From an uncultured Verrucomicrobiae bacterium (GTDB lineage: Bacteria > Verrucomicrobiota > Verrucomicrobiia > Opitutales > JABDGR01): a stretch of DNA of 64,000 bases. The notes beneath the pieces are model-generated. The model did not search any database, had not been told where the DNA came from, and worked only from the letters and a program-made list of their open reading frames with translations. The DNA lies in assembly GCA_963765205.1 (NCBI GenBank), contig CAVXVB010000009.1, forward strand, positions 1,024,001 to 1,088,000, given 5' to 3'. Position numbers and translations under genes: made by a program. Positions 1 through 64,000 of this stretch are shown piece after piece. How positions within the stretch are numbered: the stretch's first letter is position 1; every line of letters starts with the position of its first letter.

Positions 1-75
1 CTCAATCACCTCTCCAGAACCAAGCATCCGGGTAAAGGCGGCGTCAAACCGCCTTGTGATGGTGACGTTTTTCAT
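1..75 (-). CDS. Type II toxin, RelE/YafQ-like (5' part only; runs off the window edge)
   Basis: ATG at 75 reads MKNVTITRRFDAAFTRMLGSGEVIE, resembling the 'M..I..T..F...' start of RelE/YafQ toxins; overlaps the upstream antitoxin-like ORF. Confidence 0.5.
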   Translation of the reverse strand, partial: MKNVTITRRFDAAFTRMLGSGEVIE

Positions 76-232
76 GGCGCGTAAGATGGGCCATCAAAGC
101 TTCCACAGAATCAAAACTTTTCCATTTGGTCTTGGGATCTTCGGCCTCGCGCAGTATCGCAATCGTGCGCGGCGTCAGCCGGTAATCGGCTGCCGGAGGG
201 CGTTTGGCCAGTTTGCGCGTCAACGTTTTCAC
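44..232 (-). CDS. Short antitoxin, DinJ/RelB C-terminus-like
   Basis: GTG start at 232; TPRTIAILREAED..KSFDSVEALMAHL resembles the DinJ-type 'T..AI.EAE...F.S.E.L...L' toxin-binding segment; directly upstream of the toxin-like ORF. Confidence 0.5.
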   Translation of the reverse strand: MKTLTRKLAKRPPAADYRLTPRTIAILREAEDPKTKWKSFDSVEALMAHLTRHEKRHHHKAV

Positions 233-239
233 GATAAAG

Positions 240-268
240 GTGATACAATCCGGTCCATGCTTAGTCAA
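240..268 (-). promoter_or_regulatory. Putative sigma70 promoter of the TA pair (leaderless)
   Basis: TTGACT-N17-TATCAC on the minus strand, ending 7 nt before the GTG at 232. Confidence 0.4.
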
Positions 269-356
269 TTCCTGATTCCGACCGGTCCCAGCCCTCGCGC
301 GGAAATTACCGAGGCCAGCCCAGCCTTGCAGCTCCGGGGCCTCCTCCGGGAGCCAA

Positions 357-1022
357 TCAGTTAGCCGCGACCAAGGCGGTTGGCACGGCTTTGAACGTCC
401 ATTGATAGGTTTGTGCCAAGCCCACTTGTCCGTCCCAGTTCGCCTCGTGCAGGGTCGCGGCCACCACCAGCCAGCCATTGGGCAGGTAGTGTCCCGTCAC
501 GTCAATCGCCGCCCACGCAGTGCCGTTCGCGGCCGAAGTCGGGCCTTCCGCACTCATATACAGCGTCCCGTCCGGCAGAATGTTGATCGAAATTTCGCGG
601 CTGAATTGGACGGAATTCCACTCGGGCCAGACCAGCATCGTGCGGGAGTAGGCTTTGGCATTGGCCGTGACCAGGACGGCCTGGTCGCCCACTTGTGCGT
701 TGGCCCGCACTTGGCCCACGCTGTAGGTATCGAGCAGGCCGTGGGTCTGGCGTTGTGCATCCGGAAAAAAGGCCACGGGACTGGACGGGCCGGACACCAA
801 CTCTGCCCGCCACGCACCGGAGGAGGGATGGCCTGGAGGGTTTTGCACGGAAACACGGGGGCCTGAGGTGGGAGACCAGTTTTCATACTTCGCCCGCACC
901 GTAATGAACCGGTGCGCTAAAAGGGCCAGCCCCACTCCCAGAGCCAGCCAGACGAAAATCCACCGGGGTTTTCTTTGTCCCAGAGGTGAAGAAGGCGCAA
1001 GCTGATTAGATTCTGGATTCAT
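357..1022 (-). CDS. Hypothetical protein with N-terminal membrane anchor
   Basis: 221-aa ORF; hydrophobic segment WIFVWLALGVGLALLA followed by a beta-rich domain. Confidence 0.65.
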   Translation of the reverse strand: MNPESNQLAPSSPLGQRKPRWIFVWLALGVGLALLAHRFITVRAKYENWSPTSGPRVSVQNPPGHPSSGAWRAELVSGPSSPVAFFPDAQRQTHGLLDTYSVGQVRANAQVGDQAVLVTANAKAYSRTMLVWPEWNSVQFSREISINILPDGTLYMSAEGPTSAANGTAWAAIDVTGHYLPNGWLVVAATLHEANWDGQVGLAQTYQWTFKAVPTALVAAN

Positions 1023-1079
1023 GGCGAACGTCTCATTGTAAACGGGGCAAATGGAAAGTAAATTGTTTTTTCAGGGAGC

Positions 1080-1105
1080 AAAAAACGCGCATCGCAGGGA
1101 TGCGC
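1080..1105 (-). terminator. Putative intrinsic terminator downstream of serS
   Basis: GCGCATC/GATGCGC stem (1087-1105) followed by a T-run on the minus strand. Confidence 0.45.
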
Positions 1106-1138
1106 TGGCCCATTTCCACCTTGATAAAACGGTCAATT

Positions 1139-2503
1139 TCATTTCGTCGAAACGCCGATGGTCTCCCCGCCATACCAGCGATGCAAGACTGCGGGCACGC
1201 GCACGCGGCCGTCGGCTTCGAGGTTGTTTTCCAGAATCGCGGCGAGCACGCGCGGCACCGCGAGGCCGGAGCCGTTAAGCGTGTGGACGACTTCCGGCTT
1301 GCCGCCGTCGGCGGGGCGGTAGCGGATGCCCGCGCGGCGCGCCTGAAAGTCCGTGAAATTCGAGCAGCTCGAGACTTCCAGCCAGCGCTTTTGCCCGGCG
1401 GCCCAGACTTCGAGGTCGTATTGCTTGGCGTGCGGGAAGCCGATGTCGCCCACGCAAATCAGCAGCACGCGATACGGGAGGCCGAGTTTTTGCAGCAGGC
1501 GCTCCGCGTCGGCGCGCAATTTCTCCAACTCCTCGAAACTTGTCTCGGGCTTGACCCACTTGACGAGTTCGACCTTGTCGAACTGGTGCAGGCGATTGAG
1601 GCCGCGGACATGCGCGCCCCAACTGCCGGCCTCGCGCCGGAAACAGGGCGTGTAGCCGCAGCGGTAGAGCGGCAAATCCTGCTCGCCCAAAATCTCGCCG
1701 CGGAAAAAATTCGTCACCGGCACCTCGGCGGTGGGGATGAGATACAAATTATCCACGCCGACGTGATACATCTGGCCTTCCTTGTCGGGCAACTGGCCGG
1801 TGGCCGTGGCGCTGGCGGGGTTGACCATCAGGGGCGACCAGATTTCCGTATAGCCGGCCAGGCGTGCCTCTTCGAGGAAGAAGCTCACCAACGCGCGCAC
1901 CAGCCGCGCCATGTCGCCGACATAGAATGGAAAGCCCGCGCCCGTGACTTTCACGCCACGCTCGAAATCCACCTGCTGCGAAAACCACGGAATGTCGAAA
2001 TGCGGCGCGGCGTGCGGCGAAAGCTTGGCCACGTCACCCCAAGTTGAGACGGTGACGTTGTCGGCCTCGGTGCGGCCATCGGGCACGCTTTCGTGCGGGA
2101 GGTTCGGCACGGTCAGGGCGATTTTATCCCATTCCTCGTCGGCGGTTTTGGCCAGGGCTTCCAAGTCTTTGACGTGTGTGGAAAAAACTTTTAAGTAATT
2201 CTTTAGATCTTCTGAGCTGCTCAAACTCGGCAAAGATTTTTCTTCAGGGAATTGCTTCTGATACAACTTTAATATTTGCGCCTGAGAAAATGCGTCTAAT
2301 TCAAAGGGTCGAGGTTTGAGTGACTTAACATAACTCTCCTGAATCTTCTTCTGTTCACTTCGAGCCTGCTCGGCCTCGGCGACGGCGGCGCGGCGCTTCG
2401 CGTCGGCGGCGAAAACGGCGTCAAAGTCCACGGCAAACTTCTTGCGCGCGACGGTTTTGCGCACGCGGTCGGGTTCTTCACGCAGCAGCTTGAGGTCAAT
2501 CAT
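1139..2503 (-). CDS. serS: Serine--tRNA ligase
   Basis: MIDLKLLRE start; PNLPH, YLIPTAEVP, FRREAGS, RGLNRLHQFDKVE, EVSSCSN.TDFQARR and HTLNGSGLA motifs. Confidence 0.98.
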   Translation of the reverse strand: MIDLKLLREEPDRVRKTVARKKFAVDFDAVFAADAKRRAAVAEAEQARSEQKKIQESYVKSLKPRPFELDAFSQAQILKLYQKQFPEEKSLPSLSSSEDLKNYLKVFSTHVKDLEALAKTADEEWDKIALTVPNLPHESVPDGRTEADNVTVSTWGDVAKLSPHAAPHFDIPWFSQQVDFERGVKVTGAGFPFYVGDMARLVRALVSFFLEEARLAGYTEIWSPLMVNPASATATGQLPDKEGQMYHVGVDNLYLIPTAEVPVTNFFRGEILGEQDLPLYRCGYTPCFRREAGSWGAHVRGLNRLHQFDKVELVKWVKPETSFEELEKLRADAERLLQKLGLPYRVLLICVGDIGFPHAKQYDLEVWAAGQKRWLEVSSCSNFTDFQARRAGIRYRPADGGKPEVVHTLNGSGLAVPRVLAAILENNLEADGRVRVPAVLHRWYGGETIGVSTK

Positions 2504-2690
2504 GGGAGGGAAAACCGTTTAGAATGATGAATCTCCCCCACCCTGACGAGACTGAAAATCCGGGGCGTGAAGCGGGGCAATCCACCGCCGAAATGGAAGA
2601 TCAGGAAATAATCCGAAAGCTCCAACTCGGCAAATGACCATCTCAAACACTAAAGATTGGGTTTTGACTTTTGACGGGAAAGGGAGATAG

Positions 2691-3638
2691 TTACCTCTTT
2701 AACGCCTTCTCGACATTCATCAAAACGATGTTCGCGCTGAGTTTGGCGAGTTTGCCGTCCGGGGCGCGGATGATGGTGTGGCGGGGGTTGTCCAAGGGAT
2801 AAGGGCCGAAGCGTTCGTGGTCGGTGGGGCCGAAGAGGGCGACGACGGGGCGGTGCATCGCCGCGGCGAGATGCATTGGGCCGCTATCATTGCAAATGAC
2901 GAGGCGCGCGGCGGCGATGATTTCCGGCAACTCCGCGAGGCCCGTGCGGCCCAGCAGGTTCGCAAAGCGGTCTTCGGGCCAGGTCAATTCCGGCTCGGGA
3001 CCGGTGCTGCCGGCCCAGACAATCGAGAGATCGGGGCGGTGCTTGAGCAGGTGTTCGGTCAATTCATAAAAGCCCGGCCATTCCTTTTTCTTGACGCGGC
3101 TGTCGGGAAACATGACCAGCGGCCCGCGCTCCGCCCATTCCGGCGACAAGGCCGGGTGTTCGGTGGCCAAAAACTCGAGTGGCTCGACGGATAAGCGGTC
3201 GCTCAAGCCGAGCAGGGGCAGGAATTGGCGCAGGATGTCGAGCGCGTGGGAGTGGCGGCCGCCGGGCGGCAGCCTGGGATGCTGGCGGGTGAGCAAGCCC
3301 GCGCCCTCGCGGCCATCGGCCCGGCCGGCTTTGTGGGTCGCGCGCGCGGCGGCCAGGAGAAGCGCGCTGCGGGCCAGCCCTTGCATATCCAGCGCCCAAT
3401 CATACTGCTCGCGGCGGATTTCCTTCGCCAGCCGCGCAAATGACGCCAGCGACCCGTGGCGGTCGAATTCATAGACGCGGTCCACCACCGGGCAGGCGCG
3501 CACGAGGGGCGCGAAGGCCTTGGCGGCCACCCAATCCACCTGCGCGTCAGTCGTTTGCGCCCGCAAAGATTGGGCCACCTGGAGGCCGTGGATGATGTCG
3601 CCCAACGAAGAAGGCTTGATTATCAGGACGCGGAGCAT
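2691..3638 (-). CDS. GT9 family LPS heptosyltransferase (WaaC-like)
   Basis: LIIKPSSLGDIIH, DMQGLARS and NDSGPMHLAAA..P.VALFGPT motifs. Confidence 0.9.
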   Translation of the reverse strand: MLRVLIIKPSSLGDIIHGLQVAQSLRAQTTDAQVDWVAAKAFAPLVRACPVVDRVYEFDRHGSLASFARLAKEIRREQYDWALDMQGLARSALLLAAARATHKAGRADGREGAGLLTRQHPRLPPGGRHSHALDILRQFLPLLGLSDRLSVEPLEFLATEHPALSPEWAERGPLVMFPDSRVKKKEWPGFYELTEHLLKHRPDLSIVWAGSTGPEPELTWPEDRFANLLGRTGLAELPEIIAAARLVICNDSGPMHLAAAMHRPVVALFGPTDHERFGPYPLDNPRHTIIRAPDGKLAKLSANIVLMNVEKALKR

Positions 3639-3695
3639 TTCAAAAGGGTGCGCCCCGCACGATGGCGGGGCCGCGCGGCAAATCCAACTTTTTTC

Positions 3696-5657
3696 GTGCT
3701 TTATTACCTACTGGCGGGAATCGGCTACATGCTGGCGGCGCTGCCGGAAAGCGTCCTGGCGGCTTGCTGCCGCCCGCTGGGCTGGCTCGTCGCCACCGTC
3801 CCGAGCGGCCGGCGGCGCACGCTGCGTGCGAACCTGCACCATGTTTTCCCGGACAAAACGGAGGCGTGGCGGCGGAAAATCGCCGTCGAGTCGGCCCGGC
3901 GCAGCCTGGAAATGGTGTTGTTTGTGCTGGCTTCGCCGTATTTCTCGAAGGCGCGGCTGCAGCGGCAGTTTCCGCTGGACGAGGATTTTCGGCGAATGCT
4001 GGACGAGCACCAGGCGACGCCGGGGCCAATTGTCGTGCTTTCGCCGCATTTTTCGCTGATGGAGGCGAATACGCTGGTGCCGATGCTTTATGGCAAGCCG
4101 CTGCCGCCCATGGCCGCGATTTACCGGCCGCTCGACGTGCCGGGCATGGAGCGCTGGGTCAAGGCCACGCGCGAGCGCTGGGGGCTGCGGCTGCTCTCGC
4201 GCAAGGCCGGCTTTTTCCAGGCGATTGATTTGCTGCGGCACAATGGCGCGGTCGTCGTCTTGTTCGACCAGAATGCCGGTGACCGCGGCGCGCTTTCGCT
4301 GTTTTGCGGGCGCGTGTGTTCGACCACCGAACTCGCCGGGCTGCTCGTCGAAAAGTGCCAGGCGCGGACGTGCTTCATTTACCCGGAGCGCCGCGGTTTT
4401 CTGCGCGCGACGATCCGCGGCGAATACCTCGTCAACCCGCCGGGGGGCGACGCCGTGCTTTTTGCCGCGAACCGCTGGCTCGAAGAGAAATTGCGTTCGA
4501 GCGAGGAGGTCTGTCCGGACTGGCTCTGGCTCCATTCGCGCTGGCGGCATCAGGACGAGCCGCGGCGGCGCTTCCGGCTCGAATCGAAGCGCAATCTGCT
4601 CGCACCCCAACTCGCCAGCCTCGGCCTCGCCACCCCACCCCGCGTCACGCGCTTTTTCATCCGGCTGCCAAATTGGCTCGGCGACGTGGTCATGGCCCTG
4701 CCGCTGCTGCGCGCGTTGCGGAAGGGTCGCCCCGACGCGGAACTGACGCTGCTCGCGCCCGCCGCGTTTGGGCCGTTGCTCGAAAAACTGGCCGTCGGCG
4801 ACCACATGCTGGCGGTGCCGATGAAAGGCTCCGAGCAACGACAATTTTTCCGCAGCCTGCGTGAGGAATACCCGGATACTTATATTTTCTTCACCAATTC
4901 CCTGCGCGGCGATCTGGGCGCGAAGGCCACCGGCGCGCCGCAGCGCTTTGGGATGACGCGGCCCGGCAAATGGCGCCCGCTGCTCACGCACGAATGGCGC
5001 GTGCCGGAGGATTTGGATGAAACGACAATGCACCAGACGCGCGTGTGGGAGAAATTTTTCCAGCACTTTGGCCTGCGCGAAGAGTTGGATTTGACGGCGT
5101 TTACGATGCCATCCAAGCGGGCGCAGCAAGACTGCGCCCCTACAATAAAGTCTGCGTCCGCGACGAACCAGGGCGGTCTTTTGATTGGCTTGATTTGCGG
5201 CACGGAAAATTTTCCCGAAAAACGCTGGCCGGCGGCGCGCTGGCGCGAATTGATTCAGGCCATTCTGGCGGTGCGTGCCGACGCGCAGATCACGCTATTT
5301 GGCACGACGAACGATATGCCGATAACGAAGGCCGTGGCGGATGGTTTTTCGCCCAACCAAGTTCTCAATCACGCGGGTCAAACCACTTTGGTCGAATTCG
5401 CCGACGCGCTGGGCGATTGCGCGGTGGTTGTCTGCAACGACACCGGCGGGATGCACCTGGCGAATCTGTTGGGCGTGCCCGTCATCGCCCTCTACGGCCC
5501 GACGAATCCCCTGCGCACCGGCCCGATTTTCGCCGCCCCGCGCGTCATCCTGCAACCCCCTGGCTGCCCGCCCACCGGCGGCGCGCCCCTCACGAAACTC
5601 TCCTCCGTCCAAGTGGTCGAGGCGTTACAGCCCTGGCTGAGGCAGAGTGCATCTTAA
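3696..5657 (+). CDS. Fused lipid A acyltransferase (LpxL/HtrB-like) and GT9 heptosyltransferase (WaaF-like)
   Basis: N-half has PHFSLME, IYRP, LFDQNAG and PDWLWLHSRW; C-half has IRLPNWLGDVVMALP, KRWP and NDTGGMHLA..LGVP.IALYGPT. GTG at 3696 chosen because the longer ORF overlaps the divergent gene. Confidence 0.88.
   Translation: MLYYLLAGIGYMLAALPESVLAACCRPLGWLVATVPSGRRRTLRANLHHVFPDKTEAWRRKIAVESARRSLEMVLFVLASPYFSKARLQRQFPLDEDFRRMLDEHQATPGPIVVLSPHFSLMEANTLVPMLYGKPLPPMAAIYRPLDVPGMERWVKATRERWGLRLLSRKAGFFQAIDLLRHNGAVVVLFDQNAGDRGALSLFCGRVCSTTELAGLLVEKCQARTCFIYPERRGFLRATIRGEYLVNPPGGDAVLFAANRWLEEKLRSSEEVCPDWLWLHSRWRHQDEPRRRFRLESKRNLLAPQLASLGLATPPRVTRFFIRLPNWLGDVVMALPLLRALRKGRPDAELTLLAPAAFGPLLEKLAVGDHMLAVPMKGSEQRQFFRSLREEYPDTYIFFTNSLRGDLGAKATGAPQRFGMTRPGKWRPLLTHEWRVPEDLDETTMHQTRVWEKFFQHFGLREELDLTAFTMPSKRAQQDCAPTIKSASATNQGGLLIGLICGTENFPEKRWPAARWRELIQAILAVRADAQITLFGTTNDMPITKAVADGFSPNQVLNHAGQTTLVEFADALGDCAVVVCNDTGGMHLANLLGVPVIALYGPTNPLRTGPIFAAPRVILQPPGCPPTGGAPLTKLSSVQVVEALQPWLRQSAS
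5119..5143 (-). repeat. GTAG-family REP-like palindrome inside a CDS
   Basis: Minus strand GTAG-GGGCGCAG-TCTTG-CTGCGCCC: 8-bp perfect stem preceded by GTAG. Confidence 0.6.
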
Positions 5658-5717
5658 GCTCTATCACGGTTACATTATCGAATTGCAGACCCCCCGAAAC
5701 CTCCGTAAAGACTGACC

Positions 5718-8700
5718 ATGCCGTCCAACTTTGACCAAGCATTTGAGAAGGTGAAGCAACTTGTGGCCGATTTCCAAGCCAACGAGAAATTCTACCTCTC
5801 TCCGGCATATCAGGAGCAGGAAGCCCGCCACGATTTCATTGACAAGTTCTGGAGCGCGCTGGGCTGGGATGTAAACCACGAGACGCAAAAAAATCCTTAC
5901 GAGCAGGAAGTAAAAGTCGAGCGCAAGGGACAGGGGGCTTCCCAACGCAAGGCTGACTACGCTTTTTTTCTTAGTCCCGATTTTCGAAACGTGAAGTATT
6001 ACGTTGAGGCTAAAAAACCGTTTGGAGATATCGCGACCAGGGACAATTACTTCCAAGCCATACGCTACGGATGGGGCAGCCAGACCCCTGTTGCCGTGCT
6101 CCACAATTTCGAACAGTTTGAGATGGTGGATTGCCGCTATATGCCAAACGTAGAAACCGCGCTGCAGCAATGCATCCGAAAATACCGTTGTACCAATTAT
6201 CTAGAGCAGGAGAAATTTGCCGAAATCTACTGGCTCTTCTCCCGCGAAGCCCTGGCAGGTGGTTCTCTGAAAAAATTTGCGGAAACGCTCCCCAAAAAAC
6301 GACGCAACGTCGCCAAGCCCGGCTTAGCCAAAGGCGGAGATGAACCTATGGACGAAGCATTTCTTGCGGAACTCGGTCACCAGCGTGCAGCCCTCGCCCG
6401 TTCCTTCAAAAACAACAATCCGGAGCTTGACGGCGAAAAACTCACCGAACTCACCCAACGCACACTGGATAGGCTGGTTTTCCTGCGTTTTCTCGAAGAC
6501 AAACATATCGAGCCGCAAAACCGCATCCCTTATTTCGGCGACAAAAGAACGGCCTGGCAGGACTTTATTGCCGAATCCCGTCGCTTGGACGGCATCTACA
6601 ATGGCATCGTTTATAAACACCACGACCTGTTGGATTCGCCCTGGTTTAAGGTTGATGACGACACTTTTGCTTCGATCTGCAAACGGCTGGGTCACCTCCA
6701 TTCGCCTTATGACTTTAACGCCATCCCCATTCATATTCTCGGCGGCATTTATGAACGTTTTCTTGGGACGGTCATTGTCACAACTGATAAACGGGCAACC
6801 CCAGTCGAGAAGCCAGAGGTGCGCAAGGCCGGCGGCGTTTACTACACCCCCGAATACATAGTCCACTACATCGTCGAAAACACCGTGGGCAGGTTAATTG
6901 AGGGCAAAACACCGGCACAAATTGAAAAGTTACGCTTTGCTGACATCGCCTGCGGCAGCGGTTCATTCCTTCTGGGCATTTACGATTGTCTGCTCCGCTA
7001 CCACACCAAGTATTACAACGACAATCCCGCCAAGGCAAATATAGGAGGTAAAGGAAAAAAGGGGCTATGGCCAGATTGCGAACAGCGTGACGACGGTTTA
7101 CATCTAACCTTGCGAAAAAAACGGGAAATTCTACTGAACAATGTTTATGGCGTGGACATAGACGCGCAAGCTGTGGAAGTCGCACAACTCTCCCTTTACC
7201 TCAAACTATTGCAGGACGAAACACCAGCCTCCGCCCGCGAACATCAGTTGGAATTCCACGAAACAATTTTACCCCCGCTCAACAAAAACATCATCTGCGG
7301 AAATTCCCTGATTGGGACAGACATTTTGGACGAGCAACTGTTCGCCGGAGGGGAAGAACGCAAACTCAACGCGATGAATTTCGAGGACGCCTTCCCGCAT
7401 ATCTTCAAGCGCAAGAGCCTGACCAATGAATTGCACGAGCCGCCGCCATCCGCTCCGCTTGGTTTTGACCTGCCTGGCACACCATTGCATGGTGCTTTCA
7501 GTTACAAGAAGCTCAAAAAGGCCAAACTCACCACGGGATCGCGACCATCCGAATCAAATTTGGCAGGTGGCTTTGACGCCATTGTCGGCAATCCGCCCTA
7601 CGGGGCAACTCTCACCCCGGCTGAATCAGAATATTTGTTGCAAAAATTCAAACTTCAGGAATACCAACTTGATACTTATCTTTTGTTTGTCGAACGCGCC
7701 TTGTCGCTAGTCGTTGAAAAGGGGTTAATAGGCCTGATTATTCCGAACACCTGGCTGCTCAATTTACTTTCACCGCAAATCCGAAAAGCAATTTTTGAAA
7801 AAACAAAAATCGAGAGCATCGCGCATTACCGTTACCCGGTCTTTCATCAAGCGACGGTTGACACCGAGGTGGCCATCTTCAGAAAGCAAAAACCAGATGT
7901 GGCAGACATGATCAATATCACACTGGTGGAAAAAGACGGACGCACGGATAACTACCCAATAGCGCAACAGCGCTGGCGGGACGGCCACGGGAAAGCCGTA
8001 AATATATTCGAGCGGCCGGAAATGATTGGCTTGGCGGACAAACTAAAATCACTTCGGCGCTTGGACGATGTTTGCCGGATTACCCAAGGCGCGAAACCGT
8101 TTCAAGTGGGCAAGGGAAAGCCGCCCCAAACCCGAAAGGTTGTTGATGAAAAACCATTCGTTTCCACGAAGCGGGAAAATTCAACTTTTCGGCCGCTGCT
8201 CCGTGGCAGTTTGATGAACAAATACACCATCTACTGGAACAAGGATTACTGGATTAGTTTTGGCGACTGGCTGGCCGAGCCACGCTATTCAGCGGATTAC
8301 GACGCAAGCGTCAAAATTATTGTTCGCCAAACTGGCGACTCCTTGATCGCCACCCTTGATCGTGAACAATTTATTGTGCGCGACAATCTTTACACCATGG
8401 TTCCGCGTGCAGACGCATTGGATTTAAGGTTTATCCTGGGGCTGATCAACTCGACCCTCTTGAATTGGTTTTACCAAAATGTGCTTAATCCAGAACGAGG
8501 AGAAGCTCTGGCGCAAGTAAAACGCGGCCATCTGGCTGAGCTGCCAATACTTGAATTTAAGGCTGCCGAGGCCCGCTACGCCCGCATTGTCCAACTGGTG
8601 GAACAAATGCTGGCCGCGCAGAAGCAACTGGCTGGCGCGCAAACCGACAAGGACAAGAGTTATTACGAAAAAAAATGTGCCTCACTGAGCCGGCAAATCG

Positions 8701-8771
8701 ACGCGCTGGTCTATGACCTTTACGGTTTGACCGAGGACGAAATCAAAATCGTAGAAGGAGCCACCGCATGA
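5718..8771 (+). CDS. Type IIG restriction-modification enzyme (fused REase, N6-adenine MTase and target-recognition domain; Eco57I/TaqI-C-like)
   Basis: N-terminal KADY...YVEAKKP nuclease motif; GGVYYTP, DIACGSGSFL (motif I), YGVDID and GNPPY (motif IV); C-terminal IDALVYDLYGLTEDEIKIVE; lower GC than flanks. Confidence 0.92.
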   Translation: MPSNFDQAFEKVKQLVADFQANEKFYLSPAYQEQEARHDFIDKFWSALGWDVNHETQKNPYEQEVKVERKGQGASQRKADYAFFLSPDFRNVKYYVEAKKPFGDIATRDNYFQAIRYGWGSQTPVAVLHNFEQFEMVDCRYMPNVETALQQCIRKYRCTNYLEQEKFAEIYWLFSREALAGGSLKKFAETLPKKRRNVAKPGLAKGGDEPMDEAFLAELGHQRAALARSFKNNNPELDGEKLTELTQRTLDRLVFLRFLEDKHIEPQNRIPYFGDKRTAWQDFIAESRRLDGIYNGIVYKHHDLLDSPWFKVDDDTFASICKRLGHLHSPYDFNAIPIHILGGIYERFLGTVIVTTDKRATPVEKPEVRKAGGVYYTPEYIVHYIVENTVGRLIEGKTPAQIEKLRFADIACGSGSFLLGIYDCLLRYHTKYYNDNPAKANIGGKGKKGLWPDCEQRDDGLHLTLRKKREILLNNVYGVDIDAQAVEVAQLSLYLKLLQDETPASAREHQLEFHETILPPLNKNIICGNSLIGTDILDEQLFAGGEERKLNAMNFEDAFPHIFKRKSLTNELHEPPPSAPLGFDLPGTPLHGAFSYKKLKKAKLTTGSRPSESNLAGGFDAIVGNPPYGATLTPAESEYLLQKFKLQEYQLDTYLLFVERALSLVVEKGLIGLIIPNTWLLNLLSPQIRKAIFEKTKIESIAHYRYPVFHQATVDTEVAIFRKQKPDVADMINITLVEKDGRTDNYPIAQQRWRDGHGKAVNIFERPEMIGLADKLKSLRRLDDVCRITQGAKPFQVGKGKPPQTRKVVDEKPFVSTKRENSTFRPLLRGSLMNKYTIYWNKDYWISFGDWLAEPRYSADYDASVKIIVRQTGDSLIATLDREQFIVRDNLYTMVPRADALDLRFILGLINSTLLNWFYQNVLNPERGEALAQVKRGHLAELPILEFKAAEARYARIVQLVEQMLAAQKQLAGAQTDKDKSYYEKKCASLSRQIDALVYDLYGLTEDEIKIVEGATA

Positions 8772-9385
8772 AAACCCAACTTGCTCAGCCTCACCCAAGT
8801 CAACGAACGACCCAGACCGTCCGCGCATCGTCACGCAAAAAGCACGGCCCTGCTGCGGCGCGGAAGGCGAACGGAGACCAATTTAAAGCCGACTTCCGCG
8901 CTTGGCGGTCGACGCTCCCGGCTGGCATGGAACGCGAAACGTTCCTCATGCCGTGGGCAATCGCCGAATCTGTCTGCGCCGAAGTTTCACGCTTTTTCGA
9001 TCTCGAATTGCCCGCTCGTTACACCGGTTGGCTGGAAGCGAAGGCGCTGCATTGTTACGATGGCAATCCCCATTTCCACAAACTTATGCATCGCGGCGGC
9101 AATCGTTCAATAGACCTGCTTTATGCATTCATGCGGCACTGGCTGACGAGTTTTCTGCATTTGGAACGTCCAGATTTATTCCGTTGTCTACCGGTTGATT
9201 TTGGCAACGGCCTACGTTTGCCAGACGGCCTGCATCCGCACCTCAATCGGATGGGTGGCGGGCCGGGTTTTATCCCGAGGCCACTCCCATGGGATGCCTC
9301 GCGGGTGACACGGCACGAACGCTGGGCATGGCTGAAAGGGGTTGTAATTCCCGACGGTCCCGCATTCTCCCACCCGCACGGTTGA
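8768..9385 (+). CDS. Hypothetical protein translationally coupled to the RM gene
   Basis: ATGA start/stop overlap at 8768-8771; 205 aa; no family recognised. Confidence 0.65.
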   Translation: MKTQLAQPHPSQRTTQTVRASSRKKHGPAAARKANGDQFKADFRAWRSTLPAGMERETFLMPWAIAESVCAEVSRFFDLELPARYTGWLEAKALHCYDGNPHFHKLMHRGGNRSIDLLYAFMRHWLTSFLHLERPDLFRCLPVDFGNGLRLPDGLHPHLNRMGGGPGFIPRPLPWDASRVTRHERWAWLKGVVIPDGPAFSHPHG

Positions 9386-9428
9386 CCGCGTGTTGCCTTG
9401 CCGCCACTGTTTTTCCCCACCCCACCCC

Positions 9429-10250
9429 ATGCCTGCCGCTGTTGAAACCGCTTTGCGTTGCTGCCCATTGTGCAGTTCGGACAACCGCGCCCAGCCGGCC
9501 AGCCCTTATAGCCAGGCGCCGTGGGAGTTGAAGACTTGCGCGGGGTGCGGGTTTGTTTACCTGGAAAATCCGCCGGGGTATGTGGCGCTGGAGGAGAATT
9601 TCGCGTGGGAAAAAACTTCAGCGGCCGAAGAGGCCCGGCGCGATGCCGACGGCCGCTGGCCAAGCGCCTCAGCCGCGCGTTCCGCCATTTCCGCCAGCGC
9701 GTGCTCAAGCGCGACAAGCTGACGGCGCTGCTGTTCCGCGAGTTGCCGAGCGGGAAGGTGCTCGATATCGGGTGCGGGGGCGGCGGGGTCATCAGCCGGC
9801 TGCCGGCCGGCCGTTACGAGCCGCACGGCATCGAAATCTCCCGCGCGCTGGCCGCGCAGGCAAACGCGCTCGCGCGGGCGCGGGGCGGTCGCGTGGTGCA
9901 GGCCAACGCCATCGCCGGGCTGGCCCAGTTGGCGCCGGAGTCGCTCGATGCCGCGCTGCTGAGCGGCTTCCTCGAACATGAGACGCAGCCGGCGCTCCTG
10001 CTGCGTGAGCTGCGGCGCGTCTTGCGCGCGGGCGCCCCGGTCATTGTCAAGGTACCCGAATTACGGGTGCGTCACCCGTGTCGTGCGCGGGGCCAAATGG
10101 TGCGGCTTCCGCCATCCCGACCACGTCAATTATTTCACGCCGCGCAGCCTCGCGCGGCTGGCGGGCGACTGCGGTTTCCGCGTCGCCCGCTGCACGCTGG
10201 GCGACCGCTGGCCCCTGTCGGACAACCTCTGGGCCGTGCTGCGGAAATAA
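9429..10250 (+). CDS. Class I SAM-dependent methyltransferase with Zn-ribbon N-terminus (two apparent frameshifts, ~9646 and ~10057)
   Basis: CPLC...CAGCGFVY in one frame; VLDIGCGGG, GIEIS and FLEH in the next; VPNY..FRHPDHVNYFTP after the second shift. Confidence 0.8.
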
Positions 10251-10299
10251 AGATTCAGAGTTGCGCGCGGCACGCCGCCGGATTGAATGGTCTTTTCCC

Positions 10300-12426
10300 T
10301 TGTTCAAAGTTTACCAACCCTTTTTTAAGTATCTGCGTCCGCACCGAAGGGCGCTGATCCTGGCGACCCTCTGCGGCATCGTCGCGGGTTCCAGCAGCGG
10401 CATCGGCCTGCCCCTGCTCTTCAACAATGTGCTGGGCCGGGCCTTTGGCGCCAATGCAAACAGCGCCGCGCCGGTGGAAATCATGCTCGCCGACCAGGGC
10501 AAGGCGTTGCCAACGCCGCCCAGTTTGCCCACGATCAGCGAGGAGCAGGCCTTCAATGTCGGCACGCGCCTGTCCGGGCCATTGCTGGCGATTCCCGGCG
10601 TGGACAGCGTGAGCGTCATTCAGGAACCACCGCCCCCGGAACCGCCCTCGAGCTGGTTGCACCGCTTTTTGGCCAAGCTCGGCCGCCCATCCACCCCGGC
10701 CCCATCCTCCGGCAACTTCGCGCTGGAAATCAAATTCGACAGCCAGGCCGACGAGGACCAGGCGAATGTCTCCGATAGTATAAAAAAAACAATCGGCAAC
10801 GAAAACGTCCCGGTTGTCGTGACCGCTCTGCACGCCGGGCTGGGTGAGGTGATTTTGCTGGCCGCGCTCGTGCCCTTGATGTTCCTGGTGCGCGCGGCCT
10901 TCGGCTACGCGAGCGGCCTGTTGTCCACGCGCGTCGCCGTCGAATTCTCGCGCAGCATCCAGCAGGATGTCTTCGACCATTTGCAGGCGATGCCGATGGC
11001 GTTTTTTGACACACACCAGCGCGGCGACCTGCAAATGCGCCTCAACCGCGACACGATGCTCGTGCAATGGTCCATCCTCGACACCGCGCCCGATTTGCTG
11101 CGCCAGCCCTTCCAAGCCGTCTTCGCCCTCTCGGCCATCATCTGGCTTTCGATCGTCAACCACGAGATCGGCTTTGTCGTCGCCTTCCTCATTGTCGCGC
11201 CGGTGTGCCTGCTGCCCGTGCGCATCCTCGGGCGCAAGCTCCGCCGCCGCTCGCGCGAATGGACGGAGCATTCCTCGACCATCGCGCAGCACATCTGGGA
11301 AAATTTCAACGGCATCCATGAAATCCGCTCCTTCAGCCTCGAGGAGGCGCAGAAGCGCGGCTTCGAGGAGAAATTGCGCGCGATGCTCCACTCGCAATTC
11401 AAAATCAAAAAATACCTCCTGCTCCAGCAGCCGAGCATGGAGACGGTGGTCGCGCTGCTCATCAGCGGCATCTTCGTTTACGCCTGGGCGCGCGGGATTT
11501 CGTTCGCCACCTTCACGGCCTTTGGCATGGCGCTCTATTTCGCCTTCGACCCGATCAAGCGCATCGGCCAGATCCTCAATACCCTCCACCAGGCCAAGCC
11601 CAACCTCCAGCGCCTCCAGGATTTTTTTGCGATCCAGCCCGACATCCAGGACCCGCCCCATCCGAAGGTGCTCGACCGCGTGCGCGGCGAAATCACTTTC
11701 GACCACGTCGTCTTCGCCTACGGCGAAACGCCCGTGCTGCACGATGTGACGGTGACGATTCCCGCCGGCTGCAACTGCGCGCTCGTCGGCCACAGCGGCG
11801 CGGGCAAAAGCACCTTCGCCAAACTCATCCCGCGCTTTTACGAAGTGCGCCAGGGCCGCGTCACGCTCGATGGCGTGGACGTGCGTGACGTGCGCCAGGT
11901 GGACTTGCGCCGACACGTTGCGGTTGTGTCGCAACACCCGGTGCTCTTTGATTTGTCGCTCCTGGAAAACATCCGCCTCGGCCGCCCCGGCGCGAGCGAA
12001 GCGGAGGTGATCGAGGCCGCCCGGCGCGCCTATGCCGACAGTTTCATCCGTGGCTTTGCCGACGGTTACCAGACCCTCGCCGGCGACCGCGGCGACCGGC
12101 TCTCCGGCGGCCAAAAGCAGCGCCTCGCCCTGGCGCGCGCCTTTTTGAAGAACGCCCCCGTGCTCCTCCTCGACGAAGCCACGTCGGCCCTCGACATCGA
12201 AAGCGAAAAAGCCATCCAGACCGCGCTGGCCGACCTGATGCAAGGCCGCACCGTGATCTCCATTGCTCACCGCCTCAGCACCATTCGCAGCGCGAAATTG
12301 ATTCTCGTCTTTGACCAGGGCCGCCTCGCCGCGCAAGGCTCCCACGCCGAGTTGATGCAAACCAGCCCCCTCTACCAAAACCTCGTGCAGCAGCAAACCC
12401 TCGGCGGCGAAATTCTCCCGGCCTGA
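10300..12426 (+). CDS. ABC exporter, fused permease/ATPase (MsbA-like), with a large periplasmic insertion
   Basis: TM helices; GHSGAGKST Walker A, LSGGQKQR signature, LLLDEATSALD Walker B, IAHRLST; TTG start inferred. Confidence 0.92.
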   Translation: MFKVYQPFFKYLRPHRRALILATLCGIVAGSSSGIGLPLLFNNVLGRAFGANANSAAPVEIMLADQGKALPTPPSLPTISEEQAFNVGTRLSGPLLAIPGVDSVSVIQEPPPPEPPSSWLHRFLAKLGRPSTPAPSSGNFALEIKFDSQADEDQANVSDSIKKTIGNENVPVVVTALHAGLGEVILLAALVPLMFLVRAAFGYASGLLSTRVAVEFSRSIQQDVFDHLQAMPMAFFDTHQRGDLQMRLNRDTMLVQWSILDTAPDLLRQPFQAVFALSAIIWLSIVNHEIGFVVAFLIVAPVCLLPVRILGRKLRRRSREWTEHSSTIAQHIWENFNGIHEIRSFSLEEAQKRGFEEKLRAMLHSQFKIKKYLLLQQPSMETVVALLISGIFVYAWARGISFATFTAFGMALYFAFDPIKRIGQILNTLHQAKPNLQRLQDFFAIQPDIQDPPHPKVLDRVRGEITFDHVVFAYGETPVLHDVTVTIPAGCNCALVGHSGAGKSTFAKLIPRFYEVRQGRVTLDGVDVRDVRQVDLRRHVAVVSQHPVLFDLSLLENIRLGRPGASEAEVIEAARRAYADSFIRGFADGYQTLAGDRGDRLSGGQKQRLALARAFLKNAPVLLLDEATSALDIESEKAIQTALADLMQGRTVISIAHRLSTIRSAKLILVFDQGRLAAQGSHAELMQTSPLYQNLVQQQTLGGEILPA

Positions 12427-12459
12427 AATTCTTAACGACGCGCGCGATGGTTTTGAAAG

Positions 12460-12534
<75 letters not shown>

Positions 12535-12593
12535 GCGGTTGGAACCGCCACTCCGCCATCACCCCAGCCGAAGCCGGCGACGGCGGAAGGTTC

Positions 12594-12623
12594 AGCATAA
12601 AAAACCCCGCCCGCCCTTGGCAA
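12594..12623 (-). promoter_or_regulatory. Putative sigma70 promoter of tRNA-Lys
   Basis: TTGCCA-N18-TATGCT on the minus strand ~60 nt upstream of the tRNA. Confidence 0.45.
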
Positions 12624-12650
12624 GCGGAAAGCGGCCTGCCTGCTGGTTGT

Positions 12651-12716
12651 TGCTCTGTAGAAAACTGCATTTCCTCGATGCCTGACAGGGGACCTTCGGG
12701 TGTTTTCTACGGAGCA
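12651..12716. mobile_element. MITE-like element, copy 1
   Basis: Terminal inverted repeats TGCTCTGTAGAAAAC / GTTTTCTACGGAGCA; interior similar to the copy at 46820. Confidence 0.7.
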
Positions 12717-12834
12717 AAATCGAGTAATAACTGTCCACGCTTCGAATCGGTCGAGAATCTCTGGCAAACCAATGCTTGCCGAGTCACGTATAAATCGGAA
12801 AGCTTAACCACAGTTCTGACCTTAAACTCCATTT

Positions 12835-13587
12835 ATGTCATCGTGGAAAAATAAATTCGCTGTTATCACGGTCTTATTTTTGACGTTAACGTCTCTGGCT
12901 GACGTGACGACGGAGGCAGCCCACACTGTTGACCTGCGCCAAGACAATAATCTGAAAGCATTTTTTGATGGAGGTTTAAGGCCATGGCGTTTGCCCGGCT
13001 TGGAAAATTACACTTGCGTCCTAATGAACGAAGATTTTCGAATTCTTTTGCCCGGCAATACAAGCGTTCGTTTGCAGCCTGAAATGGTACAGATTTCCGT
13101 ACTGGCGAAAAACGAAATCGATAGGATAGATATTACATATCACACAAAGCCTCGATTAGAAGCTGACAAAGATATGAAGCAAATATGCCACGATTTACAA
13201 CTCCCCACAGATGGATCAAATAATATTACTGGCAGGGATCGAGATGGTGATTGGGGTGCGATCAAAGTAATCAATGATCGCCTATCTGTTCATGTTGGAC
13301 TTCAAACTGCACCAACTTTAACCGTCAACAATGCCATGCTCTGGGTGGTCATCGAATGGAAATATCCAGATGCATCAATGAAGTTTTTGACTGGGCCAAT
13401 TCAACCGCCACCTGGCTACGAAAATGTTTCCATGGATGAACCTGCGCGTGTTTCGCGACTACCAATTCCTTTGAGCAGGATTGTGTTGGTTGAAGTATTA
13501 CTAGGATTCCTGGCAATTCTTTTGGGCGGCGTGATTATCTACGCGCGCAGTAAAAAAAAATTTGAGCACACCGACAAGCTTGTATAA
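12835..13587 (+). CDS. Hypothetical exported protein with C-terminal membrane anchor (low GC)
   Basis: Signal peptide MSSWKNKFAVITVLFLTLTSLA; C-terminal TM helix followed by a basic tail. Confidence 0.75.
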   Translation: MSSWKNKFAVITVLFLTLTSLADVTTEAAHTVDLRQDNNLKAFFDGGLRPWRLPGLENYTCVLMNEDFRILLPGNTSVRLQPEMVQISVLAKNEIDRIDITYHTKPRLEADKDMKQICHDLQLPTDGSNNITGRDRDGDWGAIKVINDRLSVHVGLQTAPTLTVNNAMLWVVIEWKYPDASMKFLTGPIQPPPGYENVSMDEPARVSRLPIPLSRIVLVEVLLGFLAILLGGVIIYARSKKKFEHTDKLV

Positions 13588-13707
13588 AATAGGTCTGAGC
13601 GCTAATCTTGTCAGCAACACATCTAGACGCTTACATTACCCAACGCACAAGCAACCGTCTCGATTTGGCGGCATTGGACCGCAGTCTCCACTACCAACTT
13701 CCTGAAC

Positions 13708-14142
13708 ATGAAAACCACCCTTCAATTCCTGGCTCTCGCGGCCAGCTCCTTGATTGTAGCCGGCTGTGTGGCCAACCCGCCGCAGCCCGCCGCCCATGCG
13801 GGTGCGCCGCTCGTTTATTTTGAAGTCGCGGGGCCGGATGGCCCGCGGCTCAAGGATTTTTATACCACCGTGTTCGGCTGGAATATTGATGCCAATTCCA
13901 CCATCGCCGCCGCGTCCACCGGCGGCCTCCGGGGCGGCATCCGGCAAGACCCGCCGGAAAAGATTTTCTATATCGGCGTGCCGGATGTCACGGCGGCGTT
14001 GAAGCAGATCGAGGCCGCGGGCGGGCACATGGTCACCCCGCGCACGGTGGTGCCCGGCGTTGTCACCTTTGCGCTCTTCACCGACCCCGCCGGTAATCGC
14101 CTCGGTCTGGCGGAATTCGGCAGCTACCCCGCCAATCCTTAG
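13708..14142 (+). CDS. VOC/glyoxalase family protein, putative lipoprotein
   Basis: VAGC lipobox; YFEV..D...DFY..VFGW and FTDPAGNRLGL motifs. Confidence 0.85.
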   Translation: MKTTLQFLALAASSLIVAGCVANPPQPAAHAGAPLVYFEVAGPDGPRLKDFYTTVFGWNIDANSTIAAASTGGLRGGIRQDPPEKIFYIGVPDVTAALKQIEAAGGHMVTPRTVVPGVVTFALFTDPAGNRLGLAEFGSYPANP

Positions 14143-14218
14143 CTTAAACCTGCGGCTTTAAAGCCACTTTTTGCCATCTGGGCAATGAACACAGGTTGAC
14201 TTTGAGCGCGGACCGCTT

Positions 14219-14557
14219 CTACGGGCTGGTCGCCACCGGCGGCGCGGGCTGGGTCGGGTCGGCGCCAATGGGTTGGGTCGAATCGGCGGCTTTGGGCGGG
14301 GTCGAATTTGGATTCTTGGGCAACGGCGCATCCGGATTGAACACCTGCACCTGTTGGTGGAACTGGTCCGGCGTCAAATCGCCATTGAGGTAATGCTGGT
14401 CCATGAGCTGCTCGCCCAGGGCGGCATTATCATCGGTGTGTTGCGCATTGTAATAGGCTTCGTTAAAGGCGTCGCAACCCGCCAGCCACAGCGACACGGC
14501 GAGCAACGCGACCGCCCACCGCCGGCGGCCTTGCGTTGTTGAAAATGAATTGTTCAT
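14219..14557 (-). CDS. Hypothetical lipoprotein
   Basis: LAGC lipobox after a hydrophobic stretch; Pro-rich tail. Confidence 0.7.
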   Translation of the reverse strand: MNNSFSTTQGRRRWAVALLAVSLWLAGCDAFNEAYYNAQHTDDNAALGEQLMDQHYLNGDLTPDQFHQQVQVFNPDAPLPKNPNSTPPKAADSTQPIGADPTQPAPPVATSP

Positions 14558-14575
14558 AAGAAATAGGATTATAAA

Positions 14576-15403
14576 TCAAGGCAGCCAGGGATAGCGGCGG
14601 AAGTTCGGTGGGCGTTTTTCCAGAAACGCGCGTTGGCCCTCCGCGCCCTCCTCTGTGAGGTAATAGAGCAACGTCGCGTTCCCCGCAAGCTCTTGCAAGC
14701 CCGCCTGGCCGTCCACGTCCGCATTGAAGGCGGACTTGAGACAGCGGATCGCCAGCGGGCTTTTCGCCAGGATTTCCTGCGCCCATTGCACGCCTTCCGC
14801 TTCCAGTTGCGCAACCGGCACGACCTTGTTCACCAAACCCATGTCCCGCGCCTCGGCGGCGTTATATTGGCGGCATAGATACCACAGCTCGCGCGCCTTT
14901 TTCTGCCCGACAATGCGCGCCAGGTAGCTCGCGCCGAATCCGCCGTCAAAACTCCCGACCTTCGGGCCGGTCTGGCCAAAAACCGCGTTGTCCGCCGCAA
15001 TAGTCAGGTCGCAAATCACCTGCAAAACATGCCCGCCGCCGATGGCGTAGCCCGCCACCAGCGCGATGACCACCTTGGGCATCGAGCGGATCAGCCGCTG
15101 CAAATCGAGCACGTTGAGCCGCGGCGTCCCGCGCTTATCCACATACCCCGCCGGGCCGCGCACGCTCTGGTCGCCCCCGGAGCAAAAAGCGTATTGCCCA
15201 TCCGTGTGCGGCCCCGCGCCCGTCAGCAGCACGACGCCGATGGCCGGGTCCTCGCGCGCGTCAATGAAGGCGTCCACCATCTCGAACACCGTCTCGGGCC
15301 GGAACGCATTGCGCTTGTGCGGCCGGTTGATCGTCACTTTGGCGACGCCGTCGCACTTGTGGTAGAGGATATCCTCGTAGTCGCGGACTGTTTGCCAGTT
15401 CAT
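14576..15403 (-). CDS. menB: 1,4-dihydroxy-2-naphthoyl-CoA synthase
   Basis: [45 protein letters not shown]. Confidence 0.97.
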
Positions 15404-15486
15404 GGAGGAGGGAGGTTTACCGCGAAGACGCAAAGGGCGCAAAGATGTTTTCTATAAAACCATCGAGCCGCGCAAACACAACATTA

Positions 15487-17238
15487 TCATATACCGTTAA
15501 AGTGCTGGGCCATGGCCGCGCGGAACGCCGCGTCGCGCTTGCGGTTCGTGCGCAATTCAATGAGGCGCACGCCGCTTTTGGGCAGCGGCAGCAGCCCGCG
15601 CTCGAATTCCCGCCAATTCTTCGGGCGCTGATAGTCAAAATTATAAAGCGCCGCGAGCTTTTTGAAGTCCACCCCTTGCGGCGTAGCGAAGAAACGTTCG
15701 AAGGGCGGGTCGAATTGCGCGATCGGCAGGTGCTCGAAAATCCCGCCGCCGTCGTTGTTGACGCACACGATGGTCAGGCTCGCCCCCGGCGGCAACTCGC
15801 GTGCCGCCAGCAAACCGTTCTGGTCGTGCAGCAGCGCCAGGTCGCCGGTGTAGAGCACGGTCGGTTTTCCCGTCGCGTGCGCCATGCCCAGCGCCGTCGA
15901 GGCCGTGCCGTCAATCCCGTTCGCGCCGCGGTTAAAATACAAATGCTGTCCGCGGCCCGCCTCCCAGAAAAATTCGCAATCGCGCACCGGCATCGAGCTG
16001 GCCACGAACACCGGCGTCGCCTCCGGCAACTTGCGCGACAACACCCACGCCGCCTTGCCCTCGAAGAGCGGCTCCAGCGCGGCGAAACGCTGCGCCACCG
16101 CGTCGGCCGCCGCGCCCTCCCGCTGCCGCCAGCGCGCCCGGTAAGCCTTATCCGCCGCCGGCGGTTTCGCGTCCGCCGTGCTCAACTGCGCCAGCGACCC
16201 GCGCCAGTAATGCGCCCCGCGATGCAGCGGGTCCACATTGTCCGGCCCGTCGTGGATAATCAGCGTCGGCGCGTGCCACTGTCCCAGCCACGCGCGCAAC
16301 ACCTTGCTCGTCGGGAGCGGCCCCAGTTGGATCACTGCTTCCGGAGGGAGATTCGCCGAATGTTTTGGCGAACGCAAAATTAAATCGTAATGACCGATGA
16401 TTTGCGACGCCAGCTCAGGCGCATGGCGCAGCGGACTGAGCGCGTCCGCCAGAATCGGCCAGCCGCGCCGCTTTGCACACCCCGCGAGTTGTTTGACATA
16501 CCTTTCGCGGTCCGCCGGTTGCGCCGGCCCGGCGATAATAACCCCCGCTTTCGCAGACAACACCTCTCTCGCCGCGGAGGAAAAACCCGCCGCCGTCCCT
16601 TCGCCTTGCCCCACCTCCTGCTCCACCCCGCTCAATATGCTTTGCAAATCCACCCGCGCCGGCGCGGTGAAACCCGCCTGCGCCACCGGCGCCAATGGTT
16701 CACGAAACGGAAAATTCAAATGCACCGGCCCCGGCCAAGGCTGATGCGCGCGCGCCCACGCCTGCACCAGCGTCTGCCGCAAATACCGTAAAAGCTCGAG
16801 CCGGTTCTCCGGCAGCGCGACCTCATGCTGCCAGCGCGGGTAGTGGCCGTAAATTTTCGTCTGGTCAATCGCCTGCCCCGCCGCGCAATCGCGCAATTCC
16901 GGCGGCCGGTCAGCCGTGAGCACCAATAAAGGAACCCCGCCCAAGCTCGCCTCGATCACCGCCGGGAAGAAATTCGCCGCTGCCGTGCCCGACGTGCAAA
17001 CCAGCGCCACCGCGCGCCCCGACGCCCGCGCCAGCCCCAGCGCGTAAAACGCCGCCGACCGCTCATCCAGCACGGAAATCGCCGCCCACCCCTCCTGCCG
17101 CGCCAGCCCCCACACCAGTGGCGCCGACCGCGACCCCGGCGCAATCACCGCGTGCCGCACCCCCAGGCGCGACAATGTCCCAGCCACAATTTCCCCCCAA
17201 AGGCAGTTAACGTTCGGGATGGACGAGATGGTAAGCAT
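15487..17238 (-). CDS. menD: SEPHCHC synthase (ThDP-dependent)
   Basis: PGSRSAPL, DERSAAF, CTSGTA, TADRP, SSMPVRD, NRGANGIDG, GDLALLHD, NNDGGGIF. Confidence 0.96.
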   Translation of the reverse strand: MLTISSIPNVNCLWGEIVAGTLSRLGVRHAVIAPGSRSAPLVWGLARQEGWAAISVLDERSAAFYALGLARASGRAVALVCTSGTAAANFFPAVIEASLGGVPLLVLTADRPPELRDCAAGQAIDQTKIYGHYPRWQHEVALPENRLELLRYLRQTLVQAWARAHQPWPGPVHLNFPFREPLAPVAQAGFTAPARVDLQSILSGVEQEVGQGEGTAAGFSSAAREVLSAKAGVIIAGPAQPADRERYVKQLAGCAKRRGWPILADALSPLRHAPELASQIIGHYDLILRSPKHSANLPPEAVIQLGPLPTSKVLRAWLGQWHAPTLIIHDGPDNVDPLHRGAHYWRGSLAQLSTADAKPPAADKAYRARWRQREGAAADAVAQRFAALEPLFEGKAAWVLSRKLPEATPVFVASSMPVRDCEFFWEAGRGQHLYFNRGANGIDGTASTALGMAHATGKPTVLYTGDLALLHDQNGLLAARELPPGASLTIVCVNNDGGGIFEHLPIAQFDPPFERFFATPQGVDFKKLAALYNFDYQRPKNWREFERGLLPLPKSGVRLIELRTNRKRDAAFRAAMAQHFNGI

Positions 17239-17380
17239 GGGGTATCTGCAAATATAGGTCACATTTAGGCCGAATAAGCAAAGAAATTTATATCGGGAGG
17301 GGTTGCCGGTTTCAGGTTGGAAGTTACAGGTTGGAATACCCAGTCTGAATTCTTTTGGGACTTGAGGATGCAAGGTTTTC

Positions 17381-17534
17381 GTCCCGGAGAGCGCGGGTGT
17401 CCCGCCCGCCGTCCTCGGTGTCCCGCCGAGGACATCTTCGCAATTCGGAGATGCGTCCAGCTTTGCCGGTTTATGCCGAAAGCGGTCGGCGAGACGCCGA
17501 CCGCAGCGACCGGGACGGTCGCGCTCCCCGGGAC
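17381..17534. repeat. REPIN-like nested palindromic element
   Basis: Outer inverted repeat GTCCCGGAGAGCGCG / CGCGCTCCCCGGGAC enclosing four GC-rich hairpins (17393-17409, 17411-17433, 17482-17504, 17506-17522). Confidence 0.7.
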
Positions 17535-17912
17535 TGAAGAAATGCGCCGATTGCGCCTATACCCTCCATGGCAATATCGTTTAAATTCATTTGATAAATA
17601 GTATTACAAGGCACCACCCTCCTTTTTGTTGCGACGAAACCCGCCGTGCCAAACAAAATCACTTCCGCCCTGCACCTTGATCAAAAACTTCGGCCGTTTT
17701 TTCAAAATCTTAGGTAATGAGGTAAAGCCTGACCCCATCTTGGCCCAGGACGCCGCCCATTGGTTTGCCCACTGCGGCTATAGTTTTATCTAAAACGCTC
17801 TAGCGTAAGAATCTTATTCGGTGGTGTATTCATGCAACGGTCAACGTATAGGTCCAAGCCCTGACGTCGACCGCCTCATGTCATCTTGCTTGGCCTCTCC
17901 TATTTTGGCCCC

Positions 17913-20900
17913 TCACGGAGCGGACACATGGGAACCGCTCGTCAAAACTCCTTCAAGGTTACTATCTCCTAACGTATCATCATTCCCGCTGCTATTTGGA
18001 TTTGGGGGGGTATGTAGAATACCAACAACACCGCCTACACCGGTATCAGTACCTATTCCAATGGAAAACGGACTACTTATAACAGGATTGGCAACACCTA
18101 ATTGACCTGGATTAAATCCTCCCGTAAGAGCGTTAAAAAATATTTCCATGTTAAGACTTTCAATTTGGGCAGGATAATAGACTCCATTTTCGACAATCCC
18201 AGGAGGGCTATCTAAAATTATTGGCCCAACATAACTGGCAGGAACATAAGTTGTATAATTTTGTAAATCGAGGGCAAATTGCCTTTCATTCTGAGTGTAA
18301 TAAGTAAAAAATGTGGTGAAAGGTAAGACGAAATGAATATTGGTCGTGTAGCTAAAACCATAGTATGCTGAATAATATGTCCAATAAGTAATCGTGCCAT
18401 CCCAGGTTAACGTGCCGGTAGCTGTTAAGTTCGCCACATCAACCGACTGCAAATCCAGTGTCCAAGTTCCATTATTTGCCGTAGACTGTAACAATGGAAA
18501 CTGGTTATATCCTAATTCGTCGTCAATAACATTATCATTTGCTGTGCTTGTCCAAGTGCCGCTCCATTCGCCGAGCAAATTATTGGCCAATTCCTGCTCG
18601 GTGTAAACATTGATGGAGACGGGTATCTTGACGTAGTTGGAGGCGCCCGGCGTATAGACATTGGCTAACAGAGTGGCATTTTCAAAGACGTAATCATCAT
18701 TGACGAATTGCGACTGGATGCTCACGGAAACCGAGGCCGATTCCCCCGCGTTGAGCGAACCGCCAATTGCACCGGTGCTTCCGTCGAGACTGAGGTAGCC
18801 GTCATTCTGCACGGTGTAATTCATCACGCTGCCGACCGGGCCGACGTTCGCGATGGTAAAGGTTTGCGCCGTATCATCCGGCAGCACGAGGTTGAGGGTG
18901 ATCGGGTAAATTTGCACGATGGGCGCGCCCCGACCGTGATGCACGAAGGTCAAGGTAATGGTGACAGTGGAAACATTGCCGTTTTGATCCGTGGCTTGCA
19001 GCGTAATCGTGTAAACCCCGGTGACATTGGTTATCCCCGTGATTTCGCCCGTCGTGGTGTTCAAACTCAGCCCCGGCGGCAGCGTGGAGCCGGACGCCAA
19101 GGACCAGGTTATGCCGCTGCCCAATCCCGAGGGCGGGGGCGGCGTATAAGAGTAATTGACCCCGATGACTCCGAGGGTCGGCTCGCCGGAACCGGACGCG
19201 GGCACGACCGGCGCCGGCGAAACGACGACGTGCATAAAGGCGGGCGTATTGCCGGTGAGCGGGTAGCTGGCGGTGATCTCGTTGCCGTCGGATTGCAGTG
19301 TCACGTCATCTGTGCTCCAGTTGACCAAATCCGTGCTCGCCTCGACCGTGTAGGCGATGTCGCTCTGGAGGGCGGTGAAGGTCAGCGTCAGTTGGCCATC
19401 CACGACGGTGGGTTGCGGCAAATCGGCCCGCCGTTCACCCAGGGGCTGAGATCAAACGCATATTTCATCAGATTGGGAATGCCGTCGCCCGCCGGGCTGG
19501 CCGTGGGGCCGGAGATGGCCTCATTCCCGAGTTGCTCGGTCGTAAAATAGGTCTGCCCCCAAGTCGTCGAGGGCAGGGTGTTAATGGTCAGTGTGGAAAT
19601 ATTCGAGATAACCGTGCTCACGGAATTGGTCACCAGACACTGGAACTGGCAGCCGGACAAATCGGCGGTGGCGTCGTCCACTTCGAGCGTCGCGGTGGCC
19701 GAGCCGCCGTAGGTGGCGTTGTCGCTCAGGTTGCTCCAGGTGTTGCCGGCATCCGTCGAGATTTGCCACTGGTAGGTGGGCGCGGGCACCCCGCTCGCCG
19801 CAAGCGAGAAATTGCCGCTTTGCCCCACCAAGAGCGTGAGGTTTTGCGGCGGCGCGGTGAAGGCGGGCGCGGTGGGCACGGGCTGCGTAAAATCGGCCAC
19901 CTGGCTCGCGCCGTTGACCACCACCTGCTGCGGCGCCGGGTTGTCATCATCGGGCGTGGACACGCTCACCTGCCAACTGCCGTTGGCGACGCCCAGGGCG
20001 TAAAGGCCGTTGCTGCCCGTGTAGGCGGTGACGGAATAGGTCACGCCGTTGCTGGTGAGGCTGGCCGTGACGGAGGCCGAGGCAACCGGGTCGTCGTGCT
20101 CGTCCAGCACCAGGCCGGAGATTTGCTCGTTCGCCTCCAGCACCGGAATGGTGATGTTGGTGATGTTCACGCCGTCCGTGACCGGGTAGGAAAAAGTCGT
20201 CGTGGGAAAAATCATATTTGGGTCATTGCTGCTCAAATAGAGCGTCCAATTCCCGCCGATGACCCCGAGGTGGAAGGTCCCGTTGGCCGCGCTGGTGGTT
20301 TGGACGTAATCGTAGTTTTCGTCCTCCGCGCCGATGGTCACGCCGGCCACCGGGCTGCCGTTGTCCGTCACCACGCCCAGCAGCGCCGTGGTGGTGGGCA
20401 CCGTGAAATTGGCCGTCTGATTCGCCCCGTTGACCACGATATTTTGCGCCAGGGGGTTGACGCCGCTTTCCGTGGACACGCTGACCTGCCAGGCGCCGTT
20501 GGCCACCCCGAGCGAGTAATTGCCGTCGCTGACCGTGGCGCCATCCACAGTAATGTAGCCCGTGTCGCCGCTGACGGTGTAAGTGTTCCCATTGAGGGTG
20601 GCCGTGGCCGTTATCCCCGCATTGGTGGCCAGCGGCTGGCCGTCGGCGTCAAAGATGGCGCCGGAAATTTGCTCAGTCGCCTCGAGCACTGGAATGGCGA
20701 TGTTGGTAATGTTCGCGCCGTCCGTCACCGTGTAGGAATAGGTCGTGGTGGGAAAAATCACCTGCGAGTTGTTGCTGCCGAAATACAGCGTCCAATCCCC
20801 GCCGATGACCCCCAGGTTGAACGTGCCATTGGCGGCGCTGGTCGCCGCCACATAATCGTCGTTTTCGTCATACCCGCTGATGGTCACGCCCGCCACCGGG

Positions 20901-22069
20901 CTGCCATTGTCCGTCACCGCGCCCTCCAAATAAGTGGTGAATGGCACCGTGAAATTGGCTGTCTGATTCTCCCCGTTAACCACGACATTTTGCGCCAGGG
21001 GGTTCACACCGCTTTGCGTGGTCACGCCGACCTGCCAGGCGCCGTTGGCGACCCCGAGCGAGTAATTGCCCGCGCTGCCCGCGGACCCGCTGACGGAATA
21101 AGTGATGTTGTTGACGGTGGCATTGGCCGTCACGTAGGGCTGCGTGATGATGGGCTGGTTCAACGGGTCCACGATGTTGCCGGAGATTTGCGCGGTGGCT
21201 TCCAGCACCGGGATGGAGATGTTGGTGATGTTCACGCCGTCCGTAACCGCATAGGAAAAAGTCGAAGTGGGGAGAATCACCTCCGAATCATAGTCGTAGA
21301 AATACAGCGTCCAATTTCCGGCGATCACCCCCAGGCTGAACGTGCCATCCGCCCCGCTGGTGATGGAGACATAATCGTTGTTTTCGTCATAGGCGCCAAT
21401 GGTCACGCCCGCCACGGGGGCGCCGTTGTCCGTCACCGTGCCGTTGAGATACGCGGTGACGGGCACCGTGAAATTGGCCGTCTGATTCGCGCCGTTGACC
21501 ACGATACTCTGCGCATTGGGCTGGATGTAACCGGACGGGGACACGCTGACCTCCCAAGTGCCGTTGGCCACCCCCAGCGAGTAGTTCCCCTGGCTGTTGG
21601 TGACGCCGCCGACCGTATAATCGCCGCCGTTGAGATAGATGCTGGCCGTCACCGGGGCTGCGGGGATCGCCTGGCTGTTGGAGCCTACGACCGAGCCGGA
21701 GATTTGTTCGCTGGCCGTCAGCGCCACGGCGGCGATGTTGGTGATATTTTCGCCGTTCGTGACATCGTAATTAAAACTGGGGAAAATCAGGCTCGTGTTG
21801 CTGCAGCTGAAATTAAGCGTCCAATACTCGCTAATGACCCCGAGACTGAACGTGCCATTGGCGCCGCTGACCGTCTGGACCTGGTCGTTATTTTCGTCCT
21901 CGGCGCTGACCGTCACGCCGGCCACCGGGCTGCCGTTGTTGGTCACCGTGCCCTGGAGATACGCGGTCGGCGTCAACGCCTGGGCCAACCCGCGAACGGG
22001 CAACAACGCGGCCAAACCCGTGATGATCCAGAAAAGCAGAGCGCGGCAACGATGCATGGTGGCGAGCAT
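17913..22069 (-). CDS. Large secreted repeat protein: four ~175-aa carboxypeptidase-regulatory-like repeats, Ig-like and He_PIG domains, AT-rich C-terminal domain (frameshift ~19425)
   Basis: ORFs 19388-22069 and 17913-19421 join across one missing base (GDGIPNLMKYAFDLSP...LPQP...YTVEASTDLVNW); signal peptide; LPPGLSLNTTTGEITG Ig motif. Confidence 0.85.
19885..21966 (-). repeat. Four tandem ~510-546 bp intragenic repeats
   Basis: Units start near 21966, 21457, 20938 and 20392 (T..L.G.VT.NG.PVAGVT...GTF.LGVI...YSLGVANG.W.V). Confidence 0.9.
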
Positions 22070-22278
22070 TTAGCCAGAATTGAAGGGGGCGGACAAAAGC
22101 TTTCGCAGTCAACGAAACACAACTCGCCAAAGGAAAGACCCTCCGTCAGACCAATCCTATAGCCAACGATTTTGCCCGCACAAGCTCGAAAAGCCAACCT
22201 TTTTCCCTTGCCACCCTGCCCGAAATTCACTTTGTTCACCCATTCCCTACATCTCTTCGACCCTCAACATTTACTTAT

Positions 22279-22509
22279 ATGTCCCGCATCTGTTCTGTTA
22301 CTGGCAAAGGCCCGACCAAAGGAAGCATCGTCCACCGCCGTGGCGTCTTCAAAAAAGCCGGCGGCATCGGCACCCACGTGACCAAGCGCACGCGCCGCGC
22401 CTTCCGCCCCAATCTCCAGCGCATCCGCGTCAAGCTCCCCAGCGGGCAGATTAAGCGCGTGTGGGTCTCGGTCAAAGTGCTCAAGGCCGGCCTGGTGCAA
22501 AAGGTTTAG
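22279..22509 (+). CDS. rpmB: 50S ribosomal protein L28
   Basis: MSRICSVTGK...RTRRAFRPNLQ...RVWVSVK. Confidence 0.95.
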   Translation: MSRICSVTGKGPTKGSIVHRRGVFKKAGGIGTHVTKRTRRAFRPNLQRIRVKLPSGQIKRVWVSVKVLKAGLVQKV

Positions 22510-22683
22510 CGCCGGCTGGTTAATGTTTATTTAACGCATCCTGCTTAAACGCAGCCGGGATAAGGCTTGCCCCGCATTTCAAACAACCGTTTGATTTCCG
22601 CTTGACACCAAACGCCGCGAACCATAGTTAACACGGCTCGCCCTCCCGCCGAACCCGCGACCTTCTCCGCCGCCGCTATTTTT

Positions 22684-23925
22684 ATGAATGCCTCCGGTAT
22701 CACTTTTCCCTCCCCGCCCCGGTGCGCCTGGGCGCTGCCGCTGGTCGCCTTTCTGGCTCTGCTCGCCGCTTGCAGCAAGCCCAACACCGCCGCCTCCGCC
22801 ATGCCGGCCATGCCCCCCAAGGCCGTCACCGCCGCCACCGCCATCACCCGCGACGTGCCGCAATACCTTGACGCCGACGGCGTGACCACGGCCTCCCAAT
22901 CCATCAACATTGTGTCCCAAGTTGAAGGCCAGATTGTCGAAATGCCCTTCCAGCAAGGTTCGATGGTGAAAAAAGGGGACAAGCTGGCCGTGATCTTCCA
23001 ACCCCCCTTCGAAGCCGCGGTCAAAAAAGCCGAGGGCCAGGTGGCCACGGACAACGCCAACCTCAAACTCGCGAATGATACCTTGGAGCGCAATAAGCTC
23101 CTCCTGCCCCAAAAACTCGTCTCACAGGAACAAATTGACACCTTTTCCGCCCAAGTGGACGCGCTCCAGGGCCAGTTGGAACAGGACCAAGCCCTCTTGC
23201 AAACCGCCCAAATCAACCTGGATTACACCACCATCACCGCCCCGGTGGACGGCATGGTCGGCACCTTCCGCATCAATGTCGGCAACGTCGTCAAAGTCAA
23301 CGACGTGCCCATCACCACCATCCAGACGATGGACCCCATTTATGCGGACTTCGTCATCTCCGAATCGGATTTTCCCGCCTTGCGCCAGCGCTTCAATGAC
23401 AATGGCGGCAAGCTCGCCGTGCATGTGTCCAGCCTGTCCGACGCCAAGGCCCAGCGCGATGGCGAACTGACCATCCTTGGCAACGCCGTGGGCAGCACTA
23501 CGGGCACCGTGCCCCTGCGTGCGACCCTCCCAAATGACAATCTCCTGTTTTGGCCCAACCAGCCCATCCATGTGCGCATCCTGCTCAACACCATTCCAAA
23601 CGCCGTGCTGGTTCCGGAATCAGCGGTGATGCTCAGCCAGCAAGGTGAATTTGTCTTTGTGGTGGCTCCGTCGGACAAGCCGGGTGGGCCGCCCGTCGCC
23701 CAAATGCGTATCGTGCAAACCGGCCAAACCCAGGAAGACGGCACCAAAGTCATCACTTCCGGCCTCAAGTCCGGCGAACAAGTCGTCACCGAAGGCCAGG
23801 TCTTTCTCGCCCCCACCATGCCGCTGAATGTTGTGGATTTGGACGGCAAGCCCACGGCGTCGACCCCCGCCGCTTCCGCCGCTTCTGGTGCCCCTGCCGT
23901 CGCCAGCGACAGCGCCACCAAGTAG
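22684..23925 (+). CDS. RND efflux periplasmic adaptor (MdtA-like lipoprotein)
   Basis: LAAC lipobox; QVEGQI, VKKGD, INLDYTTITAPVDG, STTGTVPLRATLPN. Confidence 0.93.
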   Translation: MNASGITFPSPPRCAWALPLVAFLALLAACSKPNTAASAMPAMPPKAVTAATAITRDVPQYLDADGVTTASQSINIVSQVEGQIVEMPFQQGSMVKKGDKLAVIFQPPFEAAVKKAEGQVATDNANLKLANDTLERNKLLLPQKLVSQEQIDTFSAQVDALQGQLEQDQALLQTAQINLDYTTITAPVDGMVGTFRINVGNVVKVNDVPITTIQTMDPIYADFVISESDFPALRQRFNDNGGKLAVHVSSLSDAKAQRDGELTILGNAVGSTTGTVPLRATLPNDNLLFWPNQPIHVRILLNTIPNAVLVPESAVMLSQQGEFVFVVAPSDKPGGPPVAQMRIVQTGQTQEDGTKVITSGLKSGEQVVTEGQVFLAPTMPLNVVDLDGKPTASTPAASAASGAPAVASDSATK

Positions 23926-23982
23926 TAATCCACTGCCCTCTTTCTTCTGCCGCGCCTTCCCGCCACCCGCGCCCTGTTGACC

Positions 23983-26900
23983 ATGAAAAGCCTGTCCGAA
24001 CCGTTTATCAACCGCCCGGTGATGACCATGCTGGTCTTCCTCGCCGTGGCGGTCGCCGGCGTTTATTCCTACCTGGCGATGCCGGTGAGCGACCTGCCCA
24101 CGGTGGATTATCCGATTATCAAAGTCACCGTCGCCTACCCCGGCGCCAGCCCCGAAGTGATGGCCAACAACGTCGCCTCGCCGCTCGAACAGCAATTCCT
24201 CCAAATTCCCGGCATCGAACTGGTCGCCTCCAACAACGCCCTCGGCAGTTCCACCATCACCCTCCAGTTCCACCTCGACAAATCCATTGACGGCGCGGCC
24301 TCCGACGTGCAGGCGGCCATCCAAGCCGCGGCGGGCAGCCTCCCGCAAGATCTCCCCTCCCCGCCCACCTTTCAAAAGGTCAACCCCAACGACCTGCCGG
24401 TCATCTTCTTCGGCATGATCTCGTATTCGATGACCGCGACCGACCTCTACGATTATGCCTACACCAATGTCGCCCAACGCATCCAAACCGTGGACGGCGT
24501 CGCCAGCGTCAATGTTTACGGCTCGCCCCGCGCCGTCCGCATCGAAGTGGACCCGCGCAAATTGTTCGCCCGCGGCTTGACCTTCAGCGACATCAACACC
24601 GCCGTCCAGGCCGGCACCTCGCTCCAAAGCGCGGGTGAACTCAAAGGGGGCACCATCCAGCTCACTGTCAAGCCCCAGACCCAGCTCAGCAAAGCCGCCG
24701 ACTACGCCAACATCATCATCGCCTACAAGGACGGCGCGCCCGTCTTTCTCCGCGATGTCGCCGATTGCGTGGACTCCGTGCAGATGGAAGACTTGAAAAT
24801 GGCTTACACCGCCCGCGGCCTCCAGCCCGGCTCGGTCGGCTGTGTGCTCGCCGTCGTCAAGGCCAGCGGGGCCAACAACATTGATGTCGCGAACGGCGTG
24901 CTCAAGTTGCTCCCCGTCGTCCGCGCCAGCATGCCCCCGTCCATCCAGCTCATTCCCATTTACAACCGCGCCATTAACATCGAGCACTCCCTCGCGGATG
25001 TGGACGTGACCTTGCTCATCGCCTTCGTGCTCGTCGTCCTGGTCGTGTTCCTCTTCCTCGGGCGCGTGCGCGACACCATCATCCCCGCCGTCGCGCTGCC
25101 CATGTCGCTGTTGTTGACGTTCGTGGTCATGAATCTCTGCGGTTACTCGCTGGACAATCTTTCACTCATGGCCCTGACCCTCTCCGTCGGCTTCCTGATT
25201 GACGACGCCATCGTCTTTTTGGAAAACATGGTCCGCCGCATGGAGGCGGGCGAAAAAGTTTGGGATGCGGTCTTTGCCGGCGCCAAGGAAATCAGCTTCA
25301 CCATCCTGGCGATGACCCTTTCGCTCGGCTCCGTTTTCATCCCCCTGGTCGGCATGGGCGGCATGATGGGCCGCGTCTTCCGCGAATTCGGCGTCACCAT
25401 CATCGTGGCCGTCGTCGCCTCCGGCGTCGTGTCGCTGACGCTGACGCCCATGATGTGCTCGCGCCTGCTTAAGGAATACAACGTTGCCACTCGCAGTTGG
25501 CTCGAGCGCACCGCCCACCATATCGAGGACTTGTTCCTTAAAATTTACAGCCCCACGCTCACCTTCGCCCTCAAGCACTGGTATTTTTCCGTCCTGGCCT
25601 ACTTCGCCTGTTTTTTTGGTGTCATCCTGTTCTACAACATGGTGCCCAAGTCCTTTCTCCCCGTCGGCGATAGCGGCTTCATCTTCGGCGCCTGGCTTGC
25701 GGACACCGACACTTCCCCGCACCAAATGCAACAAATGCAGGATGGCATCGTCCAGGCCATCAGTAAAAACGACCATGTCGCCGGGTTTGTCACCGTCAGC
25801 GGCTTTTCCTCGCGCACTAATTCCAACACCGGCATCACCTTCATCGCCCTCGACGACCCCAAGGTCAAGCCGCGCCCATCCATTCAGGTGGTGAACGATC
25901 AAATCAGCGCCGAAATGAGCAAAATCCCCGGCGTCATCCCCGCCATCCGCCCCCGCGCCAGCCTCCAAATCAGCGCCGGCGTTGTCAGCACCACCCAGGG
26001 TGGTTACGCCTACCTCCTCTATGGGCTGGACAAGAACAAGGTTTATTCCAGCGCCATGGCCATGATGGGCGCCATGCGCCAGCGGCGCGATTTGTTCACC
26101 CGGGTAAGTTCCGACTATTGGCCCGACAACCGCCAGTTGGAAGTGAATGTGAACCGGGACCAGGCCTCCGGTTATGGCGTCGGCGCCACCACCATGGCCC
26201 AAAACATCGGCAACGCCTACTCACAGAATTACTCCTATTTGATTAAAAGTGACTACCTGCAATACTGGGTCGTCGTCGAAGCCGCACCCCAATTCCGGGC
26301 CAAGGCCAGCAACCTCAATGACATCTATTTCAACTCCCTGGTTAACCAAACCCCGCTCTATTCCGACTCCAGCTTCCTCAGTGATGCCCTCGGCAGCAAA
26401 CTCGTGCCCTTCCACACCGTTGCCTCGTCCAAAGTCACCCTCGGCCCCCTCGCCGTCAACCACTTCCAAGGTTTCACTTCCGTCACCATTTTTTTCGACA
26501 TCCCCCCCGGCGTGGCCATCGGCACCGCCACCGACTTCATTGACCAAACCGCCACCAAACTCGTCCCCCCGGGCATCACCGGCGGCTTCCAGGGCGACGC
26601 CCTGGTCTTTCACCAGACGGTGGTGCAAATGGGGTTGATGGCCATCGTCGCCGTCTTTGTGATGTATATCATCCTCGGCGTGCTGTATGAGAGCTACATC
26701 CACCCCGTCACCGTGCTGCTGTCCATCCCTCCGGCCATTGTCGGCGGTCTGGCGACCCTGGCGCTGTTCCATCAGGAGTTGTCCCTCTTCGGCTGGATTG
26801 GCCTTTTCATGCTCGCCGGCATCGTCAAGAAAAACGCCATCATGATGATTGACTTCGCCATCATGCGCCAGGCCGAGGGCCGCACTCCGGTGGACGCTGT

Positions 26901-27207
26901 CCACGAAGCTTGCCTCGAACGCTTCCGCCCCATCATTATGACCACCTGCGCCGCCTTTTTCGGCTCGCTCCCTCTCGCCGTCGGTTATGGTGCGGATTCC
27001 GCGTCGCGCCAGCCTCTCGGTCTCGCCATCTGCGGCGGCCTGCTCGTCTCGCAACTCGTCACCCTTTACGTCACGCCCGTGACCTACCTCGGTTTCGAGT
27101 GGTTGCAAACCCATGTCCTCGATCGCACCCCCTTCTTCGCCCGCCGCCACAAGGATACAACCACCCCGCCGCCCGCGCCTCCGCCTGCCCAACCGCAACA
27201 CGCCTGA
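23983..27207 (+). CDS. RND efflux permease (AcrB/MdtB/C family)
   Basis: FINRPV, YPGASPE, GFLIDDAIVFLEN, GIVKKNAIMMIDFA, RFRPIIMTT. Confidence 0.96.
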   Translation: MKSLSEPFINRPVMTMLVFLAVAVAGVYSYLAMPVSDLPTVDYPIIKVTVAYPGASPEVMANNVASPLEQQFLQIPGIELVASNNALGSSTITLQFHLDKSIDGAASDVQAAIQAAAGSLPQDLPSPPTFQKVNPNDLPVIFFGMISYSMTATDLYDYAYTNVAQRIQTVDGVASVNVYGSPRAVRIEVDPRKLFARGLTFSDINTAVQAGTSLQSAGELKGGTIQLTVKPQTQLSKAADYANIIIAYKDGAPVFLRDVADCVDSVQMEDLKMAYTARGLQPGSVGCVLAVVKASGANNIDVANGVLKLLPVVRASMPPSIQLIPIYNRAINIEHSLADVDVTLLIAFVLVVLVVFLFLGRVRDTIIPAVALPMSLLLTFVVMNLCGYSLDNLSLMALTLSVGFLIDDAIVFLENMVRRMEAGEKVWDAVFAGAKEISFTILAMTLSLGSVFIPLVGMGGMMGRVFREFGVTIIVAVVASGVVSLTLTPMMCSRLLKEYNVATRSWLERTAHHIEDLFLKIYSPTLTFALKHWYFSVLAYFACFFGVILFYNMVPKSFLPVGDSGFIFGAWLADTDTSPHQMQQMQDGIVQAISKNDHVAGFVTVSGFSSRTNSNTGITFIALDDPKVKPRPSIQVVNDQISAEMSKIPGVIPAIRPRASLQISAGVVSTTQGGYAYLLYGLDKNKVYSSAMAMMGAMRQRRDLFTRVSSDYWPDNRQLEVNVNRDQASGYGVGATTMAQNIGNAYSQNYSYLIKSDYLQYWVVVEAAPQFRAKASNLNDIYFNSLVNQTPLYSDSSFLSDALGSKLVPFHTVASSKVTLGPLAVNHFQGFTSVTIFFDIPPGVAIGTATDFIDQTATKLVPPGITGGFQGDALVFHQTVVQMGLMAIVAVFVMYIILGVLYESYIHPVTVLLSIPPAIVGGLATLALFHQELSLFGWIGLFMLAGIVKKNAIMMIDFAIMRQAEGRTPVDAVHEACLERFRPIIMTTCAAFFGSLPLAVGYGADSASRQPLGLAICGGLLVSQLVTLYVTPVTYLGFEWLQTHVLDRTPFFARRHKDTTTPPPAPPPAQPQHA

Positions 27208-27225
27208 TTGCCGCCGCCTCCGCTC

Positions 27226-28663
27226 ATGAACATCTTGCGCCCCGTATTCTTCACCGCCGCCCTCGCCGCCCTCTGTGCCGGCTGTGTGGACGTGGACAAG
27301 GAAGTCGCCGCCAGCCCGCAGGAATACTGGCAGCCCGTCGAGCGTGCCCAGCCTTCGCAACCTCTCGCCCTGCCCGCCCCCCCCCCCAATGTCGTCGGCG
27401 GCAACTTGACCTTGCCCGCCTTGGTGGACATCGCCCTCACCAACAGCCCCCTCACCCGCGCCGCTTGGTATAACGCCAAAGCCGCCGCTGCCCAACTCGG
27501 CGAGACCAACAGCCAATATTACCCCCAAGTTTCCGTCAACGCCACGGTGCAACGCGACAAGGAACGCGTCGTCGGTCTTAACGGCGAGACTTTCGCGGCG
27601 GGCACCACCTACTCGACCTCCTACGGGCCGGCCATCGAAATCAACTACGTCCTCTGGAATTTCGGCAAGAACTACGCCCTCACCGAATCCTCCCGCCAAG
27701 CCCTCTACGCCGCCGACTACAACTACAACCAGCAAATCGAAGACGTTATCCTCTCCGCCGAACTCGCCTACTACAACTTCGACGCCGCCGAAGGCTTTGT
27801 CGCCGCCGCTCAGGCCACCCTCGACGACGCCAACACCACTTACAATGCCGCCAAGACGCGCCTTGACGCCGGCCTTGGCACCACGCAGGACGAACGCCAG
27901 GCCTTCGCCCAGGTCCAAAGCGCCGAATACCAGCTTTACCTTGCCCAAGCGCAGGTCGAAACCACCCGCGCCCAACTCGCCCAAACCCTCGGCATCGCCG
28001 TCACCGCCAACTTCAACATCGAGCGCAGCCAGACCATGGCCGACACCTCGACGCTCGACACCAACATTGACAACCTCATGGCCGCCGCCATGCGCCAACG
28101 ACCCGACCTGATGGCCGCCTACGCCAACCTCCGCCAGTCCCAATTCAACGTCGAAGCCGCCAAAGACGACCAAAAGCCCGTCGTCTCCGCCTTTGCCAAC
28201 GGCAGCTACAGCAACGAATCCGGTGGCGCCACCATCGGCAACCCCTCCAACAGCTATCAAGTCGGCCTTGAATTATCCTGGCAGATTTTCACCGGCTTCG
28301 AGAAAACCTACGCCATCCTTAACGCCGAAAACCAGGCCGAAGCCGCGCGCGCCAACCTCCGCGCCCAGGAACTCAAAGTCGTCACCGACATCTGGAATTA
28401 TTTCTACTCCTACAAAAGCGCCCTCCAGCAAGTCGGCGCCGCCAAAGCGCAAGTGGACGCCCAGCAGGAAGCCTACAACGCCATCAGCAAAGGCTATGAC
28501 GCCGGCCTGAATTCGGTACGTGGACCTCCTCACCGCCCTCAGCAACCTCGCCACCGCCCGCCAGCAGCAAGTCCAGACCGACGCCAACCTCGGCGCCTCC
28601 ATCGCCAACCTCGCCCACGCCACCGGCCGCATCCCCCTGGCCTCTGCCCCGCCGGCGAAGTAG
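27226..28663 (+). CDS. TolC family outer-membrane efflux lipoprotein (frameshift ~28516)
   Basis: CAGC lipobox; RPDL repeat motif; removing one G restores GLNS-YVDLLTALSNLATAR...LAHATG, stop at 28661-28663. Confidence 0.9.
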
Positions 28664-28707
28664 AATTTAGCTTCGCGCTCTTTGCGCCTTCGCGGTGAAA
28701 ATCCGCT

Positions 28708-31700
28708 TCACACACCCGCCACCGGCGTGCGCAAATCCAGCGTGAAGGGGAACTCCGGCAGCATTTCCTCGCGCGGCAGTGCCGCGAGCGGCCCCGCTGT
28801 GTGCCCGGTCGGAAAATACCGCGCCAGCCGCCGGCTCTCCGCCTCGTAGGCGTTCACCGGGAAGGTCACGTAATTGCGCCCGCCCGGATGCGCGACGTGA
28901 TAGGTGCAGCCGCCCACCGCCCGCCCGTTCCACGCGTCAATCAAGTCAAACACCAGCGGCGCGTTCGACTTGATCGTCGGGTGCAAACATTCCGGCGGCT
29001 GCCACGCGCGGTAACGCACCCCCGCCACGTATTCGCCGACCGTCCCCGTGTTGTGCAGCGGCACCCGCCGCCCGTTGCAGGCGACCATGTAACGCTCCGG
29101 GTTCAGCCCGCGCGCCCGCACCTGCATCCGCTCGACCGAGCTGTCCACGAACCGCACCGTGTTGCCCGCCGCGCCCGTCTCGCCCATGACGTGCCACGGC
29201 TCGAGCGCGTGGCGCAGCTCCAGCTCGACCTCGCGGTAGTGCGTCTTGCCGTAGAACGGAAACTTGAACTCAAAGTGCGGCGCAAACCACGCGTCGTCGA
29301 ACGCCAGCCCGTGCTCGCGCAATTCGCCCAGCACGTCGCCAAAATCCTGCCACACAAAATGCGGCAGCATCCAGCGGTCGTGCAATTCCGTGCCCCAGCG
29401 CGTCAGCCGCGCGGGCTCATACGGCTGCTCCGCAAACCGCGCGACCAGCCCGCGCAAGAGCAACTGCTGCGCGAGGCTCATCCGCGCGTGCGGCGGCATC
29501 TCGAACGCCCGCATTTCCAGCAGGCCCAGCCGCCCGGTCGTCCCCTCGGGGCTGTAAAGTTTATCAATGCAAAATTCCGCGCGGTGAGTGTTGCCCGCCA
29601 CGTCAATGAGCAGGTTGCGCAAAATCCGGTCCACCAGCCACGGCGGCCCGCCGCGCGCCTCGCGCAACTTGGCGAACGCGATTTCCAGCTCGTAGAGCGA
29701 GTCGTTGCGCGCCTCGTCCACGCGCGGCGCCTGGCTCGTCGGCCCGATGAACAGCCCGGAAAATAAATACGACAGCGACGGATGCTGGTGCCAGTAGGCG
29801 ATCAAGCTCGCCAGCAAATCCGGCCGGCGCAGCAGCGGGCTGTCCGCCGGCGTTGCGCCGCCAATCACAATATGATTGCCGCCCCCGGTGCCGGTGTGCC
29901 GGCCGTCAATCATGAACTTCTCGGTGCCCAGCCGCGTGTAATGCGCGTCCTCGTATAGCCCCGTCGTGATGTCCACCAGCTCGGTCCAGTTGTGCGCCGG
30001 CTGCACGTTGACCTCGATCACGCCCGGGTCCGGCGTGACCTTGAGGACATTGAGCCGGTGGTCATACGGCGGCGGGTAGCCCTCGATGAGCACCGGCGTA
30101 TCCAGCGCCGCCGCCGTGGCCTCGATGCGCGCTGTCAGATCCAGGTAATCCTCCGTCGTCGGCAGCGGCGGCATGAAGACGAATAATTTCCCGTCGCGCG
30201 GCTCGACGCACAACGCCGTGCGCACGATCCAGCTCGCTGATTGCTGCGGCCCCGGCAAGGCCAGCGGGCTGCGTCCCGTCTCGCGCCCGGGTTGCGGCTG
30301 CCCGTGCAAGGTGCCCAGGCCTCCCTCACCCACACCGCGACCCCCGCCCGCGCCGCCACTCCCGCCCGGCGTCCCTGGCGCGCGCCCACCATGGCCCGCC
30401 GCCGGAATGCTCAGTTGCATCAGCATCTGCTCGCGCGACGGCAACGGCGGCTGCGGCGCCTGCGGGTCGGGCGTCACCACATAATAATAGTCGGCCGGCG
30501 CGGCCCACGGCGTTGATTCCGCCGGCAACCGGAAGCCAATCGGCGAATCCCCCGGAATCAGAAAGCAATGTTCCTGGCGCAAAAACCACGGCCCGCTCGC
30601 CCAAAACGGCCCAAAGTCCCCCTCCTTGCGTTGCAGCGGCAGCACGTAGCCCTTCACCGCCCCCAAGCCCTCCTCGAAAATTTTCGTCAGCTGCCGGCGC
30701 TCCTCCGGGTCCTTGAGATTGCTTTTGAACGGGTCCACGTTCGCCGGCAATTTGCGCTCCTTCCACAAATAATACCAGATGTCCTCGAACGCCGGCATCA
30801 GCCAGCGCGCGTTCACGCCCAGCCGCCCCACCAGTTCGCGCGCAAACTTCTCCGCCCGCGCCGCGTCAAAGCCATAATTCTTTTCAAAATCACCCACCAG
30901 CGCCGGATTCTCCCAAATCGGCGCGCCATCCTTGCGCCAGAAACACGCGTCCGACCAGCGCGGCAGCGATTCGCCCGGATACCATTTACCCATCCCCCAG
31001 TGCATCAAGCCGCCCGGCGCAAACCGGTCGCGCAAGCGCTTGATCAGCGTCGCCGACAACTTGCGCTTCAGCGGGCCCACCGCCGTCGTGTTCCATTCCG
31101 GGCCATCCATGTCGTCAATCGAAATGAACGTCGGCTCGCCGCCCATCGTGAGGCGCAAATCGTGGGCGTGGAAAATCGTGTCAATCCCGTGCCCCAGCGA
31201 CTCGATGGACTGCCATTGCTCGTCCGTATACGGCTTCGTCACCCGCGGCGACTCGTAGATGCGCTGCACCCCCATGAAATACTCGAACGTTGTCTCGCAC
31301 TTGGACAAACCGCCCGAGATCGGCGCGGCGCTCCCTGGCGCCGGCGTGGCCGCCAACGGAATATGCCCCTCGCCCGCCAGCAAACCCGAAGTCGGGTCCA
31401 GCCCAATCCAGCCCGCCCCCGGCAGATAAACCTCCGTCCACGCATGCAAATCCGTGAAATCCGCCTCCGCGCCCGACGGCCCGTCCAGCGATTTTACATC
31501 CGCCTTGAGCTGGATCAAATACCCCGACACGAACCGCGCCGCCAGCCCCAGATGCCGCAACAACTGCACCAGCAGCCACGCCGAGTCCCGGCACGACCCC
31601 TTCCGCAACGTCAGCGTCTCCTCGGGCGTTTGCACGCCCGGCTCCAGCCGGATGACGTAATCCACAATCTTGCGCAACTGCTGGTTCAGGTCCACCACGA

Positions 31701-32131
31701 AGTTCACCGTGTTCTTTTTCGACCGGCTCCACCCACGACAACAACTCGCGCAACTTCGGCCCGTCCGCCGTCGGCGGCAGATACGGCGCGAGGTCCCGCT
31801 TCAAGTCCGCATCATATTCAAAAGGGTAATCATCCGCATAAGGCTCGACAAAAAAATCAAATGGATTGAGCACCGCCATCTCCGCCACCAAGTCCACCTC
31901 GACCTTGAATTCCCGCACCGTTTCCGGAAACACCACCCGCGCCTGGTAATTCCCATGCGGGTCCTGCTGCCAGTTCAGGAAATGCCCCGCCGGCTCGACG
32001 TTCAGCGCATAGCTCAGTATCGCCGTCCGCGTATGCGGCGCGGGCCGCAGCCGGATGATCTGCGGCGAGAGCGTGACCGGCCGGTCATACCGGTAGTGGG
32101 TGCGATGCGTAAGGGCAACGTGGATAGCCAT
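28708..32131 (-). CDS. Transglutaminase-like / DUF2126 (putative amidoligase) protein (frameshift ~31715)
   Basis: [19 protein letters not shown] start; [46 protein letters not shown]; the two ORFs join at an A-run. Confidence 0.9.
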
Positions 32132-32341
32132 GGGGACAAGAGATGAGGGGGCGGCAACCGGCCAGTCACCCAGCCAAGCCGCTTTCGCCCCCCATGTCGA
32201 GATAGGACGTTAAACCTTAGCAGGTTTTAGTCCAAAACCAGCCCAGCCGCACCCTTCCCGACCGAAAAACCTTTTCAACTTGGCTTTTAGTATGCTATGT
32301 AAGGGTAACCAGGAGTTTGGCCCCGGCTCTTGCTCACCAAC

Positions 32342-32731
32342 ATGCCTACCAAGACTACAACCACAAAACCGGTGGCCGCCAAAAAAGCCCCCATTAAAGA
32401 AGCCGTCAAACCGGCTCCCGCGCCCGCCCAAAAAGCCGCCGCCAAGCCCGTGGCCAAAGCCACCGGCAAAAAAACCACCATCGTCGCCAAAATTGACGTT
32501 GGCTGGGGCAACAGTGTCTATCTCCGCGGCCACGGCGGCGGCCTCAGTTGGGACGTTGGCGTCCTCATGGACAACCTGAAAAAGGATGAATGGACCTGGT
32601 CGTGCCCCGCCGGCGACGGCCCCATCACCTACAAATTCGTCCGCAACGACGCCCATTGGGCCTTGGGTCCCGACCGCATCGCCGTCCCCGGCGAAACCTC
32701 CCTCACCGCCCCCCAGTTCCCGCCGTGGTAA
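32342..32731 (+). CDS. Small protein with Lys/Ala/Pro-rich N-terminus and CBM20-like beta domain
   Basis: KPVAAKKAP repeats; DVGWGNSVYLRG...LSW..G...W.W...YKF..ND..W. Confidence 0.75.
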   Translation: MPTKTTTTKPVAAKKAPIKEAVKPAPAPAQKAAAKPVAKATGKKTTIVAKIDVGWGNSVYLRGHGGGLSWDVGVLMDNLKKDEWTWSCPAGDGPITYKFVRNDAHWALGPDRIAVPGETSLTAPQFPPW

Positions 32732-32828
32732 GTGCGGGTGGGGGGGCAGGCGCGTGGGAACATTTGAGGATGACAATTGTGACGAGTGCCATGCATCGTC
32801 TGCAACCTGCAACTTGCAACTCACGCCC

Positions 32829-33554
32829 CTACTCATCCTCCGTAATTTCCATCATCCGCCGCCGCAGCTCGCGCACCGCCGTTTCGCCGTCGGCGCCGAG
32901 GGTCGCGTAACTGCTGAGGAAGCGCACGTTGATCTGTACCGTCGAAAACGGCCGCGGCAGGTAGAACCGGTCCCAACTGTGCAACCGCCGCGCCGATTGG
33001 AACCGCGCCGAATACAAAATCATCGGCGCATGGGACAGCCGCGCCAGCAGGAGCATCCCTGGCTTCACCTCGTAACACGGCCCCCGCGGCCCGTCCGGCG
33101 TAATGCCCACATCCGCGCCCGTCTCCCGCGCCGCCAGCAGCTCGCGCAACGCCTGCATTCCCCGCCAACTGCTCGACCCGCGCACGCAATCAATGTTCAG
33201 CAACTTGAAAAACGCCGCCAGCCACGCCCCATCCCGGCTCGCGCTGATCAACGCCACCAGCCGCTGCCCCTTCCGGTAGCGCCGCTGCACCTCGCCCACG
33301 ATGAACAACCGGTTGTGCCACGTCGCCAGGATGATCGGCTGCTCGCGGTAACTCAGCCACGCCTGCTCCTGCTCCGTGATGTCGAACCGCAATGTCGCCG
33401 CCCACAACCGCACCACCCACGCCACCGGCAGCAGCAGCGCATACCGCCACCAACTCACCTCATTGACCCGCCGCTTCGGCGGCGGCGGCAGCGCGCCCGC
33501 GTCGGACGGCCCAGCCCCCTCCTCGGTTCCAGTCGGTTCAAGCGGTTCGTTCAT
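32829..33554 (-). CDS. DUF374 lysophospholipid/lipid A acyltransferase family protein
   Basis: WHNR, LISASRDG, VRGSSS, ITPDGPRGP, SWDRFYLP.PFS. Confidence 0.9.
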   Translation of the reverse strand: MNEPLEPTGTEEGAGPSDAGALPPPPKRRVNEVSWWRYALLLPVAWVVRLWAATLRFDITEQEQAWLSYREQPIILATWHNRLFIVGEVQRRYRKGQRLVALISASRDGAWLAAFFKLLNIDCVRGSSSWRGMQALRELLAARETGADVGITPDGPRGPCYEVKPGMLLLARLSHAPMILYSARFQSARRLHSWDRFYLPRPFSTVQINVRFLSSYATLGADGETAVRELRRRMMEITEDE

Positions 33555-33748
33555 AAAGACCCGAACACGCTAGGAAAAAAGCCCCCCGTAGGAAAGTTAA
33601 TTGCGCGCTCTTTATTCGGAGAAACCATTCACCGCAAAGAAACGAAGATCGCAAAGAAAGGATTTGCATCAACAACCCCCTTCGCGCTCTTCGCGCCTTC
33701 GCGGTGATTTAACTCGAAACTCGAAACTCAAAACTCGAAACTAACTCC

Positions 33749-34261
33749 ATGCCCCCCGCCTGCCCCCACCTCCCCCCCGCCCCCGAAAAAATGGACTGGC
33801 GCGACCTCCGCCGCCACGGCGGCGAACGTGGCGCGGAATTTTATCTCACGGCGCTCACCTACGGGCAGCACCTCTGGCAACGCGGCCTCGCCGCCCGCGC
33901 CCTCCTCGCCGTGGACCGCGCTCTGCTGGCCGACCTCCCGCCAGGCGACCCCATCCTCGCCGCCTGGCCCCCGCCCTACCGCGCCCTCCGCTGGATCATG
34001 GACACCGCCAGCCATGCCGCCCTCGTCGGCAACCCCCGCGTCCATTACCAGCATCTTGCCGGGCGTATCCGCGGCCCGCGTGCCGCACCCCGCCGCGCCC
34101 GCGCCTGGGCCGCCTGGCACCTCGCCCGATTAGCCAACCCAATCTGGCCCGGCGACCCCAAACACCGCATCCGCGAACCTACCCTTGCACAAATAACCGA
34201 AGCCCTCACCCACCACGGCCTTCCTGGTGAAGTCGAAATCTGGCAAAACGCGTGGGATTAA
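33749..34261 (+). CDS. Hypothetical protein
   Basis: 170-aa ORF filling the gap between repeat clusters; GNPRVHYQHLA.R motif-like segment. Confidence 0.65.
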   Translation: MPPACPHLPPAPEKMDWRDLRRHGGERGAEFYLTALTYGQHLWQRGLAARALLAVDRALLADLPPGDPILAAWPPPYRALRWIMDTASHAALVGNPRVHYQHLAGRIRGPRAAPRRARAWAAWHLARLANPIWPGDPKHRIREPTLAQITEALTHHGLPGEVEIWQNAWD

Positions 34262-34390
34262 ACGGATTTTCACCGCAAAGCCGCAAGGAGGCCAAAGGAA
34301 AACCTTGCACCAATCACATCCTTTGCGCTCTTCGCGCCTTTGCGGTGAATTTTCCTTTGCCGCCACTTCATCCCTCATCCTTCATCCTTA

Positions 34391-34861
34391 TTAATATCCC
34401 AGCCGCGCCAGCTCATCCTGCAAGGCGTATTGAAATTCCTGCAAGTCTGGCGGCTTGGGCTGGTAGCCCTTTGTCTTGGGCACAAGGCCGAGCCGCCCGG
34501 CCTGGTCCAAATGCCATTCCGCCGATTGGCCGTCGCTGAACGTCACGCTGCCGCTGAGCGCCGCGCCGGGGCGGACAATTTTGTCCACCGACACCCGCAC
34601 CTTGCCCGCGCCGGACGCCGCCGCACCCGGGCCGGCCACCGGCGGCGGGGGTTCCTTCGTCAAATCTGCGGTGACGGCGGTTTTCTGCGGCGCATCTTTG
34701 ACCGTCAGGTTCAAGTCATCCAGCAGGAAGCGCGTGTCCATGTAGGTCAGCGAGAGGGACAGTTCGCTCGCCAGGCGTTTTTGCACCGCGGCCAGCGTCG
34801 CGCCTTCGGTAACCCATTTCGTAACTTGGGCTTTTTGATCTTCGGTGAGGGAAAGGGCCAT
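34391..34861 (-). CDS. Hypothetical protein downstream of dnaA
   Basis: MALSLTEDQKAQV...; the ORF-track N-terminal extension is translated heptamer repeats. Confidence 0.75.
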   Translation of the reverse strand: MALSLTEDQKAQVTKWVTEGATLAAVQKRLASELSLSLTYMDTRFLLDDLNLTVKDAPQKTAVTADLTKEPPPPVAGPGAAASGAGKVRVSVDKIVRPGAALSGSVTFSDGQSAEWHLDQAGRLGLVPKTKGYQPKPPDLQEFQYALQDELARLGY

Positions 34862-34870
34862 GGGGGACTG

Positions 34871-35000
34871 AGTTGCAGGTTGCAAGTTGAAAAGTTGCAG
34901 GTTGACGAAGGTTACAGATTGGCAGGTTGCCAGTTGCAGGTAAAGAACTGAAACGAAAGGCACACCCAACAGGCAACTTGCAACCTTCCAACCTGCAACC
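34871..35000. repeat. Heptamer tandem repeats in inverted arrangement
   Basis: (A/G)GTTGCA-type units at 34871-34945 facing TGCAAC(C/T) units at 34972-35000. Confidence 0.75.
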
Positions 35001-35004
35001 CGAT

Positions 35005-36381
35005 TTAGATCCGCTGTCCGAGCTGCTTGCTCAGCACGTCGACGGTGCGTTTGGCCGAGGCGTCCTGGTCCATCATGTTCTCGACCGTTTTGCAGGCGTG
35101 GATAACGGTCCCGTGGTCGCGTCCGCCAAAGGCGTCGCCGATTTCCTGCAAGGAATGCCCGGTGAACATGCGGCACAGATACATCGCCACCTGGCGCGGA
35201 AAGGCGATGTTCTGCGGACGCCGGCGGGAGAGCATGTCCCCCGCGCGCAGCTCGTAATACTTGGTGACGACCGCCTGGATTTTTTCCATGGTAACCTGGT
35301 TCTGCGCCTCCTCGTTGAGCATGTTCTGCAGCAGCCGCTCGACGGTGGGCACATCCAGGGTCGTCTTCATCAACCGCGCGACGCCCGCAATCTGGGTCAG
35401 TGCGCCCTCCATGCGGCGCACGTTGCGTGTCACGCGCTCAGCGAGGAACTGGATCACGTCCGCCGGCAAATCCAGATCAAGGGTGCGCGCCTTGGTGCTG
35501 AGGATCGCCACGCGCGTTTCCAGGTCCGGCGGCTGGATGTCCGCCATCATGCCCCATTGGAAACGGGAGACCAGGCGGGCCTCGAGCTTGGCAATCTCGC
35601 TGGCGGGGCGGTCGCTCGAGAGCAGAATCTGCCGGCCGGACTCGAACAATTCGTTGAAGGTGTGGAAGAACTCCTCCTGGATGCGCTCCTTGCCGGTGAG
35701 AAAGTGCACGTCGTCAATCAGCAGCGCGTCCACGCTGCGGTAACGCTGGCGGAAGCGCGTGACCGAATTGTCCTGGATCGCCTTGATGTATTCGTTGGTG
35801 AACTTTTCGGTCGAGATGTAGGCCGCCCGTGCGTCGGGGTTCATCTGGATGATGCAGTGCGCCACGGCGTGCATGAGGTGGGTTTTGCCCAAGCCCGTCT
35901 CCCCGTAAAGAAAGACGGGGTTGTAGGCGCGCGCAGGTGCGTTGGCCACGGCGATGCAGGCGGCATGCGCGAGTTGGTTGCCGGGGCCGACCACGAAATT
36001 CTCAAAAGTGTAACGCGGGTTGATCGGCAAGCCCTCATCGCTGGCCGAGTGGCGCGCGCGGGCGCGGCCCGGCGCGGTTTCCTGCAGGCGTGAGACGGGG
36101 ATGGCGGCCGGCGCCACCGCCACCGGAGTCGCCACCTTCATGGTCAACTCAATGGGCTGGCCGGCGGCCAGGTTCAGTCGGCGTTGCAGCAAATCGCAAT
36201 AGTTTTCCTGGACCCAAATCAGGGCGAAGTCACTGGGCATTCCGAGCACAATCGAGTGGGCGTCTTCCGCCAGGCACACAATCGGCTCGAACCAAGCCTT
36301 GTAAACTTCACTCGGAAACAGGGTCTGAAAATCGTTTTGCAAAGCTGCCCACAGGGTTTGGGGCAGGGTTTTAAGGGACAT
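35005..36381 (-). CDS. dnaA: Chromosomal replication initiator
   Basis: YTFENFVVG, YNPVFLYGETGLGKTHL, LLIDDVHF, QEEFFHTFN, RLVSRF, RQVAMYL, FGGRDHGTVIHA. Confidence 0.98.
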   Translation of the reverse strand: MSLKTLPQTLWAALQNDFQTLFPSEVYKAWFEPIVCLAEDAHSIVLGMPSDFALIWVQENYCDLLQRRLNLAAGQPIELTMKVATPVAVAPAAIPVSRLQETAPGRARARHSASDEGLPINPRYTFENFVVGPGNQLAHAACIAVANAPARAYNPVFLYGETGLGKTHLMHAVAHCIIQMNPDARAAYISTEKFTNEYIKAIQDNSVTRFRQRYRSVDALLIDDVHFLTGKERIQEEFFHTFNELFESGRQILLSSDRPASEIAKLEARLVSRFQWGMMADIQPPDLETRVAILSTKARTLDLDLPADVIQFLAERVTRNVRRMEGALTQIAGVARLMKTTLDVPTVERLLQNMLNEEAQNQVTMEKIQAVVTKYYELRAGDMLSRRRPQNIAFPRQVAMYLCRMFTGHSLQEIGDAFGGRDHGTVIHACKTVENMMDQDASAKRTVDVLSKQLGQRI

Positions 36382-36707
36382 TGGGGAAAGTGGGCAAACA
36401 GGTTGGATATTCACACTAGGGAGAGCGAGGGCATTTTGTGACACCAGCAGCCCGGGAGCACGGGCCGCGAGGGAATGTGCAACTCGTTGAGCGTGTCTAA
36501 GTTAACTTGCGATTGCGGAGGGAGGGGAAAAGGTGGATATTCATAAGATATTGGATTGGAATTGGTTATAATCGTTGCCTGCAGGAGGGACGAAGGCTTC
36601 GCAGAGAAACTTCGGGAGAGCATCTTTGCGAAAATTCGCCGGATTGGGCAAGTGACAAATAGGTAACTGAATTTGCGCCACCCTTGGCAAGGAGAACTTT
36701 TCGGAAG

Positions 36708-36744
36708 TTTTCCACAAGTTATTCACAAGCTCCATGCGTATAAC
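36708..36744. promoter_or_regulatory. DnaA boxes upstream of dnaA (candidate oriC/autoregulatory site)
   Basis: TTTTCCACA (36708-36716), TTATTCACA (36719-36727) and an opposite-strand near match TGCGTATAA (36736-36744). Confidence 0.65.
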
Positions 36745-36851
36745 TTTTGCCTCCTGGCAGCCCCGCCCCACCGCTTTGCGCGCGGGCAGCGGAGCGGCAC
36801 GGTAGGAGCCGGTAAAAAACATGCTGAAAATGAATTCAAACATCTGTTTGG

Positions 36852-37841
36852 CTAATCGTGTTGCTTCGGAGTGGAACGGGCCGCTGCTGCCGCCATATGA
36901 GCAATTAAACGCTCGTTAAATTCCTTCGCCGAATCATGCCCGATGGCCTTCAGGGCCTGCACCAGCGCCGCCACTTCGACCAGTCGCGCCAGGTCGCGCC
37001 CGGGCCGCACGGGAATCTGGATGTGCGGAATTTCCAAACCTAAAATCGTATGGTAGTGCTGCTCCAGCCCCGTGCGGTCCTCCTCCATCCCTGGCTCGTA
37101 GTCGGCAAAAGTCACCACGAGGTCCAAACGCTTGTCCAGCCGCACCGAGCGCACGCCGAACAGCTCGGCGATGTTGATGATGCCCAGCCCGCGGCACTCC
37201 ATGTAGCCGCGGTTCAAGTCCGCGCTTTTGCCGACCAGCTCACGCTCGCCGACCAGTCGCACATAGGTTATATCATCGGAAACCAAACTATGCCCGCGCT
37301 CAACCAGGGCCAGCGCGCACTCGCTTTTCCCCACTCCGCTTTTGCCGCGCAGCAGCGTGCCGACGCCCTTGATGTCCACCAGCGTGCCATGCACGGCGAT
37401 GCGCGGGGCGAATTTTTCCTCGAGCAGCACGGTGGACTGGGCCGTGAAGTCCTTCGTGTTGAGCGGGGTGCGGATCAGCGGCACGTTGGCCGATTTCGCC
37501 GCGCGCAGGAGCGGGCGCGTGGGTGCCAGGTTGCGCGAAATCACAATACACGGAATGTCCTTGGCCAGGATTTGTCCGACGATCAATTCCTGGGTTTTCT
37601 CCCGCAGGTCGCGCAGGTAGCCCATTTCGCCCGCGCCGAACAACTGGATGCGCTTGTTCGCAAAATACTTGAAATAGCCCGTCAGCGCCAGCGCCGGGCG
37701 GTTGATGCTTTTTTCCCCAATGATCTTGTCGAGCCCACTTTCGCCCACCACCATTTCGAGTTCGAGGTTTTTTTTGAACGAGTTGTAAAACTCACGCACC
37801 GTGAGGGTCTCGAGAATTTGGTGCGAATCGCGCGCGGCCAT
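36852..37841 (-). CDS. hprK: HPr(Ser) kinase/phosphorylase
   Basis: [52 protein letters not shown]. Confidence 0.96.
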
Positions 37842-37900
37842 GACGAAGAGAAGTTGGAGCGGAAAGGCGGGGCGGCAAGCCAACGCCATTTGCGGGGATT

Positions 37901-38671
37901 TTACAACTGGAAATGTTCGCCGAGGTAGAAACGCCGCGCCTGGGGGTCGTTGACCAGGGCCTCGCGCGGACCTTCGCAGAGCACGCGCCCCTCGTGGATG
38001 AGGTAGGCCCGGTCCACGATGCGCAAGGTCTCGCGCACGTTGTGGTCGGTGATCAGCACGCCGATCCCCTTGGCTTTCAGGCCCACGACGATGTCCTGCA
38101 CCTCGCGCACGCTGATCGGGTCCACGCCGCTGAACGGCTCATCCAGCAGCAAGAATCGCGGCCGCACCACCAGCGCGCGGGTAATCTCGAGCCGCCGCCG
38201 TTCGCCGCCACTGAGCGTGTAGGCCTTCTGTCCGGCGAGTTCCAGCAAGTTGAGTTCCTGCAACAATGAGCGAATCAGATCCGCCTGCTCCGCACGCGGG
38301 GTGGCCAGCGTCTCGACAATCGCCTGAATGTTCTCCCAGACGGTCAGCTTGCGAAACACCGACGACTCCTGGGGCAGGTAGCCCAAGCCCAGCCGAGCGC
38401 GCCGATACATCGGCAGCCCCGTGATCTCCACGCCATCCAGCAGCACGGTGCCCTTGGACGCGGGCGCCAGTCCCACGATCATGTAGAAGGTCGTCGTTTT
38501 GCCCGCGCCATTCGGGCCGAGCAAGCCGACAATCTCCCCGCCGCTTACGCGCAAATTCACCCCGCGCACCACTTCGCGCGCCCCGTAAACCTTGTGCAGA
38601 TCGCGCGCCTCAATCACCGCCGGGGCGGGCGGCAGGGGTGGATGCTGGGGGCTGGGCGCAGAAATGGGCAT
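37901..38671 (-). CDS. lptB: LPS export ABC transporter ATP-binding protein
   Basis: [62 protein letters not shown]. Confidence 0.96.
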
Positions 38672-38674
38672 GGT

Positions 38675-41161
38675 TCAAGGCGAGGAGCCGGCCGCAGGTT
38701 TATCGCCGGGTTTTGTGCCCTTGTCAAAAGGGTTTGCTCCCGTCTGGACTGTAAAAGTCGGTCGTACGGCTTTCTGGCCGGGCTGAGCGGGTGGGGTCAC
38801 GGCCTCGGCCTGACGGGTGTCGAGGTGGATGATCACATCGGCGTGATTCAGGTTCAAATTGCGGGCCGGGTCCACCACCACGACATTTTCCGAGAGCGTG
38901 GCAATCGGTGGTTTCTGGTTCGGCAAAATCTCCGCGTGGTCGGCGGTGGAAACCATCGTGCCTTGCACGATCCGCACCGCGCCCTCCATGAGGATGCGCT
39001 CCAGCGTCATCTTGGTGGCGCCGGGTTGGGTTGGATCCGTCTCCGTCGCAGGCACACCGAAGGCGATCATCTTATCGCAACTCGCCGTCATGCTGCCGCC
39101 GTCCACTTGCACGTTACCCTCGAAATAATAAGTGCTGTTGGTGGGGCTGCTTAACAACGACTGCTGGTCGCTCGAGATGATGGTCGGCGTGGTGTTGGGC
39201 GTGACGGTCAATCCGCCCGTCGGCGTGGAGCCCAGGTTTACCCCATGCAAGGGTGGCAGCTCGACCTCGGGCCGCGTGGGGCCAGTGGCTCCCTCCGAGG
39301 CGCCATACAATTGCACCGAGCGGTAGGATTGCGCGTCCGCCGCCGCGCCGGTCGTATCCACGCTGGCCCGCGGAAAAATCTCCGCGCGCGCGGCGTGCGC
39401 CTGATAGTCGTTTTGGGTGATTTCCACCTGGTTGCGCGCCACCAATTCCCGAATCTTGTCAAACTGGGCCGCGGGTGCAAGGGGGTCCGCTGCTGGCGAC
39501 GACGGCGCATTGTCGGTGTCCGCCTCGAGCGTTTGGCACTTGAGTTCCAAATCGCTCGCGTGGGCAAGAACATTTCCATTGAAGGTGAAAACGGTGGTGT
39601 TTGCGTTCCGCTGCATTTCCACGTGGTCGCTAGTCACCATCGTTTTTTCGTCCGGACCCGATGCACTCCCCAAACCCGGGATCGTCGGCAACTGCAATCG
39701 CACCGGGTGTTCCGTGCTCCCGGTCACGCTCGCGGATTGCCCGTCGCGGGCGAGCGTGATGCGTTCGCCCTCCAGCACCGCTGAACTTTGCGTATCCACC
39801 ACTCGCGGGCCGCCACTGAGGAGGACTTCATTCTGCGCGGGCAGAATCTCTGCCTGCGGTGTGCGGGTGACCAAAATCGGCTGCTGGTTGGTGGCGTTGC
39901 CATATTGCCGGATGGTCACGTTGCCGTGCATTCCCAGATGGTTCAATTGGCCAACTTGCGGCAGGTCGGCGGCCACCCCTGAACTCGGGGCGCTGATGAC
40001 CGCAGGGGCGACCGGGTTGAACTCCGCGTCGAGTTGGTCCGCGTCCACAGTCAAGTCGGGGTCTTCGACATGAACGGATTTTTCGACATCAAAGCGGCGC
40101 TGGCTTAGGCCAAATTGGCCGCGCAAGGATGCGCCCGTGATGACAAGCCGCGCCGGATCGGCCTCCCCCCTTGCTGGCGCAACCGCCTGGTAAGTTACCA
40201 GCGGGGGCAGGGACACCCGCACCCGACCCGGCGCACCGGGCGCATCCGTCGGCGGGTCCACCTGAATCTCCTGCTGGTCGCGAAACCAGGTGATCACGCC
40301 CCCCTCCACAATCGAGTCACTCTTGTGATCCCGCATCTGCGGCGAGCCCGACAACACGACGCGATGCTCCGCGGGAAACATTTCCGCCTGCTGGCCATTC
40401 GCGTCGAGATCACCCTGGGTAACCTCCACCTGGTCCGTGGCCACGATGTGCTCGACCGGTCCCACCTCCAAACTCGCGGGTGGGGCGATCGCGCGCGCTT
40501 CCGCGGGCGCCGCCGGGTTCGCCGCGGCGCTGCGCTCGGCGAGCACCACCAGCCGCTGGCAGGTCGTGCGGCTGTCGCCATCCTTGACATTGACGTTGCC
40601 CGAAAAATCAAACTCGTTTTGCGGCCGGCCCTGAGCGTCGGCTTTCTGATAGATATCCAACTCATCGCTCAATATTAGAATTGGCGGTGCGGCGGTCGCC
40701 GCCGACTTGCCTTGGAAATTGACATAAACGCTGCGGCCCAAATGAATGTGCTGGTTGGTGGCGTCCTTGCCGTCCCAAAACCAGTCGTTGCCCGTCACCT
40801 GATAGCTGTCGTTGGCACCATAGATATACAATTTGTCGCTGCCCCGCACCAGGCTCTGGCCGGTTTCCACCGTCGCCTGCGAGCTGACGATAGTGGTTTC
40901 TATCGGCAGCGACGAACCGCCCGCATACAAAAGCAGTTTCATGCCTGTAATCTCCACCGGGACGTTTTCTGCCGTGGCCCGCTGCGCCTTTGCCCCGGAA
41001 ATATCCCAAGTCTTGTAACCATCCGGGCCATAGCCGCCGGCAAATTGGAAATCCGTCATGCTGCCCGGGCCGGGTGGCGACGAGGCCGCAGGCGCCCACG
41101 CCAGGCTCGTCAGCCAGACGGCTGCGCAGGGGAAAAATTTCGCGGAAGAACAAGCCCTCAT
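38675..41161 (-). CDS. LptC-like plus four LptA/OstA-like beta-jellyroll domains in one polypeptide
   Basis: Directly upstream of lptB; repeated 'I.SD.....F.GNV......C..L...A...V.I.Q...A..AE' pattern; start at 41161 inferred. Confidence 0.75.
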   Translation of the reverse strand: MRACSSAKFFPCAAVWLTSLAWAPAASSPPGPGSMTDFQFAGGYGPDGYKTWDISGAKAQRATAENVPVEITGMKLLLYAGGSSLPIETTIVSSQATVETGQSLVRGSDKLYIYGANDSYQVTGNDWFWDGKDATNQHIHLGRSVYVNFQGKSAATAAPPILILSDELDIYQKADAQGRPQNEFDFSGNVNVKDGDSRTTCQRLVVLAERSAAANPAAPAEARAIAPPASLEVGPVEHIVATDQVEVTQGDLDANGQQAEMFPAEHRVVLSGSPQMRDHKSDSIVEGGVITWFRDQQEIQVDPPTDAPGAPGRVRVSLPPLVTYQAVAPARGEADPARLVITGASLRGQFGLSQRRFDVEKSVHVEDPDLTVDADQLDAEFNPVAPAVISAPSSGVAADLPQVGQLNHLGMHGNVTIRQYGNATNQQPILVTRTPQAEILPAQNEVLLSGGPRVVDTQSSAVLEGERITLARDGQSASVTGSTEHPVRLQLPTIPGLGSASGPDEKTMVTSDHVEMQRNANTTVFTFNGNVLAHASDLELKCQTLEADTDNAPSSPAADPLAPAAQFDKIRELVARNQVEITQNDYQAHAARAEIFPRASVDTTGAAADAQSYRSVQLYGASEGATGPTRPEVELPPLHGVNLGSTPTGGLTVTPNTTPTIISSDQQSLLSSPTNSTYYFEGNVQVDGGSMTASCDKMIAFGVPATETDPTQPGATKMTLERILMEGAVRIVQGTMVSTADHAEILPNQKPPIATLSENVVVVDPARNLNLNHADVIIHLDTRQAEAVTPPAQPGQKAVRPTFTVQTGANPFDKGTKPGDKPAAGSSP

Positions 41162-41169
41162 GCAAGGCA

Positions 41170-41207
41170 GTGTGAAGTGTGGAATGTGAAGTGTGAAGTG
41201 TGAAGTT
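41170..41207. repeat. Heptamer tandem repeat (GTGTGAA)n
   Basis: gtgtgaa gtgtgga atgtgaa gtgtgaa gtgtgaa. Confidence 0.8.
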
Positions 41208-41344
41208 GGGTGCAAAACCAACCAAACCGCCATTTCCCAAGCTCGGTTCCCCGTTTCACCATCCGCCTGGTTGCTGCCCTGCTCCATCGTTTGCTTTGCT
41301 TTTCTACGTTTCTTAATTCTTAATTCATGCTTCTTAATTTCCTG

Positions 41345-41734
41345 ATGAACGTCTCCCGCGCTGAAGTCGCCAAACGCTGCCTTCTGCTGCACTGTCCGAA
41401 TTGCGACAGTGGTGGCCAGTTGCGCTCCTGGTTCAGGCTCCATCCTCAATGTCCGCACTGTGGCCTTGCGCACGGCGGCGAAGATGGTTTCACACTCGGC
41501 ACCACGTCCATTGGCTATGTCGTCGCGTTTCTTTTCGTGGTGTTGCCCGTGTGCGGGCTGGTCGTGCTCAACTTCCTGCCGGTCTGGCTCGGCGTCGTCC
41601 TGGGCATCGCCGGTTCCGCCGCCGTCTCCATCGGGTTGTATCCCGTCTTCCTCGGCTGGGTGCTGATGATGTATTACGTTCCCACCGCCGAGCATCTGCC
41701 GGTCAACCAGAAAAGACCTGGCGCAATCCAATAG
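41345..41734 (+). CDS. DUF983-like membrane protein with two CxxC motifs
   Basis: CPNC...CPHCG followed by two hydrophobic helices. Confidence 0.75.
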   Translation: MNVSRAEVAKRCLLLHCPNCDSGGQLRSWFRLHPQCPHCGLAHGGEDGFTLGTTSIGYVVAFLFVVLPVCGLVVLNFLPVWLGVVLGIAGSAAVSIGLYPVFLGWVLMMYYVPTAEHLPVNQKRPGAIQ

Positions 41735-41794
41735 GGAAACCATCCGGCGTCTTTTTCGCTGAGCATATGGGCGGAAGGGAAATCCTGCTCCTGG

Positions 41795-42094
41795 TTAACG
41801 TCCCCAATCGTCCCGCGGCTGGTTATCCCGCGCGCCAGCATCGCGTGGACCGCCACCATGGTCGCCGCCCACCACAATCGGAACCACAATTTCGCCTCCC
41901 AAAACCATCGTCGGCTCCGGCTCCACATACACCGGCACTGGCTCAATATAGACCGGCGGGGGCGTCACATAGACTACGGGCGGGGACGCCGCCACCACCA
42001 CCGGGGGCGGGGCGGGCACATACGTGCCACCGGTCGCTGACCGCGCACCGCAGCCGCTCAATGCCAGCATCCCGAGGAGCATGGCGCCCAGCAT
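41795..42094 (-). CDS. Pro-rich hypothetical lipoprotein (start uncertain)
   Basis: LSGC lipobox; PPPVVV/PPVVY/PPVY repeats. Confidence 0.55.
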   Translation of the reverse strand: MLGAMLLGMLALSGCGARSATGGTYVPAPPPVVVAASPPVVYVTPPPVYIEPVPVYVEPEPTMVLGGEIVVPIVVGGDHGGGPRDAGARDNQPRDDWGR

Positions 42095-42250
42095 CCCGCA
42101 AGGATTGTTCAGGCAAAAACTTTTATGGTTATCATGCCATCATGATACCCTGCCACCGCCATCCGCGCCATGGGGCATTACCCGACCTAATTTTGACTAC
42201 TGGTTACTTCCCCAAAACGGGTGCCAGCCATTATCCCGCCTCCCCCAGTG

Positions 42251-43546
42251 TTATTTCTTCGCGAGCAATTGCCCGGTGGCAGTGCGATCAAGGCCCAGCG
42301 CCTGCGCGGTCGCCGACTCGTCGTCCTCGCAAAGAATGGCCGTGGCCTCCGCATATTCGTCGCGCAGCCGGGACAAATGCTGGCGCAATTCCACCACCGG
42401 GGCGTGGCCGGGAAGGTTAGCCTTTTCCAGGCTCTCGCGGGTGATGGTGTTTTTGCGCGACTGGCCCAACGCACCCAAGGCCACCTGTTGCAATTCGTTG
42501 TAGTTGCCCGGCCAGGCCCGGTCACGCAGATACGATTTGGCCGAGACATCCAGCTTGGGCACCGCGCCCAGTTGGCGCGTGGCGGCTTCGCGCACGAGGA
42601 TTTGCTGCGCCAGCAAGGGAATGTCGTCCCGCGCCTCCTCCAGCCCGGGCACGGCTAGCTCGGAGGAACTGGTGAGCAAATAAAGGTTTTCATCAATCAG
42701 CCCGCGGTCATAGAGCGAATCAAGGCTTTCCGATAGGCAGAAAATAAAGCGGGTGGCCGTTTTCAGGCCGGCGAATGCTCCGTTGCGCCGTGCGATTTGC
42801 GGCAGCAGGCGCTGGCGTTCAAGGTCGAGCGTGTCCGTTTCCAGGAAACAAAGCGTCACGCGGTCGCACTCCACCTGTTCATGGAGCAGGCGCAGCAAAT
42901 TGTTCGTTTCGACCATCGTGTTCGTGAGGTAGAGAAAGCGCTCCTCAAGCTTTTCCCGCAGCGCCTCGAAGTCCCGGCACACTGCGGCGAAATTGGTCCC
43001 GCGCGGGCCGGTCAGCGTCAAATAGCTTTTAAAATTGCGCAGGGCATAAAGCTTGTGCGCGAATTCGGCCGATTTCGCGGCGCGACAGGGGAAGGAAGTA
43101 AAGGCAAAAGGCAGCGCATGGTGGAACTCGGGTTGGCCAACGGCATCTGCGTCCGGCTCGCCCGGTCGCGGGGCGGTGCCGTTGACCTGTTCAAGCAGCT
43201 TGGCCGTGCGCTTGAGCAACGAGAAAACGTTCAGCGGCTTCAGGAACACCCCACCCACCCCCTCACGGATCAAGTCACGGATCGTCTCGTTGTCCAAAAA
43301 CCCCGACACCATGATGATCGGCGTGCGCGGCTGGACCTTTTTCAGCTCCCGCAGAAAATCCTTCCCACTGATCCCCGGCATGCGCTGGTCGGTCACCACC
43401 AAATCGAAGGTGAACTGCCGGATGAGTGCCAGGGCTTTCTGCGGGTCCAACTCCGGCGTCACATTGTAACCGGCCTGGCTGAAGATATCCGTCAGCAGGC
43501 TGTTAAAGTCCATGTCGTCGTCGAGAATGAGGATGCGGTGTCCCAT
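42251..43546 (-). CDS. Response regulator with degenerate sigma54-activator (AAA+) domain and Fis-like HTH
   Basis: REC domain (ILILDDD, VVTDQRMPG, KP); DDIPLLA and WPGN..EL retained; C-terminal TAQALGLDR. Confidence 0.85.
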   Translation of the reverse strand: MGHRILILDDDMDFNSLLTDIFSQAGYNVTPELDPQKALALIRQFTFDLVVTDQRMPGISGKDFLRELKKVQPRTPIIMVSGFLDNETIRDLIREGVGGVFLKPLNVFSLLKRTAKLLEQVNGTAPRPGEPDADAVGQPEFHHALPFAFTSFPCRAAKSAEFAHKLYALRNFKSYLTLTGPRGTNFAAVCRDFEALREKLEERFLYLTNTMVETNNLLRLLHEQVECDRVTLCFLETDTLDLERQRLLPQIARRNGAFAGLKTATRFIFCLSESLDSLYDRGLIDENLYLLTSSSELAVPGLEEARDDIPLLAQQILVREAATRQLGAVPKLDVSAKSYLRDRAWPGNYNELQQVALGALGQSRKNTITRESLEKANLPGHAPVVELRQHLSRLRDEYAEATAILCEDDESATAQALGLDRTATGQLLAKK

Positions 43547-43849
43547 TGTTTATGAATAAGGCGGATTGCTGTGTGTAACGGAACTAATCTAAAGCCCAAA
43601 GCATGGAGAAAGGCGAGAAGGAAGACTACTTGGCGGGCAAATTTTGCCAAGCGCAATCCGCGCCCGGCGGCGGGCAAATACGCGGACCAACAATTGTCCG
43701 GCAAATTATCGGTGTTCCCACAGGTCGGAATCCCCGGCCTGCCCAGATGGTGCGGTCCCGTCTTTTTTGCATGCGTAAATAACTGGGTTTATTTGACGGA
43801 TAAGCACGGCGGCTGGCTCTTTCCCGCTAAATTTATTCATTTAACTTGT

Positions 43850-44571
43850 TCAGGAATAACCCTTCAACTTTTCCCTTAAGAACGCCAGGGTCAGCGCCCA
43901 GGCTTCGGCAGCGGCCTGGGGATGGTAGGTTGCGCGCTCGTCGCAGAAAAAGCCGTGGTCGGCGTAGGAGACCTCGACGTTGATATGGGGCTTGGCGGCC
44001 TGGCGGAGCGCAGCGGCGACTTGGGCGGTGTGCTCGGGCAGAATATGTTTGTCCAAACCGCCCCAGAACAGCAGCAGCGGCCCGTGCTGGGCGGGAGCGC
44101 GCTTGAGCAGGGCCGGCGCGATGCCGCCGCCGTAATACGAAATCGCCGCCCGGAAGGGGAGGATGCTGTTCGCGATGAAGGCCGTGCGCCCGCCGAGGCA
44201 ATAGCCAATGCAGGCCACGGCGCCCGCGCGCAGTTGCGGCTGCGCGTGCAGCCAGTCCCACGCCGCGCGCGAGTCGTGTTCGAGGGTGGTTTCGTTCACC
44301 GCGTTCATGTGCGGTAGCACCGAGGAAAAATCCGTGTAGGACCCGCGAAGCCTGGCGGCGCGGTGCGATGGAACAACTCGGGAGCGATGGCGAGGTAGCC
44401 TTCGGCGGCAAACCGGTCGGCCACGTCACGGATGTGGTGGTTTACGCCAAACGCCTCGGGAAACACAATCAGGCCGGGAAACGGCCCCGGACCGCGCGGA
44501 CGCGCGACGTAGGCCGCCATCGTGGTGCCGTCCCCGACTCGCAGGGTAAGGGTGGATTCGCCGGTATGCAT
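43850..44571 (-). CDS. Dienelactone hydrolase family protein (frameshift ~44343)
   Basis: EAFGVNHHIRDVADRFAAEGY, GYCLGG nucleophile, ADHGFFCD. Confidence 0.9.
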
Positions 44572-44662
44572 GGTTCACATTCAAGCACGGACGACCGTTT
44601 GAAATCAACCTGAAACGGCTTTCGGGATTGTCACCCCGCGCGAGTCGTCTATTTTCCTTGTT

Positions 44663-46546
44663 ATGCGCTTTGCCCGATTTTTCGTCCGCCTGCCCGCCCT
44701 GGCCGCTCTCTTGCTGGGCTTAACCGCCCCGCTGCGGGCGCAACCCATTCTGGGCCAGCCGCCGGCCTTGCTCAGGCAGAACAGTGGCTGGGCCTATACG
44801 CGCACGGGGATTGCGGCGGGCGTTTATAAAATCAGCAACCAGTTTGCCGTGTTTGCCGGGAGCCGCTACGGGTTCGTGCTCGGCCATCGCGTGCCGTTGG
44901 ACGACCAGGACCCGCTGCACACCGAGCCGGTGCTGAGCGATGGCGAGGTTTATGTGCCCGCTTCGTTTGCCGGCTACCTGTCGCTTCAAAGCGTGCAAGT
45001 GGACGCGCCGCCGGATTACCTGCGCGACCGGTGGGTGTATAATATCCCACGCCCGGCCTACACGCCGGCCGCCTCGGCGCGCACCATCCAGGTCAATGGC
45101 AAAACATGGGTGGATTTCGCCGACGCCGCGGCGGCCGCGGGGCTGCATTATTTCTACGATCCCAGCGGTCTGGCCTGTGCCGGGTATAAACCGGACTTCG
45201 ATTACACCTCGCACGAATTGAACCTGCTCGACGACACCATTTCCGCCTTTGACATGCCGGAAAAATTCGCCAGCGAGAAGGTCGCGTTGAAATACCTGCG
45301 GCCGCTGCCTGCGTTCGCGCCCGCGCCCAAACCGGCGGTCATCCCGCGCGCGGCGTATAATTTTGACGGCTTCGAGGTTAAGATGCTGGGCAGCCAAGTG
45401 CCAGCGCCCGGCGTTTACCCCCGCCTGCTGTTCAGCCCGGAGGATCTGCCGGCCCTCAAGGATCGCGTGACCAACAGCCGCATCATGCAGATGTCCCTCG
45501 CCGAAACGGAGGCGTTGTTGAAAGCGACCTGGTGGGATCCCAAGACGGCAGACGGGCAGATGTTTCAACGGCTTGCGGCCGGCCAGATGACTGACTACAC
45601 CGGCGAAGGCGCGGGCGCGGGAATTTTCTCCGGCAACGTGAATTACCCGACGAATTGCCTGGTTTCGATGGCGCTGTATTGCCTGCTGTCCGGCGACGAC
45701 GAGCATGGGAAGATGGCCGCTAACGCCATTTACAATTATTACAAGACCCTCGAACCGCGCGTGGATGACGTGCTCGCGGCCTCGCCGAACGAGTTCAATT
45801 TCGTGCCGACGCTGGCGAAATATACGGCGACGCTATGGCAGGGCATGGGCGACTTGGCCGCGCAACTTGATCTGGGATTGGCATTGGATTTTGCCGGGCA
45901 TTGGATGACCCCCGACCAAATTGCCTTGATGCAGCGCGTCATCGCCAAGGCGACCTATGGCCGGCGACCGACGGCGGGGAATGGCCTGAGCCATTTGCTC
46001 GCGCTGGCGGCGATTGAGGGCACGCCGGGCTTTGACGCCGAAGGCTACGCCGCCGACGCGGAACTGGCGCAGAGTTTTCTCGATTGGGGCCTTGATGAAA
46101 AGGGCCAGTTGACCGCCGATGGCTCGGCAGCGGGGAATTTGCAGTTCCAGATTTTGGCGATGGTGGTGCTGGCGCGGCGCGGCGACAACTTGTGGGGCCA
46201 TCCGCACTGGCGGAATTTTCTGAGCGGGGCGCCGGCCTCGGCCTATACGGGTCCAACTGGCACCGGCCCGGACCCGAATGACGGCGGGCCGTATGACACG
46301 CAGACCATAATCGAGCTGCACACGTTTTATCCCACCAATACTTTTGCGGATTTGATATTGAGCCGGCGACAGCCCGGCTTCGATCCGGCGAAGCTGGACC
46401 TGGCGCTCTACGACGCGCAACTGGCGAACGAAACAGCCGCGCACTTGCGCCTGTTGAGGTTGCGGCTGCCGGGGCCGTCCAATCCGGGTTACGCGCCGTC
46501 GGTGCTCTATGACAACGACTGGAAGGTTGTGACGCGGGCGGAATGA
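44663..46546 (+). CDS. Secreted protein: amine-oxidase-N/stalk-like domain plus helical polysaccharide-lyase/heparinase-N-like region
   Basis: Signal peptide; GEVYVP and NGKTWV...G....D motifs; PRLLFSPEDLPALK. Confidence 0.6.
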   Translation: MRFARFFVRLPALAALLLGLTAPLRAQPILGQPPALLRQNSGWAYTRTGIAAGVYKISNQFAVFAGSRYGFVLGHRVPLDDQDPLHTEPVLSDGEVYVPASFAGYLSLQSVQVDAPPDYLRDRWVYNIPRPAYTPAASARTIQVNGKTWVDFADAAAAAGLHYFYDPSGLACAGYKPDFDYTSHELNLLDDTISAFDMPEKFASEKVALKYLRPLPAFAPAPKPAVIPRAAYNFDGFEVKMLGSQVPAPGVYPRLLFSPEDLPALKDRVTNSRIMQMSLAETEALLKATWWDPKTADGQMFQRLAAGQMTDYTGEGAGAGIFSGNVNYPTNCLVSMALYCLLSGDDEHGKMAANAIYNYYKTLEPRVDDVLAASPNEFNFVPTLAKYTATLWQGMGDLAAQLDLGLALDFAGHWMTPDQIALMQRVIAKATYGRRPTAGNGLSHLLALAAIEGTPGFDAEGYAADAELAQSFLDWGLDEKGQLTADGSAAGNLQFQILAMVVLARRGDNLWGHPHWRNFLSGAPASAYTGPTGTGPDPNDGGPYDTQTIIELHTFYPTNTFADLILSRRQPGFDPAKLDLALYDAQLANETAAHLRLLRLRLPGPSNPGYAPSVLYDNDWKVVTRAE

Positions 46547-46547
46547 T

Positions 46548-46715
46548 TCAACGGAGGTTTTGCACCTGGCCACTGAGGTCGGCGGCGGCGACACGCTCCT
46601 CCAACTGCGCGAGGCGGTCGGTATGACGCTGTTCGAGCGCGGCGAGTGGGGCGCACCAGGCGGGGGCAGGCGAATCATGATCGGGGACATTTTCCTGTTT
46701 CGGGATTGGTTTCAT
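46548..46715 (-). CDS. Small hypothetical protein
   Basis: 55-aa ORF with coiled-coil-like LAALEQRH..RLAQLEERV. Confidence 0.3.
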   Translation of the reverse strand: MKPIPKQENVPDHDSPAPAWCAPLAALEQRHTDRLAQLEERVAAADLSGQVQNLR

Positions 46716-46819
46716 GGGGAGTATTCTTTGGCGTTTTTCGCTGGGGGAGGGGGGGGTAAATTCTGAGTGCTGAATACGGAATGGGGAGAAGAACGGGACG
46801 AGGGATTCATGTTGGGAGT

Positions 46820-46904
46820 TGCTCTGTAGAAAACAGGCATTTTCTTGATTCCAAGCAGGGGTCGTCGGCAAGCGACGGCCCTCGGGTGTTTTTTGTACAG
46901 AGCA
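46820..46904. mobile_element. MITE-like element, copy 2, with 9-bp target-site duplication
   Basis: TIRs TGCTCTGTAGAAAA / TTTTGTACAGAGCA, flanked by GTTGGGAGT at 46811-46819 and 46905-46913. Confidence 0.85.
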
Positions 46905-47092
46905 GTTGGGAGTCTAACATAAAATGTCCGGGCAGAAAATGAATGCATTGGCTCGGCTGGCTGCGTTGGATGAGTTTGATCGGTTGGGTCTTGATTATTT
47001 TTCGGTAATGGTGAACCTTTTCGAATTAGCACAGTCTATAGGGTTGAACGGTAAACTTCATTAACCTAACTCAAACCAAACCATCCCTCTCC

Positions 47093-47485
47093 ATGAAATT
47101 CATCGCTTCGCTTCCTGTGGAATTCATTCGTCATTTTCGCCTGCTGGGCATGGCGGCCATCGCTCTGGCGGGCGTGGCGCTCGCGGGGTGTGTCTTCTCG
47201 ACGAATGACACGTCGCGGGTCACGGGCAAGCAAGTAAGCGCCGATCAACTGGCGCAGGTCAAGCCCGGGGCGACGAAGGATAGCGTAGTGCAACTTTTGG
47301 GCTCTCCGAGCGACACTTTGGACTTGGGCAACGGCCAGGATGTGTGGGAATATAAGTATACGCAAAACCAGGACAAAGCGGCCAATTTCATCTTCATTTT
47401 CTCGGTGAATAAATCGTCCCATGTGGAACAGACCACGTCGGTCGAGTTCAAGGATGGCGTGGTGGTGAAGACGTGGACCAAGTGA
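47093..47485 (+). CDS. BamE/SmpA-like lipoprotein
   Basis: LAGC lipobox; VKPGATKDSVVQLLGSPS...WEY. Confidence 0.8.
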   Translation: MKFIASLPVEFIRHFRLLGMAAIALAGVALAGCVFSTNDTSRVTGKQVSADQLAQVKPGATKDSVVQLLGSPSDTLDLGNGQDVWEYKYTQNQDKAANFIFIFSVNKSSHVEQTTSVEFKDGVVVKTWTK

Positions 47486-47709
47486 GGGGGCGTGTTGCGA
47501 AAGACAGAGAGTTTAGACAGAATTAACAGAATTTTCAGAATGGAGACCGGGGAGGACGATATAGGGACTACGTGGACGGGATTGATTAGATGGACGGGAT
47601 GGACCAGATGGATGGGCTTCGACAGAAGTTCGAAGGGGTCATGGAATTGGTAATCTTGGGCGCAGGTTTCGGGTTCCGGCGGGAAAATGTAAAAAAAATT
47701 TCAGGAATC

Positions 47710-47736
47710 GAACCTGGGGCGCGGGGGGTGGTCAAA
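47710..47736 (+). promoter_or_regulatory. Putative sigmaE-type ECF promoter upstream of degP
   Basis: GAACCT-N16-TCAAA, close to the RpoE consensus GAACTT-N16-TCAAA. Confidence 0.5.
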
Positions 47737-47830
47737 TGGTCTGTTCCGCGCAAGCTGCGGTCCTTCGTTGAGGAGGCGCGGTGGGCGGAACAGGGCCGGA
47801 TTGGCCCATAACCTTCCACAACCTAACTCC

Positions 47831-49345
47831 ATGAAAATCAAAGTTTTTTCGAAAAACACGCTGGCGGTTTTGCTTTTGACCACGCTGGGCGGGGGCCTCG
47901 CGGCCTTTGCCGTGACCGACAACCCCAGTTCCCATCCGCCGCTGAAGTTCCAAATTGACAACAAGGCGCTGGATCGCAACGCGTCCGAGCCGGTGAGCTA
48001 CGCGGGCGAGGTGAAAAAGGCGTCGCCGAGCGTCGTTTATATTTCGTCGAGCAAGACGCTGCGCCAGCCGGGGATGAATATAGACCCGAACAATCCGATC
48101 ATCCAGCGCTACTTCGGCGGCAACTTGCCAAGGAACATGATGCCGCGGAATTTAACCGAGCAGAGCCTTGGCTCGGGCATCATCGTGAGCAGCGACGGCT
48201 ATATCCTGACCAACAACCATGTGGTGGATGGGGCGGATGAGGTGACAGTTTCTTTCGGCGAGCCGAAAAAGGATTACACCGCGACCATCGTGGGGCGGGA
48301 TGCGAAGGTGGATGTGGCCTTGTTGAAAATTGACGCGACGGGCCTGCCGGCGGTCACGCTGGGCAACAGCGACCAGTTGCAGGTGGGCGACGTGGTGTTT
48401 GCCATGGGCAATCCGTTCGGCATCGGCATGACGGTGACGCATGGGATTGTGAGCGCACTGGGGCGCGGCGACCTGGGGATTGAGGCCTACGAGGATTTTA
48501 TCCAGACGGACGCGCCGATCAACCCAGGCAACTCCGGCGGCGCGCTGGTGGACGCCGAGGGACGCGTGGTGGGTCTGAACACGGCGATTTTGAGCGACAG
48601 CGGCGAATCGAGCGGGGTGGGTTTTGCCATTCCAATCAATCTGGTGCGCACGATTGCCGAGCAACTGGTGAGCACGGGGCTGGTCGAGCGCGGGTTTTTG
48701 GGAGTCAGCCCCCAGGACCTGTCATCTGATCTGGCGGCGCAATTTGGCGCATCGAGCGGGGCGCTGCTGGCGGACGTATCGCCGGGCACGCCGGCGGACA
48801 ACGCGGGCCTGAAGCAAGGTGACGTGATCACCAAAATCAACGGCGAGGCGATCACCGACGCGCGGCATCTCTCCCTGGCGGTGGGCAACCTGGCGCCGGG
48901 GGCGGAAGTGACCGTGGAATACCTGCGCAATGGCAAGACGAACACAGTAAAGGTCAAACTGGCGGCGCAACCGGCGACGCGGGTCGCCGGAAACATCCGG
49001 CATGGGAGGCAGAGCAACGACGGGCAGAGCGCGACCCCCAGTGCGTCCAAGGACGACGGGGTGTTGAATGGCGTGACGGTCGCGGACATCACGCAGCAGA
49101 TTCGCGCGGAATTTCAACTGCCGACCAATGTGACCGGAGCGGTAATCACGGACGTGGACCCGAACAGCGCGTCGGCCCGGTCGGGTTTGCAGGAGGGCGA
49201 CGTGATCACGGAGCTGAACCGCCAGCCGGTGGCCGACGCCGACCAGGCGGTGAAATTGAGCGACCAAATCAAGGGGCCGAAGGTCGTGGTGCTGGTCTGG
49301 CGCAATGGGACGAGCCGCTACATGGTGGAGGATGAGTCGAAGTGA
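47831..49345 (+). CDS. degP: Do/DegP family periplasmic serine protease with two PDZ domains
   Basis: GSGIIV...YILTNNHVV, DVALLKI, IQTDAPINPGNSGGAL, two PDZ-like repeats. Confidence 0.93.
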   Translation: MKIKVFSKNTLAVLLLTTLGGGLAAFAVTDNPSSHPPLKFQIDNKALDRNASEPVSYAGEVKKASPSVVYISSSKTLRQPGMNIDPNNPIIQRYFGGNLPRNMMPRNLTEQSLGSGIIVSSDGYILTNNHVVDGADEVTVSFGEPKKDYTATIVGRDAKVDVALLKIDATGLPAVTLGNSDQLQVGDVVFAMGNPFGIGMTVTHGIVSALGRGDLGIEAYEDFIQTDAPINPGNSGGALVDAEGRVVGLNTAILSDSGESSGVGFAIPINLVRTIAEQLVSTGLVERGFLGVSPQDLSSDLAAQFGASSGALLADVSPGTPADNAGLKQGDVITKINGEAITDARHLSLAVGNLAPGAEVTVEYLRNGKTNTVKVKLAAQPATRVAGNIRHGRQSNDGQSATPSASKDDGVLNGVTVADITQQIRAEFQLPTNVTGAVITDVDPNSASARSGLQEGDVITELNRQPVADADQAVKLSDQIKGPKVVVLVWRNGTSRYMVEDESK

Positions 49346-49545
49346 GGGGGGCGGCCACTCCGCCGACCCCCAACAACTGCAAAAAGACAATGCCCGATCC
49401 ATTTAACCACAAAACACGCAAAATGGGGATTCTGGCTCTACGTATTTTGCGTTTTTTTGCGGTAAATCAAACGGTCCCCGGACAAAAAATTTCCTGAAAA
49501 TTGGCGGATTTCCAAGGTGGGCGGCTACTGTATAGTATAGCCCCC

Positions 49546-50874
49546 GTGGAAGACGCCGAATTATTGCAGGAATACGTGGAGCGCCGCTCGGAAGCGGCGT
49601 TCACGGCGTTGGTGGCGCGGCATATTGACCTGGTGTATTCGACCGCGCGGCGGATGGTGGGCGACGCGCACCTGGCCCAGGACGTGGCGCAGACGGTCTT
49701 TATCGGGCTGGCGCGGTCGCCGGCGCGGGTGCGCCAGCCGGCGGCGCTGGCGGGGTGGTTGTATGCGGCCACGCGCAACACGGCGGCGCAAGCGGTGCGC
49801 ACGGAACAACGCCGCCAACAACGGGAGACCGAAGCCATGAACCGCCAACTGCTCGACGATAATTCGCCGGCGGCCTGGGAGGCCGTCGCCCCGCTGCTGG
49901 ACGAGGCGATGCGGGAACTCAAGCCCATCGAAGCCGATGCGGTGGTGCTGCGTTTTTTTGAGGGCAAAAGTTTGCGCGACACGGGCGAGGCGCTGGACTT
50001 GAGCGAGAATGCCGCGCAAAAGCGGGTGGAGCGGGCGTTGGAAAAAATCCGGGGGCATTTTGCGCGGCGGGGCGTGACGGCGTCGGCGGCGTTGCTCGGG
50101 GCGACGATCGCGGCGAATTCCGTGCAGGCCGCGCCGGCGGGGCTGGCAGTGGGTGTGGCCGGGGCGGCGCTGGCGGGGGTGACTGTTGGCCCTGGCGTAG
50201 GAGTTGGCACAGGCGTCGCAGTCGAAAGCTTTTTCTTGAAATTTCTTCTTATGAGCACCAAATCAAAATTACTCGTCGTGGCGGTCATCACATTGATAGT
50301 TGCCGCCATTTTGCTATTTCGTCCACAATCGTCACGGGAAATTACCACCAGCACAAATGCAAAGACGGCTTCACCCGCACCAAAACCTGCGCCGCTTATA
50401 ACACAAATTTCTGCGCCAATTGTGTCACAGGCAAACAAGTCCGCAACCGTATCGCAAGCCGTCATCGCGGAGCCTGCCAAAGTTGACCCACAGACAGAAT
50501 TAGGCACTTCCATTGATGACATCGTCAGCCTGCTCTAAGCTGACGATCCGATCTCCGTATTTGAAAAATATATGTCGCCGGATATACTTGCCCAGTGGAC
50601 ACCAGAACAAAAAGCGAAGAAGGAGGAGCAAATGCATGAATGGGTGACGGATCCAGCAGAACAGGAGTTTTACCAAGGTGTAACCTTGGCATGGCTATCG
50701 CTGAAAGACCAGACGCCTAAAATTAATGTCACCGGCGACGAGGCAACCTATCAAATGACAATGCCATACCTTCGTTTTGTTCCTCCCGGCGCGCAGGTTC
50801 CGATGATGCAGCGCATCTTGGTCCTTCAAAAAATTGACGGGAAGTGGTATTTCAAAGTTGGTGACATCCTTTGA
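49546..50874 (+). CDS. Membrane-anchored ECF sigma-70 factor with C-terminal extension, interrupted by an in-frame TAA at 50536-50538
   Basis: D..LL..Y...SEAAF..LV.RH, AQDVAQTVF, LRFFEG.S, AAQKRVERALEK; TM helix after MSTKSK; ORF 50572-50874 lies in the same frame. Confidence 0.85.
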
Positions 50875-50906
50875 CTCCATTTCAACCATTGACCTCTCAC
50901 ATGACC

Positions 50907-52049
50907 TTACCTTTGGGCGGCGCGGTAGAGGAGCCAGCCGCCGAGGGCCTCGAAGATAAAATTGGGGAGCCAGAGGAGGAGGTCGGGGCGGAGTTCGGGA
51001 TGGGTGCGCAGGAGGGTGATGGAAAAGAGCAGGAAATAATATAAGAGCGCAAGGCCGAGCGCGAGGGTGAGGTTGGCGAAGCTTTCCGCGCGGCCGACGC
51101 GCAGAGCCAGGGGCAGGCCAACGAGCGCGAGGGCGAGAACAGAGAATGCGCCCGCGAAGTCGCGCTGAATTTGCATCTGCACGTCCATGCGCCAGATGTT
51201 GACATCTTTGGCCGTGGGATGCGGGTTGTTGGGCGGGGATTGGTCGCGGAGGGTGAGGAGTTCGCCGAGGGTTTGGAGGGAGAGCTTGGAGAAGGTCGGC
51301 GGCGCGCCAAGGAGCTTGGTCAGGGACATGGGTTCGGTGAGGTCGTCGAACTTGGTGGCGGGCGCGGTGTCGTCGAGCATGTTTTCCGGGTCGGCGCGGT
51401 TGAAGGTTTGCACGAAGCCGTCCTGGAGCACGAGGGTGACGATGTCCGTTTGGGGATCATAATCAAGGTGGCCGCGGTTGGCATGGATGGCATCCGTCGG
51501 GCGGTGTTGGCTGTCGAGTTTATAAACCCACAGCTTTTCCAATTGATCACCGTCGCGGGCGCCGACGTGGATGAGGTAGCCGGGGAATTCCGCCACGTCC
51601 GCGCCGGGCTGGAAGAGGCGCGTGGGGTTGTGGCGGAGGTAATTGGCGACGGCGGATTTGTAGGCGCGGTCGGCGGCGGGGGCGTAGTCGAAGTTGATGA
51701 AGAGGCAGAAGAGGACGCCGAGGCAGGCGAAGAGGAGAATGGGGGCGGCGAGGGACCAGAGGTTCAAGCCGGCGGCGCGCATGGCGGTGTATTCGCGCTG
51801 GGCGCAGAGCCGCCCGACGACGAGGAGGACGGCGGTGAGCAGGCCGAGGGGGAGCGCGTAAGGCACGACGCCGGGAATGAGCAGGGCGAGCAGGTAAAGG
51901 AACATGGACAGGTCAATCTCGCCGCTGGCCATGCGGTCGAGCACTTCGCGCATGACGTTGCCGAGCACGAGGACGAAGACAAAGAGGCCGACGGCCAGGA
52001 GCGTGGCGGCGGCGACTTGCCGGAAGATGTAGCGGTGCAGCAGGTTCAC
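50907..52049 (-). CDS. LptF/LptG family LPS export permease
   Basis: LLHRYIFRQ start, EYTAMRAAG, 3+3 TM layout with periplasmic domain, LWLPN. Confidence 0.9.
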   Translation of the reverse strand: MNLLHRYIFRQVAAATLLAVGLFVFVLVLGNVMREVLDRMASGEIDLSMFLYLLALLIPGVVPYALPLGLLTAVLLVVGRLCAQREYTAMRAAGLNLWSLAAPILLFACLGVLFCLFINFDYAPAADRAYKSAVANYLRHNPTRLFQPGADVAEFPGYLIHVGARDGDQLEKLWVYKLDSQHRPTDAIHANRGHLDYDPQTDIVTLVLQDGFVQTFNRADPENMLDDTAPATKFDDLTEPMSLTKLLGAPPTFSKLSLQTLGELLTLRDQSPPNNPHPTAKDVNIWRMDVQMQIQRDFAGAFSVLALALVGLPLALRVGRAESFANLTLALGLALLYYFLLFSITLLRTHPELRPDLLLWLPNFIFEALGGWLLYRAAQR

Positions 52050-52092
52050 GGCAAGAGGTTGGGCGCGGGGCTTGGGGGCGGTTTTACCATTA

Positions 52093-52183
52093 AACCACGG
52101 ATGGCACGGATAGCACGGATAAAGAGACCAAGCCACGATCTGGTGGCCGAATCGCATCCGTGTTATCCGTGCCATCCGTGGTT
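52093..52183. repeat. Inverted pair of nonamer (CACGGATnn) tandem repeats
   Basis: AACCACGGATGGCACGGATAGCACGGAT versus ATCCGTGTTATCCGTGCCATCCGTGGTT (one mismatch over 28 bp). Confidence 0.85.
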
Positions 52184-52416
52184 GTTCGGGCTTTTTGATC
52201 CATGGCCTAACGCTCTCAAAAAGGCCTTAAGGAGAGCGGGCTGGAGGGCGATAGTAACAGGATCGGTCGAACTGTGAACTGCGAATTTTGCACAGGGGCG
52301 GATTTTTTTGTTTGAAACCGCGCGGGTTCAAGACACAGCATATGCACCACCCCACCCCGAACTTTTGAGCCATGCTCCGACCCGGCCTACCCCCTTTATT
52401 CAAAGTCGTCAAATGG

Positions 52417-53229
52417 ATGTTGCCTGCGGGGTTTTGGCGTGCAACGGCCACAGGGGTGGGGGCGTTATTTTTTGTTTCAATCGCGGCGGCGACGAATGCA
52501 CCGGGCGCGCCGGCCAACACAGACCGGGGGTTTTCCACAGATGAGGTGCAGTCGCTGAAAAATGGGGAGGTGATCGTGCGGCGGGATGGCAAAAATTACA
52601 GTTTTGAACTTTCCGCGCTTTCGCCGGAAGAGCAGGCGGCGGCGCGCGCGTGGAAGCCGACAGCGGAGGAAGCGCGGGAGGGGACCGCGACGACGGACTC
52701 GGATATTGAAATCAAAATCGCGGTGGCGCCGGCCGGCCCGGCGACGGACGATGCGAGCAGCCCCGGCCAATTGGCGGCGAAGGTTAATTTGGCGAACAAG
52801 GAAACGTTATGGAATTTCAAGAATCTCCAAGGCACGCTGGTGTTAATCGGGCAGGAAACCGGCCCGCGCAGGCGGTATATTGTGCTGGCGGTACAAAAAT
52901 TTTCGGGTGACTTGGCAGCGAGGGGAAATTTTGAATTCGTGGGGCCGGCAATAATGGACGCAGCGAACGCGGCGCCGAACCAGCCGGGTTACCATTACAA
53001 GGGCTATGTGTTTGTGTTGCAGAATGGGGATGGCAACATCATCCAATTCCGGCATGCGGGGTCGTTCGTGAAGCATGGCAACGAGGCCTTGAAGCTGAAG
53101 GTCGGCGAAGTGTTCGCGGGGCCGAGTCCGACGGGTTTTTCTGCGCCCAAATCGAGGGCGGCTACACCGCGCACGGGCGGTTCGCGGCCGATGACGAGGG
53201 GGCGGCCGAGATTTAGTTTCGGGTTTTGA
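52417..53229 (+). CDS. Hypothetical exported protein with SHD1-like N-terminal segment
   Basis: Hydrophobic signal; GEVIVRRDGKNYSFELSALSPEEQ. Confidence 0.6.
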   Translation: MLPAGFWRATATGVGALFFVSIAAATNAPGAPANTDRGFSTDEVQSLKNGEVIVRRDGKNYSFELSALSPEEQAAARAWKPTAEEAREGTATTDSDIEIKIAVAPAGPATDDASSPGQLAAKVNLANKETLWNFKNLQGTLVLIGQETGPRRRYIVLAVQKFSGDLAARGNFEFVGPAIMDAANAAPNQPGYHYKGYVFVLQNGDGNIIQFRHAGSFVKHGNEALKLKVGEVFAGPSPTGFSAPKSRAATPRTGGSRPMTRGRPRFSFGF

Positions 53230-53279
53230 GTTTCGGGTTTCGCATTCAAGTTGCCGGACATTGGGATCTGCGTTGTCGC

Positions 53280-54500
53280 TCAATTTTTAATGCTCAGGTT
53301 TGGGGAGGGCGCGGCGGTCAGGCCGAGCATAGTGCGCAACTGGCTCTCGACGGCGTGCAACAAGGGGTCGTTGGCACCATGGGGTTCGCGGCCGGGATTG
53401 ACGACGATGGCTTCGCCGATGCTAATGGTGACGCCGAGGGGAACGTAGGGCTGGAGTTTGTCGGTGAGGTCTTCCTGGAAGCGTTCGATGGTTTCGAGGA
53501 GGCGCTCGGGCGAAGGCTGGCCGTCAATATAATCGGGGGGATAGTTATCGAGTTGCTGCGCGAGGTAGATGTCGGCGAGGTGCTGCCAGCGGCGATGGCG
53601 CTCGGCTTCGGTGATGCCGCCCTCGACCATGGCGGGGACGATGGCGGCGCGGAGGCGGCGGACGCGGGCCTGGACGGGTTCGTCGTCGTGGCGGGCACCG
53701 ACCCATTCGTCTTCGAGGGGGCGCAGGAGAACCTGGATGATGCGGGCGAGACGGGCCGCGCGCGAGCCGGTTTGCGTTTGGCCGAGGTATTGAACTTCTT
53801 TTTTGGCCAGCAAGGCGTCGCCGATTTTTTCGACGCGGTCGCGCAGGGAAAGTTGGGGGTTGGATGGGCCGCCGAGGCGGTGCTCGATCTCGGCAAGGAC
53901 GCCGGCGACGCCGGGTTCGAGCGGGCCGCGCACATGGTAACGCAGGGCGACGGGGTGGACGACGAGTTGGCCGGGGGGGTTGGCTTGCGCGCGTTTTTTG
54001 GCGGCGACGCGGGCGATGAGCGCCGGGCCGTCCATCAGGGCGTTGAGGCGGTCATTGGTGCGGCCCAAAAAGCCCTCGGGGAAAATGACGAGCGGGCGCT
54101 CGGCGTGGGCGAGGATGCCGACGGAAGTTTTCACGGCGGCGCGGTCCGCGCCTTCGCGATAGACGCTGAAGACGCCAACGCGCGGGAGCAGGAAGGCCTT
54201 GGCCCGGCTTTGTTTAAAGAGGTGCCAGCTCGACATGTAATAAAACCAGGAGCGCATTTCGCAGGAGAGACGGCCCATGACCAGGCCGTCCTCGTCGCGG
54301 CAATGATTGGGCATGAGGACGATGGCGTGGCCGGCGCGGAGGGAAGCGCGGAGACGGTCGAGGTGCATGAAATCGTAGTGGACTATGCCGTATTCCTTGC
54401 GCAGGAACCAAGGCAGGATGTGGCTGCACATCCACGGCCAGAGCGAGCCGCGCCGGGGCGGCACAGGCACATAAGGTTCTTCGACGACAACGTTTTGCAT
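53280..54500 (-). CDS. PlsC-like glycerolipid acyltransferase
   Basis: PNHCRDED (NHX4D), GVFSVYRE, VIFPEG, VHPVALRY. Confidence 0.85.
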   Translation of the reverse strand: MQNVVVEEPYVPVPPRRGSLWPWMCSHILPWFLRKEYGIVHYDFMHLDRLRASLRAGHAIVLMPNHCRDEDGLVMGRLSCEMRSWFYYMSSWHLFKQSRAKAFLLPRVGVFSVYREGADRAAVKTSVGILAHAERPLVIFPEGFLGRTNDRLNALMDGPALIARVAAKKRAQANPPGQLVVHPVALRYHVRGPLEPGVAGVLAEIEHRLGGPSNPQLSLRDRVEKIGDALLAKKEVQYLGQTQTGSRAARLARIIQVLLRPLEDEWVGARHDDEPVQARVRRLRAAIVPAMVEGGITEAERHRRWQHLADIYLAQQLDNYPPDYIDGQPSPERLLETIERFQEDLTDKLQPYVPLGVTISIGEAIVVNPGREPHGANDPLLHAVESQLRTMLGLTAAPSPNLSIKN

Positions 54501-54631
54501 CTGGGAATAAACAACCAGCTTCGCAGCCCGCGGCGCGAGGGTCAAATTTTTATGCGTAGGGTGAAACTCGATTAGGCTTGTGCGGGACGGGGGCGGGGCG
54601 CTGAAATGGCTCGAGGGAAGACCTTTTATTC

Positions 54632-54904
54632 ATGAAGCGCAAAAAAAAGACCCTGCGCGGCTCCGCGATGCGCGGGGGCGTTTACCGCCATTACAAAGGC
54701 CCGCATTATTTGGTGCTGGGGGTGGCCCGGCATTCCGAGACGGAGGAAGCGTTCGTGGTTTATGTGCGGCTGTATGCGCGGGGAGGCTGCCCATTGTGGA
54801 TTCGCCCGCTGAAGAATTTTACGGGGACGGTGGTGGGCCCCAAGGGCAAGAGCGTGGCGCGGTTTGCGTTTGTGGGGGCCGAGGAGCCGGGCAATGGGGA
54901 ATAA
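54632..54904 (+). CDS. DUF1653 protein
   Basis: GVYRHYKG..Y.V.GVARHSETEE..VVY..LY...WIRP...F. Confidence 0.88.
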   Translation: MKRKKKTLRGSAMRGGVYRHYKGPHYLVLGVARHSETEEAFVVYVRLYARGGCPLWIRPLKNFTGTVVGPKGKSVARFAFVGAEEPGNGE

Positions 54905-54981
54905 TGGGATCGGCCTGTGGACCGTTTTGAGGCCCAAAATCAGGGTTCGATTCCTGGGGCGGGCGTCGTTAAGTAAGGCGG

Positions 54982-56301
54982 ATGTCCGCCCGCGCGAGTC
55001 CATCGGAAAACAGCCAGCGGCCCACGCGGGCCCGGCATGTGGTGCTGGGGTTGGTGACGGCATTGTCGGTGATTTCGTTTGTCGAACGGGCGACGATTTC
55101 GCAGGCCGCGCCGAACATCGAGCAGAGTCTGGGCCTCACAAAGAGCGAAATGAGCTTGGTTTTTTCGGCATTCACGCTGACTTATGCGCTGCTGGAAATT
55201 CCGATGGGCCGGCTGGGCGACCGGTTTGGGCCGCGGAATGTGCTTTTGAAAGTGGTGCTGATGTGGTCGTTCTTCACCGCGGCCACGGGCTGGGTGTGGA
55301 ATCTGGGTTCGCTGATCACCTGCCGGCTGCTGTTTGGCGCGGGCGAAGCGGGTTGCTTTCCGAATCTCACGAAAATCATCACCATCTGGCTGCCGTCGTC
55401 GGAACGCGGGCGGGCGCAGGGCATTTTGTGGTGCTGCGGGCGCTGGGGCGCGGCGATTGCGCCGTCGGTGATGGCGCTGACCCTGACGTTGGTGAACTGG
55501 CGCTGGGCCTTCGGGTTGCTGAGTCTGCTGGGGGTGGTTTGGGCGGCGGTGTTTTACTTTTGGTTTAGCGACCGGCCGCATGGGCACCGGGCGGTTAACG
55601 CGGCGGAGCTGGCGCGGATGGACGGGGCGGAAGCCAACGCGCCGAGCGAGGCGCAGGTGCCGTGGAGGCGATTGCTGGGCAGCGGGTCGGTGTGGTTGTT
55701 GTGGCTGCAATATTTTTGCATGGCTTACGGATGGTATTTCTACATCACCTGGCTGCCGACGTATTTGCAAGAGGCCCGGCATGTGGATTTGTTAAAGAGC
55801 GCGGGACTGGCGGGACTGCCGACATTTTTGGGCGGGATTGGATGTTTTGCCGGGGGCTGGCTGATGCAGCGGCTCGCCGCAAAGTGGGGCAATGTCCGGC
55901 GCGCGCGGCGCATGGTGGCCGGCAGCGGGTTGCTCGTGGCCAGCGTGATGATGGTGGTGTTTACAAGGATTGAAAATGACGTGCTGGCGGTGGCGGCGCT
56001 CGGGGTGGCGAGCTTTTCGGTGGACCTGGTCATGGCGAGCGCGTGGGGCGCGTGCATGGATGTGGGGGGGCGGCACGCGGGCGCGTTGTCGGGCAGCATG
56101 AACATGATGGGCAACTTGGGCGGGGTTGTCGGCCCGATAGTGGCGGGCTTTATTCTGCAAAACGCGAAGGCCGCGACGGGGAATCTGCCCGCGCCGCACG
56201 CGTGGACAGTGGCGTTTCTGATCACGGCGGGGGTATATCTAATCGGCGCGGCATGCTGGGTGTTGATTGATCCGGTGACGGCGCTGGAGGAGGAAAACTG
56301 A
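54982..56301 (+). CDS. MFS transporter (anion:cation symporter/sugar-acid type)
   Basis: ISFVERATIS, GRLGDRFGPR, RLLFGAGEAGCFP, W.P.SERGRA, TWLPTYL, MNMMGNLGG. Confidence 0.92.
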   Translation: MSARASPSENSQRPTRARHVVLGLVTALSVISFVERATISQAAPNIEQSLGLTKSEMSLVFSAFTLTYALLEIPMGRLGDRFGPRNVLLKVVLMWSFFTAATGWVWNLGSLITCRLLFGAGEAGCFPNLTKIITIWLPSSERGRAQGILWCCGRWGAAIAPSVMALTLTLVNWRWAFGLLSLLGVVWAAVFYFWFSDRPHGHRAVNAAELARMDGAEANAPSEAQVPWRRLLGSGSVWLLWLQYFCMAYGWYFYITWLPTYLQEARHVDLLKSAGLAGLPTFLGGIGCFAGGWLMQRLAAKWGNVRRARRMVAGSGLLVASVMMVVFTRIENDVLAVAALGVASFSVDLVMASAWGACMDVGGRHAGALSGSMNMMGNLGGVVGPIVAGFILQNAKAATGNLPAPHAWTVAFLITAGVYLIGAACWVLIDPVTALEEEN

Positions 56302-56596
56302 ATTATCTCGCGCAGAGCCGCCAAGGCGCAGAGAGGGAAACGATTTGGGAAGGCCGGTTTTGGTTCACGGTTGACGGTTCGTGGTTCGTGGGGGCCGCAC
56401 GGTTTCAATTCCGGCCGCCGGACCCCCTCAGGCTGCCGGGCGAAATCGAGGATTGTCTGCCTCGGGAAAAATAATTTTTTCCGGCCGGCCAATAAAGCCG
56501 GGCGGCGGCGGTCGCAGGTTTGCGGGCACCGGTGAGGCGATGAGGCGCGCTTCGTGATTGCCAGACACTCCCCCCAGTCTGCTAAGTTGGTGGTTC

Positions 56597-59419
56597 ATGT
56601 CCGACGCGGCCACCACATCTCCAGTGCTGCCTCGCTTGCGCGAGCATGCGGAAGCCATCCTGCGCCCGGCGCAAAAGCTGACCAAGGCCGAGCGGCTGCC
56701 GCTCTTCAAGCTGTTCCTCCACCAGGAGCACGAACGGCTGTTTCAAGCCCACCGGGCAGGCGCGTCGGGCCTGGCGGTCACGCATGAACGCTCGGCGGTC
56801 ATGGACGTGGTGGTGGAGCTGCTGGGCCGGTTTGCCAACCAGGCCTACGAAGCGGCGCATGGCCCGCTGCCGGTGCAGACTTCCATCGTGGCGCTGGGTG
56901 GTTACGGGCGGGCGGAACTGTGCCCCCACAGCGACGTGGACTTGATGTTTCTCTTCCCACAGGGGGTGAAGGCCAAGGTGCTGGAGCCCGTCCAAAAAGC
57001 CTACACGGACGAAATTTTGTATCCGCTGTGGGATTTGGGCCTGAAAATCGGGCACTCGACGCGCACGATCAAGGAAGCGATGGAGGAGGCGAAGGCCGAC
57101 ATCTCGACGAAGAACGCCCTGCTGGAGACGCGGCTGGTAACCGGGTCAACCAGTCTCTACCAGATTTTCGAGCAGGCATATGGAAATTTTTGCCGCGGGG
57201 AATCGCCGCACGAATACATCAAGGCCCGCCTGCTGGATCAGGCGGCGCGGCGGGCGAAATACGGCAACACAGTCTTCCTGCAGGAGCCGGAAATCAAGAA
57301 CGGGGTCGGGGGCCTGCGCGATTATCACAACATCCTGTGGATGGCGCGCATCCGGCTGAATGCCGCCACGCTGGACGAGCTGGTCGAACGCCAGTTCCTG
57401 CAGCCGGGGGAGCGCGACGCGCTGCACGCCGCCTATGATTTTCTGCTGCGCACGCGCAATGAGCTGCATTTTCTCAGTTCCCATGCCACGGACCTGCTGG
57501 ACTTGGAGCGACAGCCGCAGACGGCGTTCAACCTCGGCTACCGGCAGGAAAACGTGTTTCGCCGGGTCGAAGTGTTCATGCGCGACTATTACCAGCACGC
57601 GCAGACGATTTACCAGTTGTCGGCGATTCTCGAACGGCGGCTGGCGATTGTCGGCGAGGAGCAATCGTCCTGGAAGCTTTCGATCAAGAACTTCCTCATG
57701 GCGCGGCGCCAAACCCGCCAGAAGCGCGTGGACGGCTTTGTAGTGACGGGCAACACCCTCGCGTGCGAAAACCCGCAGGTGTTCAAGGAGGACCCGACGC
57801 GCCTCATCCGTGTGTTCCGCATCGCGCAGCAAATGAACGCGACGCTTGATTTTGAGCTTATGTTGCTCATTCGCAGCCACCTGGCGCTGATCACGCCCGC
57901 AATCCAGGCCGACCCCCATGCGGCGCGCAGCTTTCTGGCCATCCTGCAGGAACTCGGGCAGGTCTACCCCACCCTGGCCTTGATGCACGAACTGGGCGTG
58001 CTGGGGAGGTTCCTGCCCGAGTTTAATGGGCTGACCTGCCTGGTGCAGCATGAGTATTACCACCGCTACACGGCGGACATTCATACCCTTAACACCATCA
58101 AGGAGTTAGATGGCGTCTTTGCGGCGTATGACGACATCACCCGAACGTTTGACCATGAGATCCGCAAGACGACCAAGCCATGGATCACCTACCTGATGAT
58201 GCTGCTCCACGACATTGGCAAGGGGGCAGGCATCGTGGACCACGCCGTGAGCGGCGTGCGCCTCGCCGAGCCGCTGCTGGTGCGCCTGGGGCTGGAGGCC
58301 AAGTCCATCGAGACAATTTTGTTCATAATCAAGCACCATTTGGAAATGGCACGATTCTGGCAGAGATACGACGTGGATGACCCAGGCACCGCGGTCACGT
58401 TTGCCGAAGTAGTGGGCGAGCCCGACGTGCTCCGCTACCTTTATGTGCTGACGTATTGCGACGCCCGGGGCACGGCGGTTTCGCTATGGAACGGCTACAA
58501 ACAGATTTTGCACCACCGGCTTTTTGCCGCGACCCTCGAGGTGCTCGAAGGTCGGGAGGTCGCGCATGCCCGGCATCAAGAAAGAAAGCAAACGATGCTT
58601 AAAGAAATCATGGCCCTCAACCAGGGAAGCATTGCGCCCGAGGAAATCGAGGCGCACTTCAACGTCCTCCCGGAGCGATATTTTGTCCACTCGACGCCGG
58701 CCGAAGTGTTTCTGCATCTCGGCATGGTGAACCGGCTGCTGCACAACATCGCCCAGGCGGAATCCATCGGCTCCCTCGTCCCGGTCATTGACTGGCAGGA
58801 CGACCGGGATCAGGCCCTCACGGTCGTGAATGTGGTGACGTGGGACCGGGCGGGTTTGTTTTTCCGCCTGTCCGGCGCCTTCACGGTGGCGGGGGTGAAC
58901 ATTCTCAGTGTCAAAGCCATCTCGCGCACCGATCACATCGCGATTGACACGTTTCTCGTGACCGACCCGGGCGGCGGCCCGGTGCAAAACCCGCGCGCGC
59001 GCGAAGTCTTCGAGCAGGCCGTCAAGGATTCGCTGCTCCACAACAAGGATCTGCTGCCGGAAATCCTCGCCCAGGCCCGGAAACACCGCGAGCTTTCCTA
59101 CCTGCGGACGCAGGACCGCCTGAGCGCGCCGCTGCCGCCGAGCATAGATATTTACCAGGAACTCTCGCAGAAGCGCACCATCATTGAAGTGCAGGCCAGC
59201 GACCAGATCGGCCTCCTCTACCTGATCACCAAAGCCATCTCCGACCACCATTTCGACATCACGTTTGCCCGCATCTCGACCGAGCGGGGCGTCGCCATTG
59301 ACACATTCCATGTCCAAAGCATCAACGCCGACGCGAACGACAACACCGCCCAACTTTTTTCCCTCCGGGAGGCGCTCAATAAAATCGTCGCGCCGGAAAG
59401 CTTGCAGGCGGCGGGGTGA
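56597..59419 (+). CDS. glnD: [Protein-PII] uridylyltransferase
   Basis: ALGGYGRAELCPHSDVDL, EPEIKNGVGGLRD, HRYTADIH, LLHDIGKG, two ACT domains. Confidence 0.96.
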   Translation: MSDAATTSPVLPRLREHAEAILRPAQKLTKAERLPLFKLFLHQEHERLFQAHRAGASGLAVTHERSAVMDVVVELLGRFANQAYEAAHGPLPVQTSIVALGGYGRAELCPHSDVDLMFLFPQGVKAKVLEPVQKAYTDEILYPLWDLGLKIGHSTRTIKEAMEEAKADISTKNALLETRLVTGSTSLYQIFEQAYGNFCRGESPHEYIKARLLDQAARRAKYGNTVFLQEPEIKNGVGGLRDYHNILWMARIRLNAATLDELVERQFLQPGERDALHAAYDFLLRTRNELHFLSSHATDLLDLERQPQTAFNLGYRQENVFRRVEVFMRDYYQHAQTIYQLSAILERRLAIVGEEQSSWKLSIKNFLMARRQTRQKRVDGFVVTGNTLACENPQVFKEDPTRLIRVFRIAQQMNATLDFELMLLIRSHLALITPAIQADPHAARSFLAILQELGQVYPTLALMHELGVLGRFLPEFNGLTCLVQHEYYHRYTADIHTLNTIKELDGVFAAYDDITRTFDHEIRKTTKPWITYLMMLLHDIGKGAGIVDHAVSGVRLAEPLLVRLGLEAKSIETILFIIKHHLEMARFWQRYDVDDPGTAVTFAEVVGEPDVLRYLYVLTYCDARGTAVSLWNGYKQILHHRLFAATLEVLEGREVAHARHQERKQTMLKEIMALNQGSIAPEEIEAHFNVLPERYFVHSTPAEVFLHLGMVNRLLHNIAQAESIGSLVPVIDWQDDRDQALTVVNVVTWDRAGLFFRLSGAFTVAGVNILSVKAISRTDHIAIDTFLVTDPGGGPVQNPRAREVFEQAVKDSLLHNKDLLPEILAQARKHRELSYLRTQDRLSAPLPPSIDIYQELSQKRTIIEVQASDQIGLLYLITKAISDHHFDITFARISTERGVAIDTFHVQSINADANDNTAQLFSLREALNKIVAPESLQAAG

Positions 59420-59422
59420 ATT

Positions 59423-60013
59423 TCACCCCCGCCAGGTAAACGCGTGACACAAGGCGGTCGCGGCGGCGTCGGCTTCGTCGGCGGGGAGGGCGGTTTTTAA
59501 ATTCAGATGCTGCATGACGGTGCGGGCCACCTGTTCTTTGCTGGCGCGGCCGAAGCCCACCACGGCCTGCTTGATCCGGAGCGGGGCGTATTCGAAAACT
59601 TCCACGCCCGCCACTGCCGCCGCCGCGATGGCGGCCCCGCGCGCCGCGCCGAGGATGTGGACAGCCCGCCGGTTCTGCACGAAAATTGTTTCCTCAATGG
59701 CTGCGTGTTTGACGCAGGTGCGGCCCAGCGCCTCCGCGACCGCGTGGAAAATCTCGGCCAAACACGCCGGCAGCGGCAGTTTGGCCGGCACCCTCACCGT
59801 CTGGCTGTAGAGCATCCGCGTGCCCTCTGGTGCAAACTCAACCAGCGCCAGCCCCGTTCCGCGCAAGCTTGGGTCAATGCCCAGCACGACGCCTTGAAAG
59901 GCGCGGCGTTGATAGGACGCGGCGAGGGCCTCGTCGTCGTCGGACTCGCGGCGCGCGGGGAGCTGCCCCAGCACCTTGGCGGTCCACAGCGCGCGGCGTA
60001 AATTTCGGGGCAT
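59423..60013 (-). CDS. ruvC: Holliday junction resolvase
   Basis: LGIDPSLRGTG, AIEETIF, LGAARG, EYAPLRIKQAVVGFGRASKEQV, DEADA. Confidence 0.93.
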   Translation of the reverse strand: MPRNLRRALWTAKVLGQLPARRESDDDEALAASYQRRAFQGVVLGIDPSLRGTGLALVEFAPEGTRMLYSQTVRVPAKLPLPACLAEIFHAVAEALGRTCVKHAAIEETIFVQNRRAVHILGAARGAAIAAAAVAGVEVFEYAPLRIKQAVVGFGRASKEQVARTVMQHLNLKTALPADEADAAATALCHAFTWRG

Positions 60014-60023
60014 GGGAAAGTGC

Positions 60024-60080
60024 TTTGGTTCTTGGTTCTTGGTTGATGGTGAACCAAAAACTAGAAACTATAAACTAGAA
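60024..60080. repeat. Heptamer tandem repeats in inverted arrangement
   Basis: TTCTTGG-type units followed by A(A/G/T)AAACT units between ruvC and recF. Confidence 0.7.
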
Positions 60081-60081
60081 A

Positions 60082-61177
60082 TTATTCCGATACTCCGCGT
60101 TGGAAAAACTCACCCTTGGCTACCGTCCACACCTCCCACGCCACATCGTCCGTCGGCGGCGGGATCGTGCCCGTGGCGAGGACTTGGGCGGCCTCGCGCG
60201 CCGCACGCCAAAAACCCGCGCGCCGCGCTGGGTCCAGTTCGCCCAGCACGTCATCGGCCAGCACCAACGGCGCGATGCCCGTGCGCACATGTTGCCACGC
60301 CGCCTCCGCTAGTCGCCACGCGACCACCAACCCCCGCTGCTGACCTTCCGAGCCAAAGGACTTCGCGCCGAGGCTATTGAGCTGAAAGGCAAAATCGTCG
60401 CGGTGCGGCCCGCGCGTCGTAGTTTTCATTACCAAATCGCGTGCGCGAGACCCTTCCCACAATGCGCGCCACGCGGCCGGCGAGTCGGGCGTGGCGTCCG
60501 GCAAATAGACGAGGGCCGGTTTTTCCGGCGCGCCCCCCGTCAGCCGGTCGTAAGCCGTCGTCAAATGCGCGCCCAGTTCCGCGCCGGCCGCGGCCCGCGC
60601 GGCGACGAGCGTCGCTGCCTCCGGCGCCATCACCGCCTCGAACGCCGCCAAGGCCTCCGCGCCGGACGCGCGCGGCCCGCGCCACAACGCATTGCGCTGG
60701 TCCAAGGCGGCGTGGTAGCGCCGCAGGGCCGTGAAGTACTTTTTCATCCAACGATGATAGAGCCAAATCCAGCGCGCGGCGCCGGGTTTGCGGCCCGCCG
60801 CGCACCAATTGCAAATCATGTGACGACAGCGCCACTACGGGGAAGCGCCCCAGCAATTCCGCCAGCCGAGCGCACCGCGCCCCATTGATGGACACCTCGC
60901 GCATCCGCGGCCGGATCACGATTTCGATTTCCACGGCGCCGTCGCGCTCATGTTCCAGCGCACACCACACGCGCGCCTCCGCCGCGCCGTGCCGGATTAA
61001 ATCGCGCGGTTCCGCGCCGCGAAACGAGCGCAGCGCGCCCAGCAAGCCCGCCGCCTCAAGCGCATTGGTCTTTCCTTGTCCATTCGGCCCGGCAAAAAAT
61101 GTCCGGCTCCCGCCGAACGTCAGTTGCGCGAGCGAAATATTGCGAAAGTTTTGCAAATGTAACCTGCGGAGTATCAT
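60082..61177 (-). CDS. recF: DNA replication/repair protein RecF (frameshift ~60740)
   Basis: LQNFRN, GPNGQGKTNALEA, SFR, GGP..RRR.LD; after the shift QRNAL, GPHRDD, GSEGQQR, DDVLGELD. Confidence 0.93.
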
Positions 61178-61342
61178 CCACCTGCACAATGGCGGGTTTC
61201 CCGCGCGACGCAATCCTTCGCTGGACTGGCCATACGTGTTAAAAATATATTTAAAACGACCGTTTTAATTGTTTTTAGCGGTCTTTGCCATTGACGCGGG
61301 AACTTATTCAGCGCCAGACTTGTCCATAACCTCGAATCCTTC

Positions 61343-62170
61343 ATGTCTATGAATACACCATTCTCAACCACCCGCTTCGGACTTCTGTCAAAGCGTTTGT
61401 CTTCAACTCTCGCCACTGGCGTTCTCGCCGTGACGATGCTGGCCTCGCTGCTGCCCACCACCGCACACGCTCAACCACCCATGGATCGCGATCACGGCCC
61501 GGGACGCGACTTGCATGTGGACATTGATCCCCGGCTCGGCCCGCGCTTCTATGTCGGTCCTGATCGCCGCGCCTTTGTTTTTGTGAGTCCTTATGGCCCG
61601 GGAGCGCGGATCGTCAGCCGCGCTTCGTTGCTGGACTTGCTGTTGCATCCCGCAGTGGATGCCGTGGCCTGGGGCCTGGGTGAAATCACGACCATCGAGG
61701 TGGCCAACCTGCTCGGCCTGCCGGTGAACACCCCGGTCTATGGTTTGGAAGCAGGCGTGCCGGTCGTCTCGACGCTGCCGCCGGGGTATTTTGTCGCGGA
61801 GTCGCTGCCGCAAAACGTCGCACTGGTGAGTTCCGGCCCAGCCGGTCCGGTTGTGGTGGTGCCGCGTGTGCCCGCCGGCGCTTTCGTCGCCTATCAAACT
61901 TCGCCCACGGGCGTGGTGCTGAATGAGTGCGTTGTGGTGCCCCCGGTGCAGCAAATGGTGATGGTTCAGCCGGCCACCCCCGCTCCGACGGTCATGATGG
62001 CCGCGCCGGCCAACACCGTGGCGCCGGCGCCCGCGCCCGCGCCGACCGCTTCAAGTTCCACCCCCATGTCGTCCAAGACCGGCAAAATCATGTATGACTC
62101 GAACGGCAAGCCCGTCGGCGTCATGGTTACCGACCCGGATGGCAAGCAGGAATTCGTGCCGATCCAGTAG
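61343..62170 (+). CDS. Hypothetical exported Pro/Val-rich protein
   Basis: Signal peptide ending TAHA; low-complexity C-terminal linker. Confidence 0.7.
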   Translation: MSMNTPFSTTRFGLLSKRLSSTLATGVLAVTMLASLLPTTAHAQPPMDRDHGPGRDLHVDIDPRLGPRFYVGPDRRAFVFVSPYGPGARIVSRASLLDLLLHPAVDAVAWGLGEITTIEVANLLGLPVNTPVYGLEAGVPVVSTLPPGYFVAESLPQNVALVSSGPAGPVVVVPRVPAGAFVAYQTSPTGVVLNECVVVPPVQQMVMVQPATPAPTVMMAAPANTVAPAPAPAPTASSSTPMSSKTGKIMYDSNGKPVGVMVTDPDGKQEFVPIQ

Positions 62171-62201
62171 CGAATTCACCCGCGAAACTGTTTCCCTCTT
62201 G

Positions 62202-62236
62202 TCAGCCTGCGCCTCACCGCGCAGGCTGATTTTTTT
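62202..62236 (+). terminator. Intrinsic terminator
   Basis: TCAGCCTGCGC/GCGCAGGCTGA 11-bp stem followed by T7. Confidence 0.8.
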
Positions 62237-62331
62237 GGGGTGGAAAAAGACTCAAGAGGCCGCGCGGTTTTTGGATTGTCCCAAACGGGGCAAGAACTTA
62301 GTTTGCGGGATTGCTGCCATTTTCCCGACCC

Positions 62332-64000
62332 ATGAAAAACAACTGCGTCCGCTTCCTTACCCTCTTTGTGCTGGCCGGTTTGGCCGGCTGCGCTTCCATT
62401 CCGCCCGCGCCCGTCGCCCAGCCGCGGCCGGTCGTGGACACCTACTTCGGCACGCCGGTGACCGATCAGTTCCGTTATTTTGAAAATGTGAAAACCAACC
62501 CGGAGGTGCAGGCGTGGTTCAAGGCCCAGGCCAACCACACGCGGGCGGTGCTCGACAGCATTCCGGGCCGCGCGGCGCTGCTGGATGAAATGCGCCAGCT
62601 CTCCAACGCCGCGCCCTACCGCGTCAGCGATTTGAGCGAGGTGCCGGGACGGATTTTCTACGAAGAGCGCAGGGCCGGCGAAAACCAGTTCAAACTCTAC
62701 ACGCGCGCGAGCGAGGACGCGCCGGAAACCATGCTGCTCGACCCCGACACGCTCAAGGGTGCGGACGGCGCGCCGGTGGCAATCAATTTCTACGCGCCGT
62801 CGCCGAATGGCCGCTACGTGGCCGTCGGCGTTTCGCACGGTGGTTCGGAAGACGCGACAATCCGCGTCCTCGAAGTCGCGACGGGTAAGGACCTCGGCCT
62901 GGCGATTGAGCGCGCGCGGTTCGGCTACGTCGGGTGGCGTGACGACGAAAGCGGCTTTTATTACAACCAGCTCAAGAAGCGCCCGGCCAACGCCGACCCG
63001 ACCCTGCTCTATCAGGACAGCCAAATCCGCTACCACCAACTGGGCACCGACCTGGCCAAGGACCGTTCGTCTTCGGCTCGGACGCGCCGGGTTCGCCGAA
63101 AATCCCGTCCGAAAAAATTCCGATGCTGGGCCTCGAGTACTGGCGACTCGCACGTTTATGGCGTCGTGGTGGATGGGGTGGAGCAGGAAATCACGGTTTA
63201 TGTCACGACCTACGCCGCGCTCGACGCCGGCACGCCCGATTGGAAAAAATTATTCGATCTGGACGACGACATCACGCAGTTCGTTGCACACGGCGATGAA
63301 CTCTATGTCCTGACCCATAAGGATGCCCCGCGCTACAAATTATTGCACACGAAAGCGAGCGCGCCCGATTTCGCCCACGCCGACGTGGTCATCCCGCCCG
63401 GCGAAGCCGTGATTGAGGACCTTGCCGAGGCGCGCGACGGACTTTATGTCACGTTGCTGGACGGCGGCATCAATCGCCTGCAGCGGGTGGCCTACACACC
63501 TGAAGCGAAACCGCAGGAAATTGACCTGCCACTCAAGGGCGGGCTGGACGACTTAGCAACCAACAGCCGCCTGGACGGCGCGAAGATGCACCTGACTTCG
63601 TGGGTGGATGTCGGCGGCTATTACGCTTACGACTCGACCACGAACGCGATGAGCGACACGCATCTGCAGCCGCGCGGGCCATACGACCAGCCCGGCGACT
63701 TGGTGGCCGAGGAAGTGCGCGTGCCCGCCGCCGACGGCGTGATGATTCCGATGTCCATCGTGCATAGAAAAGACATGCCGCTCGACGGCACGAACCCCTG
63801 CTGGCTCGAAGCTTACGGCTCCTACGGCATCGTGGATGACGTGTATTACAGCCCGATTTTCAAGCCCTGGTATGATCGCGGCGGCATTTACGCCATCGCC
63901 CATGTGCGCGGCGGCGGCGCGTTTGGCGAGGAATGGCATATCGCCGGCCAGAAACTCAATAAACCCAACACCTGGAAGGACCTCATCGCCTGCGCGCAAT
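62332..64000 (+). CDS. Prolyl oligopeptidase (S9A) lipoprotein; 3' end beyond the window
   Basis: LAGC lipobox; DTYFGTPVTDQFRYFE, SPNGRYVA, DGVMIPMSIVH, AYGSYG, HVRGGGAFGEEWH; probable compensating indels at ~63067-63140. Confidence 0.93.
   Translation, partial: MKNNCVRFLTLFVLAGLAGCASIPPAPVAQPRPVVDTYFGTPVTDQFRYFENVKTNPEVQAWFKAQANHTRAVLDSIPGRAALLDEMRQLSNAAPYRVSDLSEVPGRIFYEERRAGENQFKLYTRASEDAPETMLLDPDTLKGADGAPVAINFYAPSPNGRYVAVGVSHGGSEDATIRVLEVATGKDLGLAIERARFGYVGWRDDESGFYYNQLKKRPANADPTLLYQDSQIRYHQLGTDLAKDRSSSARTRRVRRKSRPKKFRCWASSTGDSHVYGVVVDGVEQEITVYVTTYAALDAGTPDWKKLFDLDDDITQFVAHGDELYVLTHKDAPRYKLLHTKASAPDFAHADVVIPPGEAVIEDLAEARDGLYVTLLDGGINRLQRVAYTPEAKPQEIDLPLKGGLDDLATNSRLDGAKMHLTSWVDVGGYYAYDSTTNAMSDTHLQPRGPYDQPGDLVAEEVRVPAADGVMIPMSIVHRKDMPLDGTNPCWLEAYGSYGIVDDVYYSPIFKPWYDRGGIYAIAHVRGGGAFGEEWHIAGQKLNKPNTWKDLIACAQ

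Follow-up and report, generated by a model that had tools for sequence, protein, structure and literature searches.

An in-frame AT-rich replacement at the tip of the seryl-tRNA synthetase arm, and similar recoded patches in the tRNA-charging genes of one bacterial genome

Here, we found that the tip of the tRNA-binding arm of the seryl-tRNA synthetase (SerRS) of an uncultured Verrucomicrobiae bacterium has been replaced in frame by an AT-rich patch, and that this patch in the serS gene is real. We speculate that the replacement is a rare cassette which was probably acquired by recombination and is probably kept against phage or toxin proteins, a reading to which, taken as a whole, we assign a probability of roughly 55%. 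The gene lies in a window of 64,000 nucleotides, by which we mean the whole stretch of DNA that was analysed. The host genome of 4.0 Mb has about 60% GC and is 92% complete, and the nearest named relatives of its SerRS are Opitutales. The features of serS are as follows, in window coordinates:

1139..2503, minus strand: serS, encoding a 454-residue seryl-tRNA synthetase; one open reading frame with Pfam domains PF02403 and PF00587
2366..2503, minus strand: native 5' part, codons 1-46, start of arm helix 1, GC-rich codons (GC3 38/47 over codons 1-47)
2165..2366, minus strand: replaced tract of 202 nt; the corresponding stretch of a close relative measures 115 nt, which is 87 nt or 29 codons fewer
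2177..2365, minus strand: AT-rich recoded patch, codons 47-109, comprising the end of helix 1, the tip and the start of helix 2 (codon-model segment score 28.1, GC 0.38)
2195..2281, minus strand: net extra 29 codons, approximately residues 75-103 and of uncertain placement, with most of the predicted helix 71-84 and a loop (from alignments and AlphaFold2)
1139..2164, minus strand: native 3' part, remainder of helix 2 and class II catalytic domain (GC3 283/346 over codons 109-454; matches to SerRS structures in the PDB)

The product is a SerRS of the bacterial type, in which Seryl_tRNA_N (PF02403, E = 1.6e-15) is joined to the class II catalytic domain tRNA-synt_2b (PF00587, E = 7.2e-37), and its top fold match is 2dq3. 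An earlier note on this DNA, made from the letters alone, had described a low-GC patch that uses TTA, CTA, ATA and AGT codons, has sharp boundaries and keeps the frame, and each of these points was confirmed. Positions 2181-2360 contain 65 G or C in 180 (0.361) and the frame is open throughout; no other 180-nt segment of serS is as poor in GC, segments lying fully outside the tract having a minimum of 0.59 and a mean of 0.64. GC3 amounts to 24/63 within codons 47-109 and to 321/391 over the rest of the gene (Fisher p = 2.8e-12). The codons TTA (three), CTA (one), ATA (one), CGA (two) and TCT (two) are confined to the patch, while AGT occurs three times inside and twice outside, and the amino-acid identity to relatives is 0.21-0.29 inside the patch compared with 0.83-0.90 outside. 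The bounds, given earlier as 2180-2362, could be refined to 2177-2365 by codon usage and to 2165-2366 by comparison with a close relative. Near serS, at window positions 5718-8771, lies a gene for a 1017-residue restriction-modification fusion (Pfam Eco57I, TaqI_C and N6_Mtase), the start of which, in the part that was profiled, has a GC content below that of its neighbours.

In an AlphaFold2 model the arm helices (residues 27-61 and 97-129) are retained and a helix is added at the tip (residues 71-84), with moderate confidence (pLDDT 57-74 over residues 61-100), which agrees with the original placement of the patch at the tip of the SerRS coiled-coil arm. R48, Q51 and K105, which lie within the patch, are invariant or nearly so. 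In solved SerRS complexes the arm touches the tRNA's variable arm as well as its T-loop (accessible part of PMC4666401). Because serS is single copy (tblastn against its own genome returned one locus) and the genome carries four tRNA-Ser genes, we predict that the patched enzyme still charges tRNA-Ser and that its arm ends in an additional helical knob.

Could the patch be an artefact of assembly? The assembly contains frameshifted CysRS and TyrRS genes as well as a foreign-looking start of contig C7, which is what a chimera produced during assembly has in its favour. Against this, both serS junctions are covered by short-read contigs, drawn from two studies, that match the assembly exactly. 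Contigs of the runs X1 (2124-2276), X3 (2099-2331) and X2 (2059-2209) cross the 3' junction with zero differences, and the 5' junction is crossed, also with zero differences, by a single 151-nt contig of depth 2.4 (X2, 2304-2454). One of the two studies possibly represents the source sample, the two junctions are bridged by different pieces, and this read-level check covers the serS patch, one of eight patches described below. In addition, the patched gene has retained its reading frame and the key residues of the arm. The serS patch is not chimeric; a chimera is largely refuted and we consider its remaining chance negligible.

Comparison with relatives reveals what the patch stands for. A contig of the metagenomic run X5 is identical to serS at 105/111 positions over 2054-2164 and at 48/49 positions over 2367-2415, with 115 other letters between, and a contig of the run X6 is identical at 140/150 positions over 2367-2516 and then departs at 2367 into the standard allele. 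Since the relative is about 95% identical in the flanks and carries 115 nt where serS has 202, we conclude that the tract took the place of a shorter one, as supposed in the earlier note, adding 29 codons on balance, and is not a pure insertion. Its edges are sharp, the relative's contig joining 2164 to 2367 directly around a different tract. The corresponding interval is 65 residues long here and 36-37 residues in 118/119 related SerRS proteins (the remaining protein is N-terminally truncated), in keeping with the initial estimate of a protein roughly 30 residues longer than typical. A standard arm was found in 8/8 fetched family relatives and in 14/14 close relatives and cluster members that were aligned. 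One prediction was that close relatives would carry differing patches at this position. It fails for the SerRS tip, where the family relatives, 118 of the 119 database relatives, X5 and X6 all have the standard arm, and it holds for HisRS, AlaRS, ThrRS and ValRS, in which relatives have their own different and unrelated versions at the same site.

We searched more widely for other alleles of the SerRS tip. No second arm-tip split was found, among the matches listed, in 334 genomes of the order and 385 genomes of the phylum, in a search that could miss short inserts or same-length recoding. Two SerRS matches occurred in 9/334 matching order genomes, this genome included (among the matches listed). 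The other eight were explained by contig ends (four), a duplicated copy (one), frameshift-like breaks judged from coordinates (two) and a GC-rich insert elsewhere (one). The order-level relative G254 carries a GC-rich, alanine-rich SerRS insert just after the arm, at a site that differs from the tip. Among metagenome loci, 78 of 80 could be parsed and contained no other arm-tip allele, and long SerRS arms in this set were start-site miscalls. In the sets searched, neither the SerRS tract in a second backbone nor several alleles at the tip were found, and rare ones may exist. The search for homologues of the patch itself returned self alone among 14 candidates, six weak matches in 400 phylum genomes (E 0.04-0.09), and one match in 1.84 billion representatives to a 1959-residue repeat protein, which we judged spurious. 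No homologue was found in phages or plasmids, and none of these collections yielded a donor of the SerRS patch.

Is the patch confined to serS? A codon-model scan of the genome, a check that the earlier note had proposed, found further in-frame low-GC patches in essential genes, with internal AT-shifted patches in ValRS, AlaRS, HisRS, LeuRS, GatB, SerRS, ThrRS and IleRS, and the identities of all eight genes were confirmed by Pfam. With a patch defined by a score of at least 15, a GC content of at most 0.50 and native codons on both sides in open reading frames of at least 300 residues, 8/18 tRNA-charging genes carry one compared with 10/1440 other frames (p = 3.6e-12), where the thresholds were fixed after the data had been seen and the comparison set includes some spurious frames. 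Among frames of at least 450 residues the counts are 8/16 and 9/718. The diversified target, previously described as surfaces of housekeeping proteins, is narrower in this genome and consists of tRNA-charging enzymes. MetRS, AsnRS and GlnRS were not located by motifs, GatA and the frameshifted TyrRS stand outside the counted set, and an apparent CysRS patch (score 33) was judged to be a frameshift and discarded. The frameshifts of CysRS and TyrRS in the assembly are probably sequencing errors, and the C-terminal segment of TyrRS, likewise AT-shifted (score 14.4), is a possible ninth patch. The carriers among the other frames include a type ISP-like restriction enzyme (by sequence), a GH115 hydrolase and a sigma-70-family protein (by Pfam). 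The AT-shifted internal tracts of the GH115 hydrolase and the sigma-70-family fusion protein reach scores of 87 and 72 and equal those of the synthetases in strength.

Among 35 rows of control core genes, identified by motif, internal shifted inserts were found in MnmG and an MnmE-like gene alone; these are of a repeat-like type and were left out of the patch count because their GC content is above 0.50. Both genes are tRNA-modifying (MnmE-like gene and MnmG, contig C7, 80323-81897 and 84321-86537) and contain long inserts that keep the frame and encode repeat-like peptides, a class distinct from the AT patches that is also present in several other genes. The alaS gene (contig C9, 1166552-1170232) contains an in-frame insert of about 235 residues (approximately residues 325-560), separate from its AT-rich patch, which is absent from relatives and to which a Pfam scan gave no name. 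The start of contig C7 (1-3000) holds a second, frameshift-ridden alaS-like region with different neighbours and resembles contaminant DNA or the chimeric end of a contig. As a donor of the alaS patch this region was rejected, being 25% identical to the native patch region, frameshifted and foreign-looking.

Most patches consist of a small insertion or an unalignable core within a longer tract of homologous codons. At conserved residues, about 0.25 of the fourfold sites match relatives within patches, compared with about 0.62 outside, and the GC content at fourfold sites is 0.405 in patches (n = 390) and 0.92 outside. Chance identity at the native fourfold composition is 0.47, and native sites within the genus are near saturation; therefore, these values show a change in equilibrium composition, and the age of the patches is undatable. 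Silent G and C change as freely as silent A. Amino-acid identity in the patches ranges from 0.68-0.76 in GatB and about 0.5 in ValRS to the 0.21-0.29 of SerRS. The silent sites of the patches have lost the GC bias of the genome, and the protein stays family-like under purifying selection. Patches in GatB, LeuRS, IleRS and SerRS were found in this genome alone among the relatives examined, and for ArgRS it is relatives that have differing alleles, with a patch in the congener G001. In another congener, G006, thrS is about 70% identical to that of the present genome outside the patch, compared with at least 90% in the others, and is possibly a ThrRS of another type in its catalytic half.

Evidence on how patches travel comes from ValRS. 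Over residues 1-505 its sister is P0134, with 94% identity and a support of 100/99. Over residues 598-866, P0134 is just 49% identical, and P0123, which is 76% identical here (backbone 87%) and shares indels, is the sister at 100/99. The tract tree and the backbone tree are thus discordant, and AU tests rejected the swapped groupings (p = 0.0001 and 0.023; the groups were named after the trees had been seen, and long branches are present). Judged from the protein sequences, ValRS patches move between lineages by recombination, a demonstration that is specific to ValRS. The ValRS patch alleles nest in the clade of the family, and their best database matches are the family and other Opitutales. 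As the alleles lie within the family clade, no distant donor is needed. The word 'foreign', which had been applied to the patch, is therefore doubtful, the traceable ancestry (ValRS and ArgRS) being the family's own lineage.

A scan of ArgRS, LysRS, AspRS and PheT in relatives was independent of the patches of this genome. It found a true patch in 1/34 loci, with none in LysRS, AspRS or PheT, compared with 0/27 control loci of EF-G, GyrA, PyrG, UvrB and SecA, a count that alone is not significant. A PyrG patch match in G008 fell in non-coding upstream DNA that contains a stop. The true patch is that of ArgRS in G001, which extends over 308 codons (contig C150, 4066-5847) through the catalytic core with a one-residue insertion; its protein is 68-72% identical to the family, and its fourfold identity is 0.16-0.27. 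With the catalytic core inside this patch, exposed loops are not the only places where patches lie.

How could such a patch arise and persist? Eight tRNA-charging genes are patched in a genome whose other genes rarely are, and therefore swaps of DNA cassettes between relatives are the likely means by which these essential enzymes were diversified, possibly as part of an arms race against phages or toxins. We infer that swapping also took place at the SerRS tip itself, by a route like that of ValRS: the tract would have arrived as a rare variant cassette via homologous recombination in conserved flanks, and such cassettes would be exchanged among kin. A diverged segment that is unable to recombine internally would escape GC-biased gene conversion, its silent sites could then drift to about 40% GC while purifying selection went on, and its edges would be reset at each recombination into a new backbone. 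GC content tracks intragenic recombination, according to the accessible part of PMC4450053. The weakest step concerns maintenance, in which rare alleles may persist by frequency-dependent selection from agents that bind synthetases or are charged by them; it is the persistence of the patches and their restriction to charging enzymes that point to selection for rarity. Candidate agents would be modifier proteins of phages (T4 Vs, for example), kinases of the HipA type and phage tRNAs, the last of which depend on host synthetases. The ValRS of the host is modified by T4 vs, which is important in minimal medium (PMC13716836), and the HipA and HipT kinases inhibit synthetases (PMC6581861), as described in the accessible parts of these sources.

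Several findings speak against a recombined cassette. The SerRS tip is a singleton in all sets searched (among the matches listed), whereas an old allele pool predicts others; a donor was not found in the collections searched; and the unbiased replicate in relatives is small and non-significant. A singleton without a donor, together with a family-like protein and near-uniform silent sites, would be accounted for by local hypermutation, the main rival, which we nevertheless hold to be unlikely. Repeated cuts or invasion (in-frame homing, RAYT-type elements), followed by error-prone repair or co-conversion, would scramble the tract, and the SerRS patch would have arisen in place, perhaps from a short helix duplication, with purifying selection keeping the protein working. 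The large in-frame insert in alaS of the same genome, absent from relatives, lends itself to this explanation, but it lies at a different place from the alaS patch. Likewise, a weak internal repeat in the SerRS patch at offset 22 (40/2000 shuffles score as high) is not visible in the DNA (34/132). Moreover, neither a reverse transcriptase (PF00078) nor a template copy was found in this 92% complete genome, G and C silent sites vary as freely as A, contigs of 2018 and of 2024 show no difference over the serS patch, and hypermutation alone leaves the ValRS alleles that are common to non-sisters unexplained.

Sharp edges, an open frame and a family-like protein with another codon usage are also what ordinary horizontal transfer would give, from unsampled relatives with silent sites of about 40% GC throughout their genomes, and small-genome lineages (seen as small genomes alone) are present in the order. 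The ValRS patch, however, nests in the family clade with the family's own mosaics as best matches, the family orthologues examined are GC-rich outside their patches, and transfer of this kind offers no reason for the restriction to synthetases or for the many unrelated alleles per site; we consider it quite improbable. Also improbable, in our judgement, is neutral tolerance, in which permissive sites such as the SerRS arm tip accept random AT-rich insertions and no selection for diversity acts. The tip does accept large grafts, as in the dynein-SerRS fusion of PDB 3err, and vertebrate SerRS has insertion I in its arm domain (accessible part of PMC4666401). Tolerance leaves unexplained, however, why conserved flanking codons are recoded over 75-300 codons in GatB, ValRS and ArgRS, and the large essential controls (35 rows, with MnmG and the MnmE-like gene as exceptions of GC above 0.50) lack such patches.

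Synthetase genes are treated as stable core markers, yet 8/18 in one genome hold tracts of alien composition, and at least one has a tract history unlike that of its backbone. Such patches can bias trees built from marker genes and can pass for chimeras, and they provide a natural test of whether the loss of recombination alone erases GC bias under purifying selection. If selection by phages or toxins is true, the patches would map where antagonists touch the translation machinery, and the long-open purpose of phage synthetase modifiers such as T4 Vs would become testable. More tentatively, and with less than even confidence, we speculate that synthetases are a general battleground, in which bacteria would keep pools of interchangeable, compositionally isolated cassettes for the parts that handle tRNA in most charging enzymes simultaneously, as a means of evading phage or toxin proteins or of rejecting foreign tRNAs. 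Variant cassettes would then sit in nearly half of the charging genes of this genome, and the SerRS tip would be a newly opened site.

How do the patches compare with known systems? DGRs combine a template repeat, a reverse transcriptase and adenine-specific change, and resemble the patches in their local hypervariability inside an open frame. They are excluded here as far as testable, by the lack of a template repeat, of PF00078 in the 92% complete genome and of adenine specificity. Inteins and in-frame palindromic or REP-type insertions also place extra in-frame sequence in essential genes and bring a splicing domain, a flanking duplication or terminal repeats. In serS, host codons were replaced rather than merely interrupted. 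The serS product has the SerRS Pfam domains alone, no repeats bracket the serS junctions and the genome holds no second copy of the patch, so that the reported lack of an intein or IS signature stands. An intein is ruled out (no Hint domain, just 29 extra residues), as is an IS, MITE or REP-like insertion (no terminal repeats, target duplication or further copies). Vertebrate insertion I likewise enlarges the tRNA-binding arm domain by a segment of comparable size, and the SerRS of Pyrococcus (PDB 2dq0, 455 residues) has a longer arm with a tip insertion. These arm insertions are fixed lineage features, whereas the SerRS patch is strain- or species-level and compositionally alien, and the patch has no sequence match to the human or Pyrococcus insertions, the best stretches beginning after it.

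Mosaic alleles formed by recombination are known from penA and pbp genes and from the swapping of target-recognition domains in R-M systems, and replacement flexible islands and the flagellin variable region are reportedly replacement cassettes, likewise exchanged by homologous recombination. Mosaic and replacement cassettes share with the patches a divergent AT-shifted segment, conserved flanks and sharp edges, and alleles discordant with their backbone are shown here for ValRS. ValRS thus qualifies as a replacement cassette and SerRS does so in part, by its sharp tract between near-identical flanks (X5). In contrast to those mosaics, the tracts described here lie in cytoplasmic essential enzymes and in many members of one functional class within one genome. 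The aaRS homeoalleles of Andam and Gogarten are variants replaced among kin, sometimes via conserved-flank recombination, and consist of whole, anciently diverged genes, two ThrRS forms being about 29% identical (accessible part of PMC3191353). Here, we instead find tracts of 50-300 codons within one gene lineage, and a homeoallele is ruled out for serS, which is 83-90% identical to family relatives outside the patch. A literature search, conducted without most subscription journals or supplements, found no description of hypervariable cassettes across synthetases, and PMC3000692, in its accessible part, mentions a MetRS deletion only. The present analysis contributes the within-genome enrichment of patches in tRNA-charging genes, the empty-site allele at read level, and the ValRS and ArgRS tests.
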